This document shows, in pieces, positions 1 to 64,000 of a stretch of DNA of 64,000 bases (within the stretch, counting starts at the first letter, position 1; each line of letters opens with the position of its first letter). Below the pieces are notes generated by a model, which searched no databases, was not told the origin of the DNA, and saw only the letters and a program-made list of their open reading frames with translations. Origin of the DNA: Sphaerodactylus townsendi. Its lineage: Eukaryota. Location of the stretch: contig NC_059429.1 of assembly GCF_021028975.2 (NCBI RefSeq), forward strand, positions 25,234,001-25,298,000. Direction: 5' to 3'. The translations under genes and the position numbers were made by a program.

Positions 1-358
1 ATTGAAATCACTATACACTAGATATATTTTCATATTTTTGTTCATGACAGATATGATTATTATCTGAAATAAAATCAAGTTTGCAACAGACAATTTTGAC
101 ATCTGTCCACATACATGAAAAATGCTGTAGCAAGCCTAGGACAGTGATGACAAACCTTTTAGGTTCAGTGTGTCAAATTTTTTGGAAAATGCCCAACTTG
201 ACTCTGCTAATGTGTAAAAAACCCCACCTCAAAAAGAGAGAAATGATTCTTTACATAGTTGTTGTGGTTTTTGTTGAAGCAGCAGTTACTCGGAGTAGAC
301 CACCTTGTAGGATGCAATGTAGAAAAGAACTGACAGACACACAGTCACCAGTGCACAC

Positions 359-464
359 AGCTGTGTGGCCGTGGTCTGGTAGATCTTGTTCCTAACGTTT
401 CACCTGCATCTGTGGCTGGCATCTTCAGAGGTGTATCACAGAGAAGTCTGTCATACACTGTGTC
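359..464 (-). mobile_element. Penelope-like element (PLE) terminal fragment fused to CR1
   Basis: Same sequence as 13621-13730 and 6175-6260; contains a hammerhead motif; joined directly to the CR1 ORF2 end at ~464/465. Confidence 0.7.
391..431 (-). ncRNA. Minimal type I hammerhead ribozyme motif (PLE-type)
   Basis: Reverse complement reads cct-CTGAAGA-t-gcc...ggt-GAAA-cgtt-agg: core boxes, stem I cct/agg, stem II, palindromic stem III. Confidence 0.6.
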
Positions 465-1530
465 CAGTGAATTCCACTGTCAAACAGCCCTGACAGTCAG
501 AAAGTTCTTCCTAATGTTTAGGTGGAATCTCTTTTCCTGCATCTTGAATCCATTACTTCATGTCTAGTCTCTGAGGCAGCAGAAAACAAGCTTGCTCCCT
601 CTTCGACATGGCATCCCTTCAAATATTTAAACATCGCTATCATGTCCCCCCTTAACCTTCGCTTCTCTAGTCTAAACATCCCCAGCTCCCTAAGTCTCTC
701 CTCATAGGGCATGGATTCCAGACCTTTTACCATTTTGGTTGCCCTCTTCTGGACACCTTCCAGCTTGTCAATATCCTTCTTAAATTGTGGTGTCCAGAAC
801 TAAACATAGTACTCAAGGTGACATCTGACCAATGCAGAGTAGAGTAGTACAATTACTTCCCTCGTTCTAGACACTATACTCTTATTGATGCATCCCAGAA
901 TTGCATTGGCTTTCTTGGCTGCCATATCACACTGCTGACTGTTGTTCAGTTTGTGGTCTACTAAGACTCCCAGATCCTTTTCACATGTACTGTTGTCAAG
1001 CCAGGAGTTACCCATCCTATATCTGTGCATTTCATTTTTTTTTCTGCCCTAGTGTAGTATCTTACATTTATCTCTGTTGGAATTCATTTTGTTAGTTTTG
1101 GTCCAGCTCTCTAATCTGTCCAGATCATTTTGAATCCTGCCCCTGTCCTCCAGGGAACTAGCTATCCCTCCTAATTTGGTATCATCTGCAAATCTGATTA
1201 ACATGCCCTGTATTTCATTATCTAAGTCATTGATAAAAATATTGAATAGCACTGGGCCCAGGACAGAACCCTGTGGCTCTCCACTGCTCACTTCTCTCCA
1301 GGATGAAAATGAGCCATTGATGAGAACTCTTTGTGTTCAGCCAGTCAACCAATTACAAATCCATCTAACAGTTGCATTATCTAGTCCACATCTTTCCAGT
1401 TTACTCGTAAAGAATATTGTGGGGTTTGTCAAAGGCCTTACTAAAATCAAGGGATATTACGTCCACAGCATTCCCGTCATCTACCAAGTTTGTCACTATC
1501 AAAAAAGAGATAAGATTAGTCTGGCATGAC
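465..1530 (-). mobile_element. CR1 LINE ORF2 (RT and C-terminal) fragment, degenerate
   Basis: ORFs carry PQGSVLGPVLFNIFINDLD, FADDTKL, EKDLGVLVD and [20 protein letters not shown] motifs; frameshifts and stops. Confidence 0.95.
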
Positions 1531-1561
1531 TGTTGATTTTCAATGATCACTTTATTCCCTT

Positions 1562-1819
1562 NNNNNNNNNNNNNNNNNNNNNNNNNNNNNNNNNNNNNNN
1601 NNNNNNNNNNNNNNNNNNNNNNNNNNNNNNNNNNNNNNNNNNNNNNNNNNNNNNNNNNNNNNNNNNNNNNNNNNNNNNNNNNNNNNNNNNNNNNNNNNNN
1701 NNNNNNNNNNNNNNNNNNNNNNNNNNNNNNNNNNNNNNNNNNNNNNNNNNNNNNNNNNNNNNNNNNNNNNNNNNNNNNNNNNNNNNNNNNNNNNNNNNNN
1801 NNNNNNNNNNNNNNNNNNN
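1562..1819. other. Assembly gap (N run)
   Basis: N bases. Confidence 1.
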
Positions 1820-1983
1820 AATGACATCATAGAAGATTTCTTACACGTATCTGAAGCTCTTTTGTGACATACCAGAATCCTCCTTCAGGCAGTGGGCTGC
1901 AATCGGGTCTCCCCAGCACTCATGCTAGGAGCCTGAACATAATGGAACAACACATGTGACTAGAATACCTTCTTGCCGAAATA

Positions 1984-2289
1984 ATGTTTCTGCAAAGGCC
2001 TTTGCAAATTCTTCTCTTTTGGACTGTCATCTTGTTCCTAGATTTTGTTGATACATGTGAACGGCCGGCTTGGGCGGCAGTTGTTTCGGATATGAAAGAT
2101 TCCATGCCATTATCTGCAAAACAATCTTACAGGATATACAGCTCATTGTGTGAGATCTGGCGTAGGTTACCAAGCCTATTCGAAGGGTGCCTACATGTTT
2201 TAGATGCCCGCTGTAAAGTGGTACTCTGCATATCTGTGATTTTATTTCTTCTCTACCTTTTACCCAAACTGGAAACGATAAGGAGAAAG
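1984..2289 (+). CDS. TEX50: TEX50-like copy A, coding exon 1
   Basis: ATG at 1984, donor GT at 2290. Confidence 0.75.
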
Positions 2290-4264
2290 GTAAGATGTGT
2301 AGCAGTTGTGTGATAAAGAAAACATTGCATAGCACTTAACATTCGCTGAAGACAATAACATTTATTTTAAAACTGACTCTGCCTTGACTGGAGGGAGATG
2401 GGAAACACCTTCAAAATAATAATATTAACTTGAGACAGGGACTTGGGAAACCAGAATGTCAGCTAGAGCAGTTTCACCATAAAGAATAAACCCTAACATA
2501 TAATAGCTAAGACAGAGAGTGCACAGCTACACTAAAAACATACATTTTCAGAATCAGAAACCTTTATTAGGCATCAGGTTAAAAGAAGGTCCAGAGAGAA
2601 AGAACAGTGCAGCACCACAAATACAAAACAATAATGAACGAAAAAAATTAAAAAGGAAACTGAGGTCTCCAAAACTTTCATCAAGTACTTGGTCACATCT
2701 CTGTTATCATGCTATCCTCATTATTTAGGAGAAAACAAATCCAGATTTAAACAGAACAGTCCCTCACAGAGGTGGGCATGAGGCAGCAAAACTCTGGTCT
2801 AAAGCTAGCATACTTAGGGCACATGAACAAAATGTTTCCACAACAGTGGTACAGTATGAACAGACCCATTCCTGGTTAACTGTTCCTGGTTAACAATATT
2901 CTGGAATCACCCTGAAAGCAGGGCAGAAGGAAATGTGTTACTTCTAGCCCCTGTAAGAGTCCATCTTTGTTTTGGTGTAAATATTGTATTTAAATAACTT
3001 GCAGTTTGGGCTTTCTAAGGGACAATGCCAAAATATAAGGGAGAACATGAGTTTCCAGCCCTGCTAGTTAGGTACTGATATTCTTGATCAAGTAGGCGAT
3101 CCCTGATTGTACAAAACAATTCATTGGGTGCTAGCATGTGGAGAAAATCCCAGGAAAGCCTCAGAGAAGCCAGCTTTTTGTCAATGAGTGCCCACCAATG
3201 AGAGGCACAAAGGTGTGATAAAGCAAAGTAGGTAAAGCTATTCGCATTGACAGAAAAACAGAGTTAGAGGCAGAATTTAAGAGCGAGTAACCAGGCTCCA
3301 GTACTCAAAAGATGCTGACTTCCAAACATAGGGCTGCATAGGTAATGCAGTGAGGGACCCCAAACAGTTTGTACATAAAACTAGATTTGTTGTAAGGATG
3401 GGTTCCAGGCACAGATCCGTAGGGGAACTCCATATTAAAGCAATTGGATTACCTTTTAATTAAATATCTTTAGGGCCACAGATATGTACTGATCTCCTTT
3501 GGAGTAAATATTTTTTTACTACAGCAGCCGAGGTGGATTTGGGAATAGGAACAACAATTTTTGCTAATTCCACCCTCTTGCTGTAGATGCCTTCTTTTCC
3601 TCCCAGGCTGTCTAGAAAGGTCCCATTTCCCTCAAGAACTGCATTTTGGGAAGGGACTTGATATGCTGTGGTGGAGGCGGGGGCGGGGGAGGAATGTACT
3701 GTTTTATCAGTGGAGCTTTATTAACAGTGCTTTGGATCCAAACCAAAGAATAAAGTAGTGAAATACTATTTTTTTATCAGTGTGCCCGAACAATGCTTCA
3801 TTGAATTAATTACCACTCATCAAGCAACTGTAAAAAAAAAAACTAGTACAAAAAAGGAATCCTGCTTAATCTCTGCCAAATGTTGTTATTATTGGTGGAA
3901 AGAATTAACTCGTTTTGTCTTTTTTCTTAAAATTCCATCTGATCAGAGAGTGATCCAAGCACCAGCGGTTTCAGAGCGTGATCCAAGCACCAGTGGTTTC
4001 AAAATGACTACTGAACAGCCTCCCGACACAGAAAAGATGCTCTTCAGATTGGTGGCTAACACCTCCAAGATGATGAAGTACACGGGACACATTGCCCATC
4101 ATTACAAGAAAGAAGCTAGATACCATAAATTAAGAAAAAAGAAAACAGACGAGGACATTGATGACAACCAGTATTTCCCTATTCGTTCCCATTATTACAG
4201 CTCCAGTGGGGACACAAGCTACGCATGGAATCCAAACAGCAACAAGATAAAAGACTCAAATTGA
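1984..4264 (+). CDS. TEX50: TEX50-like single-pass membrane protein, copy A; join(1984..2289,3947..4264), 207 aa
   Basis: Signal-peptide-like N-terminus, CERPAW motif, TM segment VVLCISVILFLLYLL, basic stop-transfer; AAG|GTAAGA donor and CAG acceptor, both phase 0; exon 2 DTEKMLFRLVANTS...HKLRKKK resembles recalled human TEX50; same nested antisense position in ANKRD45 as in human. Confidence 0.75.
3947..4264 (+). CDS. TEX50: TEX50-like copy A, coding exon 2
   Basis: Pyrimidine tract and CAG at 3944-3946, TGA at 4262-4264. Confidence 0.72.
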   Translation, partial: RVIQAPAVSERDPSTSGFKMTTEQPPDTEKMLFRLVANTSKMMKYTGHIAHHYKKEARYHKLRKKKTDEDIDDNQYFPIRSHYYSSSGDTSYAWNPNSNKIKDSN

Positions 4265-4961
4265 ATCAATGTATTAATTGCAGTCATGGGCCAGACCAAA
4301 TACAATAAATAAATATGCTATATCATAACACACCAAACACCTCTACAAAACCTTAACATGCCTCTGCAAAATATCAAAATGCTACTACGAACCATTAAAA
4401 TATTAAAATATGGTAAGGAGTACCACAACAGGTAGGAGAGATCTAGCTTTAGTCAGTGATTCTTTTATCAGGGTATCAGGCAACTGTTTCTAATCCTAAT
4501 TGCTAGCCAAGTGTACTTGGCAAGATTATTAATGAACTCCTGGTTCGTATCTGATAGTAATGTTTTCAGTCTCTGTTTCCTCTGATTGACAGGGAAGTCA
4601 ATGAGAATTGGCAACAGTGGGCCTTTCTGTACATGATTATAAATCTTGCTCACAAAGAGAACATGTTCTGCTGTTTCTATGCTCCCATCTTGGCAGATAC
4701 AGATCTGATCTTCGATCAGGGACCAGGTGTATTTCCCTTCAATAAATGCAGAGGGGCGAGCATTATAGTGTAGAAGAGTAAAAGCTCTTATATACTCAGA
4801 ATTTGTGGTTAGAAACATAGGGCACCAGAGTAAGCTTATTAAGCAAGGATTTATCAAAGCTAGGATTCATTATCCTGTTATAAGAGGCTGCTCTTCGACC
4901 TTAATTTGACGTTTCTCTTGGTCCGGTAAAACATAATCCCTAACATAGTCCATAACCCGTG

Positions 4962-5069
4962 CACAGGTGTCAAACTCATGGCCCTCCAGATGTTATGGAT
5001 TACAGTTCCCATCATCCCCTGCTAACTGTAGTCCATAACATCTGGAGGGCCACGAGTTTGACACCTATG
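4962..5069. mobile_element. Palindromic hAT-type MITE
   Basis: Arms caggtgtcaaactc...gagtttgacacct; same family as 52409-52532. Confidence 0.8.
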
Positions 5070-5512
5070 GATGAGAGAGACGATAACTGCTGTGTTAGTG
5101 CTTTTTGCCAAGGCGCAACTAACATATCCAAAACAATTAAACAGGCCCTTCTGGCAAAAAAGCAATTTTACCCCGACATTAAAGTAACAATCCATAGTTT
5201 TGACTGGACTGTCACCACTCCTCTCTCTGTCTGGACTGGTGCATTTGAGATATTATTTGGTAGCTGGAAAATTGTTTTCAGGAATTTAGATTGTATTAGC
5301 TCCAGACTATGGGGGTTACCAGTGATGCTTATGGGGACACTGTATAGCAGCCAGGCAAGAGGCTTGGCTTTAAATAACGTACCGTAACAGCAGCTGGAAC
5401 ACAACATGCACCTCTGTACCAGAATTTCTGTATAGCGCCTATGCTTTTCTGCACATTGAGATATATTTCATATGGGAATTCCTAGAATGTGAGGCTTGCA
5501 AGACAACACCAG

Positions 5513-5630
5513 GGATCATTCCGCATGGGCCAAAAACAGCAGTGTGAAAACGGTGTAAAAGGGTTTAAAGCGGTGTAAAAGGGTTTATACCGTTTTCACA
5601 CCACTGTTTTTGGCCCATGCGGAATCAGCC
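5513..5630. mobile_element. Palindromic PIF/Harbinger-like MITE
   Basis: Arms attccgcatgggccaaaaacag / ctgtttttggcccatgcggaat; same family as 49960-50099. Confidence 0.7.
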
Positions 5631-6154
5631 CAAGATAATCATAGAACTAGATCTGTTCTAGGGAAATCCTATTTAAACTTCATGAATGTATTCTAGGCTT
5701 ACTGAGATAAATCAATTGGTCTTCTTATGATTGACTTCTACCTGGTTCAGTTGGCAATAATTGGCCAGTACACTTAATGTCCTCCAGAGGCTGATAGGGG
5801 TCCTCGAAAAAGAAATAAGCCATTTAAATAAAGGAGCAGAGAAATATGTTTTCCAGCAGTTTTGGACGGACGATAATGTATGTTCTTGAGGTGGGAAACC
5901 ATGTCATTGATATGCAAAAGTGGAGCTATGATGCAGCCTTGCTTCACCCCTTTTCTTGATCTTATTAAATTAGCAAAATGACTTTGTAGGCTGCATTTAA
6001 CACTAATAGCTGTATTTTCCTGCAGAACCTTTATCAGAAAAAGGAGCAGTCCATCAGTGGGGGTGTTACTCAATGTATCCCACAAGGTATCTCCAGAGAT
6101 GGAGTCAAATGCCACTTGAAAGTTAATAAAAGCAACATAAAGAGATATTGTGGC

Positions 6155-6333
6155 TGGTTGTTGTGGGTTTTCTGGGCTGTGTGGCCGTGGTCTGGTAGAT
6201 CTTGTTCCGAACGTTTCGCCTGTATCTGTGGCTGGCATCTTCAGAGGTGTATCACAGAGGGCTGTGTCCTGTATACACACAGCCCAGAAAACCCACAACA
6301 ACCAGTTGAATCCGGCCGTGAAAGCCTTCGACA
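6155..6333. mobile_element. PLE-derived insertion with inverted termini; hammerhead motif at 6207-6247 (-)
   Basis: 12-bp direct repeat agatattgtggc at 6143-6154 and 6334-6345; inverted end sequences. Confidence 0.8.
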
Positions 6334-7344
6334 AGATATTGTGGCATTTGAAGAATATTTTGCCAATAAATGTCCTAGAACCATACAATGATATAAAGTA
6401 GAATGCCCCTTTCAGAATCTTCCCTGTTCTTCAGCTAGGGAGGATTCAAGCCAAACCCTTATTCAAGCCAATCCCTGAGCTTCCCAGTACAAGCGCGTAG
6501 CATAAAATGTACTTATTGTGCTAAGCAAACGTATTGATTTGTAATTGGCTGGGTCATTCTTATTTCCCTTCTTATAGATTCCCTTCTTATAGATTGCCAC
6601 TTCCCACACTTTTGGGAGTCTCCCTATTCTGTTTATTAGTGTAAACAGGTACCTACCTATCCATGTTTGTTTGTTTTTATTTGGGTCAAGTGGTACTAAG
6701 TCAAAGCCTGGAGCTTTCCCAGATCCAAGAGTTTCAATCAATTTCCTTCAGATGTTTCAACTTTTGGCCACCAGGGTAATTTATTAATAAATTCAGGACC
6801 CATTGTTTGAGGCAAATTCAATTCTAATGAGGAGCATAGCACTTTAAAGTGGGTTTCCCAGATTTTAAGGAGAATTGTTGCATATGAAGAAGACTTTTTG
6901 GGCAGACTGAGACAAGACTCCAAAATTGGGAAGAGTTTTTTTGAATTCCACAGCTCGTCTGAGTTGTTCCCACGCTTTCATTGTGGCCAATTTCTTTTTG
7001 GATTGTATAGTTATTTTGTATTTATTTTTAGGATCCTTGATTTCCTTCATGAGGCTATCTGATAGATTACATCTATAGCAGGAAAGAAACAAGAGAAAAG
7101 ACTCTTGCTTCTTTGTCTCATCTTTTAAAATGCTGCCCTTCAGCTAATCAACTGGAAGGTAAATAACAAAAGCCAGAATGTGCTCAGCATGGTCCAAAAT
7201 GTTTTCTGCGAAGGGGCTTGAAAGAAGAGCTACTCCTTTTTTCTTAAAATTTTCTTAAAATGCAAAGAAATTTGCATTTAAAATATCAGTAATTATAAGA
7301 TTATATTTGATGGACAACATGACTAAAATATGGCACTGCCTATG

Positions 7345-8060
7345 TGTTTATAAAATGCCGTCAAGTTGCTTCTGACCTATGCTGTAGGAATTAATGACTT
7401 CCAAAATGTCCAATCATTAACAGTCTTGCTCAGGTGTTGCAAACTGAGGGCTGGGGCTTCCTTGATTAAATCAATCCATCTCATGTGGTCTCTTCCTCTT
7501 TTCCTGATGTCTTCTACTTTTCCTAAAATTATAGTCTTTTCCAGTTATTCTTACCTTCTTATAATATAACCAGTATTCCCTGGAAGCCACACAGGTGTGC
7601 GGCCAGTAAATATTGGTGACTCAGATCCGTGCAGCGCTTGGTTAGAGAGACTGTTGAATGTAATCAAAGTACAATTGCCTCTGTTTAGTCATTTTAACTT
7701 TCAGGGAGAGTTCAGGTTTCATTTGATTTGGAACCGACTTATTTATCTTTTTGGTGGTCCGCAGCATCCAAATAGCAGCAATACCACATTTCAGATTACT
7801 CAACTTTCTTCCTGTCAGCTTTCTTCATTGTCCACTTTTCACATGCATACATAGTAATGGGGATGTATCTTGATCTTGGTTGCCTGTGACACATTGTTAC
7901 ACGTATGGATCTTAAGTGCCCCTCCCAGTCTCAGTCTTCATATTTCTTGGTTGAAGTCTCCCTTTTGGTTGATGATGGAGCTCAGGAATAGAAAATCAAC
8001 AACAATTTTAATTTCTCCGAAGTCAACCTTCAAATTGTGTAATTCCTTTCGTCTTCTTGA
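7345..8060 (-). mobile_element. RTE-clade LINE 3' fragments
   Basis: caatccatctc...cttcctcttttcctg...gtcttttccag and ttcttcattgtcca...catgcatacat resemble the RTE/BovB 3' region in reverse. Confidence 0.6.
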
Positions 8061-8308
8061 TATTTAGTTGCAAACACACTTTGGCACTTTGGCTTTAACT
8101 TTTGTCACACACTTGGCTTGTCGAGAAACGCCTTGGAGTCCTTGACGACATCATAGCAAATTTCTTACAAGTATCTGGAGCTCCTTTATGACATACCAGA
8201 ATCCTCCTTCAGGCAGTGGGGCTGCAATCGGGTCTCCCCAGCACTCATGCTGGGAGCCTGAACATAATGGAACAACACATGTGACTGGAATATCTTCTTG
8301 CCGAAATA

Positions 8309-8626
8309 ATGTTTCCGCAATGGCCTTTGCAAATTTTTCTCTTTTGGACTATCTTCTTGTTCTTAGATGTTGTTGATACTTTTGAAAAGCCGGCTTGGGC
8401 GACAGTTGGCTGGGATATGCCTCCGCAAGATTCCACACCACTGTCTGTAGAACAACCCAGCGGCATATACAACTCATTGTGTGAGATCTGGCGCCGGTTT
8501 CCTGGCCTGGGGCTATCCAAAAGGTGTCTACGTGTTTTAGATGCCAGTTGTAAAGTGGCACTCTGCATATCTGTGATTTTATTTCTTCTCTACCTTTTAC
8601 CCAGACTGAAAACGATAAGGAAAAAG
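8309..8626 (+). CDS. TEX50: TEX50-like copy B, coding exon 1
   Basis: ATG at 8309, AAG|GTAAGA donor at 8627. Confidence 0.78.
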
Positions 8627-10052
8627 GTAAGATGTGTAGCAGTTGTGTGATAAGGAAAACATTCCACTCTTAACTAACTGGTTACGCAGCACCTGTTTCA
8701 CTGCAAAGAACATAATTTACTTTTAAACTCACTGGGCTGTCCCACAGGAGGCAGTCAGACTGGGAGGGTGAGGGAGCGGCAGGGTGGGAAACTCCTTCAA
8801 AATAATAATATTAATTTGAGACAGGGGGTTGGGATTAGGAATAAGATATTTATGTGTCTCAGGGAATGCACTGCTTGTTGTGTAGGAAGTAAGAATAGGC
8901 CAAGAACATCTGAAGGGTCTGACGAGATCTCCCCTCCAACTGGGCAATCTAGCAGTGCAATCCCATGGAGAGTTATTCCAATGCAAAAGATTCCCCTCTC
9001 CTCCATATGAAGCCTGCTGGGTGACCTTGGGCCAATTACGGTTCTTTTAAAACTCTTTCAGTTCATGCAGAAGCAGCCAGCGGCAAACCACCTCTCTCAT
9101 TCTCTCATAGCCTTGAAAAGCCCATGGGGTCACCGCAAGTCAGCTGCATCTTGATGGCACTTTACACAGACACAAGCCCACTGAAATCAGTATGTGCACA
9201 CTAGACTAACTCTGCATAGAACTGCACGATAGGACACCACTGAGGGTCCCACCATTAAGAACTCAACCCTTTGACTGTTTTAGTTGCTGATCCCCTTTGC
9301 CTTTAACAGAAGCTTGAGGAAAAAAAGGTTGTATTCAGATGTCCTTTCTGCAGATAGACAGAAAACCCTTTGGTCTAAAGAATGGGGACAGCAGTTTTTG
9401 CTGATTTCACCCTCTTGCTGTAGATGCCTTCTTTTCCTTCCAGGCTGTCTGGGAAGGTCCCATTTCCTTCAAGAGCTGCATTTGGGGAAGAGGCTTGATA
9501 TGCTGCAGTGAAAGCGGGGGCGGGGGGGGGGGTTTGGAATGTTGGAACCCTATTGAGAGTACTTTGGATCCAATCCAAAGACTAAAGTAGTGAAAGCCTA
9601 CTCTTTATCTGTGTGCCAGAAAAGTGCTTCACTGAATTAATTACCCCCCACCCCCATCAAGCAAACATTAAAAAATTAGTACAAAAAAAGGAACCCTGCT
9701 TAATCTCTGTCAAATGTTGATATTCTTGGAGGAAAGAATTAACTCATTTTGTCTTTTTTTCCCTAAAATTCCACCTGGGCAGAGAATGATCCAGGCACCA
9801 GTTTCTTCACCCGCTGTCAACATGACTACTGAATGGCCCCCAGACACAGAAGAGATGCTCTTCATATTGGTGGCTAACACCTCCAAGATGATGAAGTACA
9901 TGAGACTAGTTGCCCGTCATTACAGGAAAGAAACTAGACACCATAAACTAAGAAAAACGGAAAAAGCTGAAGACACTGACGACAAACAGTATTTCGCTAT
10001 TGGTTCCCACCATCACAGCTCCAGCGGGGACACAACCATGTATGGCATCTAA
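8309..10052 (+). CDS. TEX50: TEX50-like single-pass membrane protein, copy B; join(8309..8626,9783..10052), 195 aa
   Basis: Paralog of copy A; AWATVGWD matches recalled human VWTKVGWE; TM VALCISVILFLLYLL; phase-0 GT-AG intron; AATAAA at 10411-10416. Confidence 0.78.
9005..9168 (+). mobile_element. SINE 3' fragment in the copy B intron
   Basis: gcctgctgggtgaccttgggc core followed by a ggcaaaccacctct...cttgatggcac tail. Confidence 0.6.
9783..10052 (+). CDS. TEX50: TEX50-like copy B, coding exon 2
   Basis: CAG at 9780-9782, TAA at 10050-10052. Confidence 0.75.
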   Translation, partial: RMIQAPVSSPAVNMTTEWPPDTEEMLFILVANTSKMMKYMRLVARHYRKETRHHKLRKTEKAEDTDDKQYFAIGSHHHSSSGDTTMYGI

Positions 10053-10434
10053 ACAGCAACCAGAGAAAAGACTCATGGTTCTTTGTATGATTGCAATGCT
10101 GCCCTTAAGCTAACCAACAGGAAGCTTGGTCCCCACTCTCAAGAACTGACTAATTAAGAGTCAATTTAGGAATGAGTTATATGCATTAAACAGTCTTCTG
10201 CCTGGTGGGAAATGACATTTCCATCAAGTCTTGTTAAGGACATCATAACAGCAAATGCTTCTCCCATTAATGCTGATGCCTTCCCCATAAAACGAAAGGG
10301 TGGGCAGCCAGTTAAGAGCTGCAAAAGCGTGTATTGCCAAGAAGGGTTCACTGTGTGCTGCCCCGAACCAAAGACACACACATGACCAGCTCTGCTTGGA
10401 AGGCCATAACAATAAATTCTGAACATCAACCAGT

Positions 10435-12774
10435 CAGGGGCGGATTTAGATGAAGAGAGGTCCTAGGCTGATCTACTTGTTAGGCCACTCTCCCCACCCT
10501 CACAACCATAGGAAGATGGAAGACTATTTTAAAACTGAGTGAAGCCAAGGATGATGATGGGTGTTTAAAATCCTGCAATTCACAATTGCTCCTCTAAAGG
10601 ACAGGCATAAGATGTTATTGTGAAATACCGTAGTCATTGAAAAAAGTGCATAAATGTTAAAATTAACAGTGTGAAAAACTTTTGCCATAACCATACATTG
10701 TAAACATTTGTGAAATAAGCAAGAATTTTGAGGAAAATGAAATTGTAAGTTTACTGTTATAGCCTTTAAAAAATGTTGACCTTACACATTTTATTGCCTG
10801 GTAATAATTAATAAGATGATCATGACTACCTGACAATGATAGCGTGACATTTTTAGATCCTACTTTATGTTGTGATTAAAGTCAGTTTTGAAATACATAT
10901 TAAGAAATAAACTACAATCATCAAATACACTAAGACTAAAAAAAATTTTCTAGCCTGCCTTCTGGCAAAATCAGTCAAAAGTTCATCAAAAATTTGTTTG
11001 TCACTTTCAATGCACAAAATACTCAGTGCAGGCGACCTATCTTGAGACATTGTGGCCCTTAATTCATTTTTAATTCTTTTGAGTTCTGAAAAAGATCTCT
11101 CCTACAAGAAGTTAGTGACCATTAAATTAAGAAACAGCCACAAGATTGCTTCCATATTATGGAAGGCCATCTGAATTTTTTCCTTGTATGTAATTTGACA
11201 AAGGCAGAGGTGTATCGGAGGGGGGTGGTGGCGCCCAGAGACATCCCTTTCTCTGGGCGCCCACACACACACCCTGCACTCAGGGGCGTGGCTTGGGGAG
11301 GCCAAAAGCCATCCTGCACAGAGGGCGGCAGCGGGCGGCCCTGGTGGGCGCTACAGCCCCCCACCGCTGAGCCCTGCCCCCCACCTCCCTGCAGGCCAGT
11401 TCCTGAGCCGGCCTGCAGGGAGGCGGGGGGCAGGGCTTGGTAGTATGTGACTGGGGCACACACACACCTTTTGGTCATGTGGGGGGGGGACCCCATGTCC
11501 CTATGGGCCATATGCCTCTGGATAAAGGTCTGTATGGCTTTGTCAAGTGAAAGTGCAAAAGTTAATCAGTAAGTTTCACGTCAACATCTTCTGGGTTTGC
11601 TTTCATCAACAGTTCAACACCTTGCTGAATTTCCTGTTTAGATGCTGTCAGATTAGCAAGAAAGGAAAACATTTGTGCAATATCACAGTACACAGTAGCT
11701 CTTCTCAAACTGGCTTCAAGTGCATCTAGTTTAGGAATAAAGGATTTAATCCTAAACTTATCTCTTGAAGAAAGTTCATCTAAGTATCAGGACCAGGGGC
11801 ACTTCCATCATTCCCCTGTCATTTCCTTGTCACCTTGTGACAGTTCAATAGTTAACATTTGGCGAAGCTTATCAAAATTTTCTCTAAATTTGTTTTAAAA
11901 ATCCTGAAGTGAACTGTACAAACTAGTACAAGTACTCCTTCACAGTTCTGATTTCTGAATGGCTTTGCTGACCCCGTGAAAATGGCCTGGCACACGGGTC
12001 CAAAAATGCAGCATTAACACAAATTCCAGTTCTTTCATTCACTGCAGAAGATGGTTAGCTTGAAGCCTGGTACCACCCTTCCCATTAACATCGGAGCAGA
12101 AATGACCGAGGCCATCAGCGATAGCACTGTAACTTTCTAAAACAGCTTCCGCAATTTTTGCATGTGCCTCCCACCCAGTGTCTGACAAATATTTAGGCAC
12201 TTTTGACTGAGGCTGTAAAAATGATTTTAGGACTGCCCATCTCTTCGAGGAGGATGAAAAGAAGGTATCATTTCATTGATAATGCCAAAACAGTTCCCTG
12301 TGTCAAGGCAGCAGTCAACGGCCAAACAGCGCACCAAATTTCAAGCATGCCCAGCGCATGGAGTAAAGCATGGAATAAATGGAATGAAAAATACAGGCCA
12401 ATAGCTACTTAATATAAACACCACTCCCTTCCAGCAATCATTATAAGAAATCCTCATACCCAGAATATTAATATGGAGTTTGTAACAAGGCTGGAGTCCT
12501 TTTAAAGGAACTTCCTACAGTTTCAGGCCCTTCGGTCAATCTGGGAAGATTGTGCCTTTTCTTCCTTATGTGGAATATTTTAATTATCTAGTGGACTCAG
12601 TATTACACAAGGAAAATTACTGAAGAGTTTTTTAACAACTACAGCGTGTTTTGGCAGCAGGTGTAAGAAAGGCCTATGACAGTGTCAAAAATATCATACA
12701 CCTGGGCCAGAGGCCCGCTAGATTTTGAGGCCCTAGGCATCAGCCTGGCAAGTCTATAGATAAGTCCGGTCCTG
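10435..12774 (-). mobile_element. hAT DNA transposon with decayed transposase
   Basis: 8-bp TSD caaccagt at 10427-10434 and 12775-12782; TIRs caggggcggattta / taagtccggtcctg; minus-strand remnant ERSFS...IKNELRATMSQDR (hAT dimerisation domain). Confidence 0.88.
11205..11520. mobile_element. Non-autonomous hAT element nested in the larger hAT
   Basis: TIRs cagaggtgta / tatgcctctg; TSD gacaaagg / gataaagg. Confidence 0.8.
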
Positions 12775-13506
12775 CAACCAGTACACTGACCAGGTCCACA
12801 GCATGACAGGCAGGAAGTTGTCCTGGCTTTGCTGAAAATTTAGAATCGGATCAACATGGCTGTGTTAGAAATATACAGCAGGAGGCACAATATAATCTAG
12901 CTGCCACTGCTACCTCTAGTTTCTATTCTCTAACTACCTGTCCACCTACATCTTGTTGCATTTCTTACTCTATTCTAATTATGGTCTGGATGCAGACTGT
13001 GGAGTCACTTATGCATAGTTCTTCTTGAATGTACCAATTGACCAGAATAAAAGCCTTGCCTACTTCTGTGCAGCCGGATCTGCACCAACCAGTCTGTGAA
13101 GCTTTCCACAGCATAGGTGTAAGCAATATCGCCTGCTGATGTCTGCAGACGAAACAGCTGTTAAAGACACAGACGCAAGGGACCAGTTTTTTAAAAATGG
13201 TAACTGCTACTCCCACTCTATCGTCAGTGGAGCCTGCCAAGTAAATCCTAATTCAAAATACAATAAGAGAGCAAAACAGAATAAAAGAGTCAAGAGGCCA
13301 AGCTATTTATAGATCACTGTAGCAGTGAATGCAAAAATGATACTATGGGTTTGGTTAGAGCAGCCTAACATTAAGTAGAAATGTTTATAATGGGACTGAA
13401 GCAACAGGAATCATATGTCAGGCTCAGCACCTTCAGGCTTGCTGTGAATCTCAGAGGAACTGGCTGAGCTCTGCCCCTGGCTGAGCTCTGCCCCTAATTC
13501 TGATGA

Positions 13507-13779
13507 GCCTCAGAGACTAGACATGAAATAATGGATTCAAGGTGCAGGAAAAGAGATTCCACTGAAACATTAGGAAGAACCTTCTGACTGTCAGGGCTGT
13601 TTGACAGTGGAATTCACTGGACACAGTATATAACAGACTTCCCGCTGTGATACACCTCTGAAGATGCCAGCCACAGATGCAGGCGAAACGTTAGGAACAA
13701 GTTCCACCAGACCACGGCCACACAGCCCAGAAAACCCACCACCACCTGTAGAATCCAGCCGTGGAAGCCTTTGACAATA
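13507..13779 (+). mobile_element. CR1-PLE chimeric insertion (CR1 13507-13620, PLE end 13621-13779)
   Basis: About 94% identical to the reverse complement of 359-577, with the same junction. Confidence 0.8.
13655..13695 (+). ncRNA. Minimal type I hammerhead ribozyme motif (PLE-type), intact core
   Basis: cct CTGAAGA t gcc-agccacagatgca-ggc GAAA cgtt agg. Confidence 0.68.
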
Positions 13780-13943
13780 CATATCAAAAGAATCTTCAGG
13801 CAGTTCAAATTTTTTGTATTGTGCATCAAAGTGGTTTGAAACATAGAACAAATATATTCATCAACTCCTGAAGCCATATTGGATGAAAAGAAGAGAGACA
13901 AGCTTGTTAGTCGAATGTCCCCTTCTGTACTGAGTCCCTAGAT

Positions 13944-14420
13944 CAGTGGTGGCGAACCTATGGCACGGGTGCCAGAGGTGGCACTCGAAGCCCTCTCTGT
14001 GGGCACGCACAAACAAGAGTGCCTGGGCTGCTGGGCTCGATTATTAGCATTAAACTGAAGACCCAGTTTTGGGGAAGCAGTGTAGGTAACCCTGTTAAGT
14101 GCTGTTAAACTCCACTGATTTTCATGTGAAGAACTAAAGCATGATCCTTTACCTGAGCAAGCTCTGCAATGGGGCCGCTTCTGAGAAAACCCCTCCTAGG
14201 GATCAAGGATTCACCCATTGGAAGAGTTGCACAGCTGTCAAGCAGCCACCGACTACCACCAAGCCTACTCCTGAGTAACGCATGCCTCGGAGCCCCACCG
14301 TTTTTTCTAAACTAAAACCTCACTATTCAGGTTAAATTGCCGTGTTGGCACTTTGCGATAAACAAGTGGGTTTTGGGTTGCAATTTGGGCACTCGGTCTC
14401 AAAAAGGTTCGCCATCACTG
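13944..14420. mobile_element. Non-autonomous hAT element
   Basis: TIRs cagtggtggcgaacct / aggttcgccatcactg; TSD ccctagat; related copy at 48855-49257. Confidence 0.9.
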
Positions 14421-14902
14421 CCCTAGATCCTATAGAATGGAATCTTTGAACTAGCAACGACGCACAGAGACATGCATTACGCCATTTTGTGAACAGGGCT
14501 CTCCCAGCGGCAGTGCCTGCCAGAGGCTAAGACCTTGTTAGTGTTTTTTTGGAGGACTAGTTGAATGCAAAGGCTGGTAATTTTGCCCTGATGGATTACA
14601 GAGAAGAATTCCAATAGTGGAGAATCTACAAGAGAGTTTTCATTAAGAGTTATCCATTGGTATGACAGAACAAGCCTTTCAGCCTGCAGCCTAAAAGTGC
14701 TTAAAAACAGATATAAGTGCTTCACAATTTCCATTATATGCAGCCTTTATACAGGTTAATATGCTGGTGTAATATAGTGCTTGTGCAATAAAGTGCTTGC
14801 GTAATATAAAAAAAATTGCATTGTGCATGTGGACGTATGTTCTGGCTTATTATGTTAGATTAGACAGATACTTCAAACAAACTCAGAAGTTACAGATTTT
14901 AC

Positions 14903-15070
14903 CTGCCCAGTCCAAGAATTCTACACACTCCGTCTGCTCATAGCGGTTGGCAATATCTCTAGCCTTTTCACCCTGAAAGGTTGTTGCATATATGTCAGCT
15001 TCCAGTTCTATGAGAGTTTTCAGAGTTTCCAGTTGCCCCCAGGCAGCAGCACAGTGCAGGAGTGTATAAC
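14903..15070 (-). CDS. ANKRD45: ANKRD45 second coding exon (168 nt)
   Basis: cag|GT TAT ACA... TGG GCA G|gtaaaa, phase 1/1. Confidence 0.92.
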
Positions 15071-17196
15071 CTGTGGGAGTGAACCAAATCAACTATATAA
15101 GATTTCAGAATCTGGAAAAAATACAAAATAAAACTTTATTCATATCTACCAGTGTGGGGCTCTCCTCATGAGGCACTGTTGGGAAGATGTGATGGAGTTG
15201 GGAAATGGAGTACAGAGATATCTAGTTAAACACTAATGATAGAGGTCAAATAATATATGAAATGAAATCTTTTCAAAAGTTGAATACAGAGGGCTTGAAA
15301 ATAGATTGGTGGTTTTACTCTCAACCGAGGAACTGCTTTTTAAAGAATAGAGTAAATTTCAGGAAGATAGATGAACTAGATAGACTTGAAAAAGTTCTCT
15401 TAACATCAGATAAATCTCTAATTGGGGATATGTACAAATTATGTAGGGATTTAGACCAAGAAAAGGACTGCATTAAAGACTACATGATAAAATGGGCTAG
15501 AGATCTAGGCTATAAAATTATGTTAGACTCATGGGAACATCTTTGGACAAATACTCTTCGCTTTGCTACAAATAATTTCCGGTATATAAGGCAGACTTTT
15601 TAATAAAATATGGCTAAGATGGTATATTACACCTGATAAACTGGCCAAGATTTACCAGTGTTCTGACAGATGTTGGAAGTGCGATAAAGAACCTGGCTCC
15701 TTTTATCACAAATGGTGGCTATGTGAAAAAGCACAAACCATTTGGAATAGTATGATAAAGAAATTATGAAGATCCTAGGAATCAAAATTATCTGTAAACC
15801 AGACCGTTATTTATCAGGGATGGTCAACAAAAGACTGGAGGAGAATCAAAGTAAACTATTCCAATATCTTGCTGCTGCAGCCAGCTAAGAATTGGAAACT
15901 TTATAAATGCTCAACTCAATCAGAGGCTCATTCCGCACATGCAGAATAATGCACTTTCAAACTGCTTTCAGTGCTCTTTGAAGCTGTGCGGAATAGCAAA
16001 ATCCACTTGCAAAAATCCACTTGTGAAAGTGGTTTGAAAATGCATTATTTTGTGTGTGCGGAAGGGGCCAGAATGGCAAATAAAAGTTATGGAAATAGTA
16101 CATGTGGTGAAAATATGTGATATGACAGAACTTGAAGGGACCATGGAATTTTAAAAGGAATGGCAAACTTGGTTTAATTATGTATAGACTGTATTGATAT
16201 AGACTTCTTGATTTTCTCATTATATTAATTTTTAAAAATCTATATATAGTAGTAGTGACAAATTGGAAGTAACCTGGCCTGAAGTATTATATTGGAACTT
16301 TGAGTATTGATATTTCTGGGTCTCCTTATCTAATTTTTCTTCTTTTTATAAATTATCAAGATGTTATAACTTTATGTTTTCCTATAAATATATTCTTCTT
16401 ATATTTCATTATTTTCTCAATAAAAGAATTTTTAAAAAAGTCACCACAAATTACAGTGGAAAGAAACATAACAGCAGTATTCAAAAAACACTGAAGTGTT
16501 CCAGACTGACAAAAACATCTAGATTCTGTGTAAAATGGAGAAGATGCATGTCGTGAGGAAGGATTACAATCAGACGAAACTTTAAAAGTTATCCTCTCCC
16601 CAACACTAAGGGGAAAAAAATAGGAAGCAGGGTAGTAAAAAATATTGTTGACATTTTTGCAAATGTGGGGAAAAATCCTAAACACAAACTCAAAACGGAG
16701 ATTAAATGTAACAGGGAGGTGGCTAAAAAGTCACCTGAGGACCTGAGAAGCAGTACAGTAGAGCTGAAATATCTAGTGCATTTGGATGGGAAAGATTAAG
16801 ATGGCGACATGCTTCACAATATCTTCAGAAGAACCAACAGAAGACCTGTGGCCAAGAACCAGGCTCCAAAAATGCTGTCATTTATGTACCTCTGGCTGTC
16901 TTATCCTTCAAATCCACTCCATATTTTGCCAGTGTTCGAATAACATCACTCTGGCCAGCCATGCAAGTCGCATACAACAGATCCCTCCCTACAATGTCCT
17001 TTTCCATCAGTAGCTCAGTGGCCTTTTCACGATCAGGATCCTCTGGGTCATCAAAAATCTGTTGCACCCCTTCTGTGTCTCCAGTCAGAGCGGCCCTCAG
17101 GAGAGGGTTGAAAGTTACTGGTTCCTCTTGAGGCTCCAAATCCTCTAGTGTGCTTGCTTCCACTGAACCCGCAGACTCCTCTTCTACCACTTCCAT
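14903..17196 (-). CDS. ANKRD45: Ankyrin repeat domain 45, 5' coding part; join(17196..16890,15070..14903), continuing beyond the window start
   Basis: Ankyrin repeats NPLLRAALTGD, GRDLLYATCMAG and GYTLLHCAAAWGQLETLK; synteny with KLHL20. Confidence 0.92.
15180..16439 (+). mobile_element. L1-clade LINE 3' fragment
   Basis: KWARDLG...W, RWYITPDKLAKI...CWKC...YHKWWLC (L1 ORF2 C-terminal zinc-binding region); ends with AATAAA and an A-rich tail. Confidence 0.85.
15925..16069. mobile_element. Harbinger-like MITE inserted in the L1
   Basis: TIRs ggctcattccgcac / gtgcggaaggggcc; 3-bp TSD aga; relatives at 50814-50956 and ~60570-60712. Confidence 0.7.
16890..17196 (-). CDS. ANKRD45: ANKRD45 first coding exon (acceptor at 17211, ATG at 17196)
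   Basis: MEVVEEESAG...KDKTAR G|gtacat. Confidence 0.9.
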
Positions 17197-17318
17197 TTCC
17201 TTCAAATCAACCTGAGAAGACAGAATGAACATGAAGTTGCTTTTATCAGATTATGGATTAAGTGATTTGTACATAATGTCTGTCTATGTGAACTTTATAC
17301 CTGAGCCCTCCGGGGGAG

Positions 17319-17467
17319 NNNNNNNNNNNNNNNNNNNNNNNNNNNNNNNNNNNNNNNNNNNNNNNNNNNNNNNNNNNNNNNNNNNNNNNNNNNNNNNNNN
17401 NNNNNNNNNNNNNNNNNNNNNNNNNNNNNNNNNNNNNNNNNNNNNNNNNNNNNNNNNNNNNNNNNNN
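17319..17467. other. Assembly gap (N run)
   Basis: N bases. Confidence 1.
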
Positions 17468-17602
17468 TCTCTAATCTGCAGGTCCTTCAGAGTCATCTCC
17501 TTTCTACTGAGAGATGTTGGAAGCAAGAGAGGAGAATGAAACCCACCCATGCCCTCAAGGACTATTCACTAAAGGAGTATATGTTCAAATATCACTTCCT
17601 AA

Positions 17603-17729
17603 TGTATTGTCGAAGGCTTTCACGGCCGGAATCACTTGGGTGCTGTGTGGTTTCCGGGCTGTATGGCCGTGTTCTAGCAGCATGCTGCTAGAACACGGCC
17701 ATACAGCCCGGAAACCACACAGCACCCAA
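17603..17729. mobile_element. PLE-end insertion forming a perfect 94-bp palindrome (17636-17729)
   Basis: 12-bp TSD atcacttcctaa at 17591-17602 and 17730-17741. Confidence 0.8.
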
Positions 17730-19254
17730 ATCACTTCCTAACTTAGCCTATTATTGTGGTGGAAAGATTCACCATGATCCAACCTGTTTCCATTCTTCAT
17801 ATTTACCATTACATTTACCTGCAACTTCTAACAGTGAGTATAGATATCTGACTTAGGAAAATGAAGTGGTGACTGCAGTAATTTTGAAAAGACAGCATTT
17901 TTCCTAACAGTGTTATTTGATGGTATTACTGGAGTAACAATTGCGTCACAAAATGCTTTTGGAAGTAAACGAAGAATAAAAATGAAGTCTTGATTATTTA
18001 GGATTGACTCTGTGGGGATCAATCGAGAAAACAAAATTGACATAATTTGCATTCTCCAGTACCTATATAAAATTTCAACATGTGACTTTTCTTCCATGGC
18101 AATTTATTTCCCTTCCAATTTGGTTCAAAGATTTCTTCTTATCATGAGAAAACATCCAGATTAAGAACAACATATTTAAGTTTGCATTGTACATCAAAGA
18201 ATAAGGAGGAAAAACAAAGGAAACTCAGGAATAGTCTTTTGTATGTTTTCCGGGCTGTATGGCCATGAAGTTTTTGCTCCTAACATTTCACCTGCATCTA
18301 TGGCCCATTTGTAATTTTTGTGAACATGTCACAGTAATTCAAAAACTTTACCTAAATTAAGTTTGCCCAATTAAGTTTTTCAAAAGTAGAATTATTATTC
18401 AAGCTACTTTAAATAAGTTTGGATTCAAAAACATGCGTTCAAAGATAAAAGTGCCAGATGTGCCCCCCCCCCCCCCCGAGGACTGTTCCATGAAATGTCT
18501 GGGTTATAATTCTAAAAATACTTTACGGGGAGTAAGTTCTATTGAGTAGACTTCAGTTGTATTCTAAGTAGACCTGCTTAAGATAATATTTTTGAGTCCT
18601 GCACAGTCACAGGATACCCTGAACAACCCCCAGTTGAGTGGGGAGCTGCTAAAGCTAAGGTTTTTGGAGTCAGTAGAACAGAATGAGCCATAAGGAAGGA
18701 GAGCAGGAAGGGTCTTGAAAAATTCCCTAAAAGTATTCAGCACCCGCATAGCAAAGGAGGTAAGCTGTATTTCTATTTAATTCATAGCTTAAGTGTGTAT
18801 AAATGAATGCAAATTAACCTACGCACAATTTGTACAAATATCCTTTTTAAAAGTCACCCTAGGCCTGGTTAGGTTCCCACAGAAAACTGATATGTTAGAA
18901 AAGAGAGTTAAGAAAGTGCACTTTTATTTAGTTAGCAACTTTTGACCAGTTCTTCTTCCAAAGAGTTCAGAGCATCATAAATGGTCCCTCCATTTTGGCA
19001 ACCCAGTGAGGTAGTTTAGGCCCAAAGAATAACTGGCTCAAACTAGGTCACCCAGTGAATTATGGTGTGGCTTTGAACCTGGGTCTCCCAAGTCCTAATT
19101 TAGGACTCCTGAGTCAGTATGGTCCTGACTGTGCACTCCTCTCAAGTGACGGAGGTGCATGTGCATGCTAGTAATACACCAGTAATATTGGCGGGGGGGG
19201 GGGGTGTACCTTCTAGGAAGAGAGTAGGCTTTCAAATGTCCTTTTCCCTTCTCT

Positions 19255-19625
19255 TGGAGCCTCGTTACATCCCCTTTTGCTTCCAGCTACTACATCGCCA
19301 TGGCGATGCCGTCGTCATGGCAACTTCATAGAGTGCCAAGGGCGGAACTCGAGCACGCGCGTTCGATATTCTCCCACGGATCACTACCAGGACAGGACAA
19401 CTTCCGGTCGGCGGAGAACAGCGGGAGGGGGCGTGAACAGGCAGCGGGCAGTTTCCGGGGCTGATTGACGCTGGGGGGGTTGCTAATGCCATCGGAGAAA
19501 CCGGGAAACGGCGGCTCTGCTCCCCCGCCTCACCTCCTCCACAAGTGGCAGAGCCTGTGTCGGGCACCTCTGCAGCCCCAAGACGGATGTTTCGTCAGAA
19601 TAAGCTGCTGTTCCCAGCTAGAAGG
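19255..19625. promoter_or_regulatory. CpG-rich bidirectional ANKRD45/KLHL20 promoter with RFX X-boxes and an ETS site; probable non-coding first exons
   Basis: CpG cluster; catcgccatggcgatg at 19293-19308, gtcgtcatggcaac at 19311-19324, acttccggt at 19400-19408, GC box; candidate donors at 19209 (-) and 19625 (+). Confidence 0.8.
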
Positions 19626-19772
19626 TCAGTTTCTGGGGTGGGATCAAGTGTGGTGGGGAATGAACTATGGCAGGTGGGTTTATGGATATAAAATGGGGGG
19701 AGAGAAATAACACTATAAGAGCCTTGCTGGATTGTCGTGCCAAAGATTCATCCAGTATTCTGCTTCCAACTG

Positions 19773-19802
19773 TGGGTGGGTGGGTGGGTGGGTGGGTGGG
19801 GG
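19773..19802 (+). repeat. (TGGG)7 microsatellite, G-quadruplex-capable
   Basis: Read directly from the sequence. Confidence 0.9.
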
Positions 19803-22050
19803 ATGTACTTCTGGGAAGCTCCCAAGCAAGAAGGCAATAGTTTTCTCCTGTGGTTTGCATCCCAGTAACTATGATTCAAAGGTACACTGCCATTGCATAT
19901 GAAGGTTCCATTTATCTGTTGTGCCTAATAGCACTACGATGGATCTAGTATAAAGCGCTGTCTAAGCTAATGTCTGTTATTAAATGTGTGATGTCGTGTA
20001 TGTTAATTGGCACTTTAGGGCTGAGAGAGCGTGGTGGTGCTGAAGCAGGAAAGTTAGTGAAGGAAATCTAGTGGATTGCGGAAAATAGTTTGAAGAGATG
20101 CTCAAATTCAGGGAAATGGTATTGGGGTTGAGTTGACTGTGAATTATATGTGGCAAAAGAAACAGTTTCCAGCATGACATCCTGGAAAGAAATCGTTGGA
20201 ATTTTGGCCAGACTTTTTGGATATAAATTCTAAATGCTTCAGAAGTCTTTTGCATAATGATTATTTGTCTTTAGTCTAAGAAGCCTGAAGCATTATTTCC
20301 AGTTAACATATATTCAGTGTCTTAGATGGTATATAAGAAAATATGAGTCCAGTAGCTCTTAAAAAAAAAACAGACTTTTTTCCAGGGTATAAACTTCATG
20401 TGTGAAAACTAACTTTGTCAGTTACTGTTAGGTGGTGTATGAATGTGCATCTTATCCTGCATACTGACTAGCAATACAATCCCATGTAGAGATCATCCAG
20501 ACCAAGATCTCTGATTTAGAGGGTGATCTTTAACTGGTCTATTCAGGTATATTCCATGGGGCTTACTTCCAGGAAAACATTCTTAGGATTGCAACAAAAG
20601 TCTGTGTGCACTGAGTTAGATGGAATCCTAGCTCATATGGGATGATAACACTGCATATCTGTTGTGCAATCCTTTACTGAATTACTCTGATCTAAGCACT
20701 TAATTATATGGACAAAATTTTATTCCAACACTGGAGAAAATCTTCACATTCCTAAGCACCAGTATTTTATTTGAGAGGAACTTTTTTTAGTCTAAGATGA
20801 CAAGAAATCTTTCAGAAGATTATATAATTTAATTTTAGGCTTACCTAAAAAGTCATCAATTTTTTTTTTTTTAGCCCATGGATAAAATGAGTTGAAGTCA
20901 GGAATTGTTGATATACCAAGGCTTGTGAGTCATCTCTACCGCATCACCTGGTGAGTAACGGTGATTTTATCTGATTTATACTTGAGCTGAATTTTAGGCA
21001 TTCTAAAACTTTAATGGGATATGAGAGTTGAACTTGGGAGGTATCCTATTATAGCTGGGGTGGTGATGACTCACTTCCAACCAATCACCATGCACATATG
21101 GCTTGGGGGTGGGACATACACAGAACAGGTGAAAAACAACACAAAACAGTGGAATGTAGCTATTACTCAGTCTCTCCCGCACTCACCCTTCTCCCACACA
21201 GCTGAATAATTACAGTTACTGTACAGTCTGCAGTTGCCTGAGCAGGAGCAAGTGCAGGCATTGACTGCTCCCCGTGGGAGGGTTGTGATGCCTGGTGACC
21301 ACAACTGCACCATGAACTGTTATGTGGTGATACAGGAGTCCGGGAAGAGGAATAGGCATATGGGAAGAGGAGGAGAAGGAGGAGGGAGCTGATGACATGG
21401 GGTTGAGGGAGAAGGAAAGGCAGGAGGGGAGCACCCCTCAGTGGCTGCCATTAACCATTTCATGTCAATGCAGGCATCCGGGAAGAGGACGAGGAGGGTG
21501 CTAGTGATACAGGGCTTAGTGGGGAGGAAAGGCAGAAGAGGTTGGCCCCCTCGGTGAGCACCATTAACCCACCAAGAGTTTTTTAGAGCAGGTTGTATTT
21601 ATTTATGCAACAGGCTTTACGGCTTGTTAATGTATAAGCACAGAATGCTATTTCTGGAGGATGTTCTCCTTAGCTTTCATCAAGTGAGGATTTTTAAAAA
21701 CTGTTTTAGATAGTGTTTTATTGTGTGTGTGTAATGTACTTAGATTTGCAACCTTAGATGCATGTTTGTCTGATAGATGACCATGAGGTGGGTAGCAGAA
21801 TTGTGTGCGTGTATTCTAATTTCTAAAATGCTCATGTTATCCGAATGAAAATTGGGATAAATCACATTGGTAAAATTCAGTATTTGAAAAATAACTTTAA
21901 CTCTAGCATTCCACTTAAGCACTTTTTTTGCTGTTCTGGCAGACCTTTACCTAATGATAAACTGTAATGATCGCCAAAGTTACTACACACTGTTTTTTCT
22001 CCTTCAGGTCTGGCAGAGAAACGTGGGGCAAAAACTTCTCTTTGCAGTGC

Positions 22051-22073
22051 ATGGACGGAAAGCCAATGCGCAG
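22051..22073 (+). CDS. KLHL20: KLHL20 coding exon 1 (MDGKPMR; exon starts at 22008)
   Basis: ATG at 22051, ag|gtaaga. Confidence 0.93.
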
Positions 22074-25000
22074 GTAAGATGCAAAATGAAAAATTATTTG
22101 ATTAGGTGTTGGGTCTATTTGGCCCATAGTATATGCTGAAATATTTTGCATTGGAAGATAGACAGAAAGCTAGTTAAATTTTATACTAACCTGGATAACT
22201 TTGAAAGGGGCTTGGACAGATTTATGGCGGAGAAGTCCATCTATGGCTACCAATCTTGATCCTTCTTGATCTGAGATTGCAAATGCCTTAGCAGGCCAGG
22301 TGCTTGGGAGCAGCAGCAGGCCATTGCTTTCACATCCTGCATGTGAGCTCCCAAAGGCACCTGGTGGGCCACTGTGAGTGGCAGATTGCTGGACTAGATG
22401 GACTCTGGTCTGATCCAGTAGGTTCTTTCTTATGTTCTTATACAGGAAGTAATTACAGTGACTGCAGTAGGAAAGCACTCTCAACCAATTAAGGATTCCT
22501 AGAGTTGAACTATCAGTTCTGAATTGAGATATTTTCTGGCTAGTGCTGTGCAGTGATTTAGAAGCTAGGTGACTGTGGTTATGATTGTAGTATGAGGAAG
22601 CAGATTCTGTTCCCTTTCCCCAAAATGGAAATTGGGAGTAGTTCCCTTTCCTCTTGTCTGGAAATTGGGAGTTGTGGCTCCAGGCTCTCTCTGCCTTCTG
22701 CAGACTCCTGTGGCTTTGCATCCATCTGTGGATTTTATGCTCTAACCGCTGGCACTGTCATCCTTCACCAGGTGTGCTAATAATCGAGCAGGTGAAACCG
22801 GAATGGATGTCACAAGCCGCTGCACCCTTGGAGATCCCAACAAGCTGCCCGAAGGGGTGCCGCAGCCCGCTCGCATGCCTTACATCTCGGACAAGCACCC
22901 TCGGCAGACTCTGGAGGTCATCAACCTGCTGCGGAAGCACCGGGAGCTGTGCGATGTGGTGTTGGTTGTGGGGGCCAAGAAGATCTATGCCCACCGGGTG
23001 ATCCTATCAGCCTGCAGTCCTTACTTTCGAGCCATGTTCACGGGGGAGCTGGCAGAGAGTCGGCAGACCGAGGTGGTCATCAGAGACATTGACGAAAGGG
23101 CCATGGAGTTGCTGATTGATTTTGCATACACTTCTCAGATTACAGTGGAAGAGGGTAATGTCCAGACCTTACTGCCAGCCGCCTGCCTCCTCCAGCTAGC
23201 TGAGATCCAGGAAGCCTGCTGTGAGTTCCTGAAAAGACAGTTGGATCCTTCCAATTGCCTTGGTATCAGAGCCTTTGCCGATACCCACTCATGCCGTGAA
23301 CTGCTGAGAATTGCTGACAAATTCACCCAGCATAACTTCCAAGAGGTGAGTGGCCCTGATTTGCACATGCAGCAGAGGAAAGGGGTTGAAATGGACTGAA
23401 CCACTGCAGAATGCAGGATTTTTCGAATGCTCTTCTACATGGGATTGCTATCTTCAAGTATGAAATCAAAATAGCAGGGAGAGGGCTAAGCTAGAAACTT
23501 CTCGGTGCTTTGTTTTGATAATTTTCAGGGAGGTTTTTAAATGTGGCCAACCATTTGAAAATGGTATCTCCCATCTTTATTCAGAAGTGATACAGTCCAG
23601 GCTCCTTTCTCTGCCACATTTTCCGTTCACTACGCCCCCTCTCCTGTACCACACGAACCTCGCTTTGTTCAAATTCACGAACCTGTGTGCTTTCTTTTCA
23701 TTTGTAAAATAATTAATGGGCTCTGCCCCTGTGCCATAACATATTTATTCCACTTGTCTACTGGAGTCGTATCACCTCATTCACCTATGTGGGTAGACCT
23801 TGCAACAAAGGTTTGTGTTTGTATTTTAGAGAGTACCTGATAATGGTAATTAATTCACTATTACCACTATTATGGACCAGTCCTGAAGAATGCCTCTGAA
23901 TTCTGTGGGCTTGACTGCGGTACAGATTGTCCATCATAGCTTTTGGCAGCGTGATTTGATAACCAGCTAGGCAGCTTAGCATGAAATCATGTTAGCCATG
24001 CGTAACTCATATTCTAATGAAGCTGAAGCCCCTTTCCATGTGCTTGGATTAATTTGCTATAAGCAGGACTTGCGACTCCATGTAAGGCAGGCCTACCAAG
24101 ACCTGTAGGGTAGGCTGCTGGGTGCTTGACAGTATCAGCAAACAGACCAGAAAAGCAGGATGTTTTCTCAAACTGGTGTGGATGTGTCTGGTGGACTGTA
24201 CTTGGCTTGGTGGTCATAAATATGAGGTTGGTATAATGTTCCAATCAATCCAAAATTCAGAGTTGTCTTAAGTCTAGGGGAAAAGTTAAGCATAGATATA
24301 AAATTGATTTATGTTAAAAAAAAAACCCTAGGCGATAACTTTTTGAATTAAAATAATCCATTGACAACCCAAGCATTATGGATTCTAAATCTGTTCTGGA
24401 GTGCTTTGCTGTAGATATTTACAGGCGTGTCTGAGTTCGATCCCAAAGGAAGTCAGTTTCACGTAGCTTCCTCATAGTTGACTCAGCCTTCTATTCTTCC
24501 AAGGTCGATACAAGGAGTGTACAGCTTGCTGGTGGTAGATGACTGGGGAAGGCAATGGCAAACCATCCCATAAACATAATTTGCCTAATAAATGTCGTGA
24601 TGTGATATTACCCCGTGGGTCAGTAGTGACCCAGTGCTTAAACAGAGGACTGTCTTTATCTGCGCTCAACTGCGCTGCAAAAAAGCCTGAAGAAAAAATG
24701 TACTTACAATGTGTACATGGACTTCAGATGAAAAAGTAACCTGGTCTCTCTTCTAGTCTCTCTTGCTGGAACTCAGTGATCAGTTAGCATTAAGAAACAT
24801 AAGACCAGACTGTAATGATGTGAAGCAGATGTCCTCAAGAAATCGGGTTGACTGTCACATCTCAGTGGATTAGATCAATTCAGCAGCACTGACAGTTTTT
24901 TGCTATGACTTTAGTTAACAGTTATGAGTTCAGACTGTAGTTACGTAACTGCATTGAAGGGAATTGCCGACTCTGCAGCAATTTTGGTTGTGTTCAAAAA

Positions 25001-28000
25001 GCACAGTGTCAGCCACCTTTTCCCCACTCCCTTTTTTGAGAAGTTGGCAAGGCTGAGCTTGCCTGTTGATCAGTCAGTTGCCCATTTGGTTCTTGAGTTT
25101 TAGGCAAGATCCAGACCTGCATAACTTGTGACCCACTAAGTCAAACCGAGGCCAGACTCTGGCTTACTACCTGCTGGCAGTCTCCTTGTTGTTGTAATCT
25201 CCAGCACACATGAAAGCCAGCCGTTGACCGAGCTGTCAGTCATACACTGCCCTGGCCTTGTGCAGTCTGTCTCTTGGCCTTCCAGGAAACAGCAAGCAGC
25301 TAGAGAGAGTTTGTACAGTTTGCCAACTCACAGTGGGGGATTAGGCGGGGTCCGTTCCCCTGTTCCAAGTGTAAGGAAGAGTTTCTCTGGGTTCTGTCAT
25401 GCGCTCTGAGAAATGTACTTTCTATCCTGGGCCTGGGCATTATTGACATGTTTGCAAATTGTCAGGGGCTTGTATTTCACAGCCATTCGGTCCCTGGCGG
25501 GTTTTTCAAGGAGTCTCTTGTTTCCTATGAAGTGTGTTTGCACTCATGCTCTGTGTGTATATTTAGAGAGAGGGCAACAGAGACCGAAGGGAGGGGTGGG
25601 AAATCAAGTGAGTCTACTTCCGTGCCCTGAGACACTATCTTCTGCTGCAAACCAAGGCCAGGAAGGCTTTTCAGATTTACCTGACAGCGTTTTGGTAATT
25701 TTTATTTGAGGCTTGTGTTCTGGATTTTGTTTGCGTTACAGAGTAACACTGTTTTATTAGCAAGTACTGGTCTGTGTTCAGGTGTCCTGTTCTCCCTCCC
25801 ACCACTTAGGAATCTTCTTCTCAACTTGAAAAAAGGGCAAATGGAAGACTCCAACAGCGCAATCCTAAACAATCACACTCTTCTCAGTCTATTAAAATAT
25901 GTGGGCTCAGAAGGGTGTAACTCTGCTTTGGATTGCACTGTAAATCACTTGGAGGATTGCCATCTTTATCCTTGATGCCCTGTTAGGCTTAGTACTGTTT
26001 ATTTCTGCATTATGGGTATGGGGAAACTGAGAGACCTGCTCATTGGAATACTGCTCATAAATTCATAGGTGGCGAGATTCTGAAATGAAGCTCCCCAGAT
26101 AGTGAGTGAATTGTTCTGCCCCCCTGGCCCGGCTAACTTTAATCTGTATGGTGTGTTGTAAAGTTACCCCGTATTGTGAGGCTTGGACTTGTGCCGTGCC
26201 TGTGCCACCCTGCCTTTGCCGAAGCCTGTGGGAGCGGAGGGCACCCGAGGGCTCTACGATGCTGTGTTTCTCTTCTGAATGCTTCTGATGGCTCTAAAAA
26301 TATTCCCACAATCCTGTATCTCTCACCGCTCTGCCCAGGTGATGGAGAGTGAGGAGTTCATGCTGCTTCCAGCCAACCAGCTCATCGACATCATCTCCAG
26401 CGACGAGCTGAACGTCCGGAGTGAAGAGCAGGTGTTCAACGCTGTGATGGCATGGGTAAAATACAGCATTCAGGAGAGGCGACCTCAGCTCCCCCAGGTA
26501 GCTATTCTTTTTTGGGGGGATATGTGGATAGAGGTGGCTTCACCAAGACATCTGTCCTCTTAGTTAAATAGATGCGCCAACACACAAAGTGCTATCTACG
26601 TATTCAATGATTTACACATTAACTTAACAAGGAGAATCCCCTCTAAGTTACAACAGTTCAGGAAGGTGATAAAGGGAACGTGGCTACATTTTTACGTGTG
26701 GCCATACCCATGGAGCGGGGATTAATTCTAGAGGCCTGGCATCCTCAAGTATATTCTAGAAGCCTTCTCTGAATGGTCTGCTTCTCCCTGCCCACACTCT
26801 CAGTTTCTGCTTTCACCCTTTTGCTTAAAGAGCTACAGCACATGCGTGCAGGCAACGCTTTGCCATTAGAAGAAGACCCACTCCTTCCTTCTATCCGTGA
26901 GGGCGAAGAAGGTTACCGATTCCAGTTTGGGAAATTTCAGTAGTGTGTGTGTGGAGGGTGCAATTGTCACAGAGTTCATGCTCCAAAGCTTAAGTTTTCT
27001 GTCTAGTCCGGAGATTAGTTGTCACATTTTGAGAGAACTCCAGGCCGGGCATGGAGGTTGGCAACAGCATTGGAGAGATTTACAAGCACTGATCATGCGA
27101 ATATTACATAGCTTTATACTCCCCTACTGGCAGGTCTGAAGTTGGGAAGGCCCCTCCTCTGAGGCCGTGCAGGCATGAAGGCGGTCTTCATTTAGGAGGG
27201 GCCTGTCTTGGAATGACTTGTTAGTGGGAGGGCAGACTGCAGTAGGCCCCACCAAAATGGAGTGGGGGGAGAGAAACAAAAGGAACTATCAGGAAAAGAT
27301 GAGGACTAGCTGAATATGTGTCCTTTCCTCGCACCTTCTCCTCAGTGCTCAGTCCTCCTTCTCCCACTCTGTCTTGACTGCTAGGAAGGCATGAGAAGGC
27401 TTTCTTGGTCCACTAAGCTCCACTGAGTTTTCTTTGTTTTCAACAAGCAAGATTTCATGGTGCGCTTTAATATATTCAGAATATTCGGTGCTCCATGTTT
27501 TGGACTACGGGTACTTACATTTGTGCAGCCTGCACTAACTTGTGCAGTTCCCTCTCAGGTCTGTCTTTATAAGCTTAAGAGATCTTTGTTGTGGCTTCCC
27601 TGATGCAAAGCATTGTAAGATATCATTCTAAGGTGGATAAGGAAGACATTCCTGTATGAATTATCTGCATTGACTGACTTTGCAGTCAGCGAGCAAATCA
27701 GATCCAAAACTGGTCTGAACCTCATTTGTCACTCCCAGCTTTTCTAAACTATGGCTTGATAGTGTCAAAATTAACAGACCACGGATAGGATCGTCATTCA
27801 ACCTCCAGAGACGGTTGATCAATGAATTTATGGCAACGTTGTGCTAAGAGGACAGAGAACGAAACTGGGCAAGCTTCTTTAAACAATGGAATTTCTGTTA
27901 TATATTTTGGTGTTGAGTGCCAGTAATGCTTTGGCGCTGTGTCTAAATTGCGCCTGACGACTTTTGGTGCCTGGTAACCAGATCTGCAGCTAAGGTCAAA

Positions 28001-31000
28001 GGACTCTCCATAAATGGTGATTTTTGCCAGGCTTCTTCTGTGCCCCTGTTGCATTCCCATTTCCTCCTCATCCATTCTCTGTTCACAGGTGTTGCAACAC
28101 GTCCGGCTACCTCTGCTCAGTCCAAAGTTCCTGGTGGGCACAGTTGGTTCAGATCCATTAATTAAAAGCGATGAAGAATGTAGGTAAGTTGCCATTGGCA
28201 GAGAGAAACCCATTAGGATTTTTTTGAAGGGGGCGGAGTGAAATCTAAAAACCTTCCTTCAGTTGAAGTACTGTTTTTCTGTGTCTATTATCCTATTTTG
28301 AAGATCAAGATGTGTTTGCTGTCCAATGGGAGGGAAGTTATGTAAACACCCCTAAGAAGTTTAGACGTTGCCATGGGAGTATATGGGAGGAACAGATATG
28401 GCAATATCATCTTTTGCTGGTGGATGCAGATTTATGTGCATTTTAGCTACAGGCATAAATGGGTTGATCCAGAGAAAATATCACCTTAAGTCTCTGGCCA
28501 ACTGGGCAAGAACTAGTGACTCTTCAGTAGCTGTAGATATCCTCCATATTTTCCATTTCCTAGCACAATTTTATTTCAAATGTTAGACACATTTTCTGTT
28601 TGCATTTCATTCTGACAAGTTGACTAGCATTGTTAACATGTTGTGACTGGTTATAGTGGGAATAAATTTGTTCTATGGCTTTTTCTTAGAAAACTGAGCT
28701 ACTAGGAGCATGTCAATTGACTGGTGAAACACTTGACAGAATTTACAAAGTGCAATCTGTGAATTGTTCACTGCAAAACACTTTTCTTCTAATTTTAAAA
28801 TCCTAAACAGTTATTCCCATCTTAGCCTTTAGTGGACTTAGAAAGGTGTAAGTGCTTATGACTGCACGGTTCATCTGAGTATTTGGAAAATATAGGGCAA
28901 GCACTTTGAATGGTACATTCCATATGGCTATTGGTAGTTGGAGTTTTAATTAATGAATGGGGCTATCTGCTCTTGGAATTATAGTAATTTGGTGAAGGTA
29001 TGTATGACACAGCTATCCTGTGCAGGGACCTAGTGGATGAAGCCAAGAACTATCTGCTGTTGCCCCAAGAGCGGCCACTGATGCAGGGTCCAAGAACTCG
29101 CCCACGCAAACCCATCCGCTGTGGAGAAGTGCTCTTTGCAGGTATGTGCATGTAGCCTGGGAAACCACTTTGTAGTTCTCCAGTGTTCAGTCAGTAAAAC
29201 GAGTGGGCCTGTTATTATAACCATCTGCATTGTGTTGTGATTGACGTAGATGGGAAGCAGACAGAATGAATGCCTTGTTGGATCAGGTCAATCGTATCTC
29301 ATCCAGCATTCTTTCTCCAGTAAGCATCTGCCTTTGGGAGGCTCCATGGAAGAGCAGGAAGTGCTGCCTGTACCCTATTTGCTTTCTGCATTCAGCTGCC
29401 CAAGGTTGCAATGGAAGGAGGGAGATCAGCATACCAGTGCAGTATGGTGTCTTTTGAGATTGACAGCTGCTTTTGAACTTCCAGGGAAGGTCTTTTCCTT
29501 CTTTTTTTACTTGAGTCCCTTTTAAGCTGGAAGTGCCTGAGGGCTGGAACTGTGGCTTTCTGCCTGCAAAGTGTATGTTCCAAAACTGAGCTGTGGTCCT
29601 TTTCACATAAACTAGGCCCGAGTTAGTCTGTTTCCACTGCAGCTATGTGAAGAGGGGGCATGTACTGACAAATACCTGCGTAAGGCATTGGGAACACTTG
29701 TACGCTGTGTAGCTGTTCCTATAGATTCCAGTAATGTATCTGGCACAGATTTCCTGACCATGACAGAAAGTAACATGTATTACAAAGGTTTTCTCAGGTT
29801 TGAATTTGGAACCCTCGCCCTTCTAAACCAACTCTGTCACCTTCTCCCCTCTCCCCAAACACACCAGCAGCCATCACCTTGCCTCCAGTGAGTGGGGATA
29901 GACCCTTGCTTGTGCATTTAGAAGAGGGGGAGAAAAAGGGAATATTATGTTCCATACCCCATGGAAACATTATTAGGACAAGGGTGTTGTGGGTTTTCTG
30001 AGTTGCATGGCTTTGTTCCAGTAGCATTTTCTCCTGACTTTTTGCCTGCATCTGTGGTTGGCATCTTCAGAGGATCTGATGGTAGTAAAGCAAGTGGAGT
30101 ATATATACCTGTGGAATGTCCAGGGTGGGAGAAAGAGCCATTTGCATTGGTTAGAAGTGTTAAGGGTGCCATTTTCAAGTGTAATTTTCATGTGTTAAGT
30201 GGAATCCACCTATTTTAGCATATGCATGTAACACTGAAGTTGCATAATCAATTAGTGAGGGCATCTGCATAGCAATATTTAAAAACACAAGAATCAAGGC
30301 AATGATTAGTGAACACCACCCAGACACAGGGTGTCTCTCTGCAGGAAGCAATTAAATGGATTAAAATGCTAGGCAACTGCTATGCAGATGCCCTTAATAA
30401 TTGGTTATGCAACCTCGGTGTTACATACATATGCTAAAATAGGTGGATTCCACTTAACACATGCCAATTACACTTGCAAATTGCAACCTTAACACTTTTA
30501 ACCAATGCAAATGGTTCTTTCTCCCACCCTGGACATTCCACAGGTATATATACTCCACTTGCTTTACTACCATCAGATCCTCTGAAGATGCCAACCACAG
30601 ATGCAGGCGAAACATCAGGAGAACGTGCTATTGGAACATGGGCATACAATCCAGAAAACCCACAACACCCTAGTGATTCTGGCCATGAGAGCCTTCAACA
30701 ATACATTATTAGGACAGCACAGCAATTCTGCTTGCACCAGGTTTGAGCATGGGAGAAAAGAGAATCAGCAGTTTTGTATTCGTTTATTGGATATCATGGA
30801 CCCATCTTACTATCAGTAGCCCTTTCGTCTGACGTCAGGAGCCTTTCCCTGATGCAAGAGACCGAAGATGCAACAAGTTGTGTAGTGGTTGGACTAGGAT
30901 CTGGGAGACACAGGTTCTCATCCTCACTCAGTTATGGAAGCTCACTGGGTGGTCTTGGGCCAGTCATACACACTCGGCCTAGTGTATCTCAAAGGGTTAT

Positions 31001-34000
31001 TGAGAGAATAAAATGTAAGGGAGGAGGAAAGCCAGGGACAAGTAGCTGAATAAAGCCCATGGGATCCAACCCATTCTTCATTTTTAGTATGAATAATTGA
31101 GGATCCTCTTTCAGGAGACATTCAACCTAACCACACTTTGGCTGGCTAAAGAAGGAATGTTCAGCCAGGTTTAGACCCCCCACCCCTGAAAAAAAAAGTG
31201 TGTGTGTGTCTTTCACCCTTCCCTAGCTGGAGAAGCACTAGAGCAGTGGTGGCGAACCTTTGGCACTCCAGATGTTATGGACTACAATTCCCATCAGCCC
31301 CTGCCAGCATGGCCAATTGACCATGCTGGAAGGGGCTGATGGGAATTGTAGTCCATAGCATCTGGAGTGCCAAAGGTTCGCCACCACGGCACTAGAGTAA
31401 ACTTCCCAGAGTACTGAAGAAAGTAGGCTGTTTGGATGTATGTGAGGTTTCTGACCTTTGTTTCTCTCTTACACAATGTCTTTCAAACTGATATTGCACC
31501 TGTCCACCAGTTGCTTTCCAATTTCACTTTCACAGTGGGTGGCTGGTGCAGCGGGGATGCAATTTCCAGTGTTGAGCGTTACGACCCTCAAACCAACGAG
31601 TGGCGGATGGTGGCTTCTATGAGCAAAAGGCGGTGCGGCGTTGGTGTCAGCGTCTTGGATGACCTTTTGTATGCAGTGGGGGGTCACGATGGTTCCTCCT
31701 ATCTTAACAGTGTAGAACGGTGAGTTCACTGCAAGACAAAACTGAGGCCCCCTGATGTCAGCGTGTTGTAGTGGTTAAGAGCAGGTGGCTTCTAATCTGG
31801 AGAACTGGGTTTGATTCCCCACTCCTCCATCTGAGTGGCAGAGGCTTATCTGGGGAAGCAGATGTGTTTCCGCACTCCTACATTCCTGCTGGGTGATCTT
31901 GGGGAAGTCGCAGTTTGTTGGAACTCCCTCAGCCCCCCCCCCCCACCTCACAAGGTGTCTGTTGTGGGGAGAGCGGGGGAGTGGAGCTTGTAAGCCACCC
32001 TCAGTCTCATTATAGTAGAGAAAGATGGGGTATAAATCCAAATTCTTCTTCTACTTATGGCCTTGCTGGAATGATAGCTGTGAGTATATTGCTTGTTCAG
32101 CTCTGCATCTGGGTGCACAAGAAGTGTCTATATGTCATGCCCAGGTGAGTCTCCGTCTGGGCAGACGATGTGCTGCTGCAGTTATCTGTCCTCTCGAACA
32201 GAAATATAAAACTGGAAACTCTGCAGCCTATTGTTGTCTTCTTTCCTAGGAAGAGGCTAAAATATGGGGGAGGGTGGAGAATTGAAAAATATGCAGTACT
32301 GCTTTTTCATATCTCAAATATAAATGTCCTTTACTACTTTAGAAACATAAATGTATTGTATAATTTTAATATAATTGTACTGTTTGGTGTATTTATTACA
32401 TTTAGAAGTGTAAGTGCCTTAACTTTATTTAAGCAATGACATAGTTATACCCAGTCTGAGGCCTCTAACATCATGGTTATAAGGCAAAAGATCTTGGCCT
32501 GCACAGTATCACATTCGTGAGTATCTCATTTAAAGTGGGTCTTCAAGCACTACATGTGAACTACGGAGCCGTAGCCCAAACAGGTGATGCATTGGTGTGC
32601 TGAATGTGCACATGTAGCAGAATTGCCCACATACTGGTCCAGTTTAAATGAGATCCCAGACAAGTGCCTTGTTCTTCACAGTAGCTCCTGTCTTATAGGC
32701 CCTGTGGAACTGAAGTAAGTCCTGCAGGGCCTGGCTCTCATTTGAAAGCGTATTCCATCAGTCTGGGGCCAGAGCTAAAAAGGCTCTAGTTCTGGCTGAG
32801 GACAGCTGGACATTTTTTTCAGGCCAAGGACCATCAGTAAGTTGTTGTTTGCTGAGTGGAATGCTCTTTGGGGGGGCATATTGGGAAAGGCAGTACCACA
32901 GATATGAAGTATCTCTGGATAGCGAAATGGTCTGCTCTGTATCGTAGCCTTGTCATGCATTCAAGTGTCACAAACAGAATCAGAAAAGGCTTGCAAATCA
33001 AAACCTGTAAGCAAAGCTTGAGAACTCTGTAGAGGATTAGAACAAAGATCTGACATGTTTGTGGTCCTTTCTAGATACGACCCAAAGACAAATCAATGGA
33101 GTAGCGATGTGGCGCCCACCAGCACCTGCAGAACCAGTGTAGGGGTGGCAGTTCTTGGTGGCTACCTGTATGCTGTGGGTGGCCAGGATGGTGTTTCTTG
33201 CCTCAATATTGTCGAAAGGTATTATTTTTTTGTTGAAAGGTATTATTTTAAGATGTAACTTACATGATGATTTCAGGAGATAAGAGTTTTGGTTGAACTT
33301 TTCATTGAGATGTTCTTGGTGTCTCGCTCCAGGTATGACCCAAAAGAGAACAAATGGACTCGAGTGGCTTCCATGAGTACCAGGCGCCTTGGGGTCGCTG
33401 TGGCTGTGCTAGGGGGCTTCCTTTATGCTGTTGGGGGCTCTGATGGGACATCTCCTTTGAACACAGGTATCTCTATATGGGAGCTGTCTCTTTCCATGAG
33501 ACTGCTGTCAGCTGGATATCCATCACAATATACTGAAGATAATTGAAGTGACTTATTTAAGGAAGATGCTGCTTAGAAAACAATAGCACTTGATAGACAG
33601 TACTGTCTAGCTCTGGGATTTTTTTAAACCAAGTTCTCTTGCTTCATTGGTTGTACATTAGATGCCTGAACTTCCCAACTAAATCAGCTTGAGAAATTCC
33701 CTTTGTATCTAGGGTCAAGATTTGGTGGGGAGAGACCCATGTTCTATTGTCCATGGAGAGAATGGGTCTATCAGCTTCTATTTGCCATGACAGCCAAGTT
33801 GAACAGCAACATGCATTTGAATGCCAGTTGCTGGAAAACATGTGTTGGGTTAGATCCTGATGACCCTTCCCCTGCAGTGTAGGAAAGCATTACAGTTTGC
33901 AGAAGTGAATCCAAGGTTCAGCAGGGAAATGGACATTGCCTTCGTCTCCTGATGATGGACTTTCTGGAAGCATCTTGACTGATTTTTGGTGGAAACCAAA

Positions 34001-37000
34001 TTTTGAACCTGGTGGACTGTTGATCTAGTCCTGCAGGGCTGCTGTTACAGTCTTACTAAATGGGAATGAGTAGATGCAAACTTCAGGCATTGATGTTGGG
34101 TTTCATTGTTTGCTCGTCCTTGACTTAAAAGAAACCCCAAGCCAACCCTGTTTAATCAATAGCGTATGGTTCTTCCACAGTGGAGCGCTACAACCCCCAG
34201 GAAAACCGTTGGCACACAATAGCACCCATGGGTACCCGGCGTAAGCATCTAGGTTGTGCAGTATACCAAGATATGATATATGCTGTTGGAGGTAGAGACG
34301 ACACTACAGAACTTAGCAGCGCAGAGCGATATAACCCCAGGACCAACCAGTGGTCTCCTGTGGTGGCCATGACATCACGCCGTAGCGGGGTAAGCTTTGT
34401 TTGATTTGGCAATTGCTACTAAACTTGCCTTACATAGACCATCATGCATGTGGAGAAGGCCAGTGTGATTGTGAACTGTGACTAAGGAGACTTGTATAGC
34501 AGTAGATGACACCTACATTTGCATTTGGAAATGAGGAAATGTAGCCAGCAGAACTATGATTTTTTGCTATCCCAAGTTTGTTTTCATTCCAACCTTTCTT
34601 TTCCATTTGATACTTTCAGGCAGCAAAAGTGACTCAAAAGCACAACGCTGCACCCATAGGCATTGTAGTAGTGGTGAATGTAGCATTCATCATGTGCCAT
34701 GTGCTCAAATACTAGAATAGCATTTAAGGAACATATTTTAATGAGCTCAACAAAGGGAAAACAATCCATTCCTTGGATGCTTTGTTTAAGTAGGGTCTGT
34801 GCAGATGTGCCTGATCTGGGCAATCCTCATCCCTGCATGGATGGGTGGGTTAAAGGATATTGTGGAATGGGACTATAAGGCTTGGATCCGGCAAAAGGAT
34901 TCCACATATGGGGAAGGGATGTTGTCAGTGGAGCAGCCCAAATATCCCCTAAATGCTGCTGATAGGGAATGGGGTGATCCCCATGAAGAGGATGAAGGGA
35001 GGGAACAGTTGGAAATTTGCAGGAATCCTCCTCCCTTTGTTCTACGCTCTGTGTATACGCCCAAGAGTTTGGTTCAGAGATGGGTCCTATTTTCCCCATC
35101 TACAGCTTGTATCTTAAGTATATGGGTTGGGCCCCACAAAAAAGGTTTGCATGCACTGGTGGAACGGGATTTATGTCTTTTTCTGCAGTTCTCCAACTTG
35201 TGCCTTGTGTTGCTCTTAGGGAGTCCCCCATTCCTTAGGAGTAGCATTTCAGGGGCCATTTTGAAGTGCTTTGTTGGGAGGGCGGAGATGTTCATGAAAT
35301 TTAGATGGGATCCAACACTGTGAGTTTAGACCTGTAGCCTGATCAGCAAATTACTTAGACTCAAGCTCTGTCATCCTACTAGCCAGCATGGTGTAATGGT
35401 TAAGAGCAGGTGGACTCTAACCTGGAGAACCTAGTTTGATTCCCTACTCCACCTGAGTGCACTGGATTTGTTTCTTGAGTCCTCCACATAAAGCCTGCAG
35501 GGGGACTTTGAGCTAATCTGGGTAACCTTGGGCTAGTCTTCTGAACTCTCTCAGCCCTACCTACCTCACAAGGTGTCTGTTGTGGGGAGAGGAAGGGAAA
35601 GGAGTTTGTAAGCTGCCTTGAGGATGGGTATAAATCCTAACTCTTCTTCATCTATTCAGATCCAAAATACCATGACCGGAACTCTGTTTGCACAATGAAA
35701 CTTTTTGTAGTCCCCCCCCCCCCCCCCCCCGCCCTGTTACCACTCTGTGCATGCTCTGAGATGCTACCTCTGGAAGGCAGGAGACTCTCAGGGACTCTGC
35801 TGGGTGCAGTGTGGAGATCTTCATGGATTGGGGGAGGATTAATAAAAATCCCCTTGCTTGCTCCACTTCTTCTCTTCTGCTGGCAGAAAACACAATTTGG
35901 ATCCAGCTTGTTATCCCTTTACCAGACACTCTTCCATCAAGGGGCAAGTATTTACCATACATCAGGCCCTGAACTTGATCCTTTGATGGATGCCTTTAGA
36001 ATAGATTTTTTTAAAGCCTATACTGTGATCTTTGTCATCTAGGTTGGTCTTGCTGTGGTGAATGGACAGCTCATGGCCGTGGGAGGCTTTGATGGAACAA
36101 CATACTTGAAGACCATTGAAGTGTTTGACCCGGATGCTAACACGTGGAGGTAAACTTTTAAAAAAAATCTTACATATTCACTCTAATTTTCTTAGATTCA
36201 TTCTGGAAAATAAAATAAATCAATGCTGAGAGTTTATAAACATACCGATTTTCAGATATTGAACCTTCACAGAACCATAAATAGGACAAGTGGGTCGAAG
36301 GAGCAAGATGTTCTCCTTACAGTGTGGTCCTGTTTTTCCAGCAGATGGAATAATAGTGTTTTCCAAGTGCAGGAATAATAGTTTTAACTGCTTGTGAGTA
36401 GTTCTGTCCATAATTTTTTTTCCTAACATTTTTTGGTACTCTTAAGTATTGGCTATTTCTGTGCTAGTCTGTAATACCTATCATGGGGATTATTTGGCAT
36501 ATCATGCATGCTTTCTACTCAGTTGATTCCTTGCTTCAAATGGATTGCTTTGTTTCATGAATCCTCCTTGAAAGGACATCTTTTTAGGTAATCCACCTGT
36601 CTTCATAGTGATTTTTTTCTGAAGAACTATCCTTTTTCCTTGGTTTGGCTTACTCCATTTGAGCTAAGGAGGTTGTCTCTCCCTTGTGTTTTTCGTGTGG
36701 CTCTTTGCTCAGTAAAGATGAGCAGCACTGATGCGTCACTGCCTTGAAAAGTCCACTCTTGCCTTCATGTAGATGAGGTCTGGATTTGCGACCTGTCCTC
36801 TGGGTTGCAGCAGAAAAAGACAACTTAAGTCTCTGATGGTACGAATCAGTGAGTTAAGCTAAAGTTCATAAACTTTCTCAGTCTGAGACTGTCTGTGTGC
36901 ACTTCTGCCGGAGACATGGTTTGCATCCTGATAAGAAGCTTTAAAGGGTTTTAGGTTACCCTGGTGCTGGCTGTGACTAAATTCTTTAAGGCAGTGCTGG

Positions 37001-40000
37001 ATAAGTACCTTGCATTGCCACCAGATGTAACCCTGCTGGAGGTTGAATATGGTGCATGTTTCTCCTAAAGAGCCGACTGACTACATGCTGCACATCTACA
37101 GGGTTTTGATCTGCTCCATATTGGGTTACAGTTTTGTAGAAGACGATTCCACAAAGGTTATTATTTCTGAAGAAATCTTTGGATTCAAATTTCTATTGAA
37201 TTATTGTAATTTTATGTGTTTCATGTATTGTTAAAGGTTTTTATGACTGGAATCAACTGACTGTTGTGGGTTTTCTGGGCTTTCATGGCCAGAATCAACT
37301 GACTGTGTGTGTTTTCTGGGCTTTCATGGCCAGAATCAACTGACTGTGTGTGTTTTCTGGGCTTTCATGGCCAGAATCAACTGACTGTGTGTGTTTTCTG
37401 GGCTTTCATGGCCAGAATCAACTGACTGTGTGTGTTTTCTGGGCTGTGTGGCTGTGGTCTGGTACAGCCACACAGACCACTGCTACAAAGCCCCAAAATC
37501 CCACAGCAGCCAGTTAAGCTCTTAACAATTCATTCTTTAAGCAATGAGCAATAAAGACATCTTATATATATTATTTTTAATTATTCCTTCTGCTTTTCTG
37601 AACTTTTTTTGATTTCTGACTTCTTGAATAAGTTGGGTTTTGTTTTCCCTTCTGTTTCTTACATGCTACTAAGCACAAATCTCCATGTTGTACCCTTTCT
37701 GGGCAGAAAAGATACTTGTCACATCTCCCACATTTTGAGGGAGCCGGCCGCTGAGCCCGCCCCTCGTGTTGTCCTGCACACTGGCTATCTATTGGACCAT
37801 CTGCCAATCCCCTCCCTTCCCAGGGTTCGATCACTGGGGTTGGGTGCCAGACGTCTTCTATTATTAATCAAATTATTTATTGAAGGCTACTACTGCTGCC
37901 GTAGTTTTATAGTTTTAAGGCTTTGTATTTTAACTGGGGTTATTCGATTTGTTTTATTGTATTGTTGTTTGTTGTGCACCGCCCTGAGCCCTTTGGGGGT
38001 AGGGCGGTTTACCAAATCGAATTTTAAAATAAAAATAAAATAAAATATCTATATGTGGAGGGCAGTTTGCCCTCACACTGACAACCAAGGCTTAGGAACG
38101 AGTCTTCTGTGTGAATGTATAAACTCCAAAGAACACTTTGTTTCTTCTTCAGCAGATATTATGCAAAAGACAAATGGGATTAATTGATATAATTTACAAG
38201 TAAAATAAGCATTTTGTACCAGCCTCTGTTGGCATAGAATTAGAAGTCTAATTTCAGGGGGTATTCCACTCCTCAGTTTTTATTTTTAGTCAAAGGGTAA
38301 ACTGGGATTTGAATGCACTTCTAAATACAAAATACTTCTCAGTGCATACTTCACAGTAGGTTGAGATTGTAATGTAGCTAAAGCAGTAGGCCCCCCTCCC
38401 CCCCCGCCCGGCTGCCCTCGCCACAGCTTGAAGGGTCTCTCCCCAAAATCCTGTTGCTCGGTAGAGGTGATCCCTAGGATTAAAATTTCATGGGGTATTT
38501 CAGACTCCTGTGTGAAGGAGGAACAGGAGAATTGCACTCTGTGAGAGGAAGTCTTTGCTTTCATGATAACATTTTGCTCTGGGACTAAGTCTGGAACCCA
38601 GGATAAAGCAGAGCAATTTCCACAAGAATTGAATTGTGGGGCCAAAGGGAAGCGTGCTGAAAAGAACTTGTGCTGGAAAGTCACTGCTTCTCTGAGTCTA
38701 AGCAGAATAGGATTTCCAGCTCCTATTTATATCCTTGAAGGGCATTTGCTGCTTGAATAATCTGTCAGGTGCAAGAGGGCAGAAAGAAATTAAAACTGCT
38801 TGTGATACCAAGTTCATGAACTAGCATATTCATAGATAATTAGATAATTATATGTATATTTATATATATACAGACACACATGGCCCATTAATTTTTCCAT
38901 GTAGAGATTTTCTGTGTGTACAGCTGACATGGTTTCATTATCCAGATTTGTGTTTCTTAGTGTCAGAACAGATGAGATATAGGGAGATGTGTGGCTGGAA
39001 CTTCCCACGGCTTAAAGCTAAACTGGAGTCACTCATATGGAAGGTTGAGGGGTTCAAAATCCTTCTACCCCGGTATGCTAGGATTAAAGCCCCAACCTCA
39101 ACCAGAACTCTGCACAGATTTAAGCTTTAAAAATACTGGTGAGACCCAGCCATAGATTGCCCAGTTAGTATAATCCTTGGAAGCAGTGGGCAGAATGAGC
39201 GTGAATTAGCTATTATGCTATGTTTTTTTGTGCTGGTTTTTTTGGCTATGTTGCAGCAGCCGTACCCTGGCTCCAAAACATATGAGGCTCTGCAGCTCTT
39301 CTGTCTGATATTTGTGTGCTGCCTTTTCTCTGAGACAAACTCAAGGCACTAGTGCTAAACAATTGCAGAGTAAATCCAGAGTTCCCATTCCCATAATGGT
39401 TAAGCCTTCTGTTGGCAGACATCTGTTCCTTTGGGGAAGGCTGTTTGTATTGCAGGGAGGTTCAGTTAGCAAAATGGAAGTTTTGGGCTCAACCCTTTGC
39501 GTTTTGGAGCAACTGTGATGACTAGAAACTTGAGCTTGTTTTGGTGATTTTTAGCCTCCTGCTGTAGTTATAATGAGTCAGTCCTCCCTACCCCAAACTT
39601 GGAAAATTGTTCATTAACTTTGGTGGTTATAAATGGGATTTAGTCAAGATATGAGCTGACCGCTATTCTGGCTAGCAACTCAAAAGTTTAAAACGGAATA
39701 TGGAATCTTGCCATGAGTTAATCTGATAACTATTTCAAGGGACTAAGTCAGGAATTGCCAAGTTAGCTCTGAAAGCAGATACATTACAGATAAGATGATC
39801 CTGTCTGCCTATTTATTTGAGGAAATTTCAGAAGCAGATGGCAGATTTCCTTTCATGATTATTTATTCATTTATACAGTTCCCTTGTATAACAGCTGGGC
39901 TTTTGAAAGAGTGGGTTGAATCCTACCAATTTCCCCATTAGCTGGAGGGGAGGCCCCTTTCAATAGCCGTATCCTCGAGAACAAAAACCAAATAACAGTG

Positions 40001-41545
40001 AGGAGGGAAATCGGGTATGATTGCATCTCTTCCTCCTTGTAGTCCTGGGGTAGCTGATGGAATCCAACCTCAGAACTAAGAGTGTGAATGAGTTTGATTA
40101 TTAATTGAATAAAAAATATGGGCAGCTAAATCCACATGGGGGACGGCCAAGTGCGCATAGGAAGTGGCAGAGGGCCGTGCCGATGCATTTGCCCCCTCTG
40201 CTGGCACAAGGGGCAAAGGCACTTGGGGGCCTCTCTGCGGCAGTGAAACCCGGAGGTTGAAGCCGCTGCAGAGCAGCAGTGGCATCCACTTGGAAGCTGG
40301 CACAGGAGGGGCAGGGCATTCCCAGTGTGGAGTCAACGTTGGCTTCCACCATCTTTCCATCCAAGGAATGCTGACCCCTGGACCTGCAGACTTACACCAC
40401 ACAAAAGTGTGGCATAAGCTTGTGTTGCCTATGGGGCAGTTTGGGCAGCAGGAGTATTTTGTTTTCTCTTCCTTGTGTGCTACCCGAAGCCCCTTGGGAG
40501 GCAAAACAGCCTTTGCTGCGCCATCACCCGGCCACTGCGACACTCCCCCCACAACTGGATTGCACTGTGTGAAAATGAAAAGCTGGGAGTTTGCCTTTAG
40601 TAAGTCACTGGATTGATGACTTGTAGTCAAGAAGCAGGCATCTCTAAGTAACATAACATTTATAGGAGGAGGAGAATGGAATCAGTTTGTAATTTTGAAG
40701 GTATTCTGAAATTCATAGTAAGATTCATTGTGCAAAAAGCCAGCTTCAGTCTCAGGTGTCTAAATTGTGAAATCACACACCAGTTGTATGTCTTTATGTA
40801 ACATTTTGGCATGTCAAATATATGTGGTCATACTTTTTAAAATTCCATAAAATCAGTGGAACAAGTAATGAGATTAAATCAGATTTTTGGGTGAAAACTG
40901 TGTGCCATTTATTTATTTGTTTCCCACAAACTGACACTGACCTGAATGTATTTAACATGTTTTGAAGTCCTAGAATAGTTATAGGTTTGCAAGGAGAAAT
41001 ACCCTATAAAGACAGGCCCAAGACTCAAAATACTAGTAGTTTAGGAAAGATAAATGAGGGCAGGTGTGGGTTTGGTGTGCACTAAATCAAACAAAAAATG
41101 TCCTCCTTAACCACTGTACCGCTCTGGCTCCCAATGAGAATGAAACACTGGTTTAAAAAGTGAAATCTGAGACACTATCGGTTCTGGAGAAGATGCTGCT
41201 TTGTACGATGTGTAGACTGATTATGATGTTGCAGATAACTAAATCCTCTTGCCAAATATATGGATAGAATTTGAACTTTAGAAAGGAGATAGTTTCAAGT
41301 GGCTAGGCTACAACTTATTCAGTATTGAAAGGTTATTGTTGTAACCCTGTGCTCAAAAATCATCTCATTTATTTTATCATAATATATCCATGTGGATATT
41401 CATTTATTTGTTTGCTGTTGGATAAGAATAATATTCAAAAAAGCGCTTTTTTCTTTGCAGACTCTATGGAGGAATGAACTACCGTCGTCTTGGTGGCGGC
41501 GTAGGAGTTATCAAAATGACACATTGTGAATCTCATATATGGTAA
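22051..41545 (+). CDS. KLHL20: Kelch-like protein 20 (BTB-BACK-Kelch CUL3 adaptor), complete, 11 coding exons, 1830 nt / 609 aa
   Basis: join(22051..22073,22772..23345,26339..26497,28089..28183,29026..29141,31536..31719,33075..33218,33333..33466,34181..34389,36043..36149,41461..41545); nearly identical to recalled human KLHL20. Confidence 0.98.
22192..22440 (+). mobile_element. CR1 3' end fragment
   Basis: ggcttggacagatttatgg...ggactagatggac...cttatgttctta terminus. Confidence 0.8.
22772..23345 (+). CDS. KLHL20: KLHL20 coding exon 2 (BTB domain)
   Basis: [27 protein letters not shown]. Confidence 0.98.
24430..24655 (+). mobile_element. Sauria-type SINE fragment
   Basis: gagttcgatccc B-box, gttgactcagcctt...aggtcg central domain, ggggaaggcaatggcaaacca tail. 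Confidence 0.7.
26339..26497 (+). CDS. KLHL20: KLHL20 coding exon 3 (BACK domain)
   Basis: [11 protein letters not shown]...RRPQLPQ. Confidence 0.97.
28089..28183 (+). CDS. KLHL20: KLHL20 coding exon 4
   Basis: [31 protein letters not shown]. Confidence 0.97.
29026..29141 (+). CDS. KLHL20: KLHL20 coding exon 5
   Basis: [38 protein letters not shown]. Confidence 0.97.
29981..30702. mobile_element. PLE-derived element with ~290-bp inverted arms; hammerhead motif at 30579-30619 (+), degenerate copy at 30033-30073 (-)
   Basis: 14-bp TSD acattattaggaca at 29967-29980 and 30703-30716; arms ~29981-30273 and ~30376-30671. Confidence 0.85.
30868..31020 (+). mobile_element. Old MIR/CORE-like SINE
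   Basis: tgtagtggtt...caggttctcatcc...ctgggtggtcttgggccagtca...agggttattgagagaataaaatg. Confidence 0.6.
31244..31389. mobile_element. Palindromic hAT MITE
   Basis: Near-perfect hairpin; TSD cactagag. Confidence 0.9.
31536..31719 (+). CDS. KLHL20: KLHL20 coding exon 6 (Kelch)
   Basis: [17 protein letters not shown]...YLNSVE. Confidence 0.97.
31757..32051 (+). mobile_element. tRNA-derived SINE (Squam3-like)
   Basis: A-box gtagtggttaag, B-box ggtttgattcc, tail tataaatccaaattcttctt. Confidence 0.85.
33075..33218 (+). CDS. KLHL20: KLHL20 coding exon 7 (Kelch)
   Basis: [19 protein letters not shown]...NIVE. Confidence 0.97.
33333..33466 (+). CDS. KLHL20: KLHL20 coding exon 8 (Kelch)
   Basis: [18 protein letters not shown]...PLNT. 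Confidence 0.97.
34181..34389 (+). CDS. KLHL20: KLHL20 coding exon 9 (Kelch)
   Basis: [16 protein letters not shown]...SRRSG. Confidence 0.97.
35381..35649 (+). mobile_element. tRNA-derived SINE (Squam3-like)
   Basis: Same family as 31757-32051. Confidence 0.85.
36043..36149 (+). CDS. KLHL20: KLHL20 coding exon 10 (Kelch)
   Basis: [35 protein letters not shown]. Confidence 0.97.
37235..37445. repeat. 41-bp minisatellite (4 identical units plus 1 degenerate) derived from a PLE terminus
   Basis: Unit gggctttcatggccagaatcaactgactgtgtgtgttttct starting at 37277, 37318, 37359 and 37400. Confidence 0.9.
37840..38047 (+). mobile_element. L2-like LINE 3' end
   Basis: T-rich UTR, ccgccctgagccc...gggcgg stem-loop, (taaaa)n tail. 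Confidence 0.65.
41461..41545 (+). CDS. KLHL20: KLHL20 last coding exon
   Basis: [27 protein letters not shown]. Confidence 0.97.
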
Positions 41546-43257
41546 ACAACCAATGAGAGGAATACCTTCCTCTGTGTTCATTCCTGTCAAAACTGATCAG
41601 CCTGATGACTTCTGAGTTCTCTGAGGCTCTAGTAAAAGCACGATCACTTATATTCTTTGCCGGTGCCTCTTCTTGTGGGAATGTAATGGACGTTGAACAC
41701 ATTTTCCCCTCCTGTCGTACTGTTACAGAAGACCATCCTACTTTCTTCAGCAAACGGACTGGAGCATGTAGTTTTCCTTGTCTGTCTCTTCCCTTCATCC
41801 TGACTTACTGAACAAACTGGAATTTGATGTTACTCTTAACTTAGTAATAACTTAAGACCTCAAAGTGGACTTAAGGTCTGTCAAACAATGGCCCACTCAA
41901 AGAACGGCATCTGTCCTGAAGGTGAGTGTGTATCTGACACATTCTTCTATCATTTAACCTTCTCTACAGAGAATTTGGTCAACCATTATCACATCTACTC
42001 TTATCTCACTGAAATTGAAGGTAGTTGTGTAAGCCCCCATTTATTTCACCAAGAGCAAGGTAAGAGATGCTGCAATAGTTCTAGCAGATACGTTGAGCCT
42101 TTTTCCATTGAATTTTTATCTTTTTTTATACTATAAGAACTTTTACGTTAACTTTAAATGGGTGGATTGTTACATGCAGCTTTCCAGATGAAGTAATTTG
42201 CAAATTCTGATCACTGTGTAGGTTTTTGAAAGCAGAAAGCTATATCCTGAAGTTGTCAGTCTCATGGGAAAACTGAAAACAAATGATTAGTGTGCATAGT
42301 GTCTTAAGCAAAGAACAGAAGTGTAACAACCAGGAGTATAACACACACTGTGGGTAATTTCATCCCAAACACTGGGATGAGCAAGAACGTACTAATATGC
42401 TCCTCATTTCAGTGAAGCATCTCCTGAGAATGTGTCCCTTTGCTTCAATAATGAGGCTCACATTCTGCATACTTTATATCTCTTGTCAACTTAAGGAGCA
42501 CAAACTAGAGTGAATATTCCTGTATTATATACACAGGCCCATGTGTGCTGCAGTTAAGCAGTCGTTGGGATCGAGAAGCAACGTGGTACATTTTAAAAAG
42601 CAGTTGACTTCCTTTCTCTTCTATTCATTACAATTTCAGAGCACTGTGTATTTTGGGGCTCTGTGGCATAACAGTGCTTATCTTAGTACACCATGGAAAG
42701 AAGTGATTAGCATTACAGTGAAAGTATTGTGACTGCCATCTTTTTCTGAAACATAGCTCATTCTCAGTCGGTTCAGAGGATTATAGCCTTAAAAATCGCA
42801 AATGGATTAAACTGGTATCATTTTTGCAGCTTGCTTGGGGCAAAGAATGAATGCAATTTGACCAGTCATTTATGGCGGCCTGCCTGGGGCTTGACTATTC
42901 TCAGTGTTTGCAGCACAAATAAAAAGAAGCCAGTGTACTGGGCTTGGTGGACCATGAATTCTGCAAAGTTTAGCAACACCAGTTAAAACCTTCCTTACAT
43001 AGCTTTATTTGTAAGCCTTCACAGCTTCAGTGTATTCGAGTGTTGGGAATGGGGGAGGAGATGGTTAACACAAGGGGCTCTTTGGGACAGCTCCCAGAGG
43101 TGAAACCCCTTCGTTTTGCCCAAAAGGTTGGCATTCTTGCGTTTACATTTTGAACATTTGCACCTTTACAAAGAAAAAGTATTCTGTAAACAGTTGTTTA
43201 CATGTATCATTAATGCTTTTTCTAGCATGAGTTAACTTGTATAAATAGCATTACCTT

Positions 43258-43263
43258 AATAAA
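43258..43263 (+). terminator. Probable KLHL20 polyadenylation signal (~1.7-kb 3'UTR)
   Basis: AATAAA followed by a GT/T-rich downstream element; alternative AATAAA at 42918. Confidence 0.6.
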
Positions 43264-45293
43264 ATCTTGTTTGGGATGTTTCGTTTTTTTCCCCTTCCTT
43301 TGCTTTTTCCTTCTTTAGTCAGCCAAATGAACATCTGGAGCAATTTATCCATTGTGGCATCTAAAATTTCTGGTTGAATGAAGGTGTCAAAAGTGGCAAA
43401 AGCTTTTTAGCTTCTCCCCAGTTACTGGGTACCTCTGCCTAGAAGCCACATCATTTATAAGAAAAGTCTTGTTTGTTTTTTCCTAGGAACAGCTGGAGTT
43501 TAGTAGCCAAGCCTTTGGTGGCTTATTTTAAATTGGTACTTGTACAGCTCCTGAACTTATGGGCATCTGACTACTCTCCCTTCTTTCTGTGCTCTCAGTC
43601 TCATGCATGTAGCAGCCTTTTTTATTTTCAGTTCTGCATTTGCTTTTTCTCTTTTCTGCTCCGCACCTGGGAATTTCTGCCTGTATCACAATTCAGTCGA
43701 AGATCATGTTGTGATATTCACCACCCTCAAAACACTTGTGCTGTAGCTTAATACACTGGTTTTTCAGGCTGGAAGAATGGGGCAATCCATAACCCACAGG
43801 GAAAGCAAAAAACCAAATGCCAGCACTAACTGTGTATGTAGTCACATAAATTGTTTGTATTGCCCGTCATCTATACTTCACACATTGCAGTCTGTGGACA
43901 AAAAATTGCCAGAAGACTAATTGCTCCTGTCTCTACCTCGGGCTTTTTTCAAAGGAAAGATGGGTATTTTGTGACACCTTCTGACTATAAGGATGAAACC
44001 CATCTAACACACCAGGAATAGCACTTAGAAGCAAACTTACCTTCCTCCCCCTCTAGCCTATTCTGCCCCCTCACTGGCTAACAGACAGCTAAGAAAAGTG
44101 TGGAGAGTAAAGTGAAAGGGCAATTTGTGAAAGATCCACCATCATAATATTGGCAGGAAGGTCTTCCACTAGAAGACAATCTCATGAGAATCAACCCTAT
44201 AATACATATAATCTGTAATTAATATACATTACACACATGTGCTACTCTTAGTTTTAGAATTCTGAGACTAGATTACACCAGCCTTTCCCCAAACATACAG
44301 CCCCATTTCAACAGGCTGGTCACCCAGTTGCAGTGGTCACCCACACTGGCCCACCAAATCACAATGGTTTCCCCAATGGCATGAGAAGGCGACAAACATG
44401 AAAAATCTCCCTGTTGCCAGAATTACCCCATTGGGCTTAATGGACTTACAACACCAAAAAGGTGGTGTATGTCCAAAGCCCTGGCCATCGGTGCAACAGG
44501 GGCGATGGCTGGATGGGAACCAGCTAGTGTAGGCTCCTCGCCTGATCGTGTCCCCAGACCACCCCCATTGTGGCGGCAGAGGTGGAGGGACACTGACATG
44601 GTGTTCAGCGTCGTGTCCCACTACTGGGGAGGGCCATGGTGGCTGTGCCTCTCAGCTGGGGCAAGTCCGCTGGCACGGCACCATGCCACTCCCAACAGCA
44701 AATTTGCCCCCCCCCCCCCGCACTCAAGATGGGCCAATTAGTCAAATAAAGTGGCACTCTTGTCTCACCTAGACAAGACACACTGGTTAGTTGATGTGAT
44801 GTCTAGATTTCTCACCCAAAAAACCAAGCATTAATGAGGTTAAAACAGACCTTATTGGCCACCAATACTAGTTGAATGTAGTTGGGCATAGCCAACTGCT
44901 ATAATAGAAGTTTGAAGAGCTAATTATCAGTCCTCTAGCTTCACAACAGAAACCTGACAGTAGAGCCGTGTTTCTTTTATGTAACAGAAGCTGTAATTAA
45001 AGCTCCATATGACTATGGCAACTGCAGAAAGGAATTCAAAATACAAACAGGCACACAATAATGTGTGTGACTTGAAAGGTACATGGGTTTTTTTTATACA
45101 ATGAGCAGTATAGTCAACCTGGTTATGATAACTCCATACTAAGTCTGAATTAAGCTATACAGATGTGATTCTTTTCACTGTATATAGAGTAGATTTGACT
45201 GGAATCCATATTTTGTGCTGCATCAATAATAAAAAGCAACAAGCCTCAAGGAACAAGCCATCTCCACACTGGGCAGTTAACAATGGACGTCCA

Positions 45294-45365
45294 TCACAAT
45301 ATTTTTGAAATGGCCAGTTCTGTCATCAATGCCAGGATTTCCAGCAGATATCTGGGCTGAAGAAT
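45294..45365 (-). CDS. CENPL: CENPL last coding exon
   Basis: cag|ILQPRYLLEILALMTELAISKIL*. Confidence 0.9.
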   Translation of the reverse strand: MLQPRYLLEILALMTELAISKIL

Positions 45366-48300
45366 CTGTTGTGTAAAAATAATGGAAAGTCAGATCAAAG
45401 CAGTATGTAATGAAAAGGAGGAGTAGTAGTTTGGATTTATATCCCCCCTTCCTCCTGTAGGAGACTCAAAGGGACTTACAATCTTCCTTCTGCCCCCTGC
45501 CCCCACCAACAAATACCCTGTGAGGTGCCCCCCACAACAAACACCCTGTGAGGTGGGTGGGGCTGAGAGAGCTGTGACTAGCCCAAGGTCACCCAGCTGG
45601 CATGCGTTGGAGTGCACAGGCTAATCTGGTTCCCCAGATAAGCCTCCACAGCTCAAGTGGCAGAACGGTGAATCAAACCTGGTTCCGCTACGCCACTGCT
45701 GCTCTCCTGTTAAAGCAACTGTTAAAAGTCACAGCCCAGTCACTATATCTCCAGTTTCATCCAGAGCCTTCCAGCCACACAACACATGTGTAAAAGAAGG
45801 GCCTGTAGGGTTTGGCATATCCATGCTTTATAGAGCAAAGAAAGAAGTCTCCAGCTGCGGCTCCAGACCACAGATATACAGCCCGGAAAACCCACAACAA
45901 CCAGTGCGGCTCTATTCCTTATTCCGCTTTTCAACAGTAAAAACAAGAGACCGGAGGTTGGTCATGCCAGCAGGGAACAATGGGAATTGTAGTCCATGAA
46001 CATCTGAAGCGCCAGAGTTGGACACCTGTGCTAAGCAGAGGTCCCCAGTGAACCCCATGGCACCCACCATGATGTCCATTTGTGCCTTAATCAAACTATC
46101 TCTTGCCCAGGACCAATGGCTTGCTTGGGAAACAGCTGCTTCCACAGCAAAAGGATATCAGTCTTGCAATGTCACAACATTTTGTGGCTTGCCACAGCAC
46201 CCTGGGGCAGCCATTTTGTGGTGGTGCCCCTTCTCAAAATTCCAAAAGGTGCCACAGGCTCGAGATTGGGAACCAGCATGGGGTAATGGTGAACCAATCT
46301 AATCTGGTGAATCAGGTTTGGTTCCCCACTCCTATACATGAAGCCGGCTTGGACAAGTCACAGTTCTCTGAGAACTCTCTCAGCCCCACCTACCTCACAA
46401 GGTGCCTGTTGAGGGGAGTGGAAGATTATTGTAAGCAGCTTTGAGATTCCTTTAAAGTAGAGAAAAGTGAAATATAAAAAGCCAACTCTTCTTTTCCATC
46501 CCTTGTTCTAAAGTTTCTCATTCTTTGTGCAAATTGCAGCTACATACTTTTCAGAGGCGGCTGCCAGCTGGTGTAGCCCACCACACAATATGGCAGTTTT
46601 GTTAAGACTATCTTGACTCTCAGCATACATTTTCTGGGGGAGGGGGAGTCTTGGAGAGCAGCTATGAGAAAGGGGACGTAGAGGAAAATCTGCCTTGGCA
46701 AATGTCTTACGTTCATGTTTTACATAGTCCAACCCTTTCCTTTTATAATTACTAGAAGTAATTACAGTATTTTGGTAAGAGGTTAAAACCCATAGTCCTC
46801 TTTTATCCGGGGACACTTCTTGTCCTGGAGGGAAACCCCACTGTGGGATCCAAACCAACGCTCTAAATATTTGAATAGTCAATTGGCTAATTCTTTTTTG
46901 ACAGATCAAATGACCAATCCTGTGAGAAAACTATTACATCTAGACTACAGGCATCAGTCAAAGCAGCCTATGAAAAGTGCCAGATTTAATGTGAACCATA
47001 ATTAAAGGGAACAGGTGCAGTTAATACATGTATAGAGGTTTACATAAAGGTGTGACATCTGCAAACAAAAAAAAGTGTATGTACACATTACAACAGTTAA
47101 CGGATAAAGACAAATTCTCCAAGTCATAACATAAATAACAGTCCAGGTCCACTGTGGTGTATAGAACAACCAGTACAGGGACAGTTGCTTAAGATGGGAC
47201 TGGTATTAAGGACGGAGTTAGACTAAGTTTCCAGTACTCAGCCTGTTTCGCCGCTTGCCAACTTTGCTAGACGTGATTTATTACTGTTTGGCTAGTTTCC
47301 CTACAGTTTGCAAGTATCTATTGTGCCAAGAGTGAATTTATAATTAAACATTATAGTAGGTTTTTGATTATTTATAAACCTACTATAATGGTTAATTATC
47401 TTGCCTTGACTGATGTCTGTAACCTAGTGTTGTAGGTTCGTTGTAGCATTTGACTTTTTCTGCTACACATTTTCTTTTTTGGTTTTGCAATCCTGAGAAC
47501 ACAGCCTCCAGCATTAAGAGTAAATGAGAAACAATAAACCCCATGAACTGGCTGTTATCAGTTAGCCAGGCTACATACCTTTATTTTCCCAGCCGTATGG
47601 GCGGAGGCTATGGGTGTAGAGACTTTTACCAGTCTTGTGGCTGACAAATAGATCTTGAAATGTCTATAAAAATGACAGCAAAGGCCATCCATGAATAAGT
47701 CCACCTGTTCTTGTCGGACCTCTTGTTGAGTGGTATGGATTGAATCCCAAAGAGCTTTTGCATCTTCAGCATGGATTGCATAGGAAATATCTAGAGGCTG
47801 AGAAGTGCCAGGAACAGAGAAAGTCAGCTCCACTGCTCCTTTGTGATGCTCTGTCATGTACCCAGTCCACATTGCAGCCATCCAAGCAAGGTTGAGAGGG
47901 CTGATGGTCAACAGACTGAAAGAACAGTCAAAAGTCTTCTGCAGCCACGTTCCAATGATGGCGGAGAGACTTTCTGACCCGTTTGCGAGGAACAAGGGGA
48001 AGCAAGTAAAATTCTCCACAGCTGCGTCTAGCATGTCACCTCCACCAATACTGCAGAAACAGCCCATCCACACCACTTTGGGTCCTGCATTTTCAGCTGT
48101 AACCTGAGTGCGGGTAGAAAGGGTAGAGAGGAGGGAGAAGTTACAACTGATTTTTATTTACGCTTTGAAAAACCCTTTCTTGAGAAACATTTTGAAACGC
48201 AGCAAAATCAAGATTGGGCATCAAACATCTAGCCACCCATCAGGATCCCTAGGTTGTCTAACAGTTGAGTGAGATAGCAACAGTTGCATGAATGAGATTA

Positions 48301-51300
48301 ATTCAGTGACTTCTCCCCTGGGATGAAGGACATCTTGTGGGTAGTTCCCATTGTCCCATTGGGGAGGCAGGAAAGGACTTTCCTCCCCTTCTTGGTGGGT
48401 AGAACTGCTCCTTGCAGTCTGTTTCCTGCCTCAAGGGGAGTAGCAGTGACTTTTATCATCTTTGTCTACAACAGCTTCCTTCAGAAGTATTAAGAAAAAC
48501 CCTTTACCACGTTGCCTACCTGAATGAGGACACCTGCCTGGTCCAGTTCTGAGGCTTTCAACCCTGAAATCAAGGTGAATGTCACTTTGAATTTAAGGTC
48601 ACGTTCAGTGTGAACAGCAAGCCCTTTCTGCTTTTCAGCAGCAATAACAAAACACAGCTGTCTGGAATATTCCTGCAGTCGGTCGTAAGAAAACTTGAAT
48701 AGGGGAGTGACGCTGTACAAGGTCAACTGTTTGCGGAGAAGTAAGTCTATCTGAGTCTCAGCATTTTCCTGGAATGGAGATAAGAGTTTCAGCTACAAGC
48801 AGTAAACAATAACCATAATTTATATATACCAGCCCCAAGTCTAACACTATAGGACAGCGGTGGCGAACCTATGGCACGGGTGCCAGAGGTGGCACTCAGA
48901 GCACTTTCTGTGGGCACACGTCCACAGAGTTCATCGTGGGGGGGCTGGAAAATCACCCCCCAACACACATTTAGGCTAGCCTGGGCATGATCCTTTACCT
49001 GGGAGTAAGTTCGGTTGTTGGCAATGGGGCTCGCTTCTGAGTAAACCCGCCAAGGGTTGTGATTCACCCATTCGAAGCGTTGTATGATTGCTTCACCAAG
49101 CTTATGCCCGAGTAACGCATGCCTTGGAGCTAACCATTTTTTCTAAACTAAAACCTCAGCATTCAGGTTAAATTGCCGTGTTGGCACTTTGCGATAAATA
49201 AGTGGGTTTTGGGTTGTAATTTGGGCACTCGGTCTCGAAAAAAATTTGCCATCACTGCTATAGGAAATGGCAGCATAGAAATTATTTACCATTGATGATA
49301 TTCTTAAAAACCTGAGATAATCTGCAACTAATATGATTGTTATAATCCGTACCTCATGCACTGGAATCAGTACCTGGAATCCAAATGCAGGATAAAATGT
49401 AACTGGAATGCAGCCATATAGCCCGGAAACCCTACAACCCCCCAGTGACTCTGGCCATGAAAGCCTTCAATAATACACAGAATTTGAATAGCAGACTGCT
49501 AAAAGCATTAAGACAATGAGTATTTCTTTCGATATACAGAGAACAGGAAACCAGCCAGAGAGACAGTTGAGCCTTTAGACAACCCTACCTTTGTCTCCAG
49601 CTTCTAATGCAGTAAGATTGTAACATCAGATAAAAATTATGTAATCTTCCAGCACTCCCATCTTTTAAACTTTGTTTAGCTCTATCAACCTCAGTGAAGC
49701 CTTACCTGCAAAAGAGGTGTTTGCAAAAGTCTCCTCTTAGCTGGAGAGTGACCAAACAGATTGCCTCTCTTGAGGGATAAGCGGACTCTTGAAAGATGTG
49801 CAGTGTTAATGAAGTTCGTACCATGGCCCATAGCTTTTCTTCCAGAATCAGTGCCCTGCACACAATGTAGTTTATTAATCCCATGTTCAGTTCATTCAAG
49901 AAAACTGTCCAAAAAGCTCACTGGCTGTTGAACTCTTAAAATGCAGCCATTGAGTCTACGGCTGATTCCGCATGGGCCAAAAACAGTGATATGAAAACAG
50001 TGTGAAAACAGTACAAACCCTTTTAGACCATTTAAAACCCTTTTACACCATTTTCACACCGTTTTCACACTGCTGTTTTTGGCCCATGCGGAATCAGCCT
50101 ACAAGATTCTTTAAGAAACAAAACAGGACAAGAGATTTTCAGAGGTGGTTTGCCATCGCCTGCCTCTGCATGGGCAGAGAGAGTTCGGAGAGAATTGCGA
50201 CTAGCCCAAGGTCACCCAGCAGGCTTCATGGGGAGGAGTGAGGAATCGAACCTGGTTCTCCAGATTAGGGTCCCATCACTCTTAACCATTGCACCACACT
50301 GGCTCTTGAAAAGGAATATGTACAGAGCAATACATGTTTAAAATATTTTGTTTTCAAAAAATTAAGGTTAAAAGTGATATCTGTCCTACAAATGACAATA
50401 CTTTGGCGCAAATACTCTAGAGATGCTGAAAAGTATTTAGCAGCAGCATCAGTGGCCTTTCTATTACTTGAAAGAACATTTTAAAAAGTGACAATCCTCT
50501 GGACCCAAGCAAAGCATCCACCAGTTAACTGGATTGTCTTTGTTTAACTGGTGGATGAAGTTACAATTCTGCTTTGTTCTTTTTATTTAAAAAGGTCTAA
50601 ATAAAGCCAGAAACCAAGTTTGTAAATTTCGTTGTGCGTGCACAATGACAATAAAATGCTTATGCTTAAGTTCTGATATGCAGCCTGCATTTGGGATAGA
50701 GGGAGACACACCTATAGAAAAACACAAGCCCTGCCCTTTCCTAATCCAGTTTCAATGCAGGTTTTATATACAACGACTCGCCCAATCCCAAAATAAGGAG
50801 CTATGCAAACGCAGGCCCCTTCAGCACATACAGAATAATGCACTTTTTACCCACTTTCAACATTGTTTGCAAGTGAATTTTGCTATTCCACCCAGTAAAA
50901 TTCATCTGTGAAGCGCACTGAAAGTAGTGCATTATTCTGCATGTGCAGAAGGAACCTCAGTCTTTGCCAGCTTAGGGAGGTTTCAGCCTCACGCTCACTC
51001 GGCGCAGCATATTTATAACGAGCCGCAATGGTTATAAATGCACTTTTTATAAATTGAAAACGAACTAATTTATAACGATTGCAACTCATAATAAAGATGC
51101 TGTGCGGAAACCACATCAGTTCCGTATTAACCACGTATCTGCTCCGTATTAACCACGTTTTTTCCGGCAGTCTGAAATGGTTTCTATGGGGGTTTTATAT
51201 ACAGCGATTCAGTCTTCTACCAGCCAAAATAGACGCTCCCCCTACCCCATGTACTTATTTTTCACATTCAGCACTGATAAAACCATAACTTGTCTCCCTA

Positions 51301-51343
51301 AAAGCTTCCATCCCCCTATCACCTGAATCAGCGCCTGCTCCAT
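45294..51343 (-). CDS. CENPL: Centromere protein L; join(51343..51323,49855..49706,48768..48520,48103..47579,45365..45294), ~338 aa; start codon uncertain (alternative ATG at 49831)
   Basis: LLRKQLTLYSVTPLFKFSY, LAWMAAMWTG, FYRHFKIYLSATRLVKVST and TELAISKIL*; all introns phase 0; synteny. Confidence 0.92.
45415..45705 (-). mobile_element. tRNA-derived SINE (Squam3-like)
   Basis: Reverse copy of the 62602 family. Confidence 0.8.
46272..46495 (+). mobile_element. tRNA-derived SINE (Squam3-like)
   Basis: ctctcagccccacctacctcacaagg core and tail. Confidence 0.75.
47579..48103 (-). CDS. CENPL: CENPL exon (525 nt)
   Basis: VTAENAGPKVVWMGCFCS...AHTAGKIK|gtatgt. Confidence 0.93.
48520..48768 (-). 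CDS. CENPL: CENPL exon (249 nt)
   Basis: ENAETQIDLLLRKQLTLYSVTP...GVLIQ|gtaggc. Confidence 0.93.
48855..49257. mobile_element. Non-autonomous hAT element
   Basis: TSD ctatagga; same family as 13944-14420. Confidence 0.9.
49706..49855 (-). CDS. CENPL: CENPL exon (150 nt, internal ATG at 49831)
   Basis: GTDSGRKAMGHGTNF...SPAKRRLLQTPLLQ|gtaagg; resembles recalled human TPPRRKIPQCSQLQ. Confidence 0.82.
49960..50099. mobile_element. Palindromic PIF/Harbinger-like MITE
   Basis: TIRs ggctgattccgcatgg / ccatgcggaatcagcc; 3-bp TSD tac. Confidence 0.8.
50130..50306 (-). mobile_element. tRNA-derived SINE
   Basis: Reverse A/B boxes and core. Confidence 0.75.
51323..51343 (-). CDS. CENPL: Candidate CENPL first coding exon (MEQALIQ)
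   Basis: ATG preceded by an in-frame TGA; CAG|gtgata donor; phase 0 matches the next exon. Confidence 0.55.
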
Positions 51344-51399
51344 CAATGACAGCCCTCAGGAGACTCTTCCTAACGACAGCACAAAAGCGGGTTTATTTT

Positions 51400-51680
51400 A
51401 AAATGTTGCCTCCCAGCAACCTCTTCGGTACAGGGGATGTTCTGCGCATGTGCTCGACGGTTGGGTCTATGGCTCAGGAAGTCGCGTCGCAGCCGCCATT
51501 GCTGGTTAGGGCACTATCACAATGACGTTCGGCGATGGTGAAGCACGCCTTCTCAAATCAATCATGGCGGACCGACGGTGGCCGCGAAGGGGAATTTCCG
51601 TGGCCTTTTGAGATGCGGACACGGAAGAGGCGGTCAGCTAAGATTTAGCGGGGATTGCGCTTCGTTTTTGTTTGTGCTAT
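51400..51680. promoter_or_regulatory. CpG-rich bidirectional CENPL/DARS2 promoter
   Basis: NRF1-like tgcgcatgtgc at ~51443; YY1-like ccgccatt at ~51494 and atggcgg at ~51564; ETS cggaag; the two ATGs are only ~340 bp apart. Confidence 0.8.
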
Positions 51681-51686
51681 AGGATC

Positions 51687-63106
<11,420 letters not shown>

Positions 63107-63946
63107 GTATGTCCTGTCATTCTGCAGGATTAGTCAGCCTCTATTTCTTCTATGAATTTATCACTTATGTGGAAACTTTCACTTGAAAGATAAACCCACT
63201 GTATTATTTATTTTCCCCACCCAATCTAATTTTTATCACAATTTTCGTGAAAGAAGCAGCTGTCCGTATTTGTCTCAATAATTCCAATAAGGTCAGAGCC
63301 TCTGAAGCCTTTTCTTTGAGAAACATGAACACTGCAGAAAATTATCATTTCACAATCCTCATCCAACAAATCCAACACTATGGGTTGGATCTCTGCTCTG
63401 GGTTAGATCCATGCTAAATTTCCCATCAGCAAAACAGAACTTTTCTGCCTCTCCTTCCCACTGCAACCCAATGTCTGCAAAATGCTGTTTGTGAGGGATA
63501 GGATAGGAGTTCCTGAGGAAGGATATGAGCAAGGTCTGCAGTGGGAAGGGAAGAATAGATGGAAATTGCCAGTTTAGACTGGATCCAAAGTGTTCACTTT
63601 CTGAACACGGCTAACATTTCCTTTTGCACTGAAAACATCTAATACAATGTTAGAATAATCACTCTATATTGTCATATGCTTTTTCCACATTCAAAATGTC
63701 CTTGTATTTTTCTCCCATTTTGTTTTAGCAGTTCATACACTGCATTAAATATCTGCTGGGTATTAGATTACAGTTTCCTCTCTGGTGTAAAACTTGTCTT
63801 TTGTTCTACACACTTACATATAATCCTGTTCAGTCTAGAACCTGGTTTAAGGACGTGGGCTTAAATTCTAACTCCTTGCTTCTGGTTGCATTCTTCTTCC
63901 TGCATTGCAGAGGCTGTTCTCTGCTGCGCAGTGCTTTCCTCTGAAC

Positions 63947-64000
63947 CAGGGGTCCCCAAACTATGGCCCGGGGGCCAAATGTGGCCCCCTGAAGGCATTT
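63947..64000. mobile_element. Left end of a hAT (Charlie-like) element
   Basis: caggggtccccaaact...ggcccg terminus, cut by the window edge. Confidence 0.6.

Follow-up and report, generated by a model that had tools for sequence, protein, structure and literature searches.

The window analyzed here, a 64-kb stretch of the Sphaerodactylus townsendi genome, contains two paralogous two-exon units, genes A and B, both on the + strand and arranged as a head-to-tail tandem (Table 1). In each, reading of the sequence gives an AAG/GTAAGA donor and a CAG acceptor that join the exons in phase 0, and the coding exons add up to 207 codons in gene A (102+105) and 195 codons in gene B (106+89). By blastn, unit A aligns with unit B over an upstream block (1823-2329 vs. 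8147-8666, 86.7% over 520), a short second block (2399-2448 vs. 8785-8834, 92%) and a downstream block (3543-4258 vs. 9380-10075, 79.9% over 728), with only the ends of the introns aligning and their middles unalignable. Exon arithmetic and alignments thus agree with the pair of spliced paralogues, with unalignable intron middles, put forward in a preliminary description of this DNA. It should be noted that the start of the first unit given there, position 1820, marks the end of a run of Ns rather than a gene boundary. The predicted proteins are 68% identical over exon 1 and 62% over exon 2, and a tblastn search of the 64 kb with Podarcis TEX50 recovered exactly two copies, A and B.

The hydropathy profile, on which the signal peptide and transmembrane calls are based, has the same form in both copies: an N-terminal hydrophobic segment, one 19-residue segment (mean Kyte-Doolittle 2.3) and a charged tail. 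This is consistent with the proposed signal peptide, short ectodomain, single transmembrane helix and charged tail. The tail encoded by exon 2 of gene A includes a conserved MLFRLVANTSKMMKY block and a basic and then acidic stretch. The promoter, signal and transmembrane parts of A and B are about 95% identical, their divergence being concentrated in the ectodomain, and the block flanking gene A on its 5′ side is also conserved in four other squamates.

Table 1. Positions of the two TEX50-type genes and of neighboring features in the window
Feature	Positions	Strand	Remarks
N run	1562-1819		Directly upstream of copy A; covers distal promoter, could cover an ANKRD45 exon
Gene A 5′ flank (proximal promoter/5′UTR block)	1823-1983	+	94% identity to gene B flank
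Gene A exon 1, coding	1984-2289	+	102 codons; ATG at 1984, donor after 2289; signal-like segment, Cys-containing ectodomain, transmembrane 75-93, basic stop-transfer
Gene A intron	2290-3946	+	Phase 0; acceptor CAG 3944-3946; aligns with gene B intron at its two ends only
28-nt tandem duplication at gene A acceptor	3944-3999	+	3944-3971 and 3972-3999, 26/28 identical
Gene A exon 2, coding	3947-4264, including stop	+	105 codons; cytoplasmic tail
Gene A polyadenylation signals	4304-4313	+	Two overlapping AATAAA, ~40 nt past stop
Gene B 5′ flank	8147-8308	+	Conserved block, as in gene A
Gene B exon 1, coding	8309-8626	+	106 codons; ATG at 8309; transmembrane 79-97; donor AAG/GTAAGA after 8626
Gene B intron	8627-9782	+	Phase 0; acceptor CAG 9780-9782; very high-copy repeat near 8930-9129
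Gene B exon 2, coding	9783-10052, including stop	+	89 codons; C-terminus like Varanus and alligator
AATAAA downstream of gene B	10411-10416	+	AATAAA ~360 nt past stop; ATTAAA also at 10185
ANKRD45-type ankyrin exon with GYTLLH	14901-15092	-	81-89% identity to counterpart in five squamate loci
ANKRD45 exon next upstream in the gene's own sense	16885-17145	-	71-87% identity, five squamate loci

Judged by sequence, both units belong to the TEX50 family. For A and B, every search, alignment, tree and dN/dS count treated the exons separately. In a search of 5.8 billion proteins, exon 2 of gene A matched Podarcis TEX50 (E = 7e-17), in a cluster that bears the RefSeq name "testis-expressed protein 50". 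The exons of A and B match, exon by exon, the RefSeq TEX50 proteins of Podarcis, Liasis and Varanus, and tblastn with the Podarcis protein recovered all four exons of the window colinearly (E = 2e-10 to 8e-23). A profile built from four squamate TEX50 proteins reached those of alligator (1e-36) and turtle (2e-38) and, within the same family, bird, bat (9e-13), wallaby (9e-12) and echidna (6e-7). Likewise, the window exon pairs aligned colinearly by hhalign with an alignment of mammalian TEX50, here from non-human mammals, with probabilities of 94.9% (E = 4.6e-8) and 90.3% (E = 1.5e-6). The five squamate TEX50 loci compared also have two coding blocks, split at about residues 107-112, much like the intron position in A and B. 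The similarity to named squamate TEX50, the mammalian profile link, the two-exon structure and the position antisense beside the GYTLLH exon all support a place for both units in the TEX50 family, in line with the earlier proposal.

The closest comparison is with the TEX50 proteins of other squamates in RefSeq (Podarcis raffonei XP_053247201.1, 200 aa; Liasis olivaceus, 193 aa; Varanus komodoensis, 198 aa; Hemicordylus capensis LOC128322547, 205 aa). They share with A and B the length class, the two coding blocks, the N-terminal start, the transmembrane position, a C-E-R-P-A-W ectodomain motif, an M-L-x-R-L-V-A-N-T-S-K-M-M-K-Y tail block and an S-S-S-G-D-T end. Both A and B lack two features of these genes, a stretch of about 85 nt ahead of the ATG and a cytoplasmic Cys near the C-terminus, and compared with Podarcis their splice junction comes a few codons sooner. 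Identity to the squamate proteins is 36-60%, compared with 71-89% for the adjoining ANKRD45 exons. Since the RefSeq annotation includes TEX50 under that name for Podarcis raffonei, Liasis and Varanus, and has models for several Anolis copies, the suggestion that automated annotation could easily miss such genes was overstated.

On the downstream side the genomic setting is shared as well. At each of the five squamate loci, an ankyrin-repeat gene adjoining PRDX6 hosts TEX50 in antisense orientation, and the GYTLLH exon follows downstream of TEX50, as it does here. Pfam confirmed an Ank match in 14901-15092(-) (E = 1.2e-7) and gave a weak Ank_2 match in 16885-17145(-). Other squamates have a further ANKRD45 exon 1.1-3 kb upstream of TEX50; neither this upstream-side exon nor PRDX6 was found in the 64-kb window, and both could be hidden by the N run or be located past the left end of the window. 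A match to Podarcis at 530-868 was considered as an ANKRD45 exon and rejected, being the tail of a CR1-type LINE ORF2 that contains a stop and is present in several copies. Of the nesting previously claimed for the pair, antisense inside ANKRD45, the antisense GYTLLH exon downstream is thus in place and the second flanking exon is missing. With no upstream-side counterpart in the window, we can only infer that the pair lies within ANKRD45.

The trees of both exon partitions group A with B as sisters (100/99 support), which indicates, in agreement with the preliminary description, that the duplication is lineage-specific. The two copies also share the deletion of about 85 nt upstream of the ATG. 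TEX50 is present once within +/-10 kb at the squamate RefSeq loci, vs. twice in the window; overall, copy number was one in four non-Anolis squamates and at least five in Anolis. The Anolis carolinensis genes (LOC107982358, LOC134295872, LOC134296777 and neighbors) resemble the window pair in being multi-copy, two-exon, partly tandem genes encoding about 190 aa. Nevertheless, they are an expansion independent of the A/B pair, forming a clade of their own (100/99 support), and are only 31-40% identical to the window copies. Unlike in the window, no ANKRD45 exon lies within 10 kb of the Anolis copies, three of which sit inside a complexin-type (Synaphin) gene.

Two readings would deny that there is a gene pair here at all. 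The A and B frames might be chance open reading frames, or a small membrane protein gene unrelated to TEX50, as could be argued from the Pfam scan, in which none of the four exon translations hit a relevant family, and from a word-index search with exon 1 of gene B that returned no match. However, Pfam contains no TEX50 model, and Podarcis and bat TEX50 likewise score nothing relevant; the word-index search is limited in sensitivity and length range, and the homology of this exon is nevertheless clear by tblastn and profile. Set against the significant matches to named TEX50, the colinear mammalian profile matches and the conserved intron position and synteny, this identity for A and B was rejected as extremely improbable. 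The two copies might instead be an assembly artefact in which one TEX50 gene appears twice, as separate haplotypes or through a repeat that was collapsed or expanded, a reading that could draw on the N run directly upstream of copy A and on the parts of A and B that are 95% identical. Yet overall DNA identity is only 80-87%, the intron middles are unalignable and 4 kb of unrelated LINE-rich spacer separates the copies. Moreover, both A exon 2 and the exons of B are covered by genomic contigs of two individuals and of two related species, at a depth equal to that of single-copy flanks (X1 about 69-88 throughout) and not half of it, the check that bears on the mis-assembled haplotypes raised in the preliminary description. 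The pair is not an assembly artefact, because independent contigs hold both copies at single-copy depth; we give that alternative practically no weight.

More difficult to judge is whether both copies work. Possibly only one of them works as TEX50, in which case it would most likely be B; A would then most likely be a young, silent or decaying duplicate whose frame has stayed open partly by luck. Several features of A fit this. Its 10-nt deficit is offset by the 28-nt duplication, a compensated frameshift that makes the frame dependent on acceptor choice: each 28-nt unit has a CAG acceptor, and only the upstream one (exon start 3947) keeps the frame, an exon start at 3975 leading to a TGA after 10 codons. 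Copy A is presumably spliced at the upstream of these duplicated acceptors. In addition, a 1-nt indel after SSSGDT shifts its last ~15 codons, its exon 1 branch is 6-fold longer (0.33 vs. 0.056, respectively, in A and B), and it lacks the conserved Trp of the V-x-W ectodomain motif. The pairwise dN/dS of 0.64, not significantly below 1 (p = 0.06), would also suit one constrained and one neutral copy. Against this, a neutral copy stayed stop-free in only 3-11% of simulation trials and would be expected to have gathered several frameshifts, whereas A retains the tail block (one residue different from B), the 94% promoter block and canonical splice and poly(A) signals. Losses of outgroup-conserved residues are symmetric (12 in A vs. 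15 in B), B itself lacking a Cys that elsewhere is conserved ahead of the E-[RK]-P-A-W motif, and in exon 2 it is A that is closer to Podarcis (54% vs. 49%). On balance, we consider a single working copy rather unlikely.

The pattern of change between the copies fits with the preferred reading of two retained genes, under constraint that is apparently weak. The 5′ flank is 94% identical vs. 83% for the 3′ part of the intron (p = 1.4e-4). None of the 5 intron indels is a multiple of 3; those in the exons comprise the compensated 28/10-nt pair, one terminal 1-nt event and two 6-nt events, the latter both in exon 1 and in keeping with the multiples of 3 reported for it. Among the coding differences from related species that were listed, those at 4222 and 4258 are synonymous and those at 4248 and 9789 non-synonymous. 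The earlier claim that both genes are maintained is therefore likely rather than established: both frames have stayed open against the neutral expectation, yet the dN/dS ratio speaks for weak constraint only, and A has its compensated frameshift and its shifted tail.

Taken together, the data are best explained by two tandem TEX50 paralogues derived from a lineage-specific duplication, both two-exon genes whose products would by homology be sperm membrane proteins, a reading to which we assign a probability of about 0.7. We propose that a lineage-specific duplication gave rise to two head-to-tail TEX50 paralogues in this squamate genome. Exon 1 of each would encode a signal peptide, a short Cys-containing ectodomain and a single transmembrane helix, and exon 2, past the phase-0 intron, a charged cytoplasmic tail with the helix-like block conserved in the family. 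It is very likely that at least one copy is expressed and functional, and both probably are.

Homology with mouse TEX50 makes it most likely that A and B encode type I membrane proteins of late spermatids. The mouse protein has 189 aa, with a signal peptide of 23 aa and a transmembrane segment at 78-100; it localizes to the posterior ring of the sperm head and binds SPEM3, and knockout males are sterile (PMC12435281, PMC13711846). Mammalian TEX50 resembles A and B in its colinear profile match over both exons and in its signal peptide, short ectodomain, single transmembrane segment around residue 80 and charged tail, although identity is about 20%. The posterior-ring localization, SPEM3 binding and requirement for fertility are known only from mouse (PMC12435281, PMC13711846), and SPEM3 is described as conserved among mammals only (PMC13711846); by analogy, A and B might share this localization, partner and role in male fertility.

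TEX50 has been stated to be conserved from reptiles to mammals, and both reports treat it as one gene (PMC12435281, PMC13711846). With TEX50 in reptiles already annotated and published, what is new here is the local tandem duplication only; the pair opens no new question and reveals no new kind of system. The exon coordinates of A and B nonetheless provide a usable gene model for annotating the Sphaerodactylus townsendi genome.

A further possibility, which we regard as speculative and doubtful, is that both copies were retained through a divided or changed ancestral role, in a family that is a single gene in the mouse and human studies and that would have expanded in squamates on at least two separate occasions. 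Each copy has its own ectodomain loss (Cys in B, Trp in A); together with the ectodomain-centered divergence, this is a pattern that sperm competition or sexual selection on a membrane protein of the sperm head could produce, and the two products might work as a pair. TEX50 was recently found to be essential in mice for sperm head integrity and male fertility; the tandem pair and the independent Anolis expansion add a small data point on the gene outside mammals. Together with the lower conservation of TEX50 relative to ANKRD45, they suggest a fast-changing sperm membrane protein whose gene is repeatedly duplicated in squamates.

The window is vertebrate DNA (G+C ~40-44%) and contains two paralogous units on the plus strand, here called gene A and gene B, which align by blastn in three blocks: 1823-2329 with 8147-8666 (86.7% identity), 2399-2448 with 8785-8834 (92%) and 3543-4258 with 9380-10075 (79.9%). 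No blastn alignment was obtained between the intron middles of A and B, nor for the 4-kb spacer. Both genes have two exons and a phase 0 intron. The exon models read from the sequence agree with the coordinates, junctions and lengths proposed for both genes in the preliminary description, which are therefore correct; the unit start placed at 1820 is simply where a run of Ns (1562-1819) ends. The A and B proteins share 68% of their residues over exon 1 and 62% over exon 2; for each, hydropathy predicts a signal-like segment at the N-terminus, a single transmembrane segment (residues 75-93 in A, 79-97 in B) and a charged tail. This layout matches the 23-aa signal peptide and transmembrane helix (78-100) of mouse TEX50 (PMC12435281).

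Table. Features of the two TEX50-like genes and of the neighbouring ANKRD45 exons
Feature	Position	Strand	Basis or remark
Gene A start ATG	1984	+	sequence reading
Gene A donor AAG/GTAAGA	after 2289	+	sequence reading
Gene A acceptor CAG	3944-3946	+	sequence reading
Gene A stop	4262-4264	+	sequence reading
Gene A length	102 + 105 = 207 codons	+	exon 1 + exon 2
Gene A polyadenylation signals AATAAA	4304 and 4308	+
Gene B start ATG	8309	+	sequence reading
Gene B donor AAG/GTAAGA, as in gene A	after 8626	+	sequence reading
Gene B acceptor CAG	9780-9782	+	sequence reading
Gene B stop	10050-10052	+	sequence reading
Gene B length	106 + 89 = 195 codons	+	exon 1 + exon 2
Gene B polyadenylation signal AATAAA	10411	+	ATTAAA also at 10185
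Ankyrin exon with GYTLLH	14901-15092	-	Pfam Ank E = 1.2e-7
Next ANKRD45 exon	16885-17145	-	exon comparison with other squamates

All homology searches were performed exon by exon. None of the exon translations matched Pfam, which is without any TEX50 model. Exon 2 of A found a 200-aa Podarcis protein (E = 7e-17), whose cluster is named "testis-expressed protein 50" in RefSeq (P. raffonei XP_053247201.1), and all four A and B exons align colinearly with Podarcis TEX50. By tblastn, there are exactly two copies within the 64 kb. Among squamates, TEX50 of Liasis and of Varanus and a LOC protein of Hemicordylus are further relatives; a profile built from these and the Podarcis protein returned 29 proteins from 1.8 billion representatives, among them alligator and turtle TEX50, bird proteins, and bat, wallaby, echidna/platypus and baboon TEX50. 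Against an alignment of mammalian TEX50, the exon 1 pair matched with a probability of 94.9% (E = 4.6e-8, columns 1-102 with 1-104) and the exon 2 pair with 90.3% (E = 1.5e-6, columns 10-91 with 110-192). The matches to named squamate TEX50 proteins and, for both exons, to the mammalian family bear out the identity first suggested.

The duplication was proposed to be lineage-specific, and this is upheld by two observations. A and B group together inside the squamates with 100/99 support in separately built exon 1 and exon 2 trees, where two Anolis copies (P0013 from L006 and P0017 from L007) form a separate clade, also with 100/99 support; in addition, A and B have in common a deletion of ~85 nt just upstream of the ATG, compared to four other squamates (window 1940-1983 and 8265-8308 vs. 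~9900-10000 in the loci L001, L003, L004 and L005 of those squamates). A block of ~100 nt farther upstream of the start is kept in both copies and in the four other squamates. Four non-Anolis squamate species (five loci) have one TEX50 copy within +/-10 kb. The possibility raised earlier that the two copies are mis-assembled haplotypes could be addressed by depth of coverage: genomic contigs of two source-species individuals and of two related species cover exon 2 of A as well as the exons of B, at depths equal to the single-copy flanks (e.g. 75 and 69 vs. 70-88 in run X1). A haplotype or assembly artefact is therefore excluded, and the duplication is older than the split of these species.

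At three sites near the 3′ limit of B exon 1 (8604, 8609 and 8622), a contig from the second individual (run X3), and in part run X5, shows exactly the copy A letters, of which there are none in X1. Either a short copy A contig has been misplaced onto copy B, or there is a gene-conversion tract from A to B that is polymorphic; the copies are ~95% identical around 8604-8622. The second individual of the source species also carries a non-synonymous polymorphism, 9789 A>C, by which codon 3 of B exon 2 encodes Leu instead of Ile.

A repeat of ~220 nt is present in three copies within the first 14 kb (360-577 vs. 13507-13726, inverted, 94%, and also 6176-6259), and the spacer is made up of degenerate LINE reverse-transcriptase fragments (4468-7100, minus strand, weak RVT_1). 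Three 200-nt bins of the spacer (4930-5129, 5530-5729, 6130-6329) and one inside the gene B intron (8930-9129) are very high-copy repeats, since their summed word depths reach millions in all four genomic runs.

The pair was also described as nested antisense inside ANKRD45. In Podarcis (two species), Liasis, Varanus and Hemicordylus, the host is an ankyrin-repeat gene of 261-286 aa adjoining PRDX6, with TEX50 antisense within it, and the same two ankyrin exons lie downstream of TEX50 in these five loci (71-89% identity to the window). The downstream antisense exons are thus present, but the ANKRD45 exon that those squamates have 1.1-3 kb upstream of TEX50 was not found anywhere in the window, and nesting here is accordingly inferred from synteny. 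The upstream exon may lie beyond the left edge of the window or beneath the N run at 1562-1819. A Podarcis match at 530-868 was rejected as an ANKRD45 exon; it belongs to the end of a CR1-type LINE ORF2 (minus strand) with an internal stop, and the Podarcis locus has two copies of the same element. A second N run (17319-17467, 149 bases) is located just upstream, in gene sense, of the exon at 16885-17145. Protein identity to other squamates is 71-89% for the ANKRD45 exons (14901-17145) vs. 36-60% for the TEX50 exons (1984-10052): the two presumably overlapping genes differ widely in their rate of evolution.

Are both copies maintained? Several features of the sequence argue that they are. Under neutral substitution (0.10-0.145 per site, starting from either copy) the frame stayed free of stops in only 3-11% of trials. 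Of the indels between A and B, five lie in the alignable part of the intron (2, 1, 2, 5 and 1 nt); those of the exons are two of 6 nt, a compensated pair and a terminal one of 1 nt. The 5′ flank, conserved across squamates, is 94% identical between copies vs. 83% for the 3′ part of the intron (p = 1.4e-4), and losses of outgroup-conserved residues are symmetric (12 in A, 15 in B).

Other features speak against this reading or weaken it. The dN/dS ratio between A and B is 0.64 (exon 1 0.70, exon 2 0.57; p = 0.06 against 1), and the exon 1 branch of A is six times as long as that of B. Between the Q-A-P and M-T-T-E codons, copy A is 10 nt shorter than copy B, a deficit offset by a 28-nt tandem duplication (3944-3971 and 3972-3999) in which the acceptor is included; the frame is kept only by the upstream acceptor, which has the ancestral polypyrimidine context, and splicing to 3975 would lead to a stop after 10 codons. 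The tail of A is rewritten by a 1-nt indel after S-S-S-G-D-T; the ending of B resembles those of Varanus and alligator. A conserved ectodomain motif has lost its Trp in A and its Cys in B, and the cytoplasmic Cys is absent from both. The copies diverge mainly in the ectodomain (pS 0.30, pN 0.19), with ~95% identity in the flank, the signal, the transmembrane part and the beginning of the intron; either constraint or gene conversion in patches might account for this. On balance, we consider both copies to be probably functional, with a likelihood of about 0.65.

In the mouse (PMC12435281, PMC13711846), TEX50 is a single-pass membrane protein, testis-specific and made in late spermatids, that binds SPEM3; it forms a ring at the margin of the acrosome and then moves to the posterior ring of the sperm head, and its loss leads to head-tail defects, immotility and sterility. 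As the window proteins keep the topology and the conserved tail block, our best guess by homology is that they would have the same kind of role.

In Anolis carolinensis, TEX50-like gene models number at least five, and three of these are arranged in tandem. On CM069368.1, locus L007 holds three complete tandem copies (3256-4357, 10001-11379, 14406-15477) plus fragments, in a complexin-type (Synaphin) gene at ~306.06 Mb; locus L006, at ~300.3 Mb, holds another copy (10001-11076) plus an exon 1 fragment, and P0033 is a further LOC on this chromosome. All are annotated 'uncharacterized', and no ANKRD45 exon was found within 10 kb of them. This expansion is independent of the window pair.

TEX50 is stated to be conserved from reptiles to mammals (PMC12435281, PMC13711846), and several squamates already have a named TEX50 in RefSeq. 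Only the tandem pair in the source lineage, with its details, is new here: a correct, well-observed annotation within a family already known in reptiles.
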